Part shown: positions 1-64,000 of the stretch, in pieces
Numbering within the stretch: the stretch's first letter is position 1
How the letters are laid out: each line of letters starts with the position of its first letter
Virus record (IMG/VR): IMGVR_UViG_3300044730_000851
Span: 12,328 to 76,327 of that record
Origin: a virus
Length of the DNA: 64,000 nt
Strand: one strand, 5' to 3'
The notes under the pieces: generated by a model
Seen by the model: only the letters and a program-made list of their open reading frames with translations
Told to the model about the DNA's origin: nothing
Database searches by the model: none
Position numbers and translations under genes: made by a program

Positions 1-182
1 TCGCCGCGACCGTGACGAACTCGCCACATGGTTGCCTGGTCGGACGACGACATGGTCTGGCCGGATAGGGGTACTGGCGTCTCCACCTCAGGCTCACGGC
101 CGATGGAAACACCCTCGCGGTGATACGACGGGGGAGTCTGCTGCTGCGCGAACTGAATGGACGCGACGTTGTTGTCTGCCAT
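1..182 (-). CDS. Hypothetical protein, runs off the window edge (partial)
   Basis: ATG at 182 directly after the stop of 185..661; frame open to the edge (MADNNVASIQFAQQTPPSY...). Confidence 0.5.
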   Translation of the reverse strand, partial: MADNNVASIQFAQQQTPPSYHREGVSIGREPEVETPVPLSGQTMSSSDQATMWRVRHGRG

Positions 183-184
183 CA

Positions 185-661
185 CTACTGCCGGTAGGCG
201 TTACCCATCGCGTCGCCGAAGTTGCCCTCGCGGGTGATCGCCGAGGTGATGATGCGGCCGTTGGCCTGGGTGGGAGCGGCCTCGGGGCCCACGGGCGGCG
301 GGACGTACGCGCTGACGCGGTACTGCGCGCCCAGTCGCTCCTGCGGGATGTTGGTGCGGTTGGCGGGAGTGCCGGGGCTGGCCGGGGGAATCGTCTGGTT
401 CTCGTAAACGGCCCCGCCGGACTGCTTATTGCCACGCGGCATCAAGGTGCCACGCAGCGGGGCTCCCGAGGTGTTCACGAAGTCGTGCACCATTGAGGTA
501 CCCATCGGGATCCGGGGGCTGCCGACACGCGCCATACCGGCGAGGGCCTCCTCCGGGGTCGGGAGACTCACTCGCGGGCGCGGGCCCACCGAGTCGTAGT
601 GATTGTTGGGTGCGCCGGAACGACGACGAACCGCGGGGCTAGAGACGCGCCAGTCAGACAT
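185..661 (-). CDS. Hypothetical phage protein
   Basis: ORF from MSDWRV; RBS GGAAGGGAG and promoter motif at 685-712 upstream. Confidence 0.65.
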   Translation of the reverse strand: MSDWRVSSPAVRRRSGAPNNHYDSVGPRPRVSLPTPEEALAGMARVGSPRIPMGTSMVHDFVNTSGAPLRGTLMPRGNKQSGGAVYENQTIPPASPGTPANRTNIPQERLGAQYRVSAYVPPPVGPEAAPTQANGRIITSAITREGNFGDAMGNAYRQ

Positions 662-684
662 AAAGGTCTCCCTTCCTACCATCC

Positions 685-712
685 AAGGTAGATACGCAAA
701 GGCCCAGCGTCA
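685..712 (-). promoter_or_regulatory. Putative promoter TGACG-N17-TACCTT
   Basis: Instance of a motif recurring about 14 times upstream of minus-strand genes. Confidence 0.55.
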
Positions 713-715
713 GCG

Positions 716-1018
716 TCAAACAACGGAGATTACGAATAGGACTGCCGATATCTCGCCGTCCCGTGACGTGACTGTCGTGAACCCCGGCTTGCAAACCAGG
801 TCGTACCCGCGAGGGGCCACGTAGCCCCGAGCGATAGCAATGCCCTTGACGGCCTGATTGACTGACCCAGCCCCCACGGCACGCAGTCGAACCGACTTGT
901 GCTCGTAGAGGGCATGCGCAATCGCGGACGCGACGGACTGTGGATTGGAGCCCGCGGATACCCGCAGGGGTTGGTCGTCGGTAAGTCCGACGATTCCGGG
1001 TTCGGATGTTTCGCTCAC
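716..1018 (-). CDS. spoVS: SpoVS-family (Alba-like) nucleic-acid-binding protein
   Basis: LRVSAGSNPQSVASAIA...RAVGAGSVNQAVKGIAIARGYVAPRGYDLVCKPGF is the SpoVS signature. Confidence 0.9.
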   Translation of the reverse strand: MSETSEPGIVGLTDDQPLRVSAGSNPQSVASAIAHALYEHKSVRLRAVGAGSVNQAVKGIAIARGYVAPRGYDLVCKPGFTTVTSRDGEISAVLFVISVV

Positions 1019-1086
1019 GGTGATCCTCTGGGAAACGATGTGTAGACGTCGTCTCCACGGTACGGAAGCCAGAAGCGCGCGTACCC

Positions 1087-1617
1087 CTAAACATTGGGGC
1101 CGTCGCGGAACTTGGGGTCGCTAAGGCGGTCAATGACGTCCTTCTCGTATGCCGTGGTGGCGTGACCGGCTGCAATCTTCGCTAAGACGTACGCATCCGA
1201 GAGGTTGTCGTCCAGAATCTCCACACCCCACTTCTTGTATACCGAAAGCATGACCTCGGGCTTCTTCGCGTTGCCACGACCCGTGGCGTACTTCTTCAGG
1301 GTGGTGGGGGGGACCCGAAGCGGGTACTTGCCTGGTCCGTTCAGACTGGTGTGGCAGGTCATCTTCACGATTCCGGCCAATTCGCCAAGGGCCGATGCGC
1401 TCAGGGATGCCCGCACGGTGTCTTCAACAGCAACATCGCCAATCGGCCGACCAATCTCGGCGAAGACATCGGACAACTGGTATGACAAATCCAGCAGGCG
1501 ATCGATGCCACGCTTGTTCGACTTCAGCAACCAGGTCTGCCAGTACTCTTCGCCAATGGCGGCCACACCGAACCCAGTCAAACTGGGGTCTAGGCCGACG
1601 TAAGCCGAGGTAGCCAC
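1087..1617 (-). CDS. RuvC-like Holliday junction resolvase
   Basis: VGLDPSLTGFG, VAVE, PTTLKKYATGRGNAKK, DNLSDAY motifs. Confidence 0.85.
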   Translation of the reverse strand: MATSAYVGLDPSLTGFGVAAIGEEYWQTWLLKSNKRGIDRLLDLSYQLSDVFAEIGRPIGDVAVEDTVRASLSASALGELAGIVKMTCHTSLNGPGKYPLRVPPTTLKKYATGRGNAKKPEVMLSVYKKWGVEILDDNLSDAYVLAKIAAGHATTAYEKDVIDRLSDPKFRDGPNV

Positions 1618-2159
1618 GGCAACTCCACGTAGTTTGTGAGCCTGTCGAAGTCAGTGATCGGATATAGGAACGGGTAAGGGACCACCCGGACCTCATTCCT
1701 GGGATCGGGATAGTGCGGTTTGTAGCCCTGATCCCAGGCGTCCAGCGCAGGGAGCCAGCCCATGATCTGACCCTGAGTGAGATCTGCAGAATCCACAAAG
1801 ACTGAAACCACAACCCTGTCAGGTTTCCTCTGCAGATCGCGCTTCCTGACCGTGAGTGGGGCCTGCGCGCTGCGCGTTCGCCGGACCTCAACGTTCAGTC
1901 CCACATCGGGGGTGTCCCGGTAGATCTCATGGTCCTCGCGCTTCCAGACCTGGGCGCCCCAGTCCAGTTTCAAGAAGGTAGCCACCACCAACTCTGCAAC
2001 GACAGATGCCCGTGAGGCGATGCGGTTGTCCTCCATGCGGTCCGGGTCGTAGTAGACCGCGTCACCTTTCCCGATGTTCTCCCGGTCTCGACCATCCCCG
2101 ACCGCGAATGCCTGGGCCAGTTGAGACGCGTCCAGGACAACAACAGGACGACTAGCCAT
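1590..2159 (-). CDS. Hypothetical protein, possible PD-(D/E)XK nuclease
   Basis: AELVVA...PDVGLNVEVR pattern; start trimmed to MASRPV by overlap with the upstream gene. Confidence 0.55.
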   Translation of the reverse strand: MASRPVVVLDASQLAQAFAVGDGRDRENIGKGDAVYYDPDRMEDNRIASRASVVAELVVATFLKLDWGAQVWKREDHEIYRDTPDVGLNVEVRRTRSAQAPLTVRKRDLQRKPDRVVVSVFVDSADLTQGQIMGWLPALDAWDQGYKPHYPDPRNEVRVVPYPFLYPITDFDRLTNYVELPWLPRLTSA

Positions 2160-2523
2160 CACCGGACTCCTGCCACGACCTGACAACGTCCAATAGGAGG
2201 TACCCAGCCAGATCGACGCGGGGATCCTCGGCGTCTCCGCCGCTGATGCCCATACCGCGGACGATGCGGTTGATCTTGTCGTCCATCCGGACGGCCATCC
2301 GCTGCTCGGGACTGACCCCGCGAGCAAAGACTTCGATTGGCTCCAGCGCGCTGTTGCCGTACCGCTCGTTCTTATGGATGAGCAGGCAAGTCATGCGGAC
2401 ACCCGCTTCGGCGATCAGTTTCCGAGTTGGGTTCGGGTAGTGAAGGGTCGTCCTGATGAACTCAAGCCCAGCGTCTGGGTTGAATCCGTTGGGCAAGCCT
2501 TCCCAGTCCGGGATGTGACTCAT
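2152..2523 (-). CDS. Nucleotide-modification-associated domain 1 (Nmad1/DUF1599-like) protein
   Basis: HKNERYGNS...VRMDDKINRI...EDPRVDLAGY; start MSHIPD overlaps the upstream stop (ATGA). Confidence 0.75.
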   Translation of the reverse strand: MSHIPDWEGLPNGFNPDAGLEFIRTTLHYPNPTRKLIAEAGVRMTCLLIHKNERYGNSALEPIEVFARGVSPEQRMAVRMDDKINRIVRGMGISGGDAEDPRVDLAGYLLLDVVRSWQESGDG

Positions 2524-2873
2524 GCGGAGACGGCCACACGTTCGTAGACGTGGGAAGTCCAAACGGTGATCGGGCGTGAGCCGCCTCCTTGCCGGGAACT
2601 CTTGACGTAGTACCCAGAAGACGAGATCAGGCCGTCGCGGGCCATATGCCGGAGCATCGGTCCCAAAATCCGGTGGTCCACCTTGCCGTCGTTGACGATG
2701 GACCCCCGGAGGTACGCGCGGTCCAAGTGTTCCCAAATGGAATCCATGGAGAACTGGCGATTGCGGCGGGCCACCCGGACCATAATCTTGAAAACCCCGG
2801 AAAGCCACTCCCGCTCGGACTCGCTACGGGAATGTGCAGTGATGAACGTGCTGGTCATCCGTGTTGCGTTCAT
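2520..2873 (-). CDS. Hypothetical protein (possible winged helix)
   Basis: RBS AAGGAG; DHRILGPML...SRPITVWTS resembles small phage winged-helix proteins. Confidence 0.6.
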   Translation of the reverse strand: MNATRMTSTFITAHSRSESEREWLSGVFKIMVRVARRNRQFSMDSIWEHLDRAYLRGSIVNDGKVDHRILGPMLRHMARDGLISSSGYYVKSSRQGGGSRPITVWTSHVYERVAVSA

Positions 2874-2883
2874 ATTGTGCTCC

Positions 2884-3372
2884 TTATGCAGACCATCTAC
2901 TTATGGGTGTCTTGTTTCGACTGGAAGTTCTTCGGGTCAACTCACGGCTGACCAGTTGCGAGTCGCGTTCGATGTTGGCCAGGAGGCTTTCGACGACCTT
3001 GCGGTAGGCGTATCGCTGCTCGACCTCGGCCTTCAGGGCTGTGATGACCTCGTCAGAGGCGACCTGTGCTCTGGCATAGGTGACCCGGTCCCCGCGGTCT
3101 CCGTAGGAAAGCATCAGGAGACTTTCCTTCTGGGACAGTTCCTTCTCAGATGCCCGCTCGTCGACCTGAGCGCAGGAGACCTGAGTGGATACGAAGTCCG
3201 CCCACGCGGTCAGTGAGGAATACAGGACCATCAAGTCTTCGTCGTCGACTGCGGTGAGGTCCGGGGGTATCCGCGGAAGGTCACTATTGGGCCTGTCCCA
3301 AAGAGGTATTCCCTGAGAGACGGCCTGTGATACTGCGGACTGAGACTGCCGACCAAGAATGAGATTCTTCAT
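2884..3372 (-). CDS. Coiled-coil protein, possibly UvsY-like recombination mediator
   Basis: Helical protein ending LVSRELTRR, located in the RecA/exonuclease cluster. Confidence 0.55.
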   Translation of the reverse strand: MKNLILGRQSQSAVSQAVSQGIPLWDRPNSDLPRIPPDLTAVDDEDLMVLYSSLTAWADFVSTQVSCAQVDERASEKELSQKESLLMLSYGDRGDRVTYARAQVASDEVITALKAEVEQRYAYRKVVESLLANIERDSQLVSRELTRRTSSRNKTPISRWSA

Positions 3373-4223
3373 GAGGCATCCCCGAAGGATGCGCACTGCT
3401 TGCAGGATCCGGAAGTCTTTACGCAGTTCGGTACCTGCTGTGCCTCGACAGCGGCCACCACACGGGCGGCCTCCTGAATGGCGGGCTCGGAGATCGAAGG
3501 GTCGTACGGAACGTTGAATTCCTTAACGCTCTGATCAGCCTTCAACTCGTAGATGAAGACGACTTCCTCCGGAGCAGAGTCGATGAGATCCTTGTCGGCC
3601 ATCCTGTGCAGGATCTCCAGGTACAACTGGGCCTGGCGCAGATGACTGGGGAAGGGACGTCGTGTGTCCTTCCAGGCCTGGAAGATGTCGCGGCCGTCTC
3701 GAAGTAGAGACGGGGCCTCAAATCGGAATGTGCCCGGTCCGATGGTCTTGATCTCGATGAGGAAGTCGTCGCCGAGGCCCTTGACCCAGCCGTCAGCCGA
3801 GCCCTCAATCCGAAGATCCAGGTCGTAGAGGGGAACCTCTCTGTACTTGACCTCCGACAGGTCAACGATGTCGCTGGACATGCTCCAGAAGGTGCTGTCG
3901 TCGGATGCCTTCCAGAGGCCGTAGAGGCAGCCCATCTCTGCGAGGTAGTTCTGCCACTTGGCATGAATGCAGTGGCCGTGATCGAAGATGGACTGCAGAC
4001 GTAGTGCATGGCGCTCCACTGGTGGCGTGTACCCAAGAAGTCGGTAGTACGCCGCCCGTGGGCAGAAGTCGTCCTTGACCAATTCACTGGGGTGAAGAAC
4101 GTCCTGTCGACGAGAGGTGTCGGCGGGTCTCTCCAGGAGATGCCGCTCGATGTCACCAATCAGACGAGTCGGTGCCTTCTTCGTCTCCATCCACTGCGCC
4201 AGAGCGCTTTGCTTTTTTGGCAT
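3369..4223 (-). CDS. Cas4-like PD-(D/E)XK exonuclease
   Basis: HPSEL..DFCPR, FDHGHCIH, GSADG..LIEIKT, QAQLY, C-terminal C..C..C cluster. Confidence 0.85.
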   Translation of the reverse strand: MPKKQSALAQWMETKKAPTRLIGDIERHLLERPADTSRRQDVLHPSELVKDDFCPRAAYYRLLGYTPPVERHALRLQSIFDHGHCIHAKWQNYLAEMGCLYGLWKASDDSTFWSMSSDIVDLSEVKYREVPLYDLDLRIEGSADGWVKGLGDDFLIEIKTIGPGTFRFEAPSLLRDGRDIFQAWKDTRRPFPSHLRQAQLYLEILHRMADKDLIDSAPEEVVFIYELKADQSVKEFNVPYDPSISEPAIQEAARVVAAVEAQQVPNCVKTSGSCKQCASFGDAS

Positions 4224-4548
4224 CTCCGCCCGGCCCCTTCAGGATCCATGCCTTGAAGGAGACTTGTGGGTGCTCCTTGCGGTACCGCTTGCGAAGGTGC
4301 GAGCGTTCACGGTGTGAAAGTCCTCCCCAAATCCCGTGTGTGTCCTGGGTCTCCAGGGAGTACCAAAGGCATGCACGACGGACAGGGCATTCACCTTGAC
4401 CGTCCGTGCCCCAGCAGACGGCCTTGGCCTTGTCTGCGATGCCCTTGTAGAGGCGTCGGTCTCGGGGCGGATAGAAGAGGTCCGTGGGGACGTCGTTCTT
4501 CGCGCACTTGGCTTCGTAGCGCCAGGCCCATTCGGGCTCAGCCACCAT
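4153..4548 (-). CDS. whiB: WhiB-family transcription factor
   Basis: W...AKC...LFYP...AKAVC...CPVRRACL...HGIWGGLSHRER. Confidence 0.92.
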   Translation of the reverse strand: MVAEPEWAWRYEAKCAKNDVPTDLFYPPRDRRLYKGIADKAKAVCWGTDGQGECPVRRACLWYSLETQDTHGIWGGLSHRERSHLRKRYRKEHPQVSFKAWILKGPGGDAKKAKRSGAVDGDEEGTDSSDW

Positions 4549-4626
4549 GCACCCTCCTGAGGTGTCCTGTTGTCATTTACGGCAAGAGGGCGCATTAGGT
4601 GGGTGACTCCCTTCACGATTGGTTGA

Positions 4627-4655
4627 ACTCTATGTAATCGGGATACGCAGTGCAA
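4627..4655 (-). promoter_or_regulatory. SigA/HrdB-like promoter TTGCAC-N17-TAGAGT upstream of whiB
   Basis: Matches TTGNNN-N17-TANNNT in an intergenic gap. Confidence 0.6.
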
Positions 4656-4664
4656 GTTACGTCA

Positions 4665-4994
4665 CTAAGACGGCGTGTCAGCCGTCTTATCGAGGCCGGT
4701 GATGGCAACAAAGTCGTCCTCCAGCAGGACGACGTAGTCGCGCCCGTCCAGTGACACGCAGAAGATCGGAGTGCGTCCGACGAGCAGGGCCTCAGTCTCG
4801 ACCTTCTTCAGTTCGGATGCTTTGAGCGAGAAAGACTTGGCAGCCGTGTACTTGTGCTCGGCCAGGTAGTCCTCCGACCGGACGTCGCCCTTGCGGGACC
4901 AGAAGGCTCCCGAAGCCGCGGTGCGGGAACCTCCGAGAATCTTCTCCAGGCGCTTTTCGTGTGCCTGTGACTGCTTCTGTCCGTGGGTCTTCAC
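4665..4994 (-). CDS. PD-(D/E)XK Holliday junction resolvase-like nuclease
   Basis: HEKRL...SGAFWSRKGDVRSEDYLAEHK. Confidence 0.75.
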   Translation of the reverse strand: MKTHGQKQSQAHEKRLEKILGGSRTAASGAFWSRKGDVRSEDYLAEHKYTAAKSFSLKASELKKVETEALLVGRTPIFCVSLDGRDYVVLLEDDFVAITGLDKTADTPS

Positions 4995-6031
4995 GACACC
5001 GCCATCGGACGGTCGTCCATGGCCATCACCTTGGCGGTGAGTTCCTCAGCAAGGTCGATCTCCTCGCGGACGGACTCAAGGACGGCTTCGAGGCCCTGCC
5101 ACTTGCGGTCGCCGTAGTAGTACCAGGCTCCCTTGCGATCCAAGATGTCGAAGACGTTGCACATCGAAACGATCTCCTTGGCGGTGTCGTATGAGCCGAC
5201 CGGGATGTCGCCACCGTCGTCGAAGTAGTAGTCGACGTACGCGACCCTTTGAGGGGGTGCGGACTTATTCTTGAGGGTCCTGATCCGAACGGACTGGCCC
5301 ACGCGCTTCTTGTTTTGGCCGCTGCCTATCTCGATCCACTCGTCCCTCTTGACCTCGCACCTAACGAAGAATGCGTAGTCCTTGCCCACGCCGCCTGGTG
5401 TGGTGCGCGGGTCTCCGTGCATGACGCCGATCTTGTAGCGCCACTGGTTGATGATGATTCCGAGAACCGGCCGTTCCTCTTCAACTAGAGAACGCTTCAT
5501 GGCTGCTCCAACTTTGCGAAAGAACTTGTTGATGAGCAGGGCTCCACGACCGATGGTCATCTCTTCCATGGTCCTGTCGGCTTCGGGTGTCGGCACCAGG
5601 GCGGGTAGGGAGTCGACCACGATGGCGTCCACAGCCTTAGACTCGGCAAAGGCGATGACTGCGTCGAAGGCTTCCTCCATGACGGTCGTTTCTACGACGA
5701 TGACTCGGTCGGTATCGACGCCGCACATCTGGGCGTACTGGGGAACCCACGCCTCCGCGGCGACCCACACAGTGGTGAAATCGGGATTCTTCGCCTGGTT
5801 GGCAGCGATGGTTTTGAGGGCCAACATAGTCTTGCCATGGCTGGGTTCCCCAATCAGTTCAGTCCACTGATTACCAGGGAGACCGCCACCAAGGATGTAG
5901 TCCCAGGTAACCGAGCCTGTAGTGAACCGCGGGATGACCTCAGAGTGGATGTCGCTGCCGAGAACAACCACCCCACCTCCGAACTTCTTGTTCAGAAGAG
6001 CCACGATCTTCTTCGCGTCGTCGTTAATCAT
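4991..6031 (-). CDS. recA: RecA-like recombinase
   Basis: Walker A GEPSHGKT, IVVDSLPAL, IINQWR, PRTTPGG, KNK, KGAWYYY. Confidence 0.93.
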   Translation of the reverse strand: MINDDAKKIVALLNKKFGGGVVVLGSDIHSEVIPRFTTGSVTWDYILGGGLPGNQWTELIGEPSHGKTMLALKTIAANQAKNPDFTTVWVAAEAWVPQYAQMCGVDTDRVIVVETTVMEEAFDAVIAFAESKAVDAIVVDSLPALVPTPEADRTMEEMTIGRGALLINKFFRKVGAAMKRSLVEEERPVLGIIINQWRYKIGVMHGDPRTTPGGVGKDYAFFVRCEVKRDEWIEIGSGQNKKRVGQSVRIRTLKNKSAPPQRVAYVDYYFDDGGDIPVGSYDTAKEIVSMCNVFDILDRKGAWYYYGDRKWQGLEAVLESVREEIDLAEELTAKVMAMDDRPMAVS

Positions 6032-6396
6032 GCGGGGGGTACTCCTTGAAGGTCTCGTCCATAGGTGTAACCGCAGGCGTAGCAGCGGGGAGCGGGTGCA
6101 ACAGTTCCGCCGGATTCTGAGATGAGGCCCCCGGCGTTAGATCGGGAGAAGTACAGGTTGCTGCCGCAGTTGGGGCAGGATCCGGTCTCTCGCTGGGAGG
6201 CCTCGCCGCCGTGCCACTGCGTGGAGACCTCAGCGAAGTTCGAAGGCGTGACCTGAACGTTGGGGGCCACAGGAGGCGGGGTCGGAGCCAGGCGCGCAGG
6301 AGGCGGTGGCGAAGGTGGATACGACGAAGTCCTTGGTGAGGCGGGCTGTGGGTTCGGCGAACCCAGTCTCTTCTCCCACCACGATGAATTGCTCAC
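6028..6396 (-). CDS. Zn-ribbon protein
   Basis: CPNCGS...RCYACGY; GTG start overlaps the polA stop. Confidence 0.65.
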   Translation of the reverse strand: MSNSSWWEKRLGSPNPQPASPRTSSYPPSPPPPARLAPTPPPVAPNVQVTPSNFAEVSTQWHGGEASQRETGSCPNCGSNLYFSRSNAGGLISESGGTVAPAPRCYACGYTYGRDLQGVPPA

Positions 6397-8342
6397 TTGG
6401 CCTCTCCCCATCTCTGTGCGCTGGTTACTTCTGCTTTCAGTGGAACCCCGAGGCGTGGGATGTAGACGCCTTCCATGGCCTCGGTCACGGCATGAATGGA
6501 CTCCTCAACGAGTGCGTCCGGGGTCACTACGACCATTTCGTCATGGACGGTCAGGACGAGGTACGCGCCCTCCGGGAGCATCTGGTCAGCCCGTACGAGA
6601 GCAATCTTCATGACGTCAGCGGCGCTGCCTTGAATCAAGGTGTTGAACGCCTGGCGCTGGGCCTTGGCCCGAATCCACCCGGTGTCGCTGTCAAGGTCCG
6701 GCAGATAGCGCCGACGGCCTGTGATGGTCGACACGAATGGTGGGTTTTGCATCCTGGCCTGCTTAATCGTCAAGGCCTTCAATTTGTTGATGCTCTTGAA
6801 CTTGTCCCCGAAGTCGTCCAGAAGTGACTTGGCCTCGTCCGCAGCGATTCCCAGTTGACGGGATATCTTGTCGGGGCCGACGCCGTAGGCGATGGAAAGG
6901 ACGAGGACCTTTCCTGCCTTGCGGTCCACGCCCATCCGGTCTCCGATGGCGGTGTAGATGTCCCCGCCGTCTCGGTACGTCTCCAACATGACGGCGTCCT
7001 GGGAGAAGCCTGCGATAAGTCGCGGCTCGATCTGGCTGTAGTCGGCGACGACAAGACTATGTCCGGGCGGCGCCACAAAGAGGTCTCGAATGAGCCTTCC
7101 GTAGTGGGTGCCGCTACTGGGGACATTCTGGAGGTTCGGGTTCCGCGACGAAAAGCGTCCTGTCTGCGCGCCGATGGGATTGAAGTCGGTGTGGATAAGG
7201 CCGTTGTCAACCAGGCCCTTCTTGGCTTCGTCTCCGCGGTACGGGAGCACGTAAGTGGACAGCAGTTTGCTGAGGCCAGCGTGCTCCAAGAGCAGGTCTA
7301 CCAGGTGGTCCTTCCCGCGGAAAACCTCTAAAGCCTCGGCACTGACCGAGTAGTCGGAGATCGTCAACGGAATGCCTGCGCGCTTCTTCTCCTTACCCTT
7401 AGGAGTCAAAGTCGTTGGGCGCAAGCCTCGACCTCCCTGGTCCTTAGGTCCGTACAGCAGGGCCTGCTTGTCGCTGTTGGCGTTCAAGTTGAACTTGCGC
7501 CCAGCAGTCTTCTCAATCTTCGTTCGGACCACCTCGGCGTCGGCGTCCAGTTGATCCTTGAGCCGATCCAACTGATCGGTGTCGATGGGCGTGCCTGCCA
7601 GTCGCATCTTGGTGATGACCGGCAGAACGTCCATCTCTAAAGAGAAGACCTGGCTGAGCCGATCCGTCTGGATCCGGTCGCGGAGCGCGACCCAAACGCT
7701 GGCCGATGCCTTAACGTCCAAGAGCACGTACTTGGAGACGACCTCGAAGGCGTGACTCTCAACTTCTGCTCCGACGCCCTTCTCGACATCGATGTCGCAG
7801 TAGATCTTGGCGACGTCCTTTAGCCCGTAGCCGAAGGCACGACTGGAGTCGACCAGGAAGGAAGCCACCATCGTGCAGGCATAAGGTCCCGAGGGGATGT
7901 CGCCCAGATACTTGGCGACCGAACCAACATCGAAGGACAGGTTGTGCCCCACCTTCAGGACGTTGTCGTCGAACATGAGGGGCTTCAAAATCCCGAACGC
8001 GGTGGTGCGGTCCAGGTGGGGCGTTGGGTCCGAAAACGTCCGAGTGATCTTCTTGCGGTCCACTGAGTAATCGCTCTTGCGGGGCTTAAGTCCGCGGGCC
8101 AGCCGCTCGCGGAGATCCTCAGTGTCCTTAAGGGGGAAGCCTTCCTCGATCAGATCCCCGTTGGGGAAGTTCAGGGGAACTGACCACTGGTGCTTGTCAT
8201 CCCCGATCCCAATCCATACGACGTCGTTCCTCCAGGGATCTCCCCGGAATCCGATCGTCTCTACGTCGAAGCAGAAGAACTCTGCCTCGTTTTGCAAGTA
8301 GCCAACTGCGTCATACAACTGGTCGGCGTCGGTCACCAACAT
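6393..8342 (-). CDS. polA: Family A DNA polymerase with 3'-5' exonuclease domain
   Basis: FDVET exonuclease, GHNLSFD, TGRFSSRNPNLQN, ADYSQIEPR (motif A), RKAGKVLVLSIAYG (motif B), TVHDE (motif C). Confidence 0.95.
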   Translation of the reverse strand: MLVTDADQLYDAVGYLQNEAEFFCFDVETIGFRGDPWRNDVVWIGIGDDKHQWSVPLNFPNGDLIEEGFPLKDTEDLRERLARGLKPRKSDYSVDRKKITRTFSDPTPHLDRTTAFGILKPLMFDDNVLKVGHNLSFDVGSVAKYLGDIPSGPYACTMVASFLVDSSRAFGYGLKDVAKIYCDIDVEKGVGAEVESHAFEVVSKYVLLDVKASASVWVALRDRIQTDRLSQVFSLEMDVLPVITKMRLAGTPIDTDQLDRLKDQLDADAEVVRTKIEKTAGRKFNLNANSDKQALLYGPKDQGGRGLRPTTLTPKGKEKKRAGIPLTISDYSVSAEALEVFRGKDHLVDLLLEHAGLSKLLSTYVLPYRGDEAKKGLVDNGLIHTDFNPIGAQTGRFSSRNPNLQNVPSSGTHYGRLIRDLFVAPPGHSLVVADYSQIEPRLIAGFSQDAVMLETYRDGGDIYTAIGDRMGVDRKAGKVLVLSIAYGVGPDKISRQLGIAADEAKSLLDDFGDKFKSINKLKALTIKQARMQNPPFVSTITGRRRYLPDLDSDTGWIRAKAQRQAFNTLIQGSAADVMKIALVRADQMLPEGAYLVLTVHDEMVVVTPDALVEESIHAVTEAMEGVYIPRLGVPLKAEVTSAQRWGEAK

Positions 8343-8362
8343 CTGGACTCCCTGAGATAAGT

Positions 8363-8420
8363 GAGGGCCGGGGGCCGGATCGGCAAGGGGGAAGGCGAGA
8401 TCGACAGCCCCCGGCCACTC
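8363..8420 (-). terminator. Long GC-rich hairpin between ssb and polA
   Basis: GGCCGGGGGC.../...GCCCCCGGCC inverted repeat with an inner CCTTCCCCCTT segment. Confidence 0.5.
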
Positions 8421-8427
8421 ATAGAGA

Positions 8428-9120
8428 TCAGTCGCGTCGGGGGTTTCGCGACGTGATCTCCGCCTTGACCTCCTCCATCAACTTCACGTTGGGGGTAGGG
8501 ATGATGGAATCAGAGAGAGCCTCAGCGCCGGACACGATTGCCTCGGCGTCCGCCACGGACATCTCCCACTCCTCTTCGAGGAATTGGGGGCGAACCTTTT
8601 CGACGTTGAAGAGCGTCTTGGGACCGGTGCCGGTCTTGCTGAGTGAGTAGTACATCCGGTCCAGGGGACCGGTGGCGCTGTCCATGTCGTAGCGGTGGAA
8701 GATCTGCGCGGTGGTGGGTGAGATGGTGAGAATCTCCACCTGGGGCTCTTCCGCGGACAGGTTCACCAGGGAGAAGCAGATCTTGCGGCGGGGCTTGTCG
8801 CCAATACTGCACAGCGGACAGGTCGCATCGTCGGTGCAGGTAAAGGACTTCTTACCCTGGCGCTCGTTGATCCAGTGCTGGTTGTAGACCGCGAAGGGCT
8901 CACGGCCCAGGAACTTGACCAACTGCTTGTCCTCGGTCCAGCGGAAGTCGTTCGTGTACTGGCCTGAGTTGGACGACTTGAGGGCGGCATCCCAACCACT
9001 CTGGATGGCGGAGGATCGGGGTGCGCGAACGTTCTCATCGTCTTCCCGGTAGGGCTCTTCCATGAGGCCCTCGTCCAGGATGTAATCGGCGGTGTCTCGG
9101 CGGCGTGCGGCGGTAGGCAT
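8428..9120 (-). CDS. Single-stranded DNA-binding protein (gp32-like)
   Basis: LVKFL, QHWI, C..CPLC Zn motif, SKTGTGPKT; adjacent to polA. Confidence 0.7.
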   Translation of the reverse strand: MPTAARRRDTADYILDEGLMEEPYREDDENVRAPRSSAIQSGWDAALKSSNSGQYTNDFRWTEDKQLVKFLGREPFAVYNQHWINERQGKKSFTCTDDATCPLCSIGDKPRRKICFSLVNLSAEEPQVEILTISPTTAQIFHRYDMDSATGPLDRMYYSLSKTGTGPKTLFNVEKVRPQFLEEEWEMSVADAEAIVSGAEALSDSIIPTPNVKLMEEVKAEITSRNPRRD

Positions 9121-9132
9121 ATCGGCTTTCTC

Positions 9133-9582
9133 CTAGTTTTTGTCGTTCTTCCAGCGCTCGACTAGAGCGATGGTCAGATCTACGTGCTTCTTCCACTCGA
9201 TGCGGGCGTTGCCGAGAAGGCCGCGAGATGAGAACTCTTCGACGGCGATCTCGATCATGGGTCGGGTGTAGACCCGTTTGCCGGGGTGCTCCTTGCCTCT
9301 GGCATCGGTGTACCCCGGAAGTCGGTAGGGAGTCCGGGGCAGGTAGCCGCGGCGTTCCCACAAGCGAATGGTGACGGCAGACTTTCCAAGTGCCTGAGCG
9401 AGAGAGCCCGGGAAGAAGTACTCCACGACCTCCCCGCCAGGACGCATCTTCTTGATGGGGCTGCTGTCCCAAGACCTCTCAGCCATCTTGACCGGAGTCT
9501 CGGGAGCCTCGCGGCGGAGCCGCTTTGACCCTGGGTAGTACAGATCAGAGAAGAACGTGTCTACTTCAACTTCAGCGCCCAT
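9133..9582 (-). CDS. MerR-like HTH DNA-binding protein
   Basis: LAQALGKSAVTIRLWERRGYLP...RVYTR. Confidence 0.75.
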   Translation of the reverse strand: MGAEVEVDTFFSDLYYPGSKRLRREAPETPVKMAERSWDSSPIKKMRPGGEVVEYFFPGSLAQALGKSAVTIRLWERRGYLPRTPYRLPGYTDARGKEHPGKRVYTRPMIEIAVEEFSSRGLLGNARIEWKKHVDLTIALVERWKNDKN

Positions 9583-9995
9583 GACACCTTCGTTTCGAAC
9601 ATCGCCTCAAGGTCGTCCTCGGTGAGCAGGTCTTCCTGCTTGGCCTCCCAGACTTCGGCCTCATCCACCTGACGAACGAACTTGGTGCAGCGGGTCAGCA
9701 AGTCCTTCTCCTGGAGAATCTCCTGCGCGCGGTCCTCGTCCAACTTCTGCGAGACGCGGCGCTCCTTGACGAGTCCGCGCACTCCCTCGATCTGATCGGG
9801 CAGTTCGAGCCAGATGTGCCCGACGTCGTCGGGCTCGCCGAGCGCATCGACGGTCTCGATGATGGAGTCGCGAAGTTCCTTCTGGCGCGCGGCAAGTGCC
9901 TCAGCCTGCGACTTGACGAACTGGTACTCCTTCACCAGCGAGACGAACGGGTCCTCGCTGCGGATCTCCCGAACAGTGTTGGCTACGCGTGCCAT
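9561..9995 (-). CDS. Hypothetical coiled-coil phage protein
   Basis: Start MARVAN with RBS GGGAGG. Confidence 0.65.
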   Translation of the reverse strand: MARVANTVREIRSEDPFVSLVKEYQFVKSQAEALAARQKELRDSIIETVDALGEPDDVGHIWLELPDQIEGVRGLVKERRVSQKLDEDRAQEILQEKDLLTRCTKFVRQVDEAEVWEAKQEDLLTEDDLEAMFETKVSWALKLK

Positions 9996-10106
9996 GGTCT
10001 TCCCTCCCTGTGTCTGCCCGACCGTACATGGCAGAGACGTTCTCTGCAAGTAGGCCTGACGGTGTGTCGATTCAACAAGTAGAACGATAGACAGAGGGTC
10101 TGACAG

Positions 10107-11702
10107 TCAGCCCTGACCGCGAAGGAAGCCCAGGAGGCTACCCACTCCCAAGCGCACCCCTCCACGGGTATCTATGCCCTGCCCGTCCACAACGGCACCG
10201 GCCACCGAGTTCTTCTGCCGCAGTAAGTCGTGCTGGCGGATCTCGATGCTGCCGTCCGTCAGTAGGTCCTGGATCACGACGGTCGGCCAGCGGCTGGACG
10301 CGCGGCGGATGCGTCCGTTGCGTTGTACGGCTGTACCAGCCGACCACGGAAGATCGAAGTTGACGAGCAGGTTGGCCTGCGGCAGATCGACGCCGTACCC
10401 ACCTGCGTCAGTCGAGACCAACACGCGCACATCGGGGTCTTCCTGGAAGGAGATCTTGGCGGCCTCTTTCTGTCTGGCGTCGAGGTCACCGGAGTACACG
10501 ACACCGTCAAGCAGTTCAGCGATCCTGTTGGCGGACAGTCGGAACGAAGTAAAGACGACCACCTTGGCGTCATCGTCTGAGTCCAGGTGATCTCGTACCA
10601 GTGCCTGCAGCGCTTCCATCTTCTTGTTCTTGGCCGACAGGAGTGACTCCCGGACTCCGTCCTCGGAGACAAGTGCGTAAGCGACGGGAGATCCGAGAGT
10701 GCGGGCGGAGTCGCCCTCAAGACGGGCACCAAACGCGTCGGCGGACTCGACCGCCAACTCCGGAAAGGTAGCCAACTGTCGCAGCAGCATGAGTCGGCTC
10801 ATGATCGGTCCAAGGACGTCGTCGGGAGGTCCCTTCCTTTGTGATACGCCGTAGTGCGCCGAAACGTCCCACGAAGTTCCGTAAGCCTGCACCGCGGACT
10901 CCAACAGTTCGGTGAGTTCGTCTGCAACGGTCCGGTAGATACCGCGCACCGTGCGTTCCATCGGAACGATCAACGGGTCTCGGTGGATAGTGTCAGGTAG
11001 GTACGGTGCGACGTCCGGGTCAGTCTGCGTCTTCCTGATGAGTACGCCAGAGATTCGCGTGTGTAGCCGATCGAGATTGGTGTACCTCTGAACGCCGCCC
11101 CACTGATTGCGGACGATGTAGGACGCGTCGAAGTGGTCAAAGCGACCTAGGATCTTCCCGTCTACGGCCTGCAGGATGCTGAAGATCTCCTCAGGCTTGC
11201 CGTTCTCCACGGGGGTTCCCGTTAAGGCGTACCTGACGTCAACGGACCGGGCGAGATCCTTGATCTTCTTGGATCTCTTGCTGCGAAATCCCTTGATGGC
11301 CGTGGCCTCGTCGATAATGATCGCGTCGAGATCTAGGTCGGTAACGAACGACCAGTCATTCACGACGCTCTCGTAGTTCATCACCACGTACTGAATGTCG
11401 TTGTACTGCCAGTTAACCGCAGAGCGAATCTGAGAATGGCGTTTGGTCTTGGTCCCATCAACCACGATTGCGTTGCTGTCCGTGAAGTTGGATACGGACG
11501 TACCCCATTGGTACTTGAGGCTGGCTAGGGCAACCACCAGCGTGGGCTTGCGTATCTGCCCGGCGGCGCGCAAGTTCTCGACGGCAGACAGTGAAATAAC
11601 GGTCTTGCCTAGTCCCAGGTCGTAGGCGACGAGGATCTTCTTCCTATTGACCATCGTCTCCACGGCCTCCCGCTGGTACGGGAGAAGTTCACCGGTGAAC
11701 AT
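10107..11702 (-). CDS. SNF2-family (SF2) helicase
   Basis: LLPYQ, DLGLGKT, IIDEA, LTGTPVEN, STDAGGYGVDL, QRNGRIRR. Confidence 0.92.
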   Translation of the reverse strand: MFTGELLPYQREAVETMVNRKKILVAYDLGLGKTVISLSAVENLRAAGQIRKPTLVVALASLKYQWGTSVSNFTDSNAIVVDGTKTKRHSQIRSAVNWQYNDIQYVVMNYESVVNDWSFVTDLDLDAIIIDEATAIKGFRSKRSKKIKDLARSVDVRYALTGTPVENGKPEEIFSILQAVDGKILGRFDHFDASYIVRNQWGGVQRYTNLDRLHTRISGVLIRKTQTDPDVAPYLPDTIHRDPLIVPMERTVRGIYRTVADELTELLESAVQAYGTSWDVSAHYGVSQRKGPPDDVLGPIMSRLMLLRQLATFPELAVESADAFGARLEGDSARTLGSPVAYALVSEDGVRESLLSAKNKKMEALQALVRDHLDSDDDAKVVVFTSFRLSANRIAELLDGVVYSGDLDARQKEAAKISFQEDPDVRVLVSTDAGGYGVDLPQANLLVNFDLPWSAGTAVQRNGRIRRASSRWPTVVIQDLLTDGSIEIRQHDLLRQKNSVAGAVVDGQGIDTRGGVRLGVGSLLGFLRGQG

Positions 11703-11920
11703 CAGTCAATGACGTCCTCAGGGCACGGGGCCTTCAAGGTTGCACCGCAGCCCGCGCAGATGGCGTCCAGGAAGTAGAAGGCGACCTCACCCTGATCGAA
11801 GCGCGCCAAGATGTGGAAGACGTCGCACTCGCATAGCGGGCACTCATGGACTGCGCCCAGCCAGCGGAGGTCCTGGCCGTCGGCCTGCACAGCGAAGAGG
11901 TCGGTAATGGGCCTGGTCAC
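11702..11920 (-). CDS. Small Zn-finger protein
   Basis: CPLC...CAGCG; coupled to both neighbours. Confidence 0.65.
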   Translation of the reverse strand: MTRPITDLFAVQADGQDLRWLGAVHECPLCECDVFHILARFDQGEVAFYFLDAICAGCGATLKAPCPEDVID

Positions 11921-12828
11921 AACGCGGCCTCGCCGAGGACGCGCGACTTGGCGTTGCGGATACCGGACTCAATCTCTTCGGCCGATAGTTCCCCGGGGTC
12001 CTTACGGGTGTCGTCGGTGTACGAAAAGAACCGCACGGCCTTCAGAACCCCGCGGGTTGCGTTCAACAGTTGCCGACTGGCCTTGCGTCCGGCTGCGTCG
12101 GCATCGAGCGCAAGAACGACCTCGTCGGCGGCGCTCATGAGCATGATCTGCTGTCGAGACACGATGGCCCCGAAGACGGCGACCCCTCCGGGGATTCCCT
12201 CAGCGTGCAGTCGCACAGCGTCTAGGGGACTTTCGACTACGACCATCAGTCCGCCAGCAAACACGCTGTACCCAAAGAGCGTCTCAGACTTCTTCACACC
12301 GACTGGGTGGTTGCGGAAGGTGCGGGTGCTCTGGCCCTTCACCTGCCAACCCAGCAGACCGCCCTGGGGATCACGGATCGGGAGGATCCAGCAATCGTCG
12401 TAGGGATCCCAGAGAACTTCGTAATGCTCGCAGGACTGTGCCGTGAGGTTGCGCTCGCGCAAGGCCCACCGCGGTGGCTTGCCGAATCCCGCCAAAGAGG
12501 ACTCGGGGAGTAGCGGCTTCGGATTGGGGGCGTGGTACGGACCGGGGATCGACTTCAGCGTGTTCTGCAAGGAGCCTCGCACCGCAAAGGTCTTGGCCTG
12601 CTCAACGTCGGGCGCTCCGCCCATGTCCACGATGAGCCGGTGAATTGAACCGGCGTACCCGCAACTGAAGCAGAGAAACAACCCAGTCCTGAGGTTGATG
12701 GACCAAGACGGGTGAGAGTCCTCGTTGCCGGTGCGCACGCGGTGCATAGGGCAGCGGGCGACGAACTCGTCACCTGATGCGCGACCGGCCACGCCCAGTC
12801 GATTGAGCGTGGCCTCGACGTCAATCAA
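11917..12828 (-). CDS. DNA primase (CHC2 Zn finger + TOPRIM)
   Basis: CPMH...CFSC; VVESPLD; LALDADAAG; KDPGE. Confidence 0.92.
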   Translation of the reverse strand: MIDVEATLNRLGVAGRASGDEFVARCPMHRVRTGNEDSHPSWSINLRTGLFLCFSCGYAGSIHRLIVDMGGAPDVEQAKTFAVRGSLQNTLKSIPGPYHAPNPKPLLPESSLAGFGKPPRWALRERNLTAQSCEHYEVLWDPYDDCWILPIRDPQGGLLGWQVKGQSTRTFRNHPVGVKKSETLFGYSVFAGGLMVVVESPLDAVRLHAEGIPGGVAVFGAIVSRQQIMLMSAADEVVLALDADAAGRKASRQLLNATRGVLKAVRFFSYTDDTRKDPGELSAEEIESGIRNAKSRVLGEAAL

Positions 12829-13099
12829 CGTTCTCGGAGGACAGGCGGTCCTCTAGTTCGTCCAGGCGATCCAGGATCTGCTGGAGGGTCGACTCCAGTT
12901 GCTCGCGCAGTTCCGAGAGCCAACCCGAGTCCAGTGCATTCTGGTTAGTCTTGGTGGTAACGACCTTGACGTTACTCCCCAGTACGTTCGAGGTTACCCG
13001 CGCCTTGTCAGGGAACTTGAACGACAACTGCTTGTGGTCCGCCCTGTTGTACGTCCAGGGGTTTTCGTAGTCGTAGTGGGGATTGTCATCGTCGTGCAC
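12821..13099 (-). CDS. Hypothetical protein
   Basis: Trimmed ORF (VHDDDNPHY...) filling the gap, overlaps the primase start. Confidence 0.5.
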   Translation of the reverse strand: MHDDDNPHYDYENPWTYNRADHKQLSFKFPDKARVTSNVLGSNVKVVTTKTNQNALDSGWLSELREQLESTLQQILDRLDELEDRLSSENVD

Positions 13100-13337
13100 T
13101 GTCGGCTCCGCGGCGCAGGCGGTCCATGTCGGCGTCGTTCTGCAGGTACTGGATGGCGGCACCCAGACCTCCAGCGAAGTCCTGGTCCTTGATGACCAGA
13201 TGCTCGACGACCGCGTCAACCACGACATCGGCGAGTTTGTGAAAGTAGACGCGGTCCTCCGGGAGGGCACGCTCCCAGGGGACTGGAGTGACTTCTTCGC
13301 TGTACAGAAGTTCCGCGATCTCGTTGACGAGACTCAT
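13086..13337 (-). CDS. Hypothetical protein
   Basis: ATGA overlap with the helicase stop; RBS GGAGAGG. Confidence 0.6.
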   Translation of the reverse strand: MSLVNEIAELLYSEEVTPVPWERALPEDRVYFHKLADVVVDAVVEHLVIKDQDFAGGLGAAIQYLQNDADMDRLRRGADSARR

Positions 13338-14674
13338 GCCGATAGTTCCTCTCCGGTGTCGGAATGATCATCCAACTGCGTGTCGATATTACTACTCTTG
13401 GGAGCATAAGGCCCTCCGCGACTCGCCACAAGACATCCTGGGCAGTTTTCGGAGAGGTCGTCATCGTGGAAGCAGCCGGTATCCCATCTCCAGGTCAGCA
13501 CGGCCTCCTCGGGGCCGCAGTTTCGGGACGCGACCACCTTCAGCAGGCGGGCCTCCGGCTCCTCCTCGATCTCCTCAAGACCCAGGATGACGTCGGAATC
13601 TTGGAAGAACGAACTGCTGTAACCGATCGAGTCAGCGGTGACCTTGCCTCCGCGCATCTTCCAGAGCAGGGTCTGTGTGGAGATGACGATCGGTATCTCC
13701 AGCCGCTGGGCCAGACGCTTCAAGGATCGGGTGATAGAGGTGAGGGCCTGCGGTGTGTTCGACTCACCGCTGGCCTCGTCGATCATGAGGTAGACACCGT
13801 CGACCATCACGACATCAGGGCGGCGCTGTTCGATCTTCGCGGCCAACGCCGACACCGTGATCCCGGTCATGGAGTCTGACAGAGTCAACTCGTTCTGCAT
13901 ACCGTCCATGTGCTCCAGCATCTTCCGATACGAGTTCTTCTCCGGCTCCAGCAGTGAACGACGGCGCATCCGGTTGTACGACACCTTCGATCGCATCGCG
14001 TCGTGACGGTCCTGGCACTCACGGTTAGTCATCTCGAATGTCGTGAAGAGAACTCCGTGCCCGGCTTCGTGGGTGTTGATGCCCATCTGTAGGAGAACCT
14101 GGCTCTTGCCTGTCTTCGGAGGAGCGATCACCGTAATCAACTGTCCGCCCTGCAGTCCCGCGGTGGCCTCGTCGATCTTGCTGAATCCGGTGGTCAGCCC
14201 AAGCAGTGACCCAGCGATCTTCTCTGCCTCGATGTACTCGTCGTAACGACGCAGTGGGTCACGGTGAAGCATCAGATCCGTAACTCCCGGCGTACCGTCC
14301 TTATAGATATCCGCCAGTGAGCGCTCGACCAGAGTCAGGGCCGCTTCGTGGTCGTTGGTCTTCGTCAGGATGTCGCCTGCGGACTGCAGCATGTCCTCTA
14401 CGTGCACGTACCTGCGATACCCGATGAACCGATCCAGCAGGTACTCCAGGGAGTCCTCAACCTTGAGGAGCGGGAAGTTGGGGAACTCGTCCAGGACACT
14501 GGTTGCGGTAGGCACCTCGCCGTACTTGCCCCAGTGTTCCAGCAGCCAACGCCATAGCGTTCGCGCTTCCGGGTTGACCCACCAGTCAGTGGTCACGCGT
14601 GCGTCGATGAGAGGAATGATGTTCCTGTCACGCACCGCGCGACTGAGTAGTCGAATCTCGTTGTCGTGTGCCAA
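13334..14674 (-). CDS. dnaB: DnaB-like replicative helicase
   Basis: TTGFSKIDEAT, APPKTGKS, FEM, VMVDGVYLM, STQ, SFFQDSD. Confidence 0.92.
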   Translation of the reverse strand: MAHDNEIRLLSRAVRDRNIIPLIDARVTTDWWVNPEARTLWRWLLEHWGKYGEVPTATSVLDEFPNFPLLKVEDSLEYLLDRFIGYRRYVHVEDMLQSAGDILTKTNDHEAALTLVERSLADIYKDGTPGVTDLMLHRDPLRRYDEYIEAEKIAGSLLGLTTGFSKIDEATAGLQGGQLITVIAPPKTGKSQVLLQMGINTHEAGHGVLFTTFEMTNRECQDRHDAMRSKVSYNRMRRRSLLEPEKNSYRKMLEHMDGMQNELTLSDSMTGITVSALAAKIEQRRPDVVMVDGVYLMIDEASGESNTPQALTSITRSLKRLAQRLEIPIVISTQTLLWKMRGGKVTADSIGYSSSFFQDSDVILGLEEIEEEPEARLLKVVASRNCGPEEAVLTWRWDTGCFHDDDLSENCPGCLVASRGGPYAPKSSNIDTQLDDHSDTGEELSA

Positions 14675-14676
14675 GG

Positions 14677-15096
14677 TCAGAGCATCCCCGTCAGGTAGCC
14701 GATGTCGATCCCTGCGATCCCGTACCGTGCGCGGCGTTCTGGCGTGTCCAGCACCCCGATCACCTCCGGCCGATACGGGAGCAACTCAACCAGCGTGTCT
14801 GGCGAACTGCAAGCAGAGGAGTAATTGAAGGGCTGAACGCCCTGCCTGTCAAGGTCGTCGAGGATGCGTGTCGCTTCGTCTACGTCGTCAGTAAAGACAA
14901 CGAGTTCCATACGCAGAAATGCACGGAGGGAGACCCGCCACAACGTGGCCATGGACTCCCGGTCAATGATCCGTTCGGTGCGGGTTCCCACGCGGATACC
15001 GAGAAAGGTCTTGGCCTCAACGTATTCATCACTGATCGCGTCCAGAGTAACCAAGAGCCGCGGGGGAACCTCGTTGGAGAGATCCCCGCCCTGCAT
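14677..15096 (-). CDS. Hypothetical replication-module protein
   Basis: MQGGDLSNE...; coupled between the SWIM gene and DnaB. Confidence 0.65.
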   Translation of the reverse strand: MQGGDLSNEVPPRLLVTLDAISDEYVEAKTFLGIRVGTRTERIIDRESMATLWRVSLRAFLRMELVVFTDDVDEATRILDDLDRQGVQPFNYSSACSSPDTLVELLPYRPEVIGVLDTPERRARYGIAGIDIGYLTGML

Positions 15097-15404
15097 CAGA
15101 CGACCTCAATCTTCCCGTAACGGATGATGAAGTCCCGGAAAGCCTCCGGGTCCGCCATCTGTTCGGCGATGTTGACGTCGGACGCAGATGACAAGACCAT
15201 GACCGGGTAGACGCCGGTCTCTGCCATCTTGGCCTGCACCCAGCGGACATGACGGCAGTTGCGTCGCGACTTGAAGGTCGGGCAGTTGCAGCGGACCGCG
15301 GCGCCGTCGGTGGTCATCTCGACCTCAAAGATCCCGGCGCCCTTGGGGCTCAGGAAGATCTGCACGACCCGCCATTCGCTCTTGGCCATTTCCGCCCCTC
15401 TCAT
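15096..15404 (-). CDS. SWIM Zn-finger protein
   Basis: CNCPTFKSRRNCRH. Confidence 0.75.
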   Translation of the reverse strand: MRGAEMAKSEWRVVQIFLSPKGAGIFEVEMTTDGAAVRCNCPTFKSRRNCRHVRWVQAKMAETGVYPVMVLSSASDVNIAEQMADPEAFRDFIIRYGKIEVV

Positions 15405-15991
15405 CCGGACGTCTCCATGATCGCAAGTCGATGGAACATCTCACGGGCCAAGTCCGCACTGAACATCTCGGTGGGTTGGAAGTGTGCGGCCACCAGAGTC
15501 GGTAACCCGTCCTCGAAGCGTCTTGTGAGTAGCGAGCGGACGGTAGCCTTGCTCCAGTCCGTAGTCTGATTTGACGGTCCGAGATCGGAGAGCACCAGCA
15601 CCGAGCGCTCGCGCACGTTGGGCCGATCACGCGTCGTCTTGGGGGCGTCCTCGTCGCGGGGCCTGGACCAGTCCAGGTAGTCGTCAGCGTTCAGGTACAA
15701 GCCGGTGGTTCCCTCCTCCTCGGTGCGGATGAGAACCTCCTGCAGAACGGCGCTGAGGAGCGCCTGAGCCCGGGGGCCTGTCGCCCAGAGGCCAACACCA
15801 CAGGTCTCGAACTTCCCGGCGGCGGCGATCACGTTCCCGGACGAGGCCTCGTCTAGCCAGCCGTTGACGGATCGCTCGGAGAACCGCAGGTCCTTGAAGT
15901 GGGGACTCTCCAGGGTCAGGCCCTGATACTTGGCGGGAATCCTGGCCGATCGGAGCCGTGACCGCAGTTGCGGCCGATGCTGTTCAAACAC
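15401..15991 (-). CDS. DnaC/IstB-like helicase loader with degenerate P-loop
   Basis: ARIPAKY, VLVLSDLG, LLTRRFEDGLPTLV typical of DnaC/IstB; Walker A replaced by GLWATGPRAQAL. Confidence 0.65.
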   Translation of the reverse strand: MFEQHRPQLRSRLRSARIPAKYQGLTLESPHFKDLRFSERSVNGWLDEASSGNVIAAAGKFETCGVGLWATGPRAQALLSAVLQEVLIRTEEEGTTGLYLNADDYLDWSRPRDEDAPKTTRDRPNVRERSVLVLSDLGPSNQTTDWSKATVRSLLTRRFEDGLPTLVAAHFQPTEMFSADLAREMFHRLAIMETSG

Positions 15992-16817
15992 GTTTACCCC
16001 ATCCGGGCTTGTTGGCGAATTCGTCTTCGAGTTCTTGCAGGAGGTCATCCCCGATCAGGGAGGCCCGGTAGTTCGACACGGCGTGCATGAAGTGGCCGAC
16101 AAGACTCTTGCTTTCGGGGGCCCTGGGGGGCTTCTGGAAGAAGAGATCCATGGCCGCCAGCATGTCCGCGACGTTGGTGCCCTGTTCCCGCTGTGCGTCA
16201 CGCAGGGCGTGCCTGAGGGCCTTTCCGTCGGGGTACATCGGCAGGGCGTGCCAGGTCTGGGCCCGGTTGTGCTCATGGACTCGCATGACGAACTCTCTGG
16301 CTACGTGCTCAATCGTCCAGACCTCGCGGGGGTCCTCACGCCAACCGCGCATGGCGGACCTGTGGGTGCCACCACGTCGGCGGGGTGCTGGGTCGGGTGT
16401 CGGTGTCAGTTTGCCGGGCGGGAGATCATCAGCCACAGGGAACCCCTTTACTTCGTACACCTCCAGAGGGGGTTCACCCCCCTGTATAGAAGTACCGTTA
16501 GGTACTTCTATGCAGTCATGACTACTAGTACTAGTAGTCATATAGACATCGGTAAAGTCCGGAGAAAGGCTCACTGGTGAGCCTTCAAGGCTCACAGTTG
16601 ACCTTTCAGGGCTCACCCACAGAATTTCGTAACGACCACGGCTAAGCCGCTCGATGAGGCCCTTATCCACCAGCGATTGAATGGTCCTCTTGGCGGTGGC
16701 GACACTGACCGACATCACTTGGGCCAACTCGGTCGGACCACAGCGACCTGAGACCTCTTTCAGGTAGGAGGCGGCCATGAACTCACTCGGAGTGAGGCCG
16801 TGATCCCAGATGCCCAT
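15984..16817 (-). CDS. Putative replication initiator (N-terminal winged HTH)
   Basis: ELAQVMSVSVATAKRTIQSLVDKGLI HTH; low-complexity linker carrying DNA repeats; precedes DnaC-like and DnaB genes. Confidence 0.65.
   Translation of the reverse strand: MGIWDHGLTPSEFMAASYLKEVSGRCGPTELAQVMSVSVATAKRTIQSLVDKGLIERLSRGRYEILWVSPERSTVSLEGSPVSLSPDFTDVYMTTSTSSHDCIEVPNGTSIQGGEPPLEVYEVKGFPVADDLPPGKLTPTPDPAPRRRGGTHRSAMRGWREDPREVWTIEHVAREFVMRVHEHNRAQTWHALPMYPDGKALRHALRDAQREQGTNVADMLAAMDLFFQKPPRAPESKSLVGHFMHAVSNYRASLIGDDLLQELEDEFANKPGWGKRV
16486..16628. repeat. Candidate replication origin: three 21-bp iterons plus palindromes
   Basis: A(A/G)GGCTCAC...TTC units at 16566, 16587 and 16608; perfect 24-bp palindrome 16518-16541; 11-bp inverted repeat 16486-16511. 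Confidence 0.6.
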
Positions 16818-16846
16818 GGATGTCCCGTCTACGCGACTGCGCGTGC

Positions 16847-16875
16847 ATACTACGCCCTGGGCGGTCGCGAGCGAA
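16847..16875 (-). promoter_or_regulatory. Putative promoter TTCGCT-N17-TAGTAT for the replication block
   Basis: TANNNT -10 with 17-bp spacer, about 30 bp upstream of the initiator start. Confidence 0.45.
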
Positions 16876-17338
16876 ACTTGGAGCGCCTGGTCGGCGCGTC
16901 GAACTCCTCGCGGAGGCTCTGCAGGACGTCGGTAGTAACGCGTCGCGTTATTAAATCGACCAGGTCCTCCAGGTCCACGTTCTTGTCCAGGACGACCTCG
17001 ATGTAATCATCATCTGGATCCAGGACTGTGACACCAGACCTGTTGAGGACACGAAGTCGGTCGTAGGCCTCCTGGGACTCGTCCCACGATAGAAGGGCAA
17101 CGTCGCCGGGCATGGCCCGAGACAGTACGTACTCCTCGGGATCCTTGGCGATGACGAGGTCGCCTATCGAGTCCAAAACGTCCTCATCCACCGACGTCTC
17201 AGCCTGCGTGACGAGCGTGATCGCGCTGCTGTCGGTAAGAAGATTGACAGCGGTGTGAGCGGACTCCACGACGTACACGCGCCCGTACTCGTCGTTGTCG
17301 AAATCGTCTTCGGGGGCGGAAAAGATGTGGAGGTTCAT
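16850..17338 (-). CDS. Hypothetical protein
   Basis: Acidic 162-aa ORF, compact packing. Confidence 0.6.
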   Translation of the reverse strand: MNLHIFSAPEDDFDNDEYGRVYVVESAHTAVNLLTDSSAITLVTQAETSVDEDVLDSIGDLVIAKDPEEYVLSRAMPGDVALLSWDESQEAYDRLRVLNRSGVTVLDPDDDYIEVVLDKNVDLEDLVDLITRRVTTDVLQSLREEFDAPTRRSKFRSRPPRA

Positions 17339-17339
17339 G

Positions 17340-17600
17340 TCACCGCCGACGCGTGGGCTCGTTCAATTTGGCCACGATCTGCAACAGGAACATGGCCACG
17401 AAGGACGCCGCTAGGGTCTCGGCAACAACGACAGTGAGGGCGTGCTGGTGCCCCAGGAGCAGCAGCGCCACCAGCGACGAAACGACCGCGATGACGGCCC
17501 GTACCAGGCCGAGATCGACGAAGTAGTCGACCGCTGAGATGATGAATGCAGCAACGAGACCGGCAGCAAAAATCGCGATGAGGTAATCCATACGGGTCAT
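17340..17600 (-). CDS. Small membrane protein
   Basis: Three hydrophobic segments and a basic C-terminus. Confidence 0.65.
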   Translation of the reverse strand: MTRMDYLIAIFAAGLVAAFIISAVDYFVDLGLVRAVIAVVSSLVALLLLGHQHALTVVVAETLAASFVAMFLLQIVAKLNEPTRRR

Positions 17601-17680
17601 TCTTGGTGACGTGGCGGCCTCTGTACGCCCATAGTTTGCGCGACTTCAACTACGAGAGCAGATACCTATGGGTGGGTGTG

Positions 17681-19714
17681 CTAGTTCCCATAGGGGACGT
17701 ACTGTGACGTTCCCGGCACTTCATCGGACCAGAGCAACACTCGGGCCCTCACGTCCAAGGGCAGGTAGAAACTCAGGGTCTGACGCAGGCGGCTCAACTT
17801 CGACAGCCGGTTTGGGTACAGAGCCGAGTAGACGTGTGTTCCCTCCTCAACAGCCACCGCATCCTCATCTCCTGAGTCCGCGGTCGTGACATCGAAGTAG
17901 TACTGCTCTCGGTCCGTACGCTCCAGAATGACGTTGTCGATTGACGTCTCACCCTCGCCCGCGATTGTCACCCGAAGGGTTGCGGCGTTCTGTGGCGTCA
18001 GGAAGCGGGCCTGCACGCGCTCCCAGTCGCCGGAGCCGGTGTTGGACTGCGGAATGCCGACCTCAAGGATCGCCAGAGCGTCTTCAGAGGGAACTGGCAA
18101 CTCGATACGCGCACCCGTGCCATCGAAAAATGACACGTAGAGTGCGGCGGGTTCGCTCGACCTGATTTGGGCTGAGACGGTCAGAACCGAGTCAGCCAGC
18201 GCAGGAATAGATTCCGACTGCACGACAAAGGACTGTCCTGACGCCCGCAAACCCGACAGTCCGTTGTAGGCGCTTGCCTCATTGAGCGCAATGCTGCCGG
18301 TCGTGGCTGTCCACTGGTTCACACCGCCGAGTCCGGGAACAGTCAGCAGATTGACTCTGGTGGGATGACAGAGAACGTCTACGGTCCGGGGATCTCTGTA
18401 GTACGAGTCAGACGTGGCGACCTGAATCTTGTCGAGGTACACGACCTTTCCGACACCACCGCTCACCAACACGGACAGCGCCAGGAATGCCGCACCCGCA
18501 GGTGCCTGGAAACTAGAGGTCCGACGACTCCAGTTGGTTCCGATGTTTGCTGATGCGCTGAGTTGAAGCCCCTGTACAGGCGCTCCCGTGGTGTCGAACC
18601 ACTGAACTCCAATCCTCCCGGTCGTTCCAGACTGGGCGGCCTTCCAGTACATCGAGACGTGAACGTCTTCACTGGACGGTACGCAGTAGAGCCGAACCTG
18701 CGATCGCTGTGACGAGGACTCAGTTACCTGGTACGTACTACCCGGCAGACTCATGGTCGCGCTTGATGCAGTGAGTTCCAGACGACCCACGAACCCGTGC
18801 GCGAAACGGTCCAACTCCAGATCGTGCTCGCTATCAGGGACGTCGGCCTCGTCGCCGTCCAGTGATGCGGCCAGGGTCCCGCCGGAAACGTCCCAGAACC
18901 CAGTTCCCCCCTCAAAGGACGCATCCTGAAGCGACAGCAGGCGATTAGGACTGACCTCCACCGAGGTACTCCACCCGGTCAGGGCCTCGGCGTATGTGAT
19001 CAGACCCTCAAGCGTCCCCTTTTTGCGGTAGATGGGACCGGCATCACGGAACAGTCGGGACGTCGTACCCAGGCCAAGTGTGATTTCGACGGGCATGCCA
19101 ACAGATCGACAGTGCGCATCATGCAGTCCCGCAAGAGTGGCTCGCGAGCGAGCGGCTGTAGGCAGCACCCGATCGGTGAGGGTTTGGAGTTCGTCGAGGG
19201 TAACGGCCAACCCGTACAGGAATCGATACAGGTCGCTGGTCCTGCTGGGTTCATCCGTTGGGCTCATTGTGTCGGTCGTGAATACCCCAGGTAGCGTGTA
19301 GAGCATCGTCTCGACGGTCCCCCTATCTCGCGGGGCGACAACGTACGTGGCTGCGTCTTTGAGCCACCGACCGTTCTCGTCAAAGATGAAGAAGGTGTAA
19401 TAGACGGGACCGCTAGGTACCGGGACGTCGTTGATCTGAGCGCCGTCTGCCAGGTTTGTCTCACCGTCAAGTACGACTGTCTCGGGGGATTCAATGACGC
19501 CAGCAGCAATGGTGACGCCAGAAGAGGGTTCCTCGGCCGCACCTGTCTTGGTTCGTACCAACGCAAACTGCGTCCCGATACGGGACTCCGCGTAGATCTT
19601 GACGCGCACCAGTCCGTAGTCGATGGCCTGGGCGAGGAGGGAACCGGTGGCAGTCCCCCGCTGTACACGACCGTACAGTTCGGTTCCGTAGACGAATGTT
19701 CCAAAGCGTGCCAT
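17681..19714 (-). CDS. Baseplate wedge/tail protein (P2 gpI-like region plus carbohydrate-binding-like domains)
   Basis: LYRFLYG...IYRKKGTLEGL...ALTGW; two CBM-like repeats (DASFEGGTGFW; WERVQARF..P). Confidence 0.7.
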   Translation of the reverse strand: MARFGTFVYGTELYGRVQRGTATGSLLAQAIDYGLVRVKIYAESRIGTQFALVRTKTGAAEEPSSGVTIAAGVIESPETVVLDGETNLADGAQINDVPVPSGPVYYTFFIFDENGRWLKDAATYVVAPRDRGTVETMLYTLPGVFTTDTMSPTDEPSRTSDLYRFLYGLAVTLDELQTLTDRVLPTAARSRATLAGLHDAHCRSVGMPVEITLGLGTTSRLFRDAGPIYRKKGTLEGLITYAEALTGWSTSVEVSPNRLLSLQDASFEGGTGFWDVSGGTLAASLDGDEADVPDSEHDLELDRFAHGFVGRLELTASSATMSLPGSTYQVTESSSQRSQVRLYCVPSSEDVHVSMYWKAAQSGTTGRIGVQWFDTTGAPVQGLQLSASANIGTNWSRRTSSFQAPAGAAFLALSVLVSGGVGKVVYLDKIQVATSDSYYRDPRTVDVLCHPTRVNLLTVPGLGGVNQWTATTGSIALNEASAYNGLSGLRASGQSFVVQSESIPALADSVLTVSAQIRSSEPAALYVSFFDGTGARIELPVPSEDALAILEVGIPQSNTGSGDWERVQARFLTPQNAATLRVTIAGEGETSIDNVILERTDREQYYFDVTTADSGDEDAVAVEEGTHVYSALYPNRLSKLSRLRQTLSFYLPLDVRARVLLWSDEVPGTSQYVPYGN

Positions 19715-19723
19715 CTACTGCTC

Positions 19724-20608
19724 CTAGACCTGTTCCAGCATGAAGTCGTCCACGGTGCTGCCCTGTCCCGAGCCAGACGGCGTGACGATGATTCCCGCTC
19801 TCTTGGTCGGTGAATCGACAGTCGCAGTCGTGCTGGCCACTGACTGCGTCTTGGCGGTGTTCGAGAACGCAGTGGCCGTGACCGTGTTACCGGACACTAC
19901 CGCGCGCACTGCGGCAATAGCCGCTGACGCCTGAGCGCTGGCTACCGTTGTGACCGTCGTTGCCACTGACCTGAGGACTCGGATGAAGTTGGTCACCGTT
20001 GTGGTAGACCCGGTACACGTTTGGCAAGACTCGGAAGAGCATGTGTCGCAGACATCGTTGCCGCACAAGGATCGGCACACTTGGATGTACGTGGTGACAT
20101 ACTGCGAGCAGCACTCATCGCAGTACTCATCGCAAGCATCAGTGTTGGTTACTCCTGGAGGGCACACTCGGTAACAACATGATGCGTAGGCCACGCAGAT
20201 GAACTCAGGACTTAGGTAGCAGTCACAACCGTACGTGACATACCGGCAGTTGCAGGAAAAGTAGTTGGTGGTGCAGTTGCAGGAGAACGTAAACGACGTG
20301 GTCGTGCTGGTTTGCTGGGATGTGACTGCCCACCAGTTACTGCTGTCAGTCACCCAAAAGGCCACGCCCGCGCCATTGCTGACCGAGGCACTTAGCGACA
20401 CAGCAGTGTTGCGCGTGTCAACGACCGCCATTGGGTACAACGATGGGGCAGCGCTACTGGAAGCCGCATTTGAGACAACATCGAACTGAGCAGATCCGAG
20501 TGCTCTCCAGGGATCGCCGAGCGTATTGGCATTGGAACGGTTGAAGAGGTCGGTGAAGGTCAGGAAACCGCGTCGCACCGCGTTGGCGACGGATGCAGTG
20601 GACAGCAT
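19724..20608 (-). CDS. Putative fibre-tip/receptor-binding protein: beta-sandwich with a 20-Cys insert
   Basis: FTDLFNRSN...GVAFWVTDSSNWW and AGIIV...VDDF flank the Cys-rich segment; start MLSTAS coupled to the upstream stop (TAATG). Confidence 0.65.
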   Translation of the reverse strand: MLSTASVANAVRRGFLTFTDLFNRSNANTLGDPWRALGSAQFDVVSNAASSSAAPSLYPMAVVDTRNTAVSLSASVSNGAGVAFWVTDSSNWWAVTSQQTSTTTSFTFSCNCTTNYFSCNCRYVTYGCDCYLSPEFICVAYASCCYRVCPPGVTNTDACDEYCDECCSQYVTTYIQVCRSLCGNDVCDTCSSESCQTCTGSTTTVTNFIRVLRSVATTVTTVASAQASAAIAAVRAVVSGNTVTATAFSNTAKTQSVASTTATVDSPTKRAGIIVTPSGSGQGSTVDDFMLEQV

Positions 20609-21258
20609 TAGATTTCCGTCGTGTCCCCGAAGAGGACCCACTCGTCGGTTGACACTTTGATGAGTCCTGCCACGGCATACTGAGCCCTTGTCTTTGCACC
20701 TGACGGTGCCCGCAGGATCACGCCACTTGCGCCAGCCACAGTGACCTGACCCGCGCCTGTCTGCACGATGTCCACTCGCGTACCCACCGGAAGACTCAGT
20801 GAAGCGTTGGTGGGGAGGGTGATCGTGATCGCCGCTGCCGCCGCGCAGAGGACTGTTGTACCCGTCAACTCAGCGGCAAGCGTGAACGACGCTGTGCGGC
20901 TGGTAGTTGAGTTGGCTGGGTAGCGCCCACTGAATGACGCCGCAGTTACTGCGGCCGAGAAGGTGGCGCTGGTTCCTTCCAGCGCTCCCGTGAGAGTTCC
21001 TCCGGAGGTGTTGAACTTGGAGACGGCATGACTGGCAAGACCAGCCTCAATGTTGGTGAGCCGCGCAGTCAAGGTTAGGTGTGACGTCGGCTGGCCAAAC
21101 GCCCCACTCCAGGTAGACACAAGGAGACCGGTGCCCAGAGCCCGCTCGACGGCGGTGACTTCGTCCTGGAGAAGGTTGACGTGGTCTGCGAGTACGGTGT
21201 CCACAAGGTCCGTCTTGGACGCGTAGACACGTACGGAGTTGGGGAACAGCGCTGGCAT
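20608..21258 (-). CDS. Short fibre/adaptor protein
   Basis: ADHVNLLQDEV..VE N-terminus; C-terminal domain (PVGTRVDIVQTGAGQVT...RAQY...WVLFGD) homologous to the end of 41536..45213. Confidence 0.7.
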   Translation of the reverse strand: MPALFPNSVRVYASKTDLVDTVLADHVNLLQDEVTAVERALGTGLLVSTWSGAFGQPTSHLTLTARLTNIEAGLASHAVSKFNTSGGTLTGALEGTSATFSAAVTAASFSGRYPANSTTSRTASFTLAAELTGTTVLCAAAAAITITLPTNASLSLPVGTRVDIVQTGAGQVTVAGASGVILRAPSGAKTRAQYAVAGLIKVSTDEWVLFGDTTEI

Positions 21259-21287
21259 GAAGACCTCCTCGACCTATTGTCTGGGGC

Positions 21288-21521
21288 TCAGGAGTCCGCG
21301 TCAGCCGTAAAGGCGCCCTCCTGGAAAATCCACCCAGCGGCCAATTCAGGGGACTCGTCGGTGATCTCCACAATGCTGCTGGCTACAAGGATCGACCCGA
21401 AGTCTTCGGATACCCATGCGGTGTCGGCTACCCGATCACCTATGACAAAGGCGAACCGGCGCGATAACAGTGGCACAGGTGCCGCTCGCGCCTGCTTGCG
21501 ACGCTTCCTAAACAGCCTCAT
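21288..21521 (-). CDS. Small protein, possible fibre-assembly factor
   Basis: FAFVIGDRV...GWIFQEGAF; resembles 21757..21996. Confidence 0.55.
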   Translation of the reverse strand: MRLFRKRRKQARAAPVPLLSRRFAFVIGDRVADTAWVSEDFGSILVASSIVEITDESPELAAGWIFQEGAFTADADS

Positions 21522-21732
21522 CGGTTCCCCACTTACCTATGGGGCATGCGGCGTTCGGCAAAGTCGTCTTGGCTGGCATGAAGCACCCACACTTCTTGCA
21601 GGTTTTGATTTGATGCTGGAAGTGTGGGCAGGACAGGCACTGAGCCATACGTCCATCTTTGACTTCTCGGGAGACCTTACCAACGTGTGGGTTCAGAAGA
21701 TCCCAAGGCCTAGCGGGCTTGAGGGGTTCCAT
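21508..21732 (-). CDS. DUF6171-like Cys-rich small protein
   Basis: RMAQCLSCPHF...CKKCGCFMPAKT....AACPIGKW. Confidence 0.8.
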   Translation of the reverse strand: MEPLKPARPWDLLNPHVGKVSREVKDGRMAQCLSCPHFQHQIKTCKKCGCFMPAKTTLPNAACPIGKWGTDEAV

Positions 21733-21756
21733 TTGCTGTCGCCATCTTTTGAGGGT

Positions 21757-21996
21757 CTACTCCGCCGCGGGAGGTGTGAATCCGTCTCCGTCGTAGGTGC
21801 TGCCCTTGGGAATAATCACGGTGTTGGAGATCTGGACGAACGTCGGATTGCTGGCGAACACGGCGGCAGTGCCTGCGTCCACATTGAATCGTTGTACAGC
21901 GACACCCTCCACCACGGCCATGAATGCGTAGGGAGGAACATTTTCGGTGGTCTGGGTGGTGTCGAGATCGGGGATCTCGGGCATGTCAGCGGACAC
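21757..21996 (-). CDS. Small protein, possible fibre-assembly factor
   Basis: RBS AAGGAGG; AVFASNPTFV...GSTYDGDGF; promoter motif at 22032-22059. Confidence 0.6.
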   Translation of the reverse strand: MSADMPEIPDLDTTQTTENVPPYAFMAVVEGVAVQRFNVDAGTAAVFASNPTFVQISNTVIIPKGSTYDGDGFTPPAAE

Positions 21997-22072
21997 GCGT
22001 CCTCCTTGTGGCCGATAGAAGTGCTGTCACGATCGTCTCAAGTTCGGGGTTCGTAGTCAGCGCAAACGGTGT

Positions 22073-22441
22073 CTAGTGGGAGTGGCCGACGTTCGCCTTT
22101 CCGGACTGCAGCGCCGCGACCGCTACCTGAAGGGCCTGGATGGCCGCTTCGGCAGACTTGAGCCGGAAGAGGAGGTCTTTGGGGGATCCGAGGTCTGTGT
22201 TGCCTTCTCGGTACGTGCCTGTAGTCGATATCTTGCCCAGCCATACAGGGAAGTCCGTATCTCCGGACTCATATGTGATCCAGACCTGCTCCCCGGGCTT
22301 CGGGAGCACCAGATAGCCGCACGGAACGACCGGCCAGCACCAACCGGTTACGGCCTTCCCGGTCTTGGTGGGAATTCTTACCCGGAGCCGTCCCAACTTG
22401 TCTGGGTCGCGGTTGTCGTGGACGATGGCCCGCTCCAGCAT
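22073..22441 (-). CDS. Baseplate spike (gp5/gpV OB-fold)
   Basis: DPDKLGRLRVRIP...PKPGEQVWITYESGDTDFPVWLG; ends in HSH. Confidence 0.85.
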   Translation of the reverse strand: MLERAIVHDNRDPDKLGRLRVRIPTKTGKAVTGWCWPVVPCGYLVLPKPGEQVWITYESGDTDFPVWLGKISTTGTYREGNTDLGSPKDLLFRLKSAEAAIQALQVAVAALQSGKANVGHSH

Positions 22442-24000
22442 TACGAGACGCCGCCCGTCAGGTTGATCACCAGGTTGCTGTCCGAGACCACCAAGATCTC
22501 GTCCTCCGCGGCCACTACGACGCTGACCTCTCCCGTGGCGGCTTGGATGGTGGTCAGCCTGGTCACCTGGACATCCGAGGCAACCGAACCCAGGGAGGAG
22601 ATCAGGCTGACCAGGTCCGAGGGGTAGACGCTGGCACCGAACGGGACCCGGTCGTAGGCCATTCGGGACAGGATTGTCTGCCGGATGAGGATATTAGCGT
22701 CCGACCGTCGAACGCTGTCCTCGACGACGACATCAAGGCTGATGTATGTGTCGACGTACACGGGAGGTACGACGGAGATCTGCGCACCCGCCAGCGATAC
22801 CGACTCCAGTGCAGACTGCACAGAAGTCTGTAGGTACGTCAGTTCAGTGGTAGCGGTCCAGTCCGTGCCTTCGAGCACGTACCCCGGCCTCAGTTCAATG
22901 TTGCCAAGTCCTCGGTAGGGTGCCACCGCCACCACAACAGTTGCCGGGGTCACCGACATCGCACTGGCCTTACCGCACCCGGGAACCAGAAGTGCCGAGT
23001 TCTGGTAGTCCTCCAAGGTAACGGCGCGCGCCGTGGCTCGGTATGTGAGTGCTGCGTTGTTGCGGATCTGCTCGGTGGACTCTTGATCCGTGCCACCGTA
23101 GGCCGCTGTGTCGTTGAATACCGTCAGGCTTCCTGCCAGGACAGCGACCTCACTATCGAGCAGACCCGGAATGGCGTCGATTCTGTTGATCTTTCCTGAT
23201 CGGATGTTCCCGAGTGTCCCGTCCGTACGCCGGTACCGCGCAGATAGAGAGTGCCCGAAGGCCGGGATGAGCCCACTGACGCCATCTCCAAGGCGGATCT
23301 GAACGGTACCGTCACCGACAGCCACCGGCTGAAAGACGCGCGCCTGCGGGCCGTGAAGTGCGAACTGATCGGTGCGGACCCACGGTATGTAATTGACGAG
23401 GTCATAGACGTAGACCTCTAGGGACTCCAGAACCAGGCGGTCGTCCTCAATGATGAATACCTGGCTGGGGGTACCGTCGGAGGTTCCCAGGTGAAGGCCA
23501 AATCCGAATGTGCCGTCGTCGATGACTCCCTGAGTCGCCGTGACCGCAGCAATTTCCCCGGAGAGCACCTCGACGTCGTCATCGGTTTCGAATGCGACTG
23601 TGATCAGGTTGTCACCGTCAAGGATGTCCCCACTAACGACAGTTCTCGCCGGAAGTTCGATGTCGACGTCCGACTCATTGGAGAACGTCACGGTCACCGA
23701 ACTGGACGTATACCCATCAGGAACGTAACCGAGGTCGCGCGCGAGGGCCACCACGCTGTCTCGACGCGTGGCGGTCGACAGCGTCGACTCGTTGGCCGCC
23801 CGGTCGATGTAATACGACAGAAGATCACCGAGGTACGCAAACTGCTCGACGAGTGCGACTCCAAAGTCAGCGGGGTCGTCGGCCGCCCAGTCAGGTATCT
23901 GCTGTTGCAGGCGCGCGATCAGATCGGTCCGGATGGACTCGTAGTCCCTGGATGTGTAGTCCACCTGAGGAGGGATAGATTCGGGGTAAGACGCGCTCAC
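22441..24000 (-). CDS. Baseplate J-like wedge protein
   Basis: VDYTSRDYESIR, DFGVALVE, FAYLGDLLSYY, GGTDQES, RAVTLEDY. Confidence 0.9.
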   Translation of the reverse strand: MSASYPESIPPQVDYTSRDYESIRTDLIARLQQQIPDWAADDPADFGVALVEQFAYLGDLLSYYIDRAANESTLSTATRRDSVVALARDLGYVPDGYTSSSVTVTFSNESDVDIELPARTVVSGDILDGDNLITVAFETDDDVEVLSGEIAAVTATQGVIDDGTFGFGLHLGTSDGTPSQVFIIEDDRLVLESLEVYVYDLVNYIPWVRTDQFALHGPQARVFQPVAVGDGTVQIRLGDGVSGLIPAFGHSLSARYRRTDGTLGNIRSGKINRIDAIPGLLDSEVAVLAGSLTVFNDTAAYGGTDQESTEQIRNNAALTYRATARAVTLEDYQNSALLVPGCGKASAMSVTPATVVVAVAPYRGLGNIELRPGYVLEGTDWTATTELTYLQTSVQSALESVSLAGAQISVVPPVYVDTYISLDVVVEDSVRRSDANILIRQTILSRMAYDRVPFGASVYPSDLVSLISSLGSVASDVQVTRLTTIQAATGEVSVVVAAEDEILVVSDSNLVINLTGGVS

Positions 24001-24380
24001 AGGTCCTCCCCGGGGATCTCCAGCACCAGAGTCTGCGGTGCACGGGCAGTCGAAACTCGCGTGTCGCGGTACGTGATCTCGATCTCGACGGTCCCGGACT
24101 CGGGGTCTTCCGTGAGAACGTCGAGCGCCTCGAAGGCTAGGCCGGGTAGTTCTTGGGCGAACGCGTTCACGGTGGCCGTCTCGATGTCATCGATCGCCTC
24201 ATCGCAGGCATCGAAGAGTGTGGCCGCGATCGTTGTCCCGAAGGTCGGCCGCATTAAGCGCTCACCGAGCGACGTCAGAAGCACTGAGCGTACGCGATTC
24301 TGGTTGATCCGGTCGAGGTCTGTGGTGGACGCCACTCGACCGTATCCGTCTATACGGAACGGGAGGCTAATCGCGCGCAT
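23997..24380 (-). CDS. gp25/GPW-like baseplate protein
   Basis: ISLPF...LLTSLGERLMRPTFG. Confidence 0.9.
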   Translation of the reverse strand: MRAISLPFRIDGYGRVASTTDLDRINQNRVRSVLLTSLGERLMRPTFGTTIAATLFDACDEAIDDIETATVNAFAQELPGLAFEALDVLTEDPESGTVEIEITYRDTRVSTARAPQTLVLEIPGEDL

Positions 24381-24416
24381 GGGGTCATTCTCCTGTGCTC
24401 GGGGGAGTGGGGAGGG

Positions 24417-25667
24417 TCATACTGCGACCCACCTGAAGGCATTGACGAGGTCGGAAGTCTTCCCCTCCACGGGGATCGTTTGATTGCGCTTCAACTGCGC
24501 TGATCGCTCGCGCCCAAGCCTGGACCGGCCGCCTCTGTCTGTGGGCAGAGGGATCGTCCGTAGGTCCTGAGGCCTTCCTTCCGAAGAATCTGAGAGGCTG
24601 TCCGTGGCGACGACACAGGTGCACGTATAGGTCGACGCTTCCCCAACGGGGAATTCGTGAACGACCGACTTGGTGACCCACCAACCTGAAGTCATGGTGT
24701 TCTGGAGGTCCAGGTAGACGGGGGCGTACGGCTTCAGTAATGGAGTTCCGGCGCACACCAGATTCGCGTCTAGGGCCAGGAGTCCGTTCTCGGCCACTCC
24801 CTGGGCCAACTTCTTGGCCTCCATTCGAGTGTGGGCTACCTTTCCTTTGACCGTCCGCACGTTTCGCGATGTCACCTTGCGCCGCCTCTTGGTCGCTGAC
24901 CCGGGCTTGGCGGACTCCACGGATTCGGCAGCCCCAACCGGGCTCAGCGAGTAGGCGGTGGCGGGATCCCCTGTGTAGAGACCGTTCTCGTTGGCGAGTC
25001 CGGCGGCCATCGTGAACGAGTCGACGCCCACGGTGTGCTTGAGGGCCCTGGCGTCTAGCCCCCCAAGACTCATCGCCGTGGCCACGGGTGCCGCGTTGTA
25101 GCCAGCCTCAACCAGGGTCGATATTGGGGCGCAATAGAGGTTGACACCGTCTACCCAAAGTCCGTACCCGAGGGGACCAGTCAACTTTAGGAGGAATTCC
25201 CAGTACGACTCACCGTTCATGGTGGTGGTTGGTCTGCGAAATGAACCTGGCTCCACAATTGGGTTCAGTCTGAACTGCTTAGCGACGTCGACCACGATGT
25301 CCGACACTGACTTGTTGATCCAGGTCCTTTGGGCCGTCAGCCGGAGCGCTTTGGACGCCCCTGCGACGATGAGGTCGAAGTCGTAGTAGGAGTCCCGCTT
25401 CATGTGCGGCCGCACGTAGGAGACGTACCCGAAGAACTTACCGCGGGGACTGAATTGTGAGGACCATTCGATCTCCACCGGAGTCCCCGGGGCCAGTGTG
25501 GACTTCCAGTTGACTAGACGGGAGCGAAATCGGACAGTCGCCAGGTCGTGCATTCGGGCAGACTGCTCAATACGAAGACCCCTTGCCGTGAGCGCACCGC
25601 TATCGAAGGCCGCTTCCGGCAGAGTCACCCGAAACCGACCACGTTCGGTCAGGCCGCGTGTCTTCAC
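24417..25667 (-). CDS. Baseplate hub protein (gp27/gpD-like)
   Basis: FFGYV, SVSDIV..VA, ESYWEFLLKL...GY, GWWVTKSVVH; GTG start overlaps the upstream stop. Confidence 0.75.
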   Translation of the reverse strand: MKTRGLTERGRFRVTLPEAAFDSGALTARGLRIEQSARMHDLATVRFRSRLVNWKSTLAPGTPVEIEWSSQFSPRGKFFGYVSYVRPHMKRDSYYDFDLIVAGASKALRLTAQRTWINKSVSDIVVDVAKQFRLNPIVEPGSFRRPTTTMNGESYWEFLLKLTGPLGYGLWVDGVNLYCAPISTLVEAGYNAAPVATAMSLGGLDARALKHTVGVDSFTMAAGLANENGLYTGDPATAYSLSPVGAAESVESAKPGSATKRRRKVTSRNVRTVKGKVAHTRMEAKKLAQGVAENGLLALDANLVCAGTPLLKPYAPVYLDLQNTMTSGWWVTKSVVHEFPVGEASTYTCTCVVATDSLSDSSEGRPQDLRTIPLPTDRGGRSRLGRERSAQLKRNQTIPVEGKTSDLVNAFRWVAV

Positions 25668-25942
25668 GGTAGATCCAGCCTGATACCGGGACGAAGGTCC
25701 AGTGGGTTGAGCACACTCCCATTGGTATCGAGCACGCGCCACCAGTTGCTCGGATCTCCGTACTCGCGCGCACCTAGGAGATCCAGCCTGTCACCAGCCC
25801 TCCAGTTGTAGCGTCGAGTGGGGATGTCCTGGTCGCTGAGGGCGTCCACCGGGCGCATTACTGAAAGCGTGCTGTTGGATCTACGCCTCGTCACGACGGG
25901 AAAAACCTCAGCGTCCTCGTATCGGCTGCCGACTACGATCAT
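25664..25942 (-). CDS. LysM-like baseplate protein (gpX-like)
   Basis: GDRLDLLGAREYGDPSNWWRVLDTN...LRPGIRL. Confidence 0.85.
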   Translation of the reverse strand: MIVVGSRYEDAEVFPVVTRRRSNSTLSVMRPVDALSDQDIPTRRYNWRAGDRLDLLGAREYGDPSNWWRVLDTNGSVLNPLDLRPGIRLDLP

Positions 25943-25946
25943 AAGT

Positions 25947-27479
25947 TCACCCGTTTCCTGATTGTGAGTACTGAACCGAGTCCGGCATGCGCGTGAAGGT
26001 AATGCTGACGGTCGTGAACATCGGGACCATGTCCTGCGTGAACGCGTTGTGCGTGTATTGCAGACCTGTCAGTCGACCGGTGTACCGCATGCCGCCGCCA
26101 AGGCTCAACATCATTGGGAGTCCGACAACCACTCCTAGGTCGGCTGTGGCCCCGCGCAGTTGGGTTACCCAGGGCCGACCAAGAGCAGTTCTGAACAGGA
26201 ACTCCAAGTCATAGCCCGTACCTCGCTTAAGAATTCCCTGCAGATCTTCCTGCGGTAGTTCCCGACCCGCGTAGAGGCTTCTCCACGATTTGACCGTATT
26301 GCTCCCGGTCTTCTTCAGCAGAGACATGTCCTCGATTCGGTTGAGGTACAGGTTGAAACTGACAGACGCGCCTTCCGCGGCCACTGGGTACGCTTTATCC
26401 TTACCGGATAGCAGTAGTGCCGGGTCGAGCCCCTCGACAGGCATAGTTCCGAAACCAATTTCCGACGGGTTGTAGTGGAATCTGAATCCGTACTCAATTT
26501 TGGGGTCAAGTACTGAGGCGTCGGCATCCCAAGAGTCTGTCTTCTTGGGCTTGCCCTTCTTGTCGTACTGGGTCGTTACGGAACCGGTCCCTCCGGTGAT
26601 CTTCCACTCGTTCTCGTTGATGATGTACTGACGGATGAGTCCTTTACGCATACGTCGCTGCCAGATGGTCCCGCTACCTAGAATGTCATTGCGACTAGTG
26701 GGTTCCGTGGGATCAAAGGCCCCATCCACGCTCACTCCAACGTACGCACCGGTTGCCGTGCTGATGAGTGGCGGGTTGGTGCGCAACTTGCGCTTCTTTG
26801 GCGGGCTGAATCCAACGTCCTTGTCTTCCTCTGTGGTCTCGTCATCCGTGGTCGACGTACCGTCTGGAGTCGTCTGGGCACCGCCTCCTGTGGAGGGGTT
26901 GTTGTCGTACCCAAACGGGTTGGTGGTGGGGAACGGGGTAGCCCCGCCAGGGCCTCTCCCAGGAGTTCCACTACCCGTGCCTCCACCAACACCCGTCCAG
27001 CCGAAGTCCTGAGGGGACACACCCCCGTTGGGTGACGTTCCTACGGGGTATCCGCTCCCTCTGATAGGCAAAGCGCGGGGGAGGCTGACGCCCAATGCCG
27101 GGATTTTAGTTCCTGCCGGTATTGACTGAGTAGGCGTTGGTGGGCCAGCGGGCGTCGGGATTTCTCTGGCATCGCCAACGGCCCCCCAACCGTTAGTTCC
27201 CGGCGGGGCCATCGGGCCGGGGCTACTCCACCGGACTTCCCGGTAAAAGTACCTGAACTCGTACTGCCATCCACCCGCAGCATCTTTGAGGTAGACGTCA
27301 TAGAAGATCTCGTACCAGATGCCCCAGGAGGGAATTGTACCCGTTTGTGGCAGCGTCACCTGCAAACGAAGCCCTGGTGCCACCTTTCCTGTCGGTCCGC
27401 TGGAGGCAAATCCAATACGAACACCTGTGGCTACGCGTCCTGATCCACCCGCGTCGCCCGTCTTGGGGTAACTGCTCAC
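25947..27479 (-). CDS. Tube-initiator-like baseplate protein
   Basis: YGFRFHYNPSEI...FTQDMVPMFTTVSITF; located between tape measure and LysM gene. Confidence 0.65.
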   Translation of the reverse strand: MSSYPKTGDAGGSGRVATGVRIGFASSGPTGKVAPGLRLQVTLPQTGTIPSWGIWYEIFYDVYLKDAAGGWQYEFRYFYREVRWSSPGPMAPPGTNGWGAVGDAREIPTPAGPPTPTQSIPAGTKIPALGVSLPRALPIRGSGYPVGTSPNGGVSPQDFGWTGVGGGTGSGTPGRGPGGATPFPTTNPFGYDNNPSTGGGAQTTPDGTSTTDDETTEEDKDVGFSPPKKRKLRTNPPLISTATGAYVGVSVDGAFDPTEPTSRNDILGSGTIWQRRMRKGLIRQYIINENEWKITGGTGSVTTQYDKKGKPKKTDSWDADASVLDPKIEYGFRFHYNPSEIGFGTMPVEGLDPALLLSGKDKAYPVAAEGASVSFNLYLNRIEDMSLLKKTGSNTVKSWRSLYAGRELPQEDLQGILKRGTGYDLEFLFRTALGRPWVTQLRGATADLGVVVGLPMMLSLGGGMRYTGRLTGLQYTHNAFTQDMVPMFTTVSITFTRMPDSVQYSQSGNG

Positions 27480-27531
27480 GTCATCCCCCGTCGGCGTGGT
27501 CGACTATTGACTCTAAAACTTGTCATATCGA

Positions 27532-27732
27532 CTAAGACCCCCTTGCGTTGGTCAAGTCTCCGGGGAACTCGTACAGGTAGTCGCTGGCGACATCGGTTCC
27601 AAGTTTGGCCGCGGAAGACGCGTCGGCGTTTGCGGCGGCGCGCCAGTACTCTGTGGACTCCTGGCGGTAGTGCACAACAGACGACGGACGCAACGGCCGC
27701 AGAAAAGACTTGTCGATCTCTGACGTGATCAC
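27532..27732 (-). CDS. Hypothetical small protein
   Basis: Fills the gap after the tape measure; weak support. Confidence 0.3.
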   Translation of the reverse strand: MITSEIDKSFLRPLRPSSVVHYRQESTEYWRAAANADASSAAKLGTDVASDYLYEFPGDLTNARGS

Positions 27733-27734
27733 TG

Positions 27735-30700
27735 TCAGGCGCTCCTCACTGCTGTTGCCCAGTTGTCTTCTTCCATCAACTTCTTTACCCTTCGTGCGAA
27801 GCGTTCGGCCTCTTCATCGCTGGCGCGCTCGATCTTGAGGTTGATGTTGACGGTTTGCTGGCCACCGCTTCCGGGCCCTGAGGCACTTCGCATCATCTGT
27901 CGGAACTGCTCAGCGACTGTCGCAGGAAGAACCATTTCGCCTTCGTGCAGTTTGGCTACACCTTCGTGCGTTCGGTAGGCACCCTCGGAGTACCCGTGGA
28001 CATTGATCTTTTCGTAGGCGCTCAAGTACGTCGCGTCATTGCGTTCCGTGGCGGGGCCGTAGGTGTTTGCCCAGTTGCTGCTGCCCGGCCTGTCCCAAGT
28101 TGACCAATCGATGTAAGAGAATCCTCGGCTTGTCGTTCCGGTGATTCCCCAGTCGGTCCATTTGGTGAAGTTGTTACTGAAGTTCCTCAGCATCTCGAAG
28201 TTGTTGTCCGGGTCGACCATGGTGCTCATGTCACCGTTGAATTGCGCTCTGACCTTTGCAAGATGTTGGCTGTTGATCTGGAACAGCCCGACGTCGTAGT
28301 ACCCTCCCCGCCAGTACTCCGAGCCTAGATTCATATCGTCAGGGATCTTTGGGTACTCGAAACGTCCTCGGGACATGGCCGCAATCAGGTTTGGGGTGCC
28401 TCCCGACTCGCGTCGCCCGATGGTCCACACGGTCTTCAGTTGGTCTCCCCGCAGCCCCTTCGCGACCAGGAAGTCGTAGAGCCACTTGTCTCCGGCTCCA
28501 GATCCAGGGCTTGAGTGCGACGTGGTTGAGTTGCTGGAAGAGTTCCCTGTTGATTCCTCTTTGTCGCCAACTTGACTGGAGGAGACACCAGCAACGGCGC
28601 CCATGATGCTGGCGGCCTTGAGACCAAACCAAGAGAATCCGCCACGACCGACTCCTAGGCCAGAAGCGCCTCCGCTGAAGGAAGAGAATCCATTGACTGT
28701 CGCGCGTCCTCCCCGCAGCCCCCCGAGAAGTGTCAGAATTCCCGCCGATCCGTTGGACCGCATCGTGCCTTCTGGAGTTTCAGCAACCGGCGTCGACGAC
28801 GGCCCCGGACCGCTTTCCCCTGGGGTGTGCCCGCCAACGCCCCATGTCTTTGGATCACGGATCTCGAAGTGCATTTGGTCGGCAGCGCCCCCGGACCACT
28901 CGCCGCCCCACTCCAATTTTGAGAACCGCTGGAGGAGGGAGTTGACTGCGCTGAGTTCCTCCTTCGTCATGTTGGTAGTCCCAAGCGGGTACAGATCTGC
29001 TCGGAGGTCAATAGCAACTCCGGCTGAGTGGTTACTGATGCCACCTAGGGGACTTTCACGGAGTGAGTGCCCGCCCGACCATCCCTTGTTGAGGTCTGAG
29101 CGGCCCCCTCCTAGCGCGGGGTGTGCCTGCCAGGCGGCAGCGAGATCAGCAAGGTACTGGCCTATTCCGTCGGCTTCCCTGAGGGAGAGTCCTCCAGTTT
29201 CGATACCAGGAGCGCCAGGAACTGAGTACTTCTTGAGGCTGGTGTCGCCGTAGTCCACGGCGGTCCATCCGTCCAGGGTGGCCTGTCCGGCAAGGCCACC
29301 TCCTGCGAAGTGCCGGGTTGGGCTTGCGAAGCCTGACCCGAAGTTGTGACCTACTGAGTTGAGCGCGTTCAGTCGATCGACGCCGATCGCCTGCGCCGCC
29401 CGCGCGTTGATGACGTACTCACCTCGCGACAGCATGGCCGGGATGCTGTCTGAGGTACTGGTACCGACCGCGGCAGATATGTCTCCGCCCGCGGAGAAGC
29501 CTAGGAGTGACTTGAGTCCACCGAACACGCCTCCTGAGAGGAAGCCCATGATCGGTGACAGTTCTCCTAGGCTGCTGAGGGTCTGAAACGCTCCCTTGAG
29601 GTTCATCATGAAGTCGATGAACATGTTTCCGCTGTCAACGACTGATGTGATGACGTCGTTCATCCTGACGGCCGTATAGGCCATAGAGCGGTAGCCTTCA
29701 AGGAGATCTTCGGTTGACGCATCAATGGCGTTGCCCCGGCTGCTCTGTAGGGCCATATTGGTGAGTCCGGGGTCGTTCTCCGGTGTGAGGCCCGCCCCGG
29801 TAGCCGCTCCCATGGCGCTGCGAGTACCGGGGGCCATCGGCATCTTGGCAGCCCCGCCACCGTAGTTGCCGAGGTCTGAGTAGTCCAGGCGATCGCCGTT
29901 CTGCTGGGCCTTCATCAGAAGTGCTTGGGTGATCTGCTCCCGCAGTTCGGGAACGTCACCGAAGTTCTTGTTAATGAATACCCCGAGCCAGCCACCGCGG
30001 ATACTGGCCGCGACGCTCTCGTAGGGAATGGCACGGTTGGAACTGCCGTAGTGCCTGGACCAAATCTGATCAACAAGGGCACCCAGACCTCGGGCGTTGC
30101 CCGTCTGGAAGTCTGAGACGTAGATGTTGTACTTGGCCATCCGGCTTGCGATGCTTCCGGAGTTCATGCTGGCTTGAGCCACCGCTGCGGTGGCGTTGTC
30201 TTGGCCGAAGATCGCAGACGTCACGGCGGTCTCGCGCATGACACGGCTGAAGTTTCCAGTTCCCTGGCCCTGACCGGTCATCGTGAAGATGTTGGCGGCG
30301 GTCATCATCCCGAAGGGATCCGTCTGCATGTTCCCGAACAGCGCCTTGGAGTCCTTGTAGTAGTTCTGGTTGTAGCCGTTAGGGCCGAGGAATGAAGCCC
30401 GGAACTTCAATCGCTGTGCGACGTACGCGTCCTCGACCCCGGGGGTGACGTTGTAGGCGAACGTTGCAGCCGCCGCACCTGTTAGTGCCGCCGCCCGGGC
30501 CCATCCGGGCAGGCCCGACCCGCCGCTCGACTCGGAGTACTGCGCGGTGTATTTGGACATTCCAGCACCAGGCGGGCCTCCTCCGGTTGCGGAAGAGGTG
30601 ACTCCGCCCAGTTGGGAACCAGGGCTCGGGGGAGGTGTGCTGAACGTGGGGGTCGGCGTGCCGTTGGCGGATCGCCCACCTTTACCGGGGCCTCCAGATA

Positions 30701-30833
30701 CTGCCCCGACCGCCTTGGAATACGCCGTCGCGCCTTTGTCAATCTCCTTCTGGACCTTCTGGATGTCCTTGAGTTGGTTGAGGATCTTGGCAAGGTCTGC
30801 AGAGACATCACCTAGTGACTCCCGTAGTCCCAT
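27735..30833 (-). CDS. Tape measure protein with M15-type peptidase and lytic transglycosylase domains
   Basis: Position after the chaperone; SNHSAGVAIDL...WGGEW...DQMHFE (M15); RRESGG...DVGLFQIN (lysozyme/SLT fold). Confidence 0.85.
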   Translation of the reverse strand: MGLRESLGDVSADLAKILNQLKDIQKVQKEIDKGATAYSKAVGAVSGGPGKGGRSANGTPTPTFSTPPPSPGSQLGGVTSSATGGGPPGAGMSKYTAQYSESSGGSGLPGWARAAALTGAAAATFAYNVTPGVEDAYVAQRLKFRASFLGPNGYNQNYYKDSKALFGNMQTDPFGMMTAANIFTMTGQGQGTGNFSRVMRETAVTSAIFGQDNATAAVAQASMNSGSIASRMAKYNIYVSDFQTGNARGLGALVDQIWSRHYGSSNRAIPYESVAASIRGGWLGVFINKNFGDVPELREQITQALLMKAQQNGDRLDYSDLGNYGGGAAKMPMAPGTRSAMGAATGAGLTPENDPGLTNMALQSSRGNAIDASTEDLLEGYRSMAYTAVRMNDVITSVVDSGNMFIDFMMNLKGAFQTLSSLGELSPIMGFLSGGVFGGLKSLLGFSAGGDISAAVGTSTSDSIPAMLSRGEYVINARAAQAIGVDRLNALNSVGHNFGSGFASPTRHFAGGGLAGQATLDGWTAVDYGDTSLKKYSVPGAPGIETGGLSLREADGIGQYLADLAAAWQAHPALGGGRSDLNKGWSGGHSLRESPLGGISNHSAGVAIDLRADLYPLGTTNMTKEELSAVNSLLQRFSKLEWGGEWSGGAADQMHFEIRDPKTWGVGGHTPGESGPGPSSTPVAETPEGTMRSNGSAGILTLLGGLRGGRATVNGFSSFSGGASGLGVGRGGFSWFGLKAASIMGAVAGVSSSQVGDKEESTGNSSSNSTTSHSSPGSGAGDKWLYDFLVAKGLRGDQLKTVWTIGRRESGGTPNLIAAMSRGRFEYPKIPDDMNLGSEYWRGGYYDVGLFQINSQHLAKVRAQFNGDMSTMVDPDNNFEMLRNFSNNFTKWTDWGITGTTSRGFSYIDWSTWDRPGSSNWANTYGPATERNDATYLSAYEKINVHGYSEGAYRTHEGVAKLHEGEMVLPATVAEQFRQMMRSASGPGSGGQQTVNINLKIERASDEEAERFARRVKKLMEEDNWATAVRSA

Positions 30834-30836
30834 TCC

Positions 30837-31004
30837 TCACCCCTCCCTTCTGGGGACTGCTGACGTGATGGCGTTGAATCTCTCTCTCGGAGTCAAATCG
30901 AGGATCTCGTTCCTCGTCCAACCCGGGTAGAGTTTCGACAGCGCCGTGATGACGGTGTGCAACTCTCTGTACTTCTTGGCCCTCGACTCGCTGCTAGAAC
31001 TGAA
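30837..31004 (-). CDS. Second tail-assembly-chaperone segment, likely reached by +1 frameshift
   Basis: +1 frame ORF ...LSKLYPGWTRNEILDLTPRER..., no ATG, ends just before the tape measure start. Confidence 0.55.
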   Translation of the reverse strand, partial: FSSSSESRAKKYRELHTVITALSKLYPGWTRNEILDLTPRERFNAITSAVPRREG

Positions 31005-31809
31005 ACAGGGCCGCTAGCGACAGCGGAACCTCCAGTTCGGTCTCACACTCCGGACAGTTCTTGACGACATCTTGAAGTCGCGGGCCAGGAGTTCTCTTGG
31101 CGATCTCCTCAGCCACCGTGCGACGGTCCTTGATGGACAGCGCCAGTACGTCGGCCTCACCCAGCACAGGTCGTCCATTGACTTCAATAACCGTGTTGGC
31201 CAGGAGAATCGTCGACAGTTCGGCGTACGTCTTGTTCCCGGCTTCCTGCAGCGCCTTTTGTGTGACGCCCGTGGGAAGGGTTGCCCGGATGACTCCAGCC
31301 TTGCCCTTGACCTCGAAGTAGACCTCAGATGGGTCGTCCAACTTCTTGACGGGGACGTCGTTGTCTACGTCGATGGTGATGTCCACTTCGGATTCGCAGC
31401 CGGGGCAGTACCGCGTGAGTCCGATCTCTGATCCGAAGGTGACGGAGAAGACCTTCAGGAGTGCAAAGTCGCGATCCCCAGAGAGCATCGCGTTGAGGAG
31501 TTCTTTGCTGCTCTCGGTGTCGCCCACACGGACGATCCCGCGTAAGAGGATGGCCTCGGAGATAGCGCTTGGGGTTTTGGCTCGGGAGATGATCTGCTCG
31601 TCGCGTCCCGTGAGTTCTCGAACCTCGATCTCAGTCTGAAGCGGTGAGCCGGGAATACTGAGTCCAGCGGGAAGTTCGAACACAGTTTCCGGGGGAACTA
31701 CGATCTCGTCGTTCTGGTCCTCGATCTCGTCGTCAACGGGCTCCGCGAGAACGGACTGGATCATTTCGTTGACGAGGTCAGGGTTCTCATCGGCTTTGAT
31801 GGTCGGCAC
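30994..31809 (-). CDS. Tail/baseplate assembly chaperone (T4 gp26-like)
   Basis: ELPAG, EVRELTGRDE, GDRD..L, CPGC, CPEC. Confidence 0.8.
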   Translation of the reverse strand: MPTIKADENPDLVNEMIQSVLAEPVDDEIEDQNDEIVVPPETVFELPAGLSIPGSPLQTEIEVRELTGRDEQIISRAKTPSAISEAILLRGIVRVGDTESSKELLNAMLSGDRDFALLKVFSVTFGSEIGLTRYCPGCESEVDITIDVDNDVPVKKLDDPSEVYFEVKGKAGVIRATLPTGVTQKALQEAGNKTYAELSTILLANTVIEVNGRPVLGEADVLALSIKDRRTVAEEIAKRTPGPRLQDVVKNCPECETELEVPLSLAALFQF

Positions 31810-31830
31810 TGTTTCTCCAAATGATTGCTG

Positions 31831-32484
31831 TTACGGGTTTCCAAAATTGGGTGCTGATAGGACTAGGCCGCGCTCGGTGACGCTGCCCCATTCCACGTCG
31901 AGGCCCTCATGCACAAGGGTCATGCGCTCGACCATGAGTGCGTTGTCGCCTGCATTCAGGTCTGAGTAGACGACGCTGGAGGGCCAGGCGTTGTACAGAC
32001 GAAACCGCATGACGACCTTGTCGTCGTACGCGGCCTCAGCGCTACTGGATTCCGCCCGGAACCCGCCGCCGCCGTAGGGTACGGGTGTTTGTAGTACGGA
32101 GATGTGTACGTCGGACCGGAAGAGAACTTTGTTTCCCGAACCGCGACCCTGGACAACTCTGAGTAGCATCCGCATCCAGTCCCAGTTCTGACGACTTCCG
32201 ATCAGCACTCCCCGGTCCAGTTGGATCGCAGAGAAGTCGACCTGGGTCGGCACCTGGTGCAGTGTCGTGTTGTAACCGCCCTCGCGGATAGAGACGACAT
32301 TTACGTTAAACGACAGACCGCTGACGCTGGTGAAGCCCATCATCCCGACAGGCTTCAACCAGGGCGTCGTCGTGCGGTCCGGCTGCTGAGGGTAAAAGTG
32401 CACCAGGAACCGGTAGTTGCCGATGGGGTCAGTGGTCGTGGAGCGGAACGCTCCAGAACCACCTGCACGACCACTGACCGCCAT
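31831..32484 (-). CDS. Tail tube protein 2 (T4 gp19-like)
   Basis: DPIGNYRFLV, GFTSVSGL, IREGG, LYNAWP, LVHEG. Confidence 0.9.
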   Translation of the reverse strand: MAVSGRAGGSGAFRSTTTDPIGNYRFLVHFYPQQPDRTTTPWLKPVGMMGFTSVSGLSFNVNVVSIREGGYNTTLHQVPTQVDFSAIQLDRGVLIGSRQNWDWMRMLLRVVQGRGSGNKVLFRSDVHISVLQTPVPYGGGGFRAESSSAEAAYDDKVVMRFRLYNAWPSSVVYSDLNAGDNALMVERMTLVHEGLDVEWGSVTERGLVLSAPNFGNP

Positions 32485-32500
32485 CGATCTAGTTCCTTAC

Positions 32501-33145
32501 CTAGTTTCCTACGGGCGTGAACCCGCCGTCCTCGGAGACGCGTGCCCAGGCGACATCGAATCCCTCATGCACGACCGTCAACTGCTCCACGATGAGAGCG
32601 TTGTCACCGGCGTTCAGATCCGAGTACGCCACAGAAGTGGGCCACGCGTTGAAGATCGTGAAACGCATAGCGACCTTCTCGTCGGTTACAGACGCGTCGT
32701 TGGCATTGACGGCGGAACCGGCTTGGTAGCCCTGAGTCTTGGACGCGTACCGAACGGGGTGCGCCAGGACATCGATCTGCACGTTGAACCGGAACGACGT
32801 CTTGGCACTGAGTGCTCCCTGGGCGCTGTTGTCGTTTACCCGGAAGAGCATTTCCATCCACTGCCAGTTCTGCTTGCTTCCCAGAACGACACCGCGCTGG
32901 AAGGTGATCGGAGAAAACGTGGTCTGGCCCGGGATCTGCCGAACCGTGGTGTTGTGATGACCCTCGCGGTACGGAATCGACTCGGTGGAGATGTTAAGTC
33001 CGGACACGGATGTGAACCCGATCTTGGGGTCGGGCTGCATTTGCCCGGTCTTTTCGGTCCCTAGCGGGAAGAACGTGGCGAGGAACCGAAAGTTGCGGAT
33101 CGGATCAGTGGCGAGACGACCGCGCTCGTACGTTGATGCTGCCAT
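32501..33145 (-). CDS. Tail tube protein 1 (T4 gp19-like)
   Basis: DPIRNFRF, GFTSVSGL, YREG, ITFQRG, FNAWP, VHEG. Confidence 0.92.
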   Translation of the reverse strand: MAASTYERGRLATDPIRNFRFLATFFPLGTEKTGQMQPDPKIGFTSVSGLNISTESIPYREGHHNTTVRQIPGQTTFSPITFQRGVVLGSKQNWQWMEMLFRVNDNSAQGALSAKTSFRFNVQIDVLAHPVRYASKTQGYQAGSAVNANDASVTDEKVAMRFTIFNAWPTSVAYSDLNAGDNALIVEQLTVVHEGFDVAWARVSEDGGFTPVGN

Positions 33146-33160
33146 GGTTACCTATTCCTT

Positions 33161-34642
33161 TCAGGCGATCGTTCGCTGGGTCAACTTGATCTTGATGAAC
33201 TCAGCCGGGTACTGCAGAGCGACCCCGACCTCGACGTTGACGACACCGCTGGCGATATCGGTGGCGTTGTTGTTCTCGGCGTCGACCTTGATGAAGTAGG
33301 CCTCCGACGGAGAGTTGCCGCGCAGTCCGCCATCGGTGAAGAACCCACGGAGGAAGTTGTCCAGGACCGTCGAGATCTCGCGCCAAAGGTCCGGGGTGTT
33401 GTTGCGGAAGATGGCGAATGCCAAAGCGGCTTCCATCTCTTTACTGAGGAAGTCCACTGTGCGGCGGATGTTGATGTACCGCGTGGACCGGCTCTGGTCC
33501 ATCGTCCTCGCGCCCATAACCACGGGACCGGCACCGGGCATCACCCGAAGGGCATTGACCGGATTGAGATCGTTGTTAAGTGCGTCCAACTCCTCGTTGG
33601 AGAGGCTCTTCTCCAAGGCCACAACACCGGGGATGGTGGCCTGGATCCCTGCGGGCGCCCGGAAGACTCCCTGTGTGGCATCGGTGCCAAGAATGACACC
33701 GGCCACCGCACCGGACGGCGAGACCTTGAGGATGGAGTTCTGCGACGCGGATGTGGTGTCCGCAATCCAGACCTGTGGGTAGTAGACGCCCAGACGGTCA
33801 CTGTTGACCAGGGAGTCCGCGTAGGTAACGGCCTGCGCGGCGGTCAAACTGGGTGCTGTATCGGCCACCACGAAGGACTTGGTGTCCTGAGCGAACTCGA
33901 CCAGGCTCTCGATGGTGTTGGAGTCGGTGACACCGGGGCAGAAGACTACGAAGGAACGCTCGGTCTCCTTGAGGCGGTTCAGAGCGGTCGAGTAAGAATA
34001 CGTACCGGTCGTGCCGTCGCCGCCGCCCGAGAGCGTCAGGGTCGGCAGGTTGGCCGGGAGTACCACGGTGGTGTCGGAACCCCAGGCGACGTTGATGAAC
34101 TGAGAGCGGACGTTGATGATGTCGGTGACCTCGGTGTTGCCGTGGGTGCCGACGGGAAGGTTGGTGAACGTCTCCAGAAGGACATCGTCGGTGATGTCGT
34201 TGGCGACACCGGCCTCCTGAAGAACCGCGACGTCGTACAGTCCGCGCGGGTTGATCGTGACGCGGACCCGCAGGCTGTTTCCGTAGGATCCGGACGACTT
34301 GGCCGTGAAGTTGAGGTAGACCTCATTAGCAGTGTTGCCGGCGTCGCTGCCGTCACCGAGGATCGCGGCCGATGCGGTTGTGGCGTCGGAGCGGATCAGT
34401 CGGTTGACGAACAGTTCGCGACCGCCAGCACGGAAAAACATGTTGGCTGCAAACGTTGCCGGGAAGGAACGGTTCAGGGGACCGAAGACCTTCGAGAACT
34501 GGTACCACGACGTCACCGCAGTCGGTGCCGTGGGGCCAGACGGCAAGATGGCGAGCATGGCGCCGGTGGCTGCAGCAGGGGACTCCGTTGCCACCGGAAC
34601 CGCAAGGGTCGTCTCCGTGATGGAGACTCCGGGTCGAGACAT
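33161..34642 (-). CDS. Tail sheath protein
   Basis: MSRPGV, YYPQV, PSGAVAG, GVFRAPAG, GART, RYINIRR, PAEFI. Confidence 0.95.
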   Translation of the reverse strand: MSRPGVSITETTLAVPVATESPAAATGAMLAILPSGPTAPTAVTSWYQFSKVFGPLNRSFPATFAANMFFRAGGRELFVNRLIRSDATTASAAILGDGSDAGNTANEVYLNFTAKSSGSYGNSLRVRVTINPRGLYDVAVLQEAGVANDITDDVLLETFTNLPVGTHGNTEVTDIINVRSQFINVAWGSDTTVVLPANLPTLTLSGGGDGTTGTYSYSTALNRLKETERSFVVFCPGVTDSNTIESLVEFAQDTKSFVVADTAPSLTAAQAVTYADSLVNSDRLGVYYPQVWIADTTSASQNSILKVSPSGAVAGVILGTDATQGVFRAPAGIQATIPGVVALEKSLSNEELDALNNDLNPVNALRVMPGAGPVVMGARTMDQSRSTRYINIRRTVDFLSKEMEAALAFAIFRNNTPDLWREISTVLDNFLRGFFTDGGLRGNSPSEAYFIKVDAENNNATDIASGVVNVEVGVALQYPAEFIKIKLTQRTIA

Positions 34643-34662
34643 AACTTCTCCTTATCCTTTGG

Positions 34663-35331
34663 TCATGGGGTTCCGGCTAGTGCGGTCACCGATGCTCTGA
34701 TGTGCTCGTAGCGGATCGGTGTTGGTCCATCTGGTGTTGGGCTTTGGGGTCCGGTGACGTTGACTTCCCGGACGCGCTGGTACACATCGAGATCGAACGG
34801 AGACGCGATCTCAGACGAGACCCGTACCGTGAAGGCGTTCATGAACATCCGCTTTCCGGCTTCGGTTGTGTCCCTCTTGACGACATTGAGCAGGTCCAGA
34901 CGCCGCACCGTGGTGTTCGGCACGTTGTTCACGATCCGCTCGGTGACCTCCAGGAACCCGAACCTCACAGGAAGACGGCCGCCCAGCATCTGCTCCAGGA
35001 TCTGCCTGTCGTGACGTGGCTGTCGGGCGAAGGTGGTCACCTGGTAGTCGAGGTTGATGGGCGTTGGGTACCAGGTGTCCCATCCCTCGTCTGCAGACAG
35101 GTCGTCGGGCTTGAGGTACCACGGAGCGGACTTACCAGACATCACGCGTTCGGTGGCCTCGGACATATCGATGAGGTCGACGGTGACGAAAGGGAAGGAC
35201 TGCGCCCGGATCTCAGGGTCTGGTTGCCCGAACCACACCCCGACCGGACGAATAGGGTTCTTGGAGTCGGAGACGGTCATACCTGTCAGTCGGTCCCGTA
35301 GGGCCTCGTCCTCGCTGATAATGAAGGTCAC
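34663..35331 (-). CDS. Tail terminator/completion protein
   Basis: Immediately upstream of sheath; PTPINLDYQVT. Confidence 0.65.
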   Translation of the reverse strand: MTFIISEDEALRDRLTGMTVSDSKNPIRPVGVWFGQPDPEIRAQSFPFVTVDLIDMSEATERVMSGKSAPWYLKPDDLSADEGWDTWYPTPINLDYQVTTFARQPRHDRQILEQMLGGRLPVRFGFLEVTERIVNNVPNTTVRRLDLLNVVKRDTTEAGKRMFMNAFTVRVSSEIASPFDLDVYQRVREVNVTGPQSPTPDGPTPIRYEHIRASVTALAGTP

Positions 35332-35630
35332 AGGAAGTCACCTACCGAATCGTGGATAGCACTGACGATTTCCGCGTCGATGACCTGGCGACGGTTCTTG
35401 AACTGCCGTACCGCCGGTGATGGTCGGTCTTCCATGCCGCCGTACTCAGCGGCCACGGCCGACTCGCTGCCGACGACGTCCATTTCGGTGCCATCAGCGG
35501 TCACCAGTAGGGACGCCACAGCGTCCGCGGGCCACGCTGCCTGTGCCGCGTTGTACTGGAGTAGAGCCGTCAGTCGCGGGGAGGCATTAGAGGCCGCAGA
35601 CTCCACAGCGTCCAGGGCCTTGTCGATCAA
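35328..35630 (-). CDS. Putative neck/tail completion protein
   Basis: AEYGGMEDRPSPAVRQF motif; position. Confidence 0.55.
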   Translation of the reverse strand: MIDKALDAVESAASNASPRLTALLQYNAAQAAWPADAVASLLVTADGTEMDVVGSESAVAAEYGGMEDRPSPAVRQFKNRRQVIDAEIVSAIHDSVGDFL

Positions 35631-35818
35631 CGCTGCTTCTTCCCCCGCGTGGCCGCCGAGACTATTCCCCATCCGGCCAGGAAGGCAGTGATGGTGGCGG
35701 CTGCGGTTGCTGGTCCGCTGGTGGTCTTGGCGGGTCCGAAGACACCCTTGAGGAATTCAACTCGCTCTTGCGACGAGTCGAAATCGGCTACACGCTCGTA
35801 CCAAGGCTTCCAGGCCAT
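35627..35818 (-). CDS. Hypothetical protein
   Basis: MAWKPWYE...; RBS GGAG; promoter motif at 35884-35911. Confidence 0.6.
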   Translation of the reverse strand: MAWKPWYERVADFDSSQERVEFLKGVFGPAKTTSGPATAAATITAFLAGWGIVSAATRGKKQR

Positions 35819-35931
35819 AGCAGACTCCAGCACTACCGCAGCAGGGTGACGTTTATCGGCCCCGCATGGACCGCGTCAAGTCCACGGTACGAACAGGAGT
35901 CAGCCGCGTCAGGGCTAACTTCGCTGTGATA

Positions 35932-36516
35932 TCAGGGGTACGAAACGACGCCGCCGTCGTAGATGGTCTCGGTACCCGGAGGCTGATTCACGGGCCCTGC
36001 GTCCCAGCCCTCGGGGTCCGGAACCCCCATAGTGTCGTTGACCATCTCCTCGGGCTTGACCTGAGTGGACTCCACTAGAACTCCCATGTACTCGAAGCCG
36101 ATCTGCCCTCTCGGGAAGATTCGGTTGGGGGTGAAGATCGAGTCCCGGTACCCGATGCGGTCGACCAGGTGCTCGTCAGGGTGCGTCTCAAGGCTGGGAA
36201 TGATCCGGACCATATCGTCGAAGTTGATCACAATGCGCAGGGTGTCGACCGTGTAGAAGCCGCGATCGTTCTGGAATAGGTTCGCCTGGTAGATCTCGGC
36301 GTTCACGACGGGAACCCGGAAAGGCTTCCTCCAAACGCGACCCACCGACGGGGAGCCCACGTCGTAGACCGGGTCCGTCCCAGACTCTTCCAGGTCGTAG
36401 ATGTACCAGTCGACCTGTTGGCCCACAGGCCTCTGCAGGTCACGGGAAATGCCACGTCGAATGGACTTGACCTCAAACTCGGCGTCGAACCGGCCCAAGC
36501 CGTGTGATCCGCGCAT
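35932..36516 (-). CDS. Putative head-closure/neck protein
   Basis: DPVYDVG...NDRGFYTVDTL...QVKPEEMVND; RBS GGAGG. Confidence 0.6.
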   Translation of the reverse strand: MRGSHGLGRFDAEFEVKSIRRGISRDLQRPVGQQVDWYIYDLEESGTDPVYDVGSPSVGRVWRKPFRVPVVNAEIYQANLFQNDRGFYTVDTLRIVINFDDMVRIIPSLETHPDEHLVDRIGYRDSIFTPNRIFPRGQIGFEYMGVLVESTQVKPEEMVNDTMGVPDPEGWDAGPVNQPPGTETIYDGGVVSYP

Positions 36517-36526
36517 GCGAGGCCTC

Positions 36527-37093
36527 CTATTCCGCCCACCAGTGTCGCACGCGAGGGTGCTCTTCCTCAGGGGGAAGATCGTTCCAGAACGTCCTAACTG
36601 TGACCCTCAGGCCAGACTTAACGGAGGAGGTCTTGTGTAGGTACGGGATAGTTGACGGAAAGAACACGGTGCTGGGTGCTGTGGGTCGGTATTCAATACT
36701 GAGCCTAGGAAAGAAGAGAGACCCCCCTTCGTAGGACCCCGGATTGAGATACGAGACGGACGACGCAATGCGGTAGCGATCCCACTTCTGGTCGTAATGT
36801 TCCAAGATGACGCTTCCAGAGGACCCGCGCACAAGGAGCAACTCCTCGCGTTGTGTAAGGCGGCATCCAGCGAAGTCTCCGTAGTCCCGCGACAGTGTGG
36901 TTAGGTACTCGTCGTAGGCGTCCAGAACGTCTGCCCTTTCTGGTGGTGCTGCGGACAGATTGACGGCTTGGCTCGCGATTCCCTTGGGCTCTGCTGCGAG
37001 GTGCGCCATACCCAACAGGTCCTCAACGAGACTCGTAGGAATCTCATACTCGGCAACTCCGGGGAAGATCTGGTGTCGCCCAGACGCACTCAA
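36527..37093 (-). CDS. 2OG-Fe(II) oxygenase, prolyl-4-hydroxylase-like
   Basis: HYD...SYLN..YEGGSL.F...FFPS...YLH...V..GLR; TTG start overlaps the upstream stop. Confidence 0.85.
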   Translation of the reverse strand: MSASGRHQIFPGVAEYEIPTSLVEDLLGMAHLAAEPKGIASQAVNLSAAPPERADVLDAYDEYLTTLSRDYGDFAGCRLTQREELLLVRGSSGSVILEHYDQKWDRYRIASSVSYLNPGSYEGGSLFFPRLSIEYRPTAPSTVFFPSTIPYLHKTSSVKSGLRVTVRTFWNDLPPEEEHPRVRHWWAE

Positions 37094-37821
37094 CGGAACA
37101 CCTTCTGTTGGCGGTGCTGGTGCTGGTACCCCTGCTCCCACTCTGTTTTAAACACCTGGTCTCGGATCAGCAACTCTTCCTGATCCTCAACAAACACCTC
37201 GGACGTCCAAGACTGTCGTAAGAACGGAACGACACGCGCGATGGGGGTTCCAGAGGCAATAGTCCCATCGAAGGTCTCCCGCAACAGAAACGCTATGTTG
37301 GTTGGGGACCGCCAGGAGTCGGAATCGACAATGGCGCTGAAAGTACGGAACATGTCCACACCAAAGCCTTCTGGGTGCGTGATCAGCACGCTAACCCCCC
37401 TTGGGGTGTGGATAGTCCAGGGGTTAATCCACTTGTACGCACAGTTCGTGTCGAAGCCGGGCGGCACTGGGTACCTACCCAACTGCTCCCTGTCGAAAGT
37501 CCCAACCGCGCTGAGTACCCGCCGGGGCGCGGATGTAACAAATACGCGACCGCCAGACGCTCTACGAAAGTTCACGTCTACAGGCAGCCTCAGGATGTAG
37601 CCAGACATCAACGAATCTCGCGTAGGGGAGCAGCGCTTCACAGTTGGGGCAGATCCTCGGCCCTCTGTTCCATAGACAGCGGTTTCCCTCAGCCAGTTGG
37701 GTGCCATGGTGGCGGCGGCTGCGGGATGTGGTGCGTTATCGAAGTACCACTGATCGATAGCCCCAAAGCGCACCAGACCTACCGGTTTGTCCTCAGGGGA
37801 GGGGGACGTAGTGCTGCTCAT
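37090..37821 (-). CDS. DUF6065-like (dUTPase-like fold) protein, paralog 4
   Basis: TVKRCSP...GY, KWINPW.I.TPRGVSVLITHP, AIVDSD, SGTPI..VVPF.R..W. Confidence 0.75.
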   Translation of the reverse strand: MSSTTSPSPEDKPVGLVRFGAIDQWYFDNAPHPAAAATMAPNWLRETAVYGTEGRGSAPTVKRCSPTRDSLMSGYILRLPVDVNFRRASGGRVFVTSAPRRVLSAVGTFDREQLGRYPVPPGFDTNCAYKWINPWTIHTPRGVSVLITHPEGFGVDMFRTFSAIVDSDSWRSPTNIAFLLRETFDGTIASGTPIARVVPFLRQSWTSEVFVEDQEELLIRDQVFKTEWEQGYQHQHRQQKVFR

Positions 37822-38476
37822 TCTGTTTGTCCAAGGCTCTGAGCGGCGACACGTCATATGCGACCGTTATGCGGGGGCCTCCCCACGACCAGTCGCCCAT
37901 GGCGTGCGGCCACTTGCTCTCTCCGAGGATTGCTCGGTTGTTTCTGTTTTCCACTACGACGATATCTCCGTCAATGTTGTAGTGAGTCTGGGAAGGCTCG
38001 GCGGTCACCGCGTAGTACCCGTGAAACTGCGGCGCCCCCAGTGGTGAGTGTATGTGCCAGTCCAACTTTCCGGAATGTGCGTAATTGACGTTGAACCAAC
38101 CCTGGACCATGAACCGCTGAGATCGGAAGTTCAACTCGTAGTAGTCGCACGCCTCACGCGTCATCTCTCCGATAGCCAACAGCAGGTCATATACGTTTGA
38201 TTCATGGAACTGGAACACGTTGTAGTCTCGCCAGGCAACCGTGGAAAGGGACCCTGAGTCTTCCCACAGGCGCTTTCCGGATTCGGCTCCCGGGGTTGGA
38301 CGCCCAAGAGCGACTTCACTGTCCTGGGCCTCAAGGAGTCGGTACTTGGCGAGTAGAAAATCACTGAGGAACTGCGTATTAAGATCCAGGTCTCTAGTGA
38401 AGTGCTTGAACGGTTTGCTTGTCCGCGTGGGCAGCAGGGACCGTCGTCCGGTCAGCGGTACTTTTTGCTGTTCCAC
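37793..38476 (-). CDS. Putative 2OG-Fe(II)/cupin oxygenase
   Basis: QGWFNVN...DWHIH...HGYY...WPH...RITVAYD (HxH...H...R). Confidence 0.75.
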   Translation of the reverse strand: MEQQKVPLTGRRSLLPTRTSKPFKHFTRDLDLNTQFLSDFLLAKYRLLEAQDSEVALGRPTPGAESGKRLWEDSGSLSTVAWRDYNVFQFHESNVYDLLLAIGEMTREACDYYELNFRSQRFMVQGWFNVNYAHSGKLDWHIHSPLGAPQFHGYYAVTAEPSQTHYNIDGDIVVVENRNNRAILGESKWPHAMGDWSWGGPRITVAYDVSPLRALDKQNEQHYVPLP

Positions 38477-39177
38477 ACGTTCTCCTTGTAGTAGCCGTAG
38501 ATCTTGGTCCTCTTCTTCTCTAGGAGCATGGCCCCGCTCTCAGCCAACGCATGGTTGGTTTCCAACTTCCAGTCTTCCCGTTTAAACGGGAGCACTGTGA
38601 ACATAGGGGTACCTGAGGGGATTGTCCCCTCAAAGTCCTTGCGCAGAAAGAATGTGATGGCGTTGGGAGCCCACCATTGGTCAGTGTCTTGGACTCCGCT
38701 GTAGGTGATGAACGGAAGGTCATACCGGTTGAGTGGGTGCGTTATCAGACTCGAATACCCCGGAGGTGTTTTGAAGGCCCAGCGCATGTCCCAGATGTAG
38801 TGGGTGGGCCAGCAGCCAGCAGGTACTGGAACCTCGATGTAGCCCCGGGTTTCAATGGGGCGGACGATGGGGTCCTGCCAAGAGATGTGCGGTCCGTCGT
38901 CGTCCACGGCAACATCAATGTCTATAGGAGTGACGTAGTGATAACCGGTCGTCAGGGCGTCTAGAAACGGGGCGCAGTGCTTGAAACTCAGGTTGGCGGA
39001 GTCACGACCGTTCCTATTGCTGACCCCTAAGTCTCGCCTGTCATTCGATGTATGGAACAGGTACGCGTCTCGGTACCAGGCAGGTACCGACTCATAGGCC
39101 GGGCGCGGGGGTAGCGTGATGTCGCGGTACTGGTTGTTTGCGTACGTCTCGATGTGTAGAACTTCGTCCCCGCTCAT
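38452..39177 (-). CDS. DUF6065-like protein, paralog 3
   Basis: FKHCAPFLDALTTGY, W.FKTPPGYSSLITHPLNR, SGVQDTD, GTPM...PFKREDW. Confidence 0.8.
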   Translation of the reverse strand: MSGDEVLHIETYANNQYRDITLPPRPAYESVPAWYRDAYLFHTSNDRRDLGVSNRNGRDSANLSFKHCAPFLDALTTGYHYVTPIDIDVAVDDDGPHISWQDPIVRPIETRGYIEVPVPAGCWPTHYIWDMRWAFKTPPGYSSLITHPLNRYDLPFITYSGVQDTDQWWAPNAITFFLRKDFEGTIPSGTPMFTVLPFKREDWKLETNHALAESGAMLLEKKRTKIYGYYKENVWNSKKYR

Positions 39178-39917
39178 CGGTACTCCTTTCTCGACCAGAA
39201 GTTGCTCCGGTATCCGCCTGTGAATACCGACCTAATCCGAGAAGCCTGTCCGTCAATTAGGTCTGCGTCGTACTCTCCATGAATCGCGCTGCTCCAGGCC
39301 TCCCGAGCAAAGGGGACCACGACCGCTAACGGCGTGCCTTGCTTGATGACTCCTTGGACGCCGCGTCGCATGAGCAACGAGTACGCCCCATCCGGGGCGT
39401 ACTGATCGGTGTCCATGACCGCGGGGAGGACCTGCCAAGGGACATCGATTGAGTACGGAGGGTGCGTGATCATGACGCTGTAGCCGGGTGGGGTCAGGTA
39501 TCCCCACAGCGGGTGAATGCGGAAGAGGTCCTCGCAGTATTGTGCCCGGTCAAACGGCAACTCCGATACTTGCTGCCTGTCGTGAAGGCTGACGACCTTC
39601 CAAGACACGTTGCCCTTGGGCAACTGCCATCGAATCCGGTCTCCGGTGGTGTCAATCGAGATATCGACGGGTACCTTAAGTAGGTATCCGGTACTCAGTG
39701 CGTCGAGAACCGACGGGCACTTCTTGATGGTTTGATTGCCTTTACCGCCCTCGATCTTCATCGAGCCGCCCGCGTAGACGTCCTGTTCTCGCCACCATGC
39801 GGGGATGTTCTTGGACAGAGGCTCCGGCTTTGGGGCATACGTAGGGACACCGGGGGCCACCGGGAAGAACTGAATGATTTTGGACGGCTTACTCGAAGTA
39901 AACCTAGTACTCAGCAT
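39174..39917 (-). CDS. DUF6065-like protein, paralog 2
   Basis: TIKKCPSVLDALSTGY, TPPGYSVMITHP, VMDTD, QGTPL...PFAREAW. Confidence 0.8.
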   Translation of the reverse strand: MLSTRFTSSKPSKIIQFFPVAPGVPTYAPKPEPLSKNIPAWWREQDVYAGGSMKIEGGKGNQTIKKCPSVLDALSTGYLLKVPVDISIDTTGDRIRWQLPKGNVSWKVVSLHDRQQVSELPFDRAQYCEDLFRIHPLWGYLTPPGYSVMITHPPYSIDVPWQVLPAVMDTDQYAPDGAYSLLMRRGVQGVIKQGTPLAVVVPFAREAWSSAIHGEYDADLIDGQASRIRSVFTGGYRSNFWSRKEYR

Positions 39918-40656
39918 GGTCTGCGTTCTCGATTCTCGTTGGGGTTACGCGTAGTAGAGCGATTGGTGTGCCTCGCTTTATGACAACTGGATCATCTTCA
40001 GCACCCCGCTTCAGGAGGAACGGGAGGCCGAGAGGACCTGAAGGTGAGTGCGGCCAGGTGAGACGTGCATCTAACGTCCTGAAAGGGAGAGAGTTGTCGT
40101 CAACTGGGCTACGCACAACGACATCGCAATCGACAGTGGGGCTCCAGTAGATGAGCCACCGGTAGTGTGCGTCGAAATACCGATCGACTGGGAAGTCTCT
40201 CCTGTATCTGACTCCAGTAACGCGTCCTGCGGGCTGGAGCACTGTTCGTGATACAAGGTCCGCGGACTCCGTCCATTCGGTTCCTACGTCGCTGGGAATT
40301 CTTCGTGGTCGGATGAAGACATCGGCAAACAGCCGGACTTCGTACTCACCCCCGGCACTAGGCTCTGGCGCCCAACTGATTTCAGATACGACTCGGTTGT
40401 GCGGCCAAAACTCGTCTCCCCGAGCAAGGGCCTGACGTTGTAGGTCTTCATGAATCTTTCGCTGCCAAGCCTGTTCCTGGCTGAGGTGAGGGCTGACTGG
40501 AAGTTCCCCGCGGACGGCGGTTGGTTGTTGAAACTCGTTGTCGTTGGCCGACATTCTCTTGGACGGACGACCCAGCATGCGCTCACTTGTCTGCGGGAAA
40601 ATCGAGCGACGCCGAGTTTCCCCTCCAGGGTCGATTCGTTGGTGATCTGCAGTCAT
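39904..40656 (-). CDS. Divergent DUF6065-like protein, paralog 1
   Basis: C-terminal LPFRTL...LPFLL...IKRGTPIA resembles the downstream paralogs; start uncertain. Confidence 0.55.
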   Translation of the reverse strand: MTADHQRIDPGGETRRRSIFPQTSERMLGRPSKRMSANDNEFQQPTAVRGELPVSPHLSQEQAWQRKIHEDLQRQALARGDEFWPHNRVVSEISWAPEPSAGGEYEVRLFADVFIRPRRIPSDVGTEWTESADLVSRTVLQPAGRVTGVRYRRDFPVDRYFDAHYRWLIYWSPTVDCDVVVRSPVDDNSLPFRTLDARLTWPHSPSGPLGLPFLLKRGAEDDPVVIKRGTPIALLRVTPTRIENADHAEY

Positions 40657-40673
40657 GGCGAACGACTCGTTAC

Positions 40674-41507
40674 CTATGCGTCTTCGGGACCTATGCCGTT
40701 CCACGTCAGCATGTGTTCGGTGAAAAAGAGGTCGTACGGTTCACAGCGAAGTGAGATCACCTCGGTACCTGACGTGAGCGGGACCGACTCGTAAGTGAGG
40801 ATGGGTTCCCAGTCATTCACGGAACCGTCGTAGACGAGATCGGAAGGCTCCAACGAGTCAGCGCGAGTCAGGGTGTAGACATCATTCCTTCTTACAAGAA
40901 TGTAGTGACTCGGAGAGAACAGATCGCCATTGACGATATAGAGTTCGTCGACCGTAGACCTTGCGATGCTGGTGACTTCAGTCTCAACAAGTCCTAGGGA
41001 CGTGAACGAATCGGACTCCCAGGCGAGGGATCCGGACATCGCGGCTAGAAGCGCAGCGTCAGCGTCCGTGCCGAGTTCTTCGATGTTGAGTGAATAGAGA
41101 CGGTCGCCTACCTGGACGTCCTCGGCTCGGACGAGCCCCTCGGGCGTACGGACCATGGTGTCGGGGGCTACTGAGTAGTCGTGGTTGAACGAAAAGCCGA
41201 AGCCACCGTAGAAGCCGAAGCCACCGTAGAAGCCGAAGCCACCGTAGAAGCCGAAGCCAGGGTACACATAGTTCCAACGGCTGATCCCGACGGCCGACCC
41301 TCGCAGAACCACCGCTCCAGACGCGACTCCTTGGCTGATGACCTGCGTATCTATGCCGCTGTTGCTGGTGTTTGAGGTGGTCTCGCTACCCAGACTCAGA
41401 CCGACGTTGGTCAGGGCCGTGATCGCGTTCGCACGGGTCTGTCCGACAATGTTGGGGACCGTGGTTTTGCGCGGTCCGCCGCGGTCAAGGTTGCGTGATG
41501 TCGACAA
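40674..41507 (-). CDS. PASTA-like domain + (GFGFYG)n repeat + C-terminal Hint (intein-like) domain protein
   Basis: TVPNIVG...VISQ PASTA; repeat; SVAPDTMVRTPEG..AEDVQVGD (block A), FSPSHYILV (block B), V.SL.CEPYDLFF...LTWN (blocks F/G); RBS AGGAG. Confidence 0.85.
   Translation of the reverse strand: MSTSRNLDRGGPRKTTVPNIVGQTRANAITALTNVGLSLGSETTSNTSNSGIDTQVISQGVASGAVVLRGSAVGISRWNYVYPGFGFYGGFGFYGGFGFYGGFGFSFNHDYSVAPDTMVRTPEGLVRAEDVQVGDRLYSLNIEELGTDADAALLAAMSGSLAWESDSFTSLGLVETEVTSIARSTVDELYIVNGDLFSPSHYILVRRNDVYTLTRADSLEPSDLVYDGSVNDWEPILTYESVPLTSGTEVISLRCEPYDLFFTEHMLTWNGIGPEDA
41194..41259. repeat. Perfect 18-bp tandem repeat, 3.7 copies
   Basis: AAGCCGAAGCCACCGTAG x3 plus AAGCCGAAGCCA, encoding GFGFYG on the minus strand. 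Confidence 0.95.
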
Positions 41508-41535
41508 CTTCTTCTCCTACTGGTTGCGAGATCTA

Positions 41536-44500
41536 TTACGACAGGTCACCGGTCAGGACCCACACGTTGGCGGCCCGCTTCGTGAGCGTAGCCCCGGACC
41601 ACTGCGCGCGAAGGTTCAAACCTGGCGTCGCATTGATGGTCACACCGCCAGCGGCGGCAATGTTGACGCCACCGGCACCCACCCGCAGGAGGTGGATCTG
41701 AGTACCCACCTTGAAGTTGACGGTAGCGTCTGCTGCAACCGTGAACGTAAGCGCGGAACCGCTGTTCATCTCAATCATTCGTCCGGCGTCGCTCAGAACA
41801 AACTGATACGAAGCCGTCTTCTGGTCAATCACCACGGGGGCGTCCAGAACGTTACCGGCCGCCAGCGTGATGCCACCACCGGTCACTGACAAGCCGCCCG
41901 AAGAGATCGTGACAGTGGTGAGCGTCGGGGAGGTGCCGAACACCAGGGCCCCGCTGCCCGTCTCGTCCGAGATCACTCCGGCCAGTTGGGCGGATGTGGT
42001 GGCCGCGAACTGATTGAGCCCGCTGGTGGTCAGGCCGAGGCCGGTCGTGGCGTGAACGTGGTCCGCTCGGGCGTACCGGAGCGACGTGCCCACGGCAGCG
42101 GTGCCGAGTGCCGCGGGGGTTGCCGCCGAGGCCTGGCCCACAACAAACGCCGTGGTTGCCAACTGGGTGGTGTTGGTGTCTGCAGCGGCGGTTGGTGCTG
42201 CAGGAATACCCGTCAGGGTGGGCGATGCGATCGGTGCCTTCGCTGCAAGATCCGAAACCAGGCCCGTGATCGCGCTCTGCGCAAGTGCGATGTTCGTGCT
42301 GGAGACGCTCGTCACACGACCCTTGGCGTCAACTGTGATGGCCGGTACCGCAGTAGCGGAGCCGTACACTCCAGCAGTCACTCCAGAATTGGCAAGTGTC
42401 AGAGTGATACCAGTCGTTCCCGAACCGGTGGCGTCACCAGAGACAGAGATACTCTGGTTGGCCGTCAGGTACGTATTTGTGTCTAGGGACCACGTATCGG
42501 CGGCCGTCTTCCGTAGGATGCCGCTGGTACCTGCGAGGGCCGCGATGGCCGTGAGGTCGGCATCCAGAGGCTGCTTACCGGCCAGCGAATTCGTGAGTGT
42601 GGTCGCAAACGACGCATCATCGTTGATCGCGTCCGCGAGTTCGCTGAGGGTATTCAGGGCCGCGGGAGCGGCACCGATGAGGTCGCTGACGGCCCCAGTG
42701 ACGAATGCTGTGGTGGCCACCTGAGTGGTGTTGGTGCCCGCGGTAGCAGTGGGCGCGGTCGGAGTACCAGTCAACTCCGGAGACGCAAGCGACGCCTTAC
42801 CCGCAAGAGCCGATGCCAGGCCAGTGACCTGCGACTGCGTGATCGCGATATCTACCGACGACGCTGCCGTCACGCGACCCTTGCTGTCCACGGTGACCTG
42901 AGCCACCGAGTCGGCATCACCGTAGGTTCCCGAGTTTACGCCGCTGTTGGCTAGGGTGGCCGTGATGCTGGTGGCACCGGATCCGGTGATATCACCGCTC
43001 AGGGTCACTGTCTGGTTCCCGGTGAGGTACGTAGACGTGTCCAGCGACCATGTGTTGGCGGCCGTCTTCTTTAGCAGACCGCTGTTCGCCGAGATCTCGG
43101 CGATCGCGGTCAGGTCGCCATCGAGAGGCTGCTTTCCGCTGAGTGCCGTCTGCACCGTGGTGTGGAAGGACGGGTCATCGTTGATGGCCGCGGCCAGTTC
43201 GTCAAGGGTGTCAAGGCCAGACGGCGCTGAACCCCTGAGGCTGCTGATACTGGCATCGGTGTACGTGTTGGCAGCGCTTTCGGCGGCGTCGGCTTTGGAA
43301 GTTGCATCGGCAGCGGCGGTGGCTACTGCAGCACTTTCGGCAGCGTCCGCGTAGCCCTGAAGTGCGTTCGTGGCTGTAGCGATCTCTGCGTCAGTGTACC
43401 CGTTTGCAGCACTCTCGGCGGCGTCTGCCTTGGACTGAGCCCCGGCCGTGGTTTCAAGGAGCGACGTGTTCGCAATGCCGTGCACGTTGGTGGTGCTGGC
43501 GTTGTGGTTGCTCAAGGCCGTTCCAGCGCCATTCGCGGCGTTGGTAATCTGAGTGTTAAGGTTGGACATAGTGCTGTCGACGGCGCTGTTGATGGTGTTG
43601 TTTAGTACGACAACTTCCGCATCCGTGTAGTTGTTTGCTGCGGTTACTGCGTCGGTCTCCGCCTGATCCGCGTAGTCTTCAAGGTCACTTACTGCAGCCG
43701 CGAGATCACTTGCAGCCGTGCTGGCGACCGACGAAATCTGGCCCGCCACGGAAGTGGAGAACTCCGGGTCGTCATTGATCGCGGCTGCCAACTCGTTGAG
43801 GGTGTTCAGGAGTGACGGCGCGGCGTCGACGAGGCCAGAAACTGCCGCGTCCGCGTACGCCTTGGCGTCCACCTCAGCCTGATCGGCGTAGGCTTCAAGG
43901 GCAGCCGTCGCGGTAACAATCTCCGCATCGGTGTAGGCGTTCGCAGTGTTCACGGCGTCGATCTCAACCTGGTCGGCGTAAGCCTCAGCGGCCTCTCGCT
44001 GCCCGAACGCATAGGTCTGAGCAGCACTCAGTGCGTCTGCCTCAGCCTGATCGGCGTACGCCTCAAGAGCCGTCGTGGCTGCAGAGACTTCGGCGTCCGT
44101 GTAGGCGTTCGCTGCCGTGACGGCAGCACCTTCGGCAGCGTCCGTGTACGCCTCTAGAGCGTCCACTGCGTTAGCGAGCGTGCTATCCGTGTACGTCTGC
44201 GCGGCTGATGTGGCCGCTGACTGCGCTGCGTTCGCCTTGGTTGTGGCGTCAGTGGAGGCCGCAGATATGGCGGCCGCCTGCGCTGCGTTCGCCTTCGATG
44301 TCGCATCGGACGCTGCGGTCGATACGGCTGCGGCCTGTGCTGCGTTTGCCTTCGACGTAGCGTCTGCTGCGGCAGTAGAGATGGCAGCCGCTTGGGCAGC
44401 ATTGGCCTTGGATGTGGCATCGGTCGCAGAGGTGGCTACAGCGGCGGCCTGGGCAGCGTCCGCCTTGGAGGTGGCGTCTGCTGCAGCGGTTGATACGGCC

Positions 44501-45213
44501 GCGGCCTGGGCTGCATTGGCCTTGGATGTGGCATCTGCAGCGGCAGTAGCGACTGCGTCTGCCTCGGCCTGGTCTGCGTAATCTTCAAGATTGGCCACTG
44601 CGGTGGCGATATTCGTGGCGACGGTAGCCGCAAAGTTTTCGTCGTCGTTGATCGCAGCCGCAAGTTCGTTGAGAGTGTTAAGGGCTCCCGGTGCTGCCTG
44701 GATCAGGTCAGCGACCTGGGTGTCGGTGTACGCGTTTGCGGCAGCCTGAGCGGCGTTTGCTTTCGATGTCGCGTCGGCTGACGCGGTAGATACAGCCGCA
44801 GCCTGGGCAGAGTTAGCCTTAGACTGCGCTCCGGACTGAGTCTCCAGAAGAGCGGTGTTTGCAATGCCGTGGACATTCGTGGTTGCTGAAGTATGCGTGT
44901 TGAAGTTGCTGCTCAGCGTGACGACGGATGAGAAAAACGCTGGGTCATCATTGATTGCGTCTGCCAGTTCCCCAAGGCTGTTAAGGACCGACGGGGCGTC
45001 CCCGAGAATCCCAGCCACTGCTGCGTTCACAGCGGAGGTCACGTCCTCTGGCCGAGCGTTTGCGTACAGGAGCGTCGTCCATGCCGTGAGACCGTCACCC
45101 ACCTTAAACTTGCGAGTATCGAGTTCGATGCCGATCTCGCCCTGAGCCAGGATGGGATTCGCTGCGGTCCATGCAGCCGCGAGTCCTCGACGAATCTGAA
45201 TCTGAACAGCCAT
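41536..45213 (-). CDS. Long fibre protein with Mtd_N-type N-terminus
   Basis: QIQIRRG...W..ANPILAQGEIG.E.DT.KFKVGDG; 19-aa DATSKANAAQ repeats; five L.ELA.AINDD repeats; duplicated module of about 185 aa. Confidence 0.85.
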   Translation of the reverse strand: MAVQIQIRRGLAAAWTAANPILAQGEIGIELDTRKFKVGDGLTAWTTLLYANARPEDVTSAVNAAVAGILGDAPSVLNSLGELADAINDDPAFFSSVVTLSSNFNTHTSATTNVHGIANTALLETQSGAQSKANSAQAAAVSTASADATSKANAAQAAANAYTDTQVADLIQAAPGALNTLNELAAAINDDENFAATVATNIATAVANLEDYADQAEADAVATAAADATSKANAAQAAAVSTAAADATSKADAAQAAAVATSATDATSKANAAQAAAISTAAADATSKANAAQAAAVSTAASDATSKANAAQAAAISAASTDATTKANAAQSAATSAAQTYTDSTLANAVDALEAYTDAAEGAAVTAANAYTDAEVSAATTALEAYADQAEADALSAAQTYAFGQREAAEAYADQVEIDAVNTANAYTDAEIVTATAALEAYADQAEVDAKAYADAAVSGLVDAAPSLLNTLNELAAAINDDPEFSTSVAGQISSVASTAASDLAAAVSDLEDYADQAETDAVTAANNYTDAEVVVLNNTINSAVDSTMSNLNTQITNAANGAGTALSNHNASTTNVHGIANTSLLETTAGAQSKADAAESAANGYTDAEIATATNALQGYADAAESAAVATAAADATSKADAAESAANTYTDASISSLRGSAPSGLDTLDELAAAINDDPSFHTTVQTALSGKQPLDGDLTAIAEISANSGLLKKTAANTWSLDTSTYLTGNQTVTLSGDITGSGATSITATLANSGVNSGTYGDADSVAQVTVDSKGRVTAASSVDIAITQSQVTGLASALAGKASLASPELTGTPTAPTATAGTNTTQVATTAFVTGAVSDLIGAAPAALNTLSELADAINDDASFATTLTNSLAGKQPLDADLTAIAALAGTSGILRKTAADTWSLDTNTYLTANQSISVSGDATGSGTTGITLTLANSGVTAGVYGSATAVPAITVDAKGRVTSVSSTNIALAQSAITGLVSDLAAKAPIASPTLTGIPAAPTAAADTNTTQLATTAFVVGQASAATPAALGTAAVGTSLRYARADHVHATTGLGLTTSGLNQFAATTSAQLAGVISDETGSGALVFGTSPTLTTVTISSGGLSVTGGGITLAAGNVLDAPVVIDQKTASYQFVLSDAGRMIEMNSGSALTFTVAADATVNFKVGTQIHLLRVGAGGVNIAAAGGVTINATPGLNLRAQWSGATLTKRAANVWVLTGDLS

Positions 45214-45218
45214 GGTGG

Positions 45219-45671
45219 TTACACTCCTCCGGCATCGACGACGACGGTGTGCTCTGACGTGGTGTCGCCGCCGCTCATTGTCTTGGCAAACGTAAACTGC
45301 TGGTTGGACGAACCTCCGTCGACGTTCGGGAAGTTGGTCGTTGTGGATCCGCCGTCAAAGGAAACGGCGCTGACGCTGTACGGCGAGTCACCCGAGTACG
45401 AGACGGTCTGTTCTTGGATGTATAGGAATCCGTTGCGGAAGGCGATCTCCCCACCATCTAGCGATTCGGTTAGGCGCAGAAGGTCACTGTCGTTGAAGTC
45501 GTCGGAGGTATTTGTGCCTCCGCCGCCACCGGACACGGTGTTCCAGGTGGCACCGTCGAATACCCGGAGGGAGTGCGTAGAGATGTCATAGTAGAGGTCG
45601 CCAGCGTGCTCGCCGATGGGCTCGGAGCCCACCGCGAGTACGTTGAGAGGTACGTACGATCTCTTGGACAA
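45219..45671 (-). CDS. Small virion structural protein
   Basis: GDLYYD...LRVFDGATW; DGG repeats typical of genes preceding Mtd_N fibres. Confidence 0.6.
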   Translation of the reverse strand: MSKRSYVPLNVLAVGSEPIGEHAGDLYYDISTHSLRVFDGATWNTVSGGGGGTNTSDDFNDSDLLRLTESLDGGEIAFRNGFLYIQEQTVSYSGDSPYSVSAVSFDGGSTTTNFPNVDGGSSNQQFTFAKTMSGGDTTSEHTVVVDAGGV

Positions 45672-45687
45672 CTATGACTTCCCAGTT

Positions 45688-47010
45688 CTAGCCAACGACC
45701 ACGGCGCGGAAGGTGCCCGATGCGTGGAACGTGAGGGTTACGGTGTTGGCGTCGGTGCGGACGATGTCGCACTCAACCTCAGCGAACGTGGAGGCGTCGT
45801 AGACCTGGACGGTCACGTCTCGGTTGCCCAGGCTGTGCGTCAGGGTCTGGGTGACAGGTCCTGTCGTAACCGTGGCTGTGAAGTCCGAGAAGATCTTCTT
45901 GTAGGCCACGACAGTGGTGTCGACTGCCACCGCATCGGCGCTGACCGTGAGGCCGGTGCCGACGACGAGGTCGAGGCGGTTCCCGTCCTTGGTGAGTCCG
46001 TCCCCAGCGGTGATCTGACCGGCGCCCGAGAACTGGACGAAGTCGAGTTCGGTGGTGTCGAGGGTCACAGCGCCGTCGCTGACCAGGACCCATCCGGAGT
46101 CGGCGTTGACGGTGCCTTCCTCGACGAACGTGAACATTCCGGGTCCGACGTTGGCACTGCTGTTAGCGTCAGCGGAACGTGACCACGCACCCGCGGCTAC
46201 GACGTAGATACCGTTATCCGCGGGATCGAACTGATCCTTGACGAGGACGCGGTTTCCAGCCGAAAGGATGACGCCGTCGATCGTCTGGGCACCGCTCAAG
46301 GTGATGGGGTCACCAGTGGTGGCAGCCCGAACGGACAACTTGACGTCGAGGCCCTGGCTGACGGAGTCAACGTAGCCCTTGGTGGCGGCGTCGGTGTCCG
46401 CCTGTGGCTCCGCGAGGTTGGTGATTCGGTTGTCGTTGGCATCGATGTCGGTGTTGGCGGCTGTGGTAAAGGACTGCAGGGTCTTGTCGTCAACGTAGGA
46501 CTTAGTGCTGGCGTCCTGCGGGTTAGTCGGCTCGCCAAGGGAGATGATTTTGAACCCGGAGATGTCCAGGTCGCCGTTGGCCGCCGAGAGGTCGCCGAGT
46601 GAGATGCCCGAGTGCTCGTCCGGACCATGTGCGTGCTTGTGGTCCGATCGGGCGTAATTGGTCGAGGTGCCGTCGACGTTGGTCCCGGTGTTATCGAGGG
46701 CAACCGGAGTACCGAAGTTGCTGACCTGGTCCCAGGACGACCCGTTGTCGTAGTACAGGACCTTGGTATCAGTAGCAAAAAAGAAGCGACCAATCGAACC
46801 CGCAGCGGGCCGCGCGGCGATCGCCGAGGCCACGATCTTTCCTACGGGCTGCCAGGTGGCGCCGTCGTAGACAAAGAGGGTGTCCGACTGCGTGTTGTAG
46901 TAGACATGGCCCTCGCCCCTAGGCGTCGGAGCCGAAGCAAGATTCTGGAACTTGACGTTCTGGATCTCAAGGCCATTGAGATCGATGGGCGTGTAGTACT
47001 TACGGGCCAT
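45688..47010 (-). CDS. Fibre/decoration protein
   Basis: DAATKGYVD, GLDVK.SVRAAT, GNRVLVKDQ...NGIY; C-terminal THSLGNRDVTVQVYD. Confidence 0.75.
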   Translation of the reverse strand: MARKYYTPIDLNGLEIQNVKFQNLASAPTPRGEGHVYYNTQSDTLFVYDGATWQPVGKIVASAIAARPAAGSIGRFFFATDTKVLYYDNGSSWDQVSNFGTPVALDNTGTNVDGTSTNYARSDHKHAHGPDEHSGISLGDLSAANGDLDISGFKIISLGEPTNPQDASTKSYVDDKTLQSFTTAANTDIDANDNRITNLAEPQADTDAATKGYVDSVSQGLDVKLSVRAATTGDPITLSGAQTIDGVILSAGNRVLVKDQFDPADNGIYVVAAGAWSRSADANSSANVGPGMFTFVEEGTVNADSGWVLVSDGAVTLDTTELDFVQFSGAGQITAGDGLTKDGNRLDLVVGTGLTVSADAVAVDTTVVAYKKIFSDFTATVTTGPVTQTLTHSLGNRDVTVQVYDASTFAEVECDIVRTDANTVTLTFHASGTFRAVVVG

Positions 47011-47022
47011 AAGTCAACTCTC

Positions 47023-47301
47023 CTAAGACAGGTACGCGTTTCCGCTGAAAGGTGCCGAGAAAATGACCCGTAGTCGGTACTTGGAGAGATGCTCAATCTC
47101 TCCTTCTGCGATTGACCCCGACGAATCCATTGTCGTGACATTGGGGTAGAAGCCGAGATTGTGCTCGATGTCCCAAGTATTGCTCGAAATTCCTTGGACG
47201 TGGTGGTAAGCGTATGCGGCGGGCAAAGTATTTGCCTCGACGACCGCAATCGTTACGATTTGCTCTTGCTCAACTGTGATGGGGATGCTCTCTTCGGACA
47301 A
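47023..47301 (-). CDS. Small structural protein
   Basis: W.IEHNLGFYPNVT...FSAPFSG.AYLS. Confidence 0.7.
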   Translation of the reverse strand: MSEESIPITVEQEQIVTIAVVEANTLPAAYAYHHVQGISSNTWDIEHNLGFYPNVTTMDSSGSIAEGEIEHLSKYRLRVIFSAPFSGNAYLS

Positions 47302-48420
47302 CTAGACTCCTCCTCGCCAACTCACGGAGTACTGTTCCCAACCGGTCGGTGAGAAGTTGCCCTGCGGCGCCTGCTCCCGAGTGACCTGCCGCTTGCAGAA
47401 GACCGTGCCCGAGATGTACGTCTTGACGTTCTCGGAGTCATTGTTGGCGGTCAACTGAACGTCCCAGTACGCCCGCAGTGGCAGCCTCTTGGTCTGATCC
47501 GGGGTCAGTGACAGGCGAATCTTGCCCTGCGCGGCGTCTTCGATGCTGGTCTCGAACTGTGCCGCGTACACGGCCGACTCTGGGTACAGGCGGATCTGCG
47601 CCAGCGGGGTGAATCCGGTGACGTCGATCGAGAAGTCGAGCACGACACTGTAGGAGTCCCCCTGCGTAAGTACGATGTCGTACCGTCCGGATGCCTCCCC
47701 AACGGGTGTCGTTCCGTATGTAGGAATAGGCAGGAAGAGCCGCTGTGGCTTGGATCGGTCGTCGACCTCCTGCGGCATGTACACGGGAACGTACCTGTTC
47801 GTCATGCGGCTGATCCTGCGGAAGGTGAGGACCTCGATCCGCTCGATGCCGATGTTGAGGGCCTTGCAGAGCGTCTCGTACTGCTGCCTACGCTCGACGA
47901 TCATTTCCATGATCTGGCGATACCGCTCAGACCGGGGGATACCAACCCCGTCCGGGGTGGAGATATCGATGTCGAACGCGGCGTCGGTGGCCAATGTATA
48001 GAGGGCCTGCACCGTACTCAGCAGCGTCAGTGGATACTCTTCGACGGCCGGAAGGTTGGCCAAGGTCAGTACTCGGCCGAACTGGTCCTGTCGGTTATGG
48101 ACGTGCTGCTGAACGGACGTGTCTATGTACGCATCGATCTCGGAGTCTGTAAAGAATCGGTAGTAGGTCCCCTGGACGGTAATCTCAGCACCCTCGGCGG
48201 GAGGGCTGTCCAGTGTGAGCACACCGCTGTGCTCCTCGACCTCGGTGTCGTCGGAGACGTCCACACCGTTGACGAATACCTGTACTGAGGCCCCGTTCAG
48301 CGGAGAGTACGGTATTTCGTATCTCTGCAGACCCGCCGAACGGGTGCCCCAGACGAAGGACTTAGGGGGGTCGTTGAGTTCGGTTCTCACGCGAGAACGC
48401 AGTGCGTCAACCGTTGCCAC
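47302..48420 (-). CDS. Head-tail connector/neck protein with C-terminal BppU-like domain
   Basis: LRSRVRTELND, FFTDSEI, IPRSERY; LTQGD...I.LSL...T...YWDVQ; RBS GGAGG. Confidence 0.7.
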   Translation of the reverse strand: MATVDALRSRVRTELNDPPKSFVWGTRSAGLQRYEIPYSPLNGASVQVFVNGVDVSDDTEVEEHSGVLTLDSPPAEGAEITVQGTYYRFFTDSEIDAYIDTSVQQHVHNRQDQFGRVLTLANLPAVEEYPLTLLSTVQALYTLATDAAFDIDISTPDGVGIPRSERYRQIMEMIVERRQQYETLCKALNIGIERIEVLTFRRISRMTNRYVPVYMPQEVDDRSKPQRLFLPIPTYGTTPVGEASGRYDIVLTQGDSYSVVLDFSIDVTGFTPLAQIRLYPESAVYAAQFETSIEDAAQGKIRLSLTPDQTKRLPLRAYWDVQLTANNDSENVKTYISGTVFCKRQVTREQAPQGNFSPTGWEQYSVSWRGGV

Positions 48421-48483
48421 AAGACCTCCTCGCACCCAGTACCTATAGTGAGGAACTGGGGCGCGGTTGTCTCCCTATAAGAA

Positions 48484-48855
48484 CTACGCGGTGTAGAGGT
48501 AACCCAGGTCTTCGAGATGATCGGCGAGATCAGTGGGGACCTTGTACTTCACACCGGCCTGAAACGAGTAGTCGTTTCCGTAGCCCCAGGTCATCATCTC
48601 GATGTCGGCGACCAGGCGCACGATTCGGGTGTTGTCCGCGAGATCGACGTCGCCGACCTCCACGATCTCGTCCACGACCGTCGTGGGCGCGTCCACCTTT
48701 GGGTCGCGCACCTCGTTCTTGATTGCCACAGCCTCTGCCGCAGCAATTGTGGACAACTCTTCCTGACGAGCCGCCAACTCGTCAGCGTTCTTCTTGATGG
48801 CCCGAGAGCGTGCCACGCCTGTGGCATCGGTGGGCTTGGGACGGGAAATGGCCAC
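48484..48855 (-). CDS. Conserved phage protein following the capsid gene
   Basis: RBS AAGGAG; YSFQAGVKYKVP..LA.HL. Confidence 0.7.
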   Translation of the reverse strand: MAISRPKPTDATGVARSRAIKKNADELAARQEELSTIAAAEAVAIKNEVRDPKVDAPTTVVDEIVEVGDVDLADNTRIVRLVADIEMMTWGYGNDYSFQAGVKYKVPTDLADHLEDLGYLYTA

Positions 48856-48886
48856 GGTGATTCATTCTCCTTGTTCGTAGGTCGAA

Positions 48887-48923
48887 GGGGACGGGAGCAG
48901 CCTTGTGAGCCGCTCCCGCCCCC
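48887..48923 (-). terminator. Hairpin after the major capsid gene
   Basis: GGGGGCGGGAGCGGC-TCACAAG-GCTGCTCCCGTCCCC. Confidence 0.65.
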
Positions 48924-48940
48924 GATAGTGCTGTTTGAAA

Positions 48941-49972
48941 CTAGTTGGTGAGGACCTTGTTGATAGCGATGTCGGTGATGATGCCCTGACCCCAGATGCC
49001 GTACCACGCAATGGCGTGCTCGCGGCCGAAGTCAAGAACGCCGCCGTCGCGCAACTCAACCGGGAGGCTGATGGCGTGACCGAAAGCGTTGTCACCGATC
49101 ATGATCGCCTCGTAGACGTTCGAACCCGCGGTAGCGGTATTGTCAAACGTCGACTCCCACGGAGCCTTGCCGCCCTTGGCGAGGCCGTTGCGGACCTGCG
49201 TCGTCTCAATAAACACGACGTCGTAGAGACGGCCGATCTCACCGAGCATGAAGTTGCCGGGGGCGGCGTACTTCGTGACCTCGATGAACTCGGGAACGTC
49301 GCGCAGACGACGTGACTGGTGCGGGTGCACGAAGCAGACGTAGGTCTCGCCCAGACGCGGGATGTTTCGGGAGGCCAGGGTCTCGACCGAGTCCTTGACA
49401 GCCGCGGTCGTGAGGTAGAAGTCACCCGAGACACCGGTGACACCGGCCTTGGTGCCGACCGTACCTGCGTTGTACCAGTCGTTGACGCCCGAGACGCCGG
49501 AGCGGTCGTAGCCATAGATCTGGCTTGTGGCGCCACCGAGGGTGTCACGCGACTGGTTGTCGAGGTACTGCGCCATGTTGCGACCGAGGAGACGCGAGGC
49601 CGAGGCCATGACGTCGTCGAAGGACGCGTTGAGCAGCAACTCCGAGACAGCAACGGCGTAGCCGTGCTCGGCGACGGTGATCTGGATCTGCTCCGCCGTG
49701 AGGGCGCGCGTGGTCATACGCACACCTTCAGTCAGCGGAGTGTTCTCCGGCTGAAGGTTGATGTAGCGCAGGAAGTTGATCTGCAGACCGGGCGCAACTC
49801 CGAGTTCCGTCTTCTTGACGGCAAACTGCTCGAAGCGCAGGATGGGCATGGCCTGGAAGAGGATTTCCTTCGACCAGATGACCTGGATGGCCTGCGTCAA
49901 CTGGCTGTTGGTGCCAGAGTACGCGGTGGGGGCAGCGGCAAGATTGCCGGTGCCGGTAAGAGCGCTAGCCAT
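48941..49972 (-). CDS. Major capsid protein, N4-gp56 family
   Basis: WSKEILFQAMPILRFEQFA, LTEGV, VHPHQ, GEIGRL, DFGRE; follows scaffold. Confidence 0.92.
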   Translation of the reverse strand: MASALTGTGNLAAAPTAYSGTNSQLTQAIQVIWSKEILFQAMPILRFEQFAVKKTELGVAPGLQINFLRYINLQPENTPLTEGVRMTTRALTAEQIQITVAEHGYAVAVSELLLNASFDDVMASASRLLGRNMAQYLDNQSRDTLGGATSQIYGYDRSGVSGVNDWYNAGTVGTKAGVTGVSGDFYLTTAAVKDSVETLASRNIPRLGETYVCFVHPHQSRRLRDVPEFIEVTKYAAPGNFMLGEIGRLYDVVFIETTQVRNGLAKGGKAPWESTFDNTATAGSNVYEAIMIGDNAFGHAISLPVELRDGGVLDFGREHAIAWYGIWGQGIITDIAINKVLTN

Positions 49973-50010
49973 TCGCTAGTCCTTTCGTAAACGATGGTTT
50001 GGGAATTGAA

Positions 50011-50802
50011 CTAGCCGAACAGTCCACGTCCTCGGCTGGAAGCGCTATCACCAAGCAGCCTTTGTCGGTTCTTCATGTAGTCGGCCATCGACATTCCCCG
50101 AATGTCATCGGGGGTATACATACGGTTGTCCGGGTCGGTATCCAGTGGTCCGGCTGCAGGTGCCGTCACGCGGCTACCTGCCATGTCTCGGCGAGCAGAC
50201 TGCATGGCCTGCTGCGCCGATTCCAGGATACGCTCAGAGCGCTCCCGAAGACTGTTAATGCTTGCGTCAATCTCCTCAAGTGAGGATCCGTCAACCAAGT
50301 CCAGAAGTTCGGGGATGATCGCATCCCGCTCCTGCTCGACGCGCTGCTGACGGTACGACTGCAGTTCCTGGAATCGCTTCTCGGTTTCAAGAAGCGCGAA
50401 CGCGCGCTCGCGCTCCAGCCTTTCGGCCTCCAACTGCGCAGTGAACTCCTGCTCCTTCTTAGAGAGAAGGTCGCGGACCTCCATCTCCTCCTCAGCCTTG
50501 CGGCGAGCCTCGGCCTCAGCCTGGGCAACTGCGGAGGCCTCCTCGACCTCGCGCTGCTCCTTTTCGCGCTTAAGGGCGGAAATCTCTTCCTTCATGCGCT
50601 CCAACTGTGGGTAAACCTTCGACTTCTCCTGTTCGCGGACGCGTGCAAGATCCTCGGCGGTGAAAACCTCGAACTCAGGGGAGTTTGTGGTGGGAGCAAC
50701 TGTCTCGACCACCACGGCACTTGCGGTATTGACGGCAGTGGGCTCCGGCGCGTTGCCAACAGCCTCCGTAGCACCGTCTTGGAACGTCTGGTCTACTGAC
50801 AT
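50011..50802 (-). CDS. Capsid scaffolding protein
   Basis: Coiled coil between portal and capsid; ends MSMADYMKNR..LL. Confidence 0.8.
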   Translation of the reverse strand: MSVDQTFQDGATEAVGNAPEPTAVNTASAVVVETVAPTTNSPEFEVFTAEDLARVREQEKSKVYPQLERMKEEISALKREKEQREVEEASAVAQAEAEARRKAEEEMEVRDLLSKKEQEFTAQLEAERLERERAFALLETEKRFQELQSYRQQRVEQERDAIIPELLDLVDGSSLEEIDASINSLRERSERILESAQQAMQSARRDMAGSRVTAPAAGPLDTDPDNRMYTPDDIRGMSMADYMKNRQRLLGDSASSRGRGLFG

Positions 50803-50931
50803 ATTAGTAACATCCTTTGGCTTGTCGTCCGTGTGCCCGTAGGCGTGACTCAACTGATTGCACGACGTACGTGCACTTAGGTACAGACAACATCAGGCGA
50901 AATGTGTTGTCTCGGTAAAGTGTCGGAGGAT

Positions 50932-52650
50932 TTAGGAGTCAGGGTCAGTGGCGCGGTGCTGGGGGATCTTGGTCCCGTAGGTGTCCACCACCAACTGCTC
51001 GCGGATCTGCTGCTCACCAACCAACTCGCCGAGGGTGCTGGAGTCCGGCATTCCGTCTGCGGGAATCCCGTCGCCGATGACGTTTCCGTCTCCAGTCATC
51101 ATGGGATCCAAAGGAGTTGCCATCCCGTCAGGCCCGGGCATCATGCCCGTAAGGTCCATGATCTGCTTACTGAGTTCAGTCTTCAGTAGAGTCAAAGAGG
51201 CCTCGGCTTTTGCATCTTCCATGAGTTCAGAACGAATCTCGGCCAACTTCTCCTCAGGGAACTCCTCGCCGAGGGTCCTCAGCGCGCCTTCCTTACTTTC
51301 CAGACCCATGCCCATCTTCATGGAGACCTCATTGAGGACAACCAGTTGGTCCAGCGGCAGCGGCGGCGGGAAATGCGTGAAGGTCGTATACGTGATCGGA
51401 TCCTGTGGGTTCAGCACGTCCAACTGAGTGGGCTTAATCGGCCCGTTACGGGTCGGGTCGTAGACGAGCAGTTCCGGCTCTTTGATTGCAATCGTGAGCA
51501 GAACCAGTTCGTTGATCTTCTGTACTCCGGTCCCATACTGGGCTGTCTTCTGGGAGTACCGGTTCATGAGTGGCTGGTACTGGATGGAGAGCGCTACACC
51601 GGAAGTGTTTGAGATCGGCTGCACCTGGCCCAGAGCAGTCTCCGGGATACCCATGATTTCGTGCATCGAACGCTTGAGCACCTCCAGGTACTCAAGGGCT
51701 CCCTTTACCCCGTTCCCGCCGCCCTCCAGGTTGAAGACCTGTGAGTCCTTGGGAAGGCCACCCCACACCTTCTTGGGGCCCTTCTCCAACTGCGATGCCT
51801 TGGCACCCACGATGACGGTTACGGGAGCAGCGTGGTAGTTGATGATGTCGGCGACATCGGTAGCGATCTCGTTGTACTGCCGATTGATAGCGATGATGTC
51901 GTGGGCGTCTGATAGCCCCCACGGAGATCCTGACACCGGAATGTTTGGGATATGGACGACCGGAATAGTCCCCAGGGGGTTAGGTCGGGAGTCGATCAAC
52001 TCGTCGTTGATGTACTCCTCGATGGAGTCGTCGGTAAGGATTTCGGTGTACGTGAAGACCTGACGAGTTCCCTCAAGGCTCGTTCCCCAGTACCGGTACT
52101 TCAATTTGAAACGGAGCAGTCGATCTCGGTCGTGAGGATGGAACTCCGGAAAGCAGAACGACGCATTGAGCGGAAGAATCCTGACGCGGCCGGGATGGCG
52201 ACGACCTGCGGAGTCCACCCACGGTTCTTCGTAGGCGACCTTGACGAAGCAGTCTCCAGATACGGCGCCCTGCTGGCCCATCTCCAGAAGGATCTTCTCT
52301 TTGTCATTGTCTTGCTGCCAGACCCGCTCAAGGATGTCGGGAATGAGAGCCTCAGTCGCCTTGGGAGACCGGAAGGAAATGCCGCGACCGAACGTGAACC
52401 GGTTGAGGTAGTCGACCATGGTGCGGTAGTAGTTCAAGACCACCTGAGGCTCACCGGCCTCACGCTTGTACGCGTAGTGATGGCCCAGGTACATCGCCCA
52501 GTTCAGCGAGTAGCGATTCAGGCGTGGGCCGTGTACCTCGAATTCCTCGTCAGCCAGTTCGACGAGTCCCAGGGGACTGATCGAGATCGTGAGGTCAGAC
52601 GATGCCGCCCGGTACGAGGGAGGTGAGAAATCTACAGTGCCGAGCGCCAC
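50932..52650 (-). CDS. Portal protein (SPP1 gp6-like)
   Basis: NPLGTIPVVHIPN...WGLSD, SNTSGVAL; position after terminase. Confidence 0.9.
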   Translation of the reverse strand: MALGTVDFSPPSYRAASSDLTISISPLGLVELADEEFEVHGPRLNRYSLNWAMYLGHHYAYKREAGEPQVVLNYYRTMVDYLNRFTFGRGISFRSPKATEALIPDILERVWQQDNDKEKILLEMGQQGAVSGDCFVKVAYEEPWVDSAGRRHPGRVRILPLNASFCFPEFHPHDRDRLLRFKLKYRYWGTSLEGTRQVFTYTEILTDDSIEEYINDELIDSRPNPLGTIPVVHIPNIPVSGSPWGLSDAHDIIAINRQYNEIATDVADIINYHAAPVTVIVGAKASQLEKGPKKVWGGLPKDSQVFNLEGGGNGVKGALEYLEVLKRSMHEIMGIPETALGQVQPISNTSGVALSIQYQPLMNRYSQKTAQYGTGVQKINELVLLTIAIKEPELLVYDPTRNGPIKPTQLDVLNPQDPITYTTFTHFPPPLPLDQLVVLNEVSMKMGMGLESKEGALRTLGEEFPEEKLAEIRSELMEDAKAEASLTLLKTELSKQIMDLTGMMPGPDGMATPLDPMMTGDGNVIGDGIPADGMPDSSTLGELVGEQQIREQLVVDTYGTKIPQHRATDPDS

Positions 52651-52689
52651 GTAGACTCCTTCTCACTCAAGACCGTCTGGTGCGCGAAG

Positions 52690-52926
52690 TCAGTCATCGT
52701 CGTCCTTGCGGGAAGTCTTCTTCGCGGTTTTGTTGCGGTCGCTGGCATCTTTGGCACGCTTCTTGGCGGCGGTTACCGACTTCGCGTCGGCGAACTGCCC
52801 TCCGTGATGGACGTACTGCTGATGTACCCAGCGCCCGGCCGGGATAGAAGGCCATTTGCGGAACTTGCCCTTCGCCTGAATGACAAGGCTGTTCCACAGA
52901 CGCTGGTTAAGGGGAACCTGTGACAT
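52690..52926 (-). CDS. Small basic hypothetical protein
   Basis: AKGKF.KWPS...WVHQQY...GG.F. Confidence 0.6.
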   Translation of the reverse strand: MSQVPLNQRLWNSLVIQAKGKFRKWPSIPAGRWVHQQYVHHGGQFADAKSVTAAKKRAKDASDRNKTAKKTSRKDDDD

Positions 52927-52996
52927 CAGCAGTACCTCGCATCGACTGTTCCGTAATCTTCTCGGAACCTATCCCGATTGCGGTGCTGTGTAAGCG

Positions 52997-53404
52997 CTAG
53001 TCCTCGACGACCGTCGGATTCAGACGGTTGTACCGACCACCGCTCCGGACGTCCATCTCGAAGCGAAGTTCGCCCGCATTGGTGAACGCGCCATGAGCGA
53101 AGTTTCCGAGGAAGGTCGGGGCCTCGATCCAGGCCGCCGATCCGACGTGGGCACGCTGGGCCATCGTCTCTTCGGGGTACTTCTCGAAGACGTTTGCGTT
53201 GCGGTTGGGGCGACCCGGGGCAGAGATGTAGCCCTGCATCGCGCCCTTGGCGAACTCCGTGGGGACGTCGGTATCGGTTCCGACGCCCTCCTGGAAGCGC
53301 AGCGGCCCGCGCTCGCCGGGAGCACCCGGGGAGAACTTGCGGTCGTACATCTGCGGCGCGCGCTCCGGGAACATGGGGGCGGGGCCGATGGTGGGAACGG
53401 ACAT
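52997..53404 (-). CDS. Conserved hypothetical (probable virion) protein
   Basis: RGPLRFQEG..TDTDVP...RAHVGSAAW; RBS AGGAG. Confidence 0.7.
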   Translation of the reverse strand: MSVPTIGPAPMFPERAPQMYDRKFSPGAPGERGPLRFQEGVGTDTDVPTEFAKGAMQGYISAPGRPNRNANVFEKYPEETMAQRAHVGSAAWIEAPTFLGNFAHGAFTNAGELRFEMDVRSGGRYNRLNPTVVED

Positions 53405-53434
53405 TCAGACTCCTAAGGTTGAGGTACCTCAGTC

Positions 53435-53791
53435 CTAATGCTGAGGCCTCTCGGGCGAGATGTCAGGATGAACGGCGTCCTCAACTTCTTTGGTCAGGAC
53501 CCGCAGTTGCTGGATCTCCATTCGGAGTTCCTTGACGATCAGGTGTAGATCGCGGTTCTCATTACGGAGGGCCTCGATCTCTTGTCGGGCCTCTTCGAGT
53601 TCCTTACGAACCTCCGTAAGGACGTCCGCAATCGCGTCCACGGCCGCACCGGCGCTGTTGACGACGTTGGAGTGCACGTCTGACTTCTGCTTTGGGCGGG
53701 TCGTGAAGTAAGTGGCTAGCGCAGCAATGGGTGCTGCTAGCAGTCCTACCGCGGCAACAAGGAGCGACGTATCCACAGTAATGGTTTCCAT
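53435..53791 (-). CDS. Membrane-anchored coiled-coil protein, lysis-associated candidate
   Basis: N-terminal TM segment followed by heptads; follows the holin-like gene. Confidence 0.6.
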   Translation of the reverse strand: METITVDTSLLVAAVGLLAAPIAALATYFTTRPKQKSDVHSNVVNSAGAAVDAIADVLTEVRKELEEARQEIEALRNENRDLHLIVKELRMEIQQLRVLTKEVEDAVHPDISPERPQH

Positions 53792-53811
53792 GGCGGGTAC
53801 CTGAGGATCGA

Positions 53812-54030
53812 CTAGTCGGCGTTAATGCCGAAGCGAGGGTCCTTAGGGTCGAGTGCCGAGATGATGATCGGAAGAACTGAGGCGATTCCTGCGGAGACCC
53901 ATGTGCGAAGGTCCGTGGCGTCCACCGAGAAGACGTCTGCGCCGTCTGCGAGAAACAGACCCAAAACGACAGCGAGGAAGACCTTGGCGTATGACCAGGC
54001 CATCCGGGCCCAAGGGGAATCAAGACTCAT
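53812..54030 (-). CDS. Holin-like protein
   Basis: Two TM segments, ends ALDPKDPRFG; RBS GGAGG. Confidence 0.65.
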   Translation of the reverse strand: MSLDSPWARMAWSYAKVFLAVVLGLFLADGADVFSVDATDLRTWVSAGIASVLPIIISALDPKDPRFGINAD

Positions 54031-54090
54031 GCGAACCTCCTGTCGGTTCCTCTATTGTCGAAGAGGTGCTACCGATGCGTCACTGCAAAC

Positions 54091-55650
54091 TCACGCAAAG
54101 AACGGGTTCTCCGAAACCTCTACGTTGGGAAGAGTCAGATCTGCAGTCAGGCTGCACGCAATGGCCAGTGAGTCCACGAAGTCGTCGTGTGCGTGTGCCT
54201 CGTCGGGGGCAGCCACCAACATGTTGGGACCTTTGAAGTTGACCTCAGCATCCGTCATCTGTTGGTAGAACCTCTTCCATGCGCGAAGGCGACGTGTCTT
54301 CGCGTGCGAAGGCCAGCCCACAAGGCGCCGCTGCATGAGTGCCTGAAGGTGTTTCCAACGTTTCGACTGCTCGCTGGGGCTTGACGTGAGAGAGATGACC
54401 TCGGCCCGCGGAAGAAGAATCTTTAGTCGCTGCGCGACCGCGTCGCCGACTCCGTTCGCGTCTACACCCACAGCCAGAATGTCGTAGTTGGATAGGAAGT
54501 TCGTGATTTGGAAGTACTGATCCTCCCAGTCATCTCCCTGTATCTCTAGCCAGTTAAGAACTCGGTGGTCGAAGTACCCAAACTCATCAGGGCGATCCCA
54601 GTCAACCCAGACAACGGTTACGACCGTTGAGTCGGTCTTGCGAGCCGGGTCGATACCGACGACGACCGGGGACCTGAACCATGACTTCACGGTCTCCTGA
54701 GAGGTATCCCCGAGGTCATCCATGAGACTGGATGTGACGAACATGCCGCGTTCGAGAAGCCACTTGCAGTTGTAGGACATTTGGAACTCGTCTGAGTCCT
54801 CACCGATGCGGAGCATCTCCTTGCGGATGAACTTGGCGTAGTTCTCGTTGTACTTTGAGACGTCTCGCCAGTTCCATTCGAAGTGGTTCTGCCGCGCAGC
54901 CCTTCCAGTTTGACGGCGGCGGTTGAGTTGAATGGACCGGTAGAAGTTGTTCTTCGACGTGGTTGGTGTACCTGTTTTGACGAAAGTACCGGCGTAGTAC
55001 GCCAGCATGGGCGCGATGGACTTGACGACCACGAAGTCGTCGGCTTCCTGACACTCGTCGACCACCACCAGGTGGAAGGACTTTGACTCGATCTTGGCCC
55101 GAGGGTTCGCGGTCATCATCGTGAGGGTCGAGCCCGACTTCTTGAGGCGGATCGACTTGGTGACCCCGGGTACGCGCCCCGTTTCGTCATCGATCTCCGG
55201 ATCACCCAGGATCTCCAAGGCTCTCTCGGAGGTCAGTCGCGTCACGGTACGGCCGAAGAGTGTCTCGGCCTGCCCCTCGGTTGGCGCGAAAAGGCCCACC
55301 CAGAATCCGTCCTTGAACTTGCCGAGAAGGTCCGGGTAGATCTGTGCCAGACGGGGCAGCAAGACCATGAGCGTGGCCACAGTGTTGGCGATGGTCTCGG
55401 ACTTGCCGGACTGGCGGGCTGCGAGACCGGTGATCTCTTCTCCGTCCCCGATGATGACGGACTCGATGATGCGCCGGGAGAGTGGTTCTTGATAGGGGTG
55501 TAGAGAGTGCCCGACCAGGACCTCCATGAACTGCATCGTTCGATCGACCAGTTGGTCAACGAAGTCCTTGGACAGTTCGTCTAGAGCCTCCTCAGAGGAC
55601 TCCTGGTCCAGGGTCTCTTCGAGGGCTTCGTCTTCGAGGTCGTTTGTCAT
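54091..55650 (-). CDS. terL: Terminase large subunit
   Basis: LHPYQ, ARQSGKS (Walker A), VVVDECQE (Walker B), GTP, VGIDPA, HDDFVDS. Confidence 0.93.
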   Translation of the reverse strand: MTNDLEDEALEETLDQESSEEALDELSKDFVDQLVDRTMQFMEVLVGHSLHPYQEPLSRRIIESVIIGDGEEITGLAARQSGKSETIANTVATLMVLLPRLAQIYPDLLGKFKDGFWVGLFAPTEGQAETLFGRTVTRLTSERALEILGDPEIDDETGRVPGVTKSIRLKKSGSTLTMMTANPRAKIESKSFHLVVVDECQEADDFVVVKSIAPMLAYYAGTFVKTGTPTTSKNNFYRSIQLNRRRQTGRAARQNHFEWNWRDVSKYNENYAKFIRKEMLRIGEDSDEFQMSYNCKWLLERGMFVTSSLMDDLGDTSQETVKSWFRSPVVVGIDPARKTDSTVVTVVWVDWDRPDEFGYFDHRVLNWLEIQGDDWEDQYFQITNFLSNYDILAVGVDANGVGDAVAQRLKILLPRAEVISLTSSPSEQSKRWKHLQALMQRRLVGWPSHAKTRRLRAWKRFYQQMTDAEVNFKGPNMLVAAPDEAHAHDDFVDSLAIACSLTADLTLPNVEVSENPFFA

Positions 55651-55721
55651 ATCCGTCCGGATGGTGGTCGAGGTGAAGGCCCTCCTAGCCTTCGCCATCC
55701 GGGCGGGACTGTCAGTACAAA

Positions 55722-55994
55722 CTACCGGCCTAGCGCGCCGTACACCTGGCTGTGGGCGACTCCGTAGACCTTGGAAATCGAAACCGGGCTGAGATGTCCA
55801 ACCTTGTTGAGGACCCGCCACTCATCGGTTCGGGACTCGGTAGGCGTGGCCACCGGCTCTTCCATGCACCACGACGAGCAGTAGACTTTGTTTCGGAGCG
55901 CTACCAGCCCGTCTGTCCAACCGATGGTCCTGCGGCAAGAGGCGCATCTGACGCCTAGCGGTTGCGGGGCCCGATTCGGCTTGGCGGTACCCAC
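55722..55994 (-). CDS. Zn-finger/HTH small protein
   Basis: CASC...YCSSWC plus a C-terminal HTH-like segment. Confidence 0.55.
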   Translation of the reverse strand: MGTAKPNRAPQPLGVRCASCRRTIGWTDGLVALRNKVYCSSWCMEEPVATPTESRTDEWRVLNKVGHLSPVSISKVYGVAHSQVYGALGR

Positions 55995-56227
55995 TACAGC
56001 CCCTCGCTTCGGGCGATATCCGTGAGCCCGTTGATGAGCGAGAAGATGGTGTCGGAGTTGAGAGGAAACCAATATCCGCGTCCGTACTCATCAAGGCTGG
56101 GGATGTAATCACGAAGTTCGATCACGCGTACGCCTTCCACCTCCACGATACGGACCCGGCACTCCAGATCTGTCGCTTTCGCGATCGTTTGAACAACCCG
56201 GGCCGATGCTGGATTCTTTGCCATCAC
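55994..56227 (-). CDS. PC4/YdbC-like ssDNA/RNA-binding protein
   Basis: RVRIVEVEGVRVIELRDY...YGRG pattern. Confidence 0.6.
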   Translation of the reverse strand: MMAKNPASARVVQTIAKATDLECRVRIVEVEGVRVIELRDYIPSLDEYGRGYWFPLNSDTIFSLINGLTDIARSEGL

Positions 56228-56271
56228 ATGCTTCCGTCTCGTAGTCGGTATGTTGCTGTTGTGACGAATGC

Positions 56272-56301
56272 AGACTACCTCACCGCGGGTTCATAGTACA
56301 A
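56272..56301 (-). promoter_or_regulatory. SigA/HrdB-like promoter TTGTAC-N18-TAGTCT
   Basis: Consensus-like hexamers 45 bp upstream of the PC4-like gene. Confidence 0.55.
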
Positions 56302-56636
56302 CACCCCTCGCGGGGTACTGACGGGGCCACACTGAGTACCCACCCGTTTACCCAGCCGCCTACGAGAATTCATGACCGCTTATTCTCACTCGTCAGTCTT
56401 GCTGCCGGTCAAGTAGTAGGTTCTGCGGACAGTCTTCACCCACCATCGTTTCGGGGGAAACACATGTCGATGCTTTGTTCTTTCAGCCCGCTGGACCGTG
56501 GGTACGACACCACGGGTACTGACAGCGACGGCAATGTCCACTTTGCCATTGAGGCTACGTCGTGCGTGACGCCTGATCAAAGGACATTCATTCAGGTGGA
56601 CTGCTTATGCGGTAGAAGCGGCGCCGACGAGGCCCT
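56300..56636 (-). ncRNA. Candidate large structured ncRNA, family not recognised
   Basis: Largest gene-free gap; many nested helices with G-U pairs on the minus strand and potential pseudoknots (see findings). Confidence 0.55.
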
Positions 56637-56705
56637 ACACAACGAGACGCAGGCCGTCACGACGGTACGCGTCTGGCGAACTGCACACCGGGGCATATTG
56701 CCCGA

Positions 56706-56936
56706 TTAGCCTCGGCGGCGCGCCAGTTCTGTGGTCGCGGCCAGCAAGACCTGGGCGGCGGTGTGGGCATCTTTCAAGAAGACGTCTTGGGGGTCGCGTA
56801 GGTACGCCGTGAGGCTGCGCCCGGCGGCGTACAGGGCCTGGTCAGACCAGGCCACGATGTCCTCCTGGGTCATCTTGGAAACCCTGCGGTGCACCTTCTC
56901 GGGAATCTCCGCCTCAAGAGCCTTACGCCTGAACAT
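56706..56936 (-). CDS. Hypothetical protein
   Basis: RBS GGAG; followed by a hairpin at about 56645-56673. Confidence 0.6.
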   Translation of the reverse strand: MFRRKALEAEIPEKVHRRVSKMTQEDIVAWSDQALYAAGRSLTAYLRDPQDVFLKDAHTAAQVLLAATTELARRRG

Positions 56937-57174
56937 CTATCTCTCTCCATCCAATGGCGCCCCGCAGGGCGGTCTCTTCGTCCTGCTGCTCGGTCCAGCG
57001 ACCCAACACCACGGCCCGCGTGGACAGCGGGACCCGGAAGACCAAGGACGCCCCGGCTCTGTACGGGTACTCGATCTCTGTGGTCTGCCCGCGGTCTACT
57101 AGTGGGAACCTGCGAGTGGGATACCGCATTCCGTGGACGAAGGTCTTCTTTCCGATGTCGTGAACCTCGGGCAC
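56923..57174 (-). CDS. Hypothetical protein
   Basis: Coupled to the KTSC gene; TTEIEYPYR.G...VFR.P. Confidence 0.6.
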   Translation of the reverse strand: MPEVHDIGKKTFVHGMRYPTRRFPLVDRGQTTEIEYPYRAGASLVFRVPLSTRAVVLGRWTEQQDEETALRGAIGWREIDVQA

Positions 57175-57983
57175 TACTTCCTGGCCTTTCTGGGCTTCTT
57201 GCTCTTGGTGGGGTTGATGCGGGCCGCGCTACGGTCTGTCTGTCCGGTCAGTTGTCCGTCGTAGACCCACTGCCCGGTCCTGGCGATCCGGTAGAGGCCC
57301 TCGCGGGCCGCCATGCTGGCGCTCGCCATACTGGCGGTGCCTCGGGGCTTGGCGTCCAGCACCGCGAAAATGTAGCGGCCCTTCGAGTGGTTGACCTTGA
57401 AGGACGCCCATTCGCCCTCGGAGACGTCGTAGTAGTTGTAGAACGTTCCGTCTCGGAAAACCACAGTCAAGACTTTGCGGGAGCCGTCGTAGCCTGCGGC
57501 AACGGTGCGGGGCCTCTCCGGGTTGATGCTTGACGTTGGGATGAGCGTGATCGGCGCCGGTTCACGACCCGACCCAGAAACGACGGGCCCTCCGGTGGGT
57601 TGGCCAGTGTCCGGATCAATTACCGTCGTGGCGAGGTTCGCGTAGTTATAGCCGGACTGGTCGTAGTCGAAGTACTCGTCCCAGGTGCCGCCCGTGGTGT
57701 CGGAGTCTCCGAACGCGCCCTGCGCGGTCTTGAACTCTGCGGTCTGCGCCGCGACCGGCAGACCAGCGAAGGGGGACACCACACGGGTGCGGTCCATCAG
57801 TGACGCCGCGGCGACAGCATCGTCTACCGTCATGGCGTAGCCGCCACGGCCGCTGGCGATTCTCTTGGGCACTGCTGTGGGGTCCAACCGTGCCTCGTAG
57901 TTACGGCGGATGGACATCTCCTGAGCCGACGGCAGCCGCACTGAGTTCTTGCGACTGACCCCGTCGGGGTTCACGCGAGCCAT
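57174..57983 (-). CDS. KTSC-domain protein
   Basis: AAGYD...LTVVFRDGTFYNYYDV....W..F....SKGRYI. Confidence 0.85.
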   Translation of the reverse strand: MARVNPDGVSRKNSVRLPSAQEMSIRRNYEARLDPTAVPKRIASGRGGYAMTVDDAVAAASLMDRTRVVSPFAGLPVAAQTAEFKTAQGAFGDSDTTGGTWDEYFDYDQSGYNYANLATTVIDPDTGQPTGGPVVSGSGREPAPITLIPTSSINPERPRTVAAGYDGSRKVLTVVFRDGTFYNYYDVSEGEWASFKVNHSKGRYIFAVLDAKPRGTASMASASMAAREGLYRIARTGQWVYDGQLTGQTDRSAARINPTKSKKPRKARK

Positions 57984-58234
57984 CAGGTTTCCTCGCCGGG
58001 GCAGTGGTGTGATGCGGCCTCGGTGTCCTCGATAACGGATCCGCAGGAGGTGCACCGCAGGTACGTCGGAACGCGGTAGCCGTTCTGCGCGGTGGCTCGG
58101 GGGTCAGGGTCGTTGGGCTCCACGGGCTCCACAGGATTGGGGGCCATGACCTCGCTGGGCCAGGGACCTCTCGGCTGATGGGCCGTAGTGGGAATGGCGT
58201 GCCCCTGAACCGCTGGCCGCCGAATGACTCGCAC
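57983..58234 (-). CDS. Hypothetical protein with C-terminal Zn motif
   Basis: CTSCG...HHC; coupled to both neighbours. Confidence 0.6.
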   Translation of the reverse strand: MRVIRRPAVQGHAIPTTAHQPRGPWPSEVMAPNPVEPVEPNDPDPRATAQNGYRVPTYLRCTSCGSVIEDTEAASHHCPGEET

Positions 58235-58239
58235 GACGC

Positions 58240-58530
58240 CTACTCTTCGGTGCTGTCTGCCTCAGGCTCGTCTTGAACCTCCGGCTCCGGCTGCGATGCT
58301 TCCTCGGCCGCGGCCTCGACCTCCTTGGGAGCAGACCGACGGCGGCGAGGCTTCAGGCTGGACAGGGCCGCGTCACGCTTCTCGGCGAAAGCCTCGGTGG
58401 TGGGCAGTGACCCCGCCTTGGCGGCCTGCTTGAGGAACGAGGGCAGGTGCGCGCTGCAGTATGGCGTGGGCGCAAGTGGCTTCGGGTCGTAAATGTAGAC
58501 CGCGGGGGAATCGCAGTTGGCGCAGTTCAT
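58240..58530 (-). CDS. Hypothetical protein with N-terminal Zn finger
   Basis: CANC...YCSAH; RBS GGAGG. Confidence 0.65.
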   Translation of the reverse strand: MNCANCDSPAVYIYDPKPLAPTPYCSAHLPSFLKQAAKAGSLPTTEAFAEKRDAALSSLKPRRRRSAPKEVEAAAEEASQPEPEVQDEPEADSTEE

Positions 58531-58654
58531 CGAGAACCTCCTCTGTCACGCCAACGTACTTCAGGACGGATTTTCATAGTGGCTATACGCGTCGCGATCG
58601 TTGGTGGTCTACGGCGTGGAAAGACCTTCCAACGGCGACTGGCGGCCAACAGTG

Positions 58655-58819
58655 TCAGTCTTCACGCTTTGAACGGTTGATGGCATTCCTAGTCTTGGTA
58701 GAACGGTCCCTGTCACGCTTGGTTCGGCGGTCTCCGAACTTCTGCACCTTCTGGTTCAGTTGATAGACCCCAGGGGCCCCTTTACCGAACTCGAAGTCAG
58801 GACGGCTGGCTTTGCCCAT
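58655..58819 (-). CDS. Small basic protein (not in ORF track)
   Basis: MGKASRPDFEFGKG...KRED, 54 aa, RBS GGAG. Confidence 0.45.
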   Translation of the reverse strand: MGKASRPDFEFGKGAPGVYQLNQKVQKFGDRRTKRDRDRSTKTRNAINRSKRED

Positions 58820-59114
58820 CACGTCTCCGCACGCTGGATCGGGTCGTCATGCTGGGGCTGGACTCGATGTTCGACCGAGAACGACGCACGACCTCGGGGG
58901 CGTACGCCACGGCCTCCGGGTGGTCGAGGAGACCCACCAGTTTGGTGTAGTAACTGGTAGCGCTCAGCCCCAACTCGGTGCGGATGGCCTCGTCGCGGTG
59001 CCCGACCTTGGTCCAGGACTGTCGACCGAAGTCCAAGATGCTCTTCTCGTAGTCCGTCAGAGGTGGCCGGGAGGATCGGTCTGCGGAGTCTTCGAAGTCT
59101 CCGCGGTTTCTCAT
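58797..59114 (-). CDS. DUF3263-family protein (actinobacterial)
   Basis: ILDF...W...G.RDEAIR.ELGLSATSYY..L..LLD.PEA.AYAP.VV.R. Confidence 0.85.
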   Translation of the reverse strand: MRNRGDFEDSADRSSRPPLTDYEKSILDFGRQSWTKVGHRDEAIRTELGLSATSYYTKLVGLLDHPEAVAYAPEVVRRSRSNIESSPSMTTRSSVRRRDGQSQPS

Positions 59115-60046
59115 GGCTTGACCTTGCCGAACATCCGCCGCTGCGTGTTTTCGGAGAAGGCTCCGTGCGCGTTCTTCCAGCCCTGCCCCCGCTGGAACAT
59201 CCTGACAGCGTCCTCCGGGTATCCCTGATCACCCGCGGGCAGAACGTCCTTGTTGTAGAAGCCGAGGTCGTGCAGGCGGCATGTCACGCGCCAGGCAGCC
59301 TTGTTCTTGAGGCCCTCCAGGCGGGCCTTCTCGACCGCGCTCTGGGTTGGTACGGTGCCGTCCCAGATCTCGTCGGACTTGAGGAATTTCTTTGTCGTGG
59401 CCCTCCAGTAGGGCGCGTTGTAGTTCTGGACCGCGCTGCTTCCTGGGTACTCACGCCAGGCACCGTCAAGGGTGTCGTTCTTTCGACCCACGCAGGGGCT
59501 GGGACCCGTGGGGTTCCAGCCATGACACCCGTCGGTGTAGCACTTGTGAGTGCCGATGGCCTTGTCTACGTCCCAACCACAGAGATCAGCCAGTGCAGCG
59601 AGCGTCCTCCCCGTGTTCTCGATCTGGTAGTCCGTCAGAGAATCCGTACGGACACCCTTGTCGTCGATCTCGATCCCGAACAGCCGAGTCTGACCAAGGA
59701 ATCCACGCGATGGGATTCCGAGTGCGGGGACTGGGCCGCCGTCGCCACAGTGGTAGGCGCTACCGGCGCTAAGGAGGTACGTCTCTCCCGGAGCCTTGCC
59801 GACAAGAAGATTGCAGACCGGCTTGTCGTACGCAGTGACCGCCCAGTAGAGAACACCGTTGATGTTGCCAGGACGGGAATTGGGATTGGCTGTGTGATGA
59901 ACGACGGCGCCGGTCAAGCCGGGAGAGCCATCAGGACCTGACCACGGACGACCGATGGTGTCCCATGCTTTGTAGGTCTGAAGATCAACGCCGTAGTCAC
60001 GGAGCGCGGCCAGCATCTGTGACGGGCTTGGATTCAGTGTGCTCAT
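59111..60046 (-). CDS. Endolysin, N-acetylmuramoyl-L-alanine amidase with peptidoglycan-binding C-terminus
   Basis: VVHHTA, AYHCG, FGIEID, GTHK; AVRMFQ..QG...G peptidoglycan-binding repeat. Confidence 0.88.
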   Translation of the reverse strand: MSTLNPSPSQMLAALRDYGVDLQTYKAWDTIGRPWSGPDGSPGLTGAVVHHTANPNSRPGNINGVLYWAVTAYDKPVCNLLVGKAPGETYLLSAGSAYHCGDGGPVPALGIPSRGFLGQTRLFGIEIDDKGVRTDSLTDYQIENTGRTLAALADLCGWDVDKAIGTHKCYTDGCHGWNPTGPSPCVGRKNDTLDGAWREYPGSSAVQNYNAPYWRATTKKFLKSDEIWDGTVPTQSAVEKARLEGLKNKAAWRVTCRLHDLGFYNKDVLPAGDQGYPEDAVRMFQRGQGWKNAHGAFSENTQRRMFGKVKP

Positions 60047-60258
60047 GCGCTTGCTCCGCTGTCGGCGTCCCGCACGTCCTGTGGATCTGGGTCGGCGACG
60101 ACTGTGTCGGCTGTGAAGGCGCCCCTGAGGACGTTCCAGCCTCCGTGTGTAGTGAGTTGCTCGTTGGACATGACGTCAGCGAGGTCTTGTCCACCACCGG
60201 ATCCCAACATCCGCTTGGTTGTGGGTGTGGCTTTCCGAGTTTTCGGATCTACCGGCAT
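60043..60258 (-). CDS. Hypothetical protein
   Basis: Start MPVDPK with RBS GGAGG; promoter motif at 60290-60317. Confidence 0.55.
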   Translation of the reverse strand: MPVDPKTRKATPTTKRMLGSGGGQDLADVMSNEQLTTHGGWNVLRGAFTADTVVADPDPQDVRDADSGASA

Positions 60259-60364
60259 CAGGGCACCTCCGGGTGATGTCTCCCTACTCAGGGTGCCGTA
60301 CGTTTGAAGACCCGTCCCAGCAAAGTTCGTGCTGTACTCCCACAAGCGCAGTCCTTCTTGGCGC

Positions 60365-60658
60365 TCACCACTTCACCTTGTTGGCCCAGTAGGCCGCGCT
60401 CATCTTGCCCTTAGCGATGTTGTCGGCATGGCGAGCCTTGAACGACTCGCGGCGGTTTCGGTAGGACTCTGACTCACCGTCCTTCTTCGGAGATCCCTTA
60501 GTGCCCTGCTCTCCGAAACGGATCAACTTGACCTGGTCGCCTTCCTTGGCGACTACGGCGTGAGACTTCGTCGGATGGTCGGGGGTCTTGACTGGCTTGT
60601 TGTAGCCCGATGCGCCGATCTTTGTCAGTCGGGGGTCCTTCTTAGATTCCGCCATCAC
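60365..60658 (-). CDS. Conserved basic phage protein
   Basis: KSHAVVAK...KLIRFG.QG...RRESFKARH...SAAYWA.KVKW, a widespread phage motif. Confidence 0.75.
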   Translation of the reverse strand: MMAESKKDPRLTKIGASGYNKPVKTPDHPTKSHAVVAKEGDQVKLIRFGEQGTKGSPKKDGESESYRNRRESFKARHADNIAKGKMSAAYWANKVKW

Positions 60659-60942
60659 TTGGCCCTTCGCTTGTTCTCCTTGCCGATGTTCTCTTTACGA
60701 GATACCGCCCGGAGATTCTTGTTTGAGTCGTTGTTCTTGTTGTTGTCCTTATGGTCGACGTGTGTCGATTTCGGCAAGTTCTTGCCGGTTTTGGACTCGT
60801 AATCGGCTCTGGCCTTGTTGGTAGACGTAGTAGAGCCGTCTGATTTCCTAATCACGTATATCTTGCGGCCGTCATTCTGCTTTGAACCCTTGTACGGTCC
60901 GTAGACCTTGGAGCCGTCGGCACGCTTCTTGGGCTCAGGCAT
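60655..60942 (-). CDS. HNH endonuclease-like protein
   Basis: HVDHKDNNKNND...NLRAVSRKEN. Confidence 0.8.
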   Translation of the reverse strand: MPEPKKRADGSKVYGPYKGSKQNDGRKIYVIRKSDGSTTSTNKARADYESKTGKNLPKSTHVDHKDNNKNNDSNKNLRAVSRKENIGKENKRRAK

Positions 60943-61076
60943 ATCCCCACCAGTGCTGGCCGGGATTCTCGTACGTGAAGATCGACGGGCCGGTCTGGTT
61001 GAGAGACCTGGCGCGGTGTCGCGAGATGGGCACAGTGCCCGTAGCACCGAAGAATTCGAACTCGCTGCGTCGCATC

Positions 61077-61643
61077 TCAGGCCTTCGGCGCCTTCGGGGC
61101 ACGGGGCTTTTTGGCCCCCTGTGCAGGTGCCGCCTTCTTAGCCGCTGCCCGCTTGGCCGGGGCAGTTGACCCCGAGACCGACGTCGGAGAGGCTGAGACG
61201 GGCTTGCTGGGGCCGCTGCTTCCGGCCGCGTGGTCGTAGTTCTCTCGCGTCAACTTCGCGTCGAGCCTCTTGCTCGATCGTGCCTGCTTACCGCGCTCGC
61301 GCTCCATGCGGACTTCGTGTTCGCGATCGGCGGACCTGTTGCTCATCTCGAAGGTTCGCTGTGCCAGACGCTGCTGGCCTTCACCCTCAAACTTCCTGTC
61401 CTGCATCGACCGCTCATGATCGAACCGATTCTGGTCACGATTGGCGTTTTCGAATGCCTGGGCATGGAAGAGTTCCATGTTGTAGGCGTGCTGCTGAGCG
61501 GAACGCTCCACAGCGCTGGAATGCTCGGTGTTGATGCGGACCTGCTCCCGACGGCGGTCATCCATACCGTCGAACAACTTCCGCAGGGGCTTGACGAGAT
61601 CGAAGCCGCCGTTGCTGTAACCGCCGCCTAATGCACCAGACAT
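61077..61643 (-). CDS. Hypothetical helical protein with Lys/Ala/Pro-rich tail
   Basis: Start MSGALG with RBS GGAGG; promoter motif at 61660-61687. Confidence 0.65.
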   Translation of the reverse strand: MSGALGGGYSNGGFDLVKPLRKLFDGMDDRRREQVRINTEHSSAVERSAQQHAYNMELFHAQAFENANRDQNRFDHERSMQDRKFEGEGQQRLAQRTFEMSNRSADREHEVRMERERGKQARSSKRLDAKLTRENYDHAAGSSGPSKPVSASPTSVSGSTAPAKRAAAKKAAPAQGAKKPRAPKAPKA

Positions 61644-61803
61644 GGAACCTCCTGCAACCATGGTGGCTGCAGAAGGGCCCCACGTCAGGCCTTACGTACC
61701 GGGGGCAACTGGATCTCCAGCATGTTCTCGTACAGGGTCACATACGGGGCAAGCACGTACCCGCTGCTGGTCAGCCGCAGCGCGTAGAATGTGAAGGACC
61801 AGC

Positions 61804-62331
61804 CTACAGACACTTCTTGGGGAACTGCGCGTAGTAGCGTTCAAAGGGAATGACGATCCAGTTCTGGTGATGCCAACTCGACCATCCTCCGTACGCCGAG
61901 AAGTCGTACGACACCTGTCCCTTATGGACTCGAAGGCCCCAGGGCTGCCAGTTCATATCGCGGACCATCTTGCGCATGGCGGTGAAACTCTGAACCGGGT
62001 CGTAGATGTTGTCGGGCCAGTACTTGGTCCCGCTCCAGGCTGGCGAATTTAGTTGGACTATCCCGAGGTCCGGATACGTGTTCTCGTTCGGGTTTCCATT
62101 GGACTCTCTTTGCGCAATCGCCCACGCTACGCGAACTGAGGCGCCCTTGATTCCGGCCTCACGGATCCAGGCGACCACTTGGTCCTTGCAGCGGTTCTTC
62201 TCGGTCTTCTTGCGTTCGTTCTCCTTTACGGTCTCCTGGATCTGCAGTACTTGTGCCTTTGGGGCCTCTACTGCGGGTGCCGAATACAGGGAGGAGGCAG
62301 CAATGACCGCCGCAACAAGGGATGACAGCAA
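61804..62331 (-). CDS. Secreted lytic transglycosylase/lysozyme-like protein
   Basis: Signal-peptide-like start (TTG, RBS GAAAGG); AIAQRESNG...DLGIVQLN...YDP...WQPW. Confidence 0.8.
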   Translation of the reverse strand: MLSSLVAAVIAASSLYSAPAVEAPKAQVLQIQETVKENERKKTEKNRCKDQVVAWIREAGIKGASVRVAWAIAQRESNGNPNENTYPDLGIVQLNSPAWSGTKYWPDNIYDPVQSFTAMRKMVRDMNWQPWGLRVHKGQVSYDFSAYGGWSSWHHQNWIVIPFERYYAQFPKKCL

Positions 62332-62377
62332 GGAATCGCCTTTCGTAGGGGGCAGGACAGGGGCCTCGATCGGGGGG

Positions 62378-62512
62378 TCAGAACTCGTCGTCGCCCCAGT
62401 CGATGTCCTCGTAGTCGCGGAGGATGAACAGCGCGAGGGTTCCCACACACCAGCCGACGACTGCTCCCGTGACGGCGAGGATCCCCATACCCACGAAGGC
62501 CCATGGACTCAT
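62378..62512 (-). CDS. Small single-TM protein (not in ORF track)
   Basis: MSPWAFVGMGILAVTGAVVGWCVGTLALFILRDYEDIDWGDDEF. Confidence 0.45.
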   Translation of the reverse strand: MSPWAFVGMGILAVTGAVVGWCVGTLALFILRDYEDIDWGDDEF

Positions 62513-62570
62513 CCCGACAGTGTACTAGAAACTGCGGGTCAAACAGACGGACCGGCGTGTCCGTTTACGT

Positions 62571-62708
62571 TTACAGGTAGCGCGAGAAGATCGCGTCAAT
62601 CTCGTCGCGATGCGACGGCGACATGGCGCGTGCGCGCTGGAAGTCCCATTCCTCTCTAAGGGAGCGATAGCGGGACTTGGCACGGAATCTATTGAGGATG
62701 CTTCGCAT
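62571..62708 (-). CDS. Small protein (not in ORF track)
   Basis: MRSILNRF...EWDFQRARAMSPSHRDEIDAIFSRYL, resembling small actinobacterial proteins ending EIDAIF.R. Confidence 0.55.
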   Translation of the reverse strand: MRSILNRFRAKSRYRSLREEWDFQRARAMSPSHRDEIDAIFSRYL

Positions 62709-62788
62709 ACATCGAGGGTGTCACTCCATCACACGCAGCGTCACCTGAAGGTCTGTGAGGTCTCCCACTAGTTCCGCTTCCCCGGTTG

Positions 62789-62861
62789 CTGACGTGGAAG
62801 GACTCGAACCTTCAACCGTCCGGTTAACAGCCGGATACTCTGCCAGTTGAGTTACACGCCA
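62789..62861 (-). tRNA. tRNA-Asn(GTT), CCA not encoded
   Basis: Acceptor TGGCGTG/CACGTCA; D-arm ACTC/GAGT; anticodon arm TCCGG-CTGTTAA-CCGGA; T-arm GAAGG-TTCGAGT-CCTTC; discriminator G followed by CAA. Confidence 0.95.
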
Positions 62862-62919
62862 TCAGTCGTCGTCTGACCAGTCTCCATACAGGATGGTCCA
62901 GATGTCATCGTCCATGGAC

Positions 62920-63033
62920 TCACGGTAACGACTTCTTCTCCCGTGCGAGGGCTCTACTCCAGGTCCATCGCAGGACGATCTGCGTCCCGTAGAAGACAAC
63001 CGCAAAGACCACCAGGTAGGCCGCAATGATCAC
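62920..63033 (-). CDS. Small membrane protein
   Basis: VIIAAYLVVFAVVFYG...; single TM with basic tail. Confidence 0.35.
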   Translation of the reverse strand: MIIAAYLVVFAVVFYGTQIVLRWTWSRALAREKKSLP

Positions 63034-63174
63034 GTTTGCGCGGCCCACCCGGTGGTCCCTGGGTAGCGGGTTAGATAAACGAACTCTCGGTAGACGTGAG
63101 AGGCCCGAAGGGCCGCTCGCGAAGTTCCGCCGCACGCCGTAAGGCGACAATGGAGCCGTTTAAGACTGTGTTGA

Positions 63175-63585
63175 CTACGGGGTGTGCGCGAACCTGACCA
63201 GGGCCACGACCTTGCTGTTGTAGCCGCCGCTGGGGTTGATGACCGTTCCGGCCGCCGGGGTCTGGGTCTTGATCGTGCCGTTGTTGCCAGCGGTGGCACC
63301 GGCAGCGTTGTTGGCAGTCGTGACCGCACCCTTGGTGAGTCCAGCAGCCGTCAGTGCTGTCGTCGCTGCGGCCTCGGTCATGCCGACCACGTTGGGAACC
63401 GTGATGTCGTCCCAGGTGCCGGTGTTGTTGTTCACGAAGCCGGGGTAGCCGCTCCAACCGGAGGACACGATGTTGTGGTTATCGAGGTCCGGGTCAAGGG
63501 GCGTCACTCGGTCGTCGTTGGGCTGCATGGGCATGTTGCCCCACACGTAATCGACGGCGACGTTACCTGCGTCATCACGGGCCAT
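63175..63585 (-). CDS. PASTA-domain protein
   Basis: TVPNVVGMTEAAATTALTAAGL...GTIKTQTPAAG; RBS GAGGAG. Confidence 0.8.
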   Translation of the reverse strand: MARDDAGNVAVDYVWGNMPMQPNDDRVTPLDPDLDNHNIVSSGWSGYPGFVNNNTGTWDDITVPNVVGMTEAAATTALTAAGLTKGAVTTANNAAGATAGNNGTIKTQTPAAGTVINPSGGYNSKVVALVRFAHTP

Positions 63586-63596
63586 TGTCTGTCTCC

Positions 63597-63803
63597 TCAG
63601 TTCGGCTTGCTTTCATGATCGACAATGGGCGCCTCGATGTCAGTGTCAAGTGACCACGTCTCTAGTAGGACACTGTTCTTGGCGACTAGTGCATCCATGT
63701 GCCGCCTTGCGTGATGGCCGCAGAGGTAGATGTTCTTGCCCGAGGACAGCGTGACCTCGAACTGCGACATCGCCGGGCAGCCGTCGCAGCGTTCCTTGTT
63801 CAT
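63597..63803 (-). CDS. Small Zn-binding actinobacterial-type protein
   Basis: RCDGC...LCGHH..RH. Confidence 0.7.
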   Translation of the reverse strand: MNKERCDGCPAMSQFEVTLSSGKNIYLCGHHARRHMDALVAKNSVLLETWSLDTDIEAPIVDHESKPN

Positions 63804-63813
63804 TATGTGGAAG

Positions 63814-64000
63814 TCACCTCAGCCCCCGCCAGCGGATGGGCTGGTAGGCCTCCTGGTTGACCCAGCCCTCTTTACCTGTACCGAAGATCTTCTGATCGAG
63901 GGTGGGCTGGTACTCGGTGTGTCTCATGATCCGGGTAGGTACCTTCTGGCGGCGAAGTTCAAGGACCGTCTCCCGGGCGGAGGTCCCATCGAGATCTCCA
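63814..64000 (-). CDS. 3' end of a hypothetical gene entering from outside the window
   Basis: Open frame from the edge to TGA at 63814. Confidence 0.4.
   Translation of the reverse strand, partial: GDLDGTSARETVLELRRQKVPTRIMRHTEYQPTLDQKIFGTGKEGWVNQEAYQPIRWRGLR

Follow-up and report, generated by a model that had tools for sequence, protein, structure and literature searches.

A fibre-adjacent phage module encoding a putatively self-processing PASTA–tract–Hint protein and six accessory genes

In Hedgehog proteins and the Tetrahymena BUBL BIL2 domain, the (thio)ester formed at the Hint domain is resolved by transfer to cholesterol or to lysine. Among phage proteins, Peptidase_S74 chaperone domains of tail spikes and fibres are C-terminal and remove themselves at a serine residue, and adhesins of the T-even gp38 type are encoded by a separate small gene located directly downstream of the fibre gene. 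A locus comparable to these systems was found in an uncultured phage of actinobacteria, within a stretch of 64,000 nucleotides (the window). Here, a gene for a 277-aa repeat-Hint protein lies directly behind the long tail-fibre gene and is followed by six enzyme-like genes. All seven ORFs are located on the minus strand within positions 36527–41507, and the genes of the cassette overlap or are at most 17 nt apart. The features of the locus are as follows:

41536..45213, minus strand, long tail-fibre gene (1225 aa), directly upstream of the repeat-Hint gene (Pfam Mtd_N)
40674..41507, minus strand, repeat-Hint protein (277 aa): PASTA, Gly/Phe/Tyr tract, BIL-type Hint, 7-aa tail
41289..41462, minus strand, PASTA domain, residues 16–73 (Pfam PF03793)
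41187..41264, minus strand, low-complexity tract Y82–F107, YPGF followed by GFYGGF units (18-bp DNA repeat)
40698..41174, minus strand, Hint (BIL-like) domain, S112–N270 (Foldseek to 2LWY)
40677–40697, minus strand, C-terminal tail GIGPEDA after the Hint domain
39904..40656, minus strand, e266, degenerate DUF6065-like paralog, cluster c8 (hhalign)
39174..39917, minus strand, e247, DUF6065-like protein with a dUTPase-like fold, cluster c1 (phrog_7084, E 4.4e-36)
38452..39177, minus strand, e241, DUF6065-like paralog, cluster c1 (phrog_7084, E 9.5e-29)
37793..38476, minus strand, e227, 2OG-FeII_Oxy_5-like double-stranded beta-helix protein, cluster c2 (phrog_2696, E 3e-7)
37090..37857, minus strand, e255, DUF6065-like paralog, cluster c1 (phrog_7084, E 4.6e-28)
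36527..37141, minus strand, e204, prolyl-hydroxylase-type 2OG-Fe(II) oxygenase, cluster c0 (Pfam 2OG-FeII_Oxy_3)

The 1225-aa fibre protein has an N-terminal Mtd_N domain (Pfam; E 3.4e-12), Ala-rich repeats of 19/38 aa encoded by 57/114-bp repeats, and, at its C-terminal end, a conserved domain of some 125 aa. The cassette is situated within the late structural block, with the fibre gene on one side and the sheath gene on the other. An earlier reading of the DNA, made from the sequence only, had placed the block between the fibre and head closure as an interruption of the virion genes; its position inside the structural block behind the fibre holds, but the 194-aa gene downstream of the cassette, which had been taken for head closure, gave no family match in Pfam and phrog searches.

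The ORF of the 277-aa protein starts with TTG, with AGGAG 8 nt ahead. Its PASTA domain is recognized by PF03793 (E 1.1e-7; 32.2 bits versus a cut-off of 23.2) and is confidently modelled (pLDDT 83–91). The presence of a PASTA domain suggests peptidoglycan as a ligand of the head. The tract that follows, YPGFGFYGGFGFYGGFGFYGGFGFSF, is of the (GFGFYG)n type; in the DNA it corresponds to an 18-bp unit repeated 3.7 times without a mismatch (41194–41259, 100% matches). It is predicted to be disordered (residues 83–109 at pLDDT < 50), and the copy number of the repeat is not the same in an 88%-identical relative. P83 is the sole proline of the tract; therefore, the locus has a P4H-type gene of its own without an obvious site for it in the tract, and represents the proline-free aromatic subtype of the repeat-Hint family.

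The Hint domain escapes Pfam (Hint_2 match below cut-off, E 0.049). With the AlphaFold model (pLDDT 78), the best Foldseek match is 2LWY, a BIL domain of Clostridium thermocellum (E 8e-8; TMt 0.84); Tetrahymena BIL2, many inteins and Hedgehog 1AT0 are matched as well, so that the fold, as modelled, is nearest to bacterial intein-like (BIL) domains. The architecture proposed from the sequence is thus borne out by the Pfam PASTA match, the perfect 18-bp repeat and the Hint fold. The domain stands directly behind the repeat and carries Ser at position +1 (S112), T117, S198-x-x-H201 and W269-N270. Among 50 distinct domains of the family, 46 have Ser and 3 have Cys at position +1; T117 is conserved in 49, [S/T]198 in 46 and H201 in 49, and 38 domains end in Asp and 11 in Asn. 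By fold match and residue conservation, the set of N-terminal-cleavage residues is intact.

The product of the gene is probably best read as a self-processing, probably enzyme-decorated fibre accessory protein, consisting of a swappable binding head, a fast-evolving disordered tract and a C-terminal BIL-type Hint domain. In the proposed mechanism, Ser112 would attack the carbonyl of Tyr111 in an N-to-O acyl shift, presumably assisted by S198-x-x-H201, and the ester would be resolved by water or another nucleophile. The Hint domain would then depart, leaving a 111-residue PASTA–tract fragment with the tract at its end. The six downstream genes would code for co-inherited accessory proteins that, as the virion is assembled, most likely modify or handle the tract or the adjacent fibre. 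For this explanation as a whole, i.e., a fibre-adjacent module with Hint self-cleavage and six accessory genes serving the tract or the fibre, we estimate a probability of about 0.5.

The sequence-only reading had described the locus as RiPP-like, and a precursor, a self-protease and adjoining enzymes are indeed all present. A true pathway of this kind, with the tract as a core peptide to be tailored, excised and released as a small diffusible product, is nevertheless highly improbable, since Hint cleavage would leave the tract joined to a folded PASTA (or FN3) domain; the predicted product is a 111-residue protein instead of a small peptide. Neither a second protease nor a cleavage site on the N-terminal side of the tract was found, the 'leader' ahead of it reaches 600 aa of adhesin-like domains in relatives, and the gene always lies within fibre modules. 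The RiPP-like label is an analogy only, and the overall interpretation to which it belonged is partly supported.

The architecture of a swappable binding domain, a low-complexity Phe/Pro/Gly/Tyr tract and a C-terminal Hint domain was found in 847 clusters (50% identity clustering; E ≤ 1e-10). The arrangement represents a large and so far undescribed family of phage genes, and an uncharacterised module of uncultured phages. In 97 out of 108 proteins, the Hint domain lies no more than 25 aa from the C-terminus, and the 40 aa ahead of it are of low complexity (2.99 versus 3.37 bits; p 1.4e-8), with a 3.9-fold enrichment of Phe and a 2.2-fold enrichment of Pro. The survey of Hint proteins with low-complexity tracts, which had been recommended, thus identifies the aromatic/proline tract before a C-terminal Hint domain as a family-wide trait. 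The Hint gene is nearly always found just behind a fibre gene and ahead of cassettes from the same enzyme families: at 23 of 29 distinct loci the conserved C-terminal domain of the fibre ends at most 54 nt upstream of it, and the distance to the next same-family enzyme gene is often just 19–38 nt. In dozens of phage contigs, the repeat-Hint gene and the enzyme genes are kept together as a conserved block beside the fibre gene. Within this block, the N-terminal heads (PASTA or FN3) are swapped and the tract, Hint domain and cassette stay joined, as seen in locus L031 compared with loci L026 and L035.

The last gene of the cassette, e204, had been read as a prolyl-hydroxylase-like oxygenase with an HxD...H...R motif, and this agrees with both the 2OG-FeII_Oxy_3 match of the 204-aa product (E 6.6e-6; 27.4 bits versus a cut-off of 27) and the aligned residues H115-x-D117...H169...R179. 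The c0 family profile matches P3H1 (4e-13), Bacillus anthracis P4H (5e-13) and PBCV-1 P4H (5C5T; 1e-9); the nearest solved relatives of the family are therefore protein prolyl hydroxylases, a chlorovirus enzyme among them, and TET-like enzymes score far lower. The 227-aa e227 has no Pfam match. Its assignment as a 2OG-oxygenase-like protein with an HxH...H motif is upheld by H141-x-H143...H in the alignment and by an Atlas structure with a TM of 0.77 to 2OG-FeII_Oxy_5 clusters (95% PF13759).

The claim of four DUF6065-like paralogs, one of them divergent, stands in part: three proteins (247, 241 and 255 aa) match phrog_7084 and the fourth is degenerate, but the three miss the Pfam DUF6065 cut-off (12.1 bits versus the 26.6 needed; E 0.13 for e241), which is reached by some relatives elsewhere in the family. 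In the nearest Atlas clusters, DUF6065 is found in 12–23% of members. The 266-aa e266 (ATG at 40656; a longer GTG frame extends to 40704) is a remote relative of the three (hhalign against their alignment, 89.7%, E 1.9e-6) and is missing the D-T-D motif. The model of e247 (pLDDT 86) has a dUTPase-like fold (VIA-align, Z 10.6), by which a cupin or oxygenase fold for the paralogs was ruled out; its top 22 matches all belong to the dUTPase/dCTP-deaminase superfamily (Z 10.6–5.8), and the next drops to 4.3. An invariant D-[T/S]-D in the alignment would correspond, by resemblance, to dUTPase motif III.

It is possible, although unlikely, that the six genes are directed at the nucleotide pool or at DNA bases and are mere neighbours of a fibre module in which the repeat-Hint protein is an unrelated accessory. 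The fold and the D-[T/S]-D motif would fit such a role, and a canonical dUTPase (PF00692) is absent from the 76-kb record according to the Pfam search. A class II ribonucleotide reductase abuts the cassette in many relatives, and a DUF6065-like homolog of haloarchaeal viruses adjoins genes for thymidylate synthase and DNA polymerase. For the 2OG oxygenases of cyanophages, a role in DNA repair or in 2OG turnover has been proposed (Sullivan et al. 2010, PMC3037559). Moreover, enzymes independent of any repeat-Hint gene, which the earlier reading had named as evidence against itself, do occur in part: among 80 loci anchored on the DUF6065-like gene, 61 lack a Hint gene and have carbamoyltransferase, Hsp20 or lysin genes next to the anchor, and homologs are present in haloarchaeal viruses and cyanophages. 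On the other hand, the ribonucleotide reductase gene of this genome is 47 kb away, and the cassette, which lies within the late structural block, remains beside the fibre and Hint genes. The oxygenase is of the protein prolyl-hydroxylase type, and the paralogs fail the PF00692 model, show no Gly-rich motif V by inspection and have invariants of their own (K65-x-C67, Y78, W138 and R205). In addition, relatives with Thr/Pro-containing tracts also carry PF11397, the family of the Skp1-type hydroxyproline GlcNAc-transferase.

Cassette type also varies with tract type. Pro-rich tracts go with P4H-like genes (rho 0.58 between the Pro fraction of the tract and P4H-like gene count), and Pro-free Gly/Phe/His/Tyr tracts go with the degenerate paralog, two DUF6065-like genes and one 2OG-FeII_Oxy_5-like gene, the type to which the present locus belongs; the degenerate paralog (c8) is confined to the seven loci with such tracts. 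The expected co-variation of enzyme set and repeat is thus seen, but it is inseparable from common descent. Tract type mostly mirrors the Hint phylogeny and the phylogeny-aware independent-pairs test lacked power, with just five usable pairs (median p = 1); therefore, the matching of cassette and tract may be plain co-inheritance.

These data also bear on a further reading, in which the Hint domain would serve solely as a disposable cap that keeps an aggregation-prone tract folded or soluble, in analogy to the self-cleaving chaperone domains at the C-terminus of tail spikes, and the enzymes would decorate the long fibre or further virion proteins instead of the tract. In its favour, the tract is both hydrophobic and disordered, and the Hint domain is in all cases C-terminal, with a short tail behind it. 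In a tail module of an Erwinia jumbo phage, a 'virion structural protein' combines collagen-like repeats with a C-terminal Hint domain (Cys+1, terminal HN|T), and the genes upstream of Hint-less cassettes code for PA14/FN3 adhesin-like proteins with low-complexity linkers. We consider such a cap quite unlikely, as the enzyme genes are linked most tightly to the Hint gene and enzyme type goes with tract composition, not with any fibre feature examined.

Compared with known systems, the enzyme-decorated fibre accessory protein proposed here shares its parts with several. In T4-like cyanophages with multi-copy 2OG-Fe(II) oxygenase clusters, the same 2OG-FeII_Oxy_5-like and DUF6065-like families recur, in S-RIM44 with a giant structural protein on one side and the neck genes on the other, and tblastn found no Hint gene in these phages. 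The paralogs have the fold of the dUTPase/dCTP deaminase superfamily, with D-x-D where dUTPase motif III stands, but are about 100 aa longer, and a helical C-terminus replaces motif V. As in PBCV-1, where a viral P4H-type oxygenase adjoins viral Pro-rich repeats, the oxygenase gene adjoins the phage's own repeat protein, and the PF11397 genes of relatives recall the hydroxyproline-GlcNAc pathway of Skp1 (PhyA/Gnt1); unlike in both, the tract is almost Pro-free and dUTPase-fold proteins dominate the cassette. With Peptidase_S74 and gp38 the locus shares, by gene arrangement, a (here putatively) self-removing C-terminal domain in a fibre-region protein or a small adhesin gene behind the fibre, whereas the Hint fold is a different one and there is no relationship in sequence. 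Hedgehog (Hog) and BUBL BIL2 (1AT0, 6Y75) likewise place a functional domain ahead of a C-terminal Hint; the phage protein differs in its Ser nucleophile, its phage context and a tail of only 7 aa in place of a sterol-recognition region. The BIL domains share the N-terminal Ser/Cys nucleophile and the T/S-x-x-H block, with neither a homing endonuclease nor insertion into a conserved host protein. In contrast to them, the phage domain is missed by Pfam Hint models, ends in Asp and not Asn in most family members, and forms the extreme C-terminus of a fibre-region protein, always behind a low-complexity Phe/Pro/Gly/Tyr tract.

The record is a 76.3-kb IMG/VR phage contig that codes for sheath, baseplate, portal and terminase proteins. 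An actinobacterial host is likely, since the major capsid protein shares 67% identity with that of Streptomyces phages BRock and LuckySocke. The seven ORFs described in the sequence-only reading were recovered in place on the minus strand, with neighbouring genes overlapping or lying no more than 17 nt apart. That reading had set the block between the fibre and head-closure genes. The fibre side of this description held, as the upstream gene (1225 aa) encodes an Mtd_N fibre N-terminus, while the head-closure label of the downstream 194-aa gene was not confirmed. First in the block is the gene for the repeat-Hint protein, followed by the six cassette genes, which encode products of 266, 247, 241, 227, 255 and 204 aa.

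40674-41507, minus strand: repeat-Hint gene, 277 aa, with a TTG start and AGGAG eight bases before it

Pfam analysis placed a PASTA domain (PF03793) at residues 16-73 of the repeat-Hint protein (E-value, 1.1e-7; 32.2 bits vs the gathering cut-off of 23.2). The tract YPGFGFYGGFGFYGGFGFYGGFGFSF, coded by 3.7 perfect copies of an 18-bp unit, precedes the C-terminal Hint domain, which scored 14.5 bits against Pfam Hint_2, below the gathering cut-off of 28.4 (E-value, 0.049). In the AlphaFold model (12 homologs; pLDDT, 78), the tract is disordered. Foldseek returned 56 PDB matches to the Hint model at E-values of 1e-3 or lower, and those listed are BIL (bacterial intein-like) domains, inteins or Hedgehog, including the BIL domain of C. 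thermocellum (2LWY; E-value, 8e-8; TMt, 0.84), the Tetrahymena BUBL BIL2 domain, dozens of inteins and Hedgehog 1AT0. The nucleophile position (+1) of the Hint domain is S112, and block B reads S198-P-S-H201 (T/S-x-x-H type). A canonical splicing intein was rejected, because residue 271 is Gly instead of the Cys, Ser or Thr of a first C-extein, only seven residues lie beyond N270, and family members share no conserved residue directly behind the domain. A collagen-like nature of the tracts was also dropped, since Gly occupies every third residue in only some of the units (GFGFYG, GAFGAF). Within the fibre gene itself, diverged 57/114-bp repeats (window 44212-44549; 71-78% matches) were observed, as compared to the perfect 18-bp repeat of the next gene.

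A word-indexed search with the precursor found only 12 close homologs. Family loci were collected from an IMG/VR pattern scan (50 loci) and from DUF6065-like genes used as an anchor (19 more), and the comparison set comprised 50 distinct Hint domains, that of the window included, with gene contexts taken from the IMG/VR loci. All 50 Hint proteins share one plan, in which a tandem low-complexity tract is preceded by an N-terminal region that varies (PASTA, FN3-like domains, or Thr/Pro- and Cys-rich regions) and followed by the Hint domain. The tract units are GFSHYA, GFYH, NPGF, TPFGF, GAFGAF, SPFGVFGF, APPGFF, PVIIAE, YYAAP or GV. The nucleophile at +1 is Ser in 46 of the 50 domains and Cys in three; T117 is conserved in 49, [S/T]198 in 46 and H201 in 49. 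The final Hint residue is Asp in 38 and Asn in 11 domains, and the one that follows it is not conserved. The conserved catalytic positions combined with a non-conserved following residue fit N-terminal cleavage or acyl transfer, not splicing.

A profile of the Hint domain alone, searched against 1.84 billion representatives, matched 847 clusters at E-values of 1e-10 or lower. In 97 of 108 proteins, no more than 25 aa separate the domain from the C-terminus. Sequence complexity is lower in the 40 residues that precede it (2.99 bits) than in residues -140 to -100 (3.37 bits; p = 1.4e-8), and the 40-residue stretch is enriched 3.9-fold in Phe and 2.2-fold in Pro. Two of the representatives, P0211 and P0136, show 6-10 separate profile matches per chain, which suggests, at the sequence level, tandem arrays of Hint-like domains in some database proteins. 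The module is duplicated in contigs L023 and L025, in each of which about 5.5 kb separate two repeat-Hint genes, both with TPFGF tracts. Among cultured phages, megablast of the region gave no match and tblastn of the precursor gave nothing beyond a Hint protein of an Erwinia jumbo phage; a search of 185,579 prokaryote genomes yielded no relative. The Erwinia protein, gp111 of phage pEa_SNUABM_33 (L135:3002-4441), is a more distant example, annotated as a virion structural protein in the tail module. It contains about 100 aa of collagen-like G-X-Y repeats followed by a C-terminal Hint domain with Cys+1, T-H-E-H and a terminal HN, then Thr.

The association with the fibre is also seen in the gene order of relatives, where a conserved fibre C-terminal domain ends no more than 54 nt upstream of the Hint gene in 23 of 29 distinct loci. 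N-terminal heads are exchanged while tract, Hint domain and cassette stay together, as in locus L031 (PASTA) compared with L026 and L035 (FN3). A second copy of the fibre C-terminal domain (HMM E-value, 3.7e-13) was found in a 216-aa protein encoded among the baseplate genes (window 20608-21258, minus strand), which has no Pfam match.

The most likely reading, with a probability of about one half, is that the repeat-Hint protein is a self-processing accessory protein of the fibre, and that the enzymes inherited with it work on the tract or the fibre while the virion is assembled. Ser112 would form an ester with Tyr111, cleavage would follow, the Hint domain would leave, and the PASTA-tract fragment, of a predicted 111 aa, would be the product; the tract or the fibre would be the putative substrate of the enzymes. 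It is rather unlikely that the Hint domain is a mere folding cap and that the enzymes act on the fibre. A complex prediction with three copies of the fibre C-terminal domain and the Hint domain scored 0.00 and gave no verdict. The sequence-only reading had proposed RiPP logic, with a modified repeat that is displayed at a fibre tip or released as a product. A RiPP cluster would release a small modified peptide from a short precursor; this reading fails because the product, as modelled, would keep a folded PASTA domain within its 111 aa, and up to about 600 aa precede the tract in relatives. A true RiPP system is thus very improbable.

Regarding the cassette, the 247-, 241- and 255-aa proteins match phrog_7084 (E-values, 1e-28 to 1e-36). 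The best of these paralogs scored 12.1 bits (11.1 in the genome search) against Pfam DUF6065 (PF19541), below the gathering cut-off of 26.6; as relatives in the same homology cluster carry PF19541, the window paralogs are distant relatives and not members of DUF6065. In VIA-align, the model of the 247-aa protein (pLDDT, 86) matched dUTPase with a Z of 10.6 (120 aligned; rmsd, 3.0). Of 48,161 chains compared, the 22 with the highest scores (Z, 10.6-5.8) belong without exception to dUTPases, dCTP deaminases or herpesvirus dUTPase-like proteins, and the next match has a Z of 4.3. Foldseek against PDB and BFVD agrees on a dUTPase-like (beta-clip) fold. A cupin reading of the paralogs was rejected, as cupins reached a Z of 4 or less vs 10.6 for dUTPases. 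The Gly-rich motif V is absent from the paralogs and their C-terminus is helical. Family invariants are K65, C67, D72, G77-Y78, W138, S147, D169-x-D171, G194-T195-P196, R205 and Y236; since the His of 'THP' varies, the family has no 2-His-1-carboxylate site. The D-T-D motif is missing from the 266-aa protein, a remote and degenerate paralog. Searches of PDB sequences with the DUF6065-like and 227-aa family profiles gave no useful match.

The 204-aa protein matches 2OG-FeII_Oxy_3 (PF13640; 27.4 bits vs the cut-off of 27) and has H115-x-D117, H169 and R179, i.e., H-x-D...H plus the basic 2OG-binding residue. Its family profile matches prolyl 3-hydroxylase 1 (P3H1) and the prolyl 4-hydroxylases (P4H) of Bacillus anthracis and chlorovirus, with P3H1 and P4H being the nearest solved relatives. 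The 227-aa protein has no Pfam match even at E-values up to 10; its Atlas structure has a TM of 0.77 to cyanophage 2OG-FeII_Oxy_5 clusters (95% PF13759), and hhalign gave no link between its family and the P4H-type family (0.9%).

Protein families of the genes downstream of repeat-Hint genes
c0: P4H-type, as the 204-aa protein
c1 and c33: DUF6065-like
c2: like the 227-aa protein
c3: 181 aa (L015:11049-11594 and relatives), present only with Pro/Phe tracts
c8: degenerate paralog
c17: Pol-beta-type nucleotidyltransferase
c31: PF11397, Skp1-type hydroxyproline GlcNAc-transferase family

Family c3 has no Pfam match and no hhalign link to the paralogs; its conserved stretch 'RVYVxPKYRKKGL' resembles motif A of acetyltransferases (GNAT).

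Tract and cassette were compared across 44 distinct loci whose downstream sequence spans 5 kb or more. The Pro fraction of the tract correlates with the number of P4H-type genes (rho = 0.58), and the two Pro-richest tracts (L041 and L052) are accompanied by five such genes each. Family c8 is confined to seven loci with Pro-free Gly/Phe/His/Tyr tracts, each of which has the gene order c8-c1-c1-c2. The window is of this subtype, with one extra c1 and one c0 gene. In these loci, the cassette differs with tract type. Tract type, however, largely tracks the Hint tree, and the phylogeny-aware independent-pairs test had five usable contrasts only and lacked power (median p = 1); the match of tract and cassette may therefore be block inheritance.

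The DUF6065-like family occurs in at least 592 stretches in IMG/VR. Of the 80 best loci, 61 lack a Hint gene within 7 kb and 19 have one. The Hint-less loci hold c1-c1-c0-c0 cassettes, with neighbours coding for a carbamoyltransferase, PA14/FN3 adhesin-like proteins with low-complexity linkers, Hsp20 or a CHAP lysin. The DUF6065-like homologs of cyanophage S-RIM44 are flanked by a giant structural protein and the neck genes; in haloarchaeal myoviruses, homologs adjoin thymidylate synthase and DNA polymerase. The enzymes thus occur in part independently of the repeat-Hint gene, which the sequence-only reading had named as counter-evidence to its own proposal. The earlier proposal that they are tailoring enzymes of this precursor has adjacency and the tract-cassette match in its favour; the pairs test lacked power, and the enzymes are also present in loci without a Hint gene. 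In locus L113, a 189-aa FN3 protein with (YYAAPQ)n repeats and no Hint domain (L113:4574-5143) lies after a fibre gene, with a PF11397 GlcNAc-transferase and a DUF6065-like gene coming next; judged by sequence, it looks like a Hint-less version of the module.

The main rival explanation, itself unlikely, is that the dUTPase-fold proteins and oxygenases act on nucleotides or DNA. It draws on the fold of the paralogs, on the missing canonical dUTPase (PF00692 has no match anywhere in the genome) and on the neighbouring genes in other viruses (thymidylate synthase, or the class II ribonucleotide reductase that comes after the cassette in many loci). In the genome studied here, however, this reductase (G000:C1:411-2489, outside the window; family HMM score, 1086) is about 47 kb from the cassette, which stays with the fibre and Hint genes. 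Together with the late-operon position, an oxygenase of protein-hydroxylase type and the GlcNAc-transferase of relatives, this separation speaks against action on nucleotides or DNA.

In a more far-reaching and quite doubtful version of the self-processing reading, the Hint ester would, by analogy with Hedgehog or BUBL, join the C-terminus of the tract covalently to a virion component, for instance the fibre tip. An enzyme-stiffened linker would then display swappable binding heads (PASTA, FN3). The DUF6065-like proteins would represent protein-modifying enzymes of a new class that fit Gly/aromatic tracts and might, for example, transfer a nucleotide-derived group onto Tyr, His or Ser. If such display on the virion takes place, the module would be a plug-in host-range device, the linker length of which changes by repeat slippage.

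No description of this system was found in the literature on DUF6065, on Hint with tail fibres, or on BIL with phages. Aquatic phages harbor many orphan 2OG oxygenases and DUF6065-like genes, the role of which has been open since the first cyanophage genomes, and cyanophage papers leave the 2OG oxygenases unexplained (PMC3037559). The repeat-Hint family offers a concrete, testable candidate substrate encoded next to such genes. The window represents the proline-free aromatic subtype, in which dUTPase-fold DUF6065-like genes, not hydroxylases, dominate the cassette, which makes it a natural place to learn the role of these proteins. In comparison with Hedgehog-type (Hog) proteins, the repeat-Hint protein lacks the sterol-recognition region and stops seven residues past N270, whereas the overall arrangement is alike, with an N-terminal functional part (PASTA and tract) joined to a C-terminal Hint domain; the family would bring a Hedgehog-style self-processing step into phage fibre biology.
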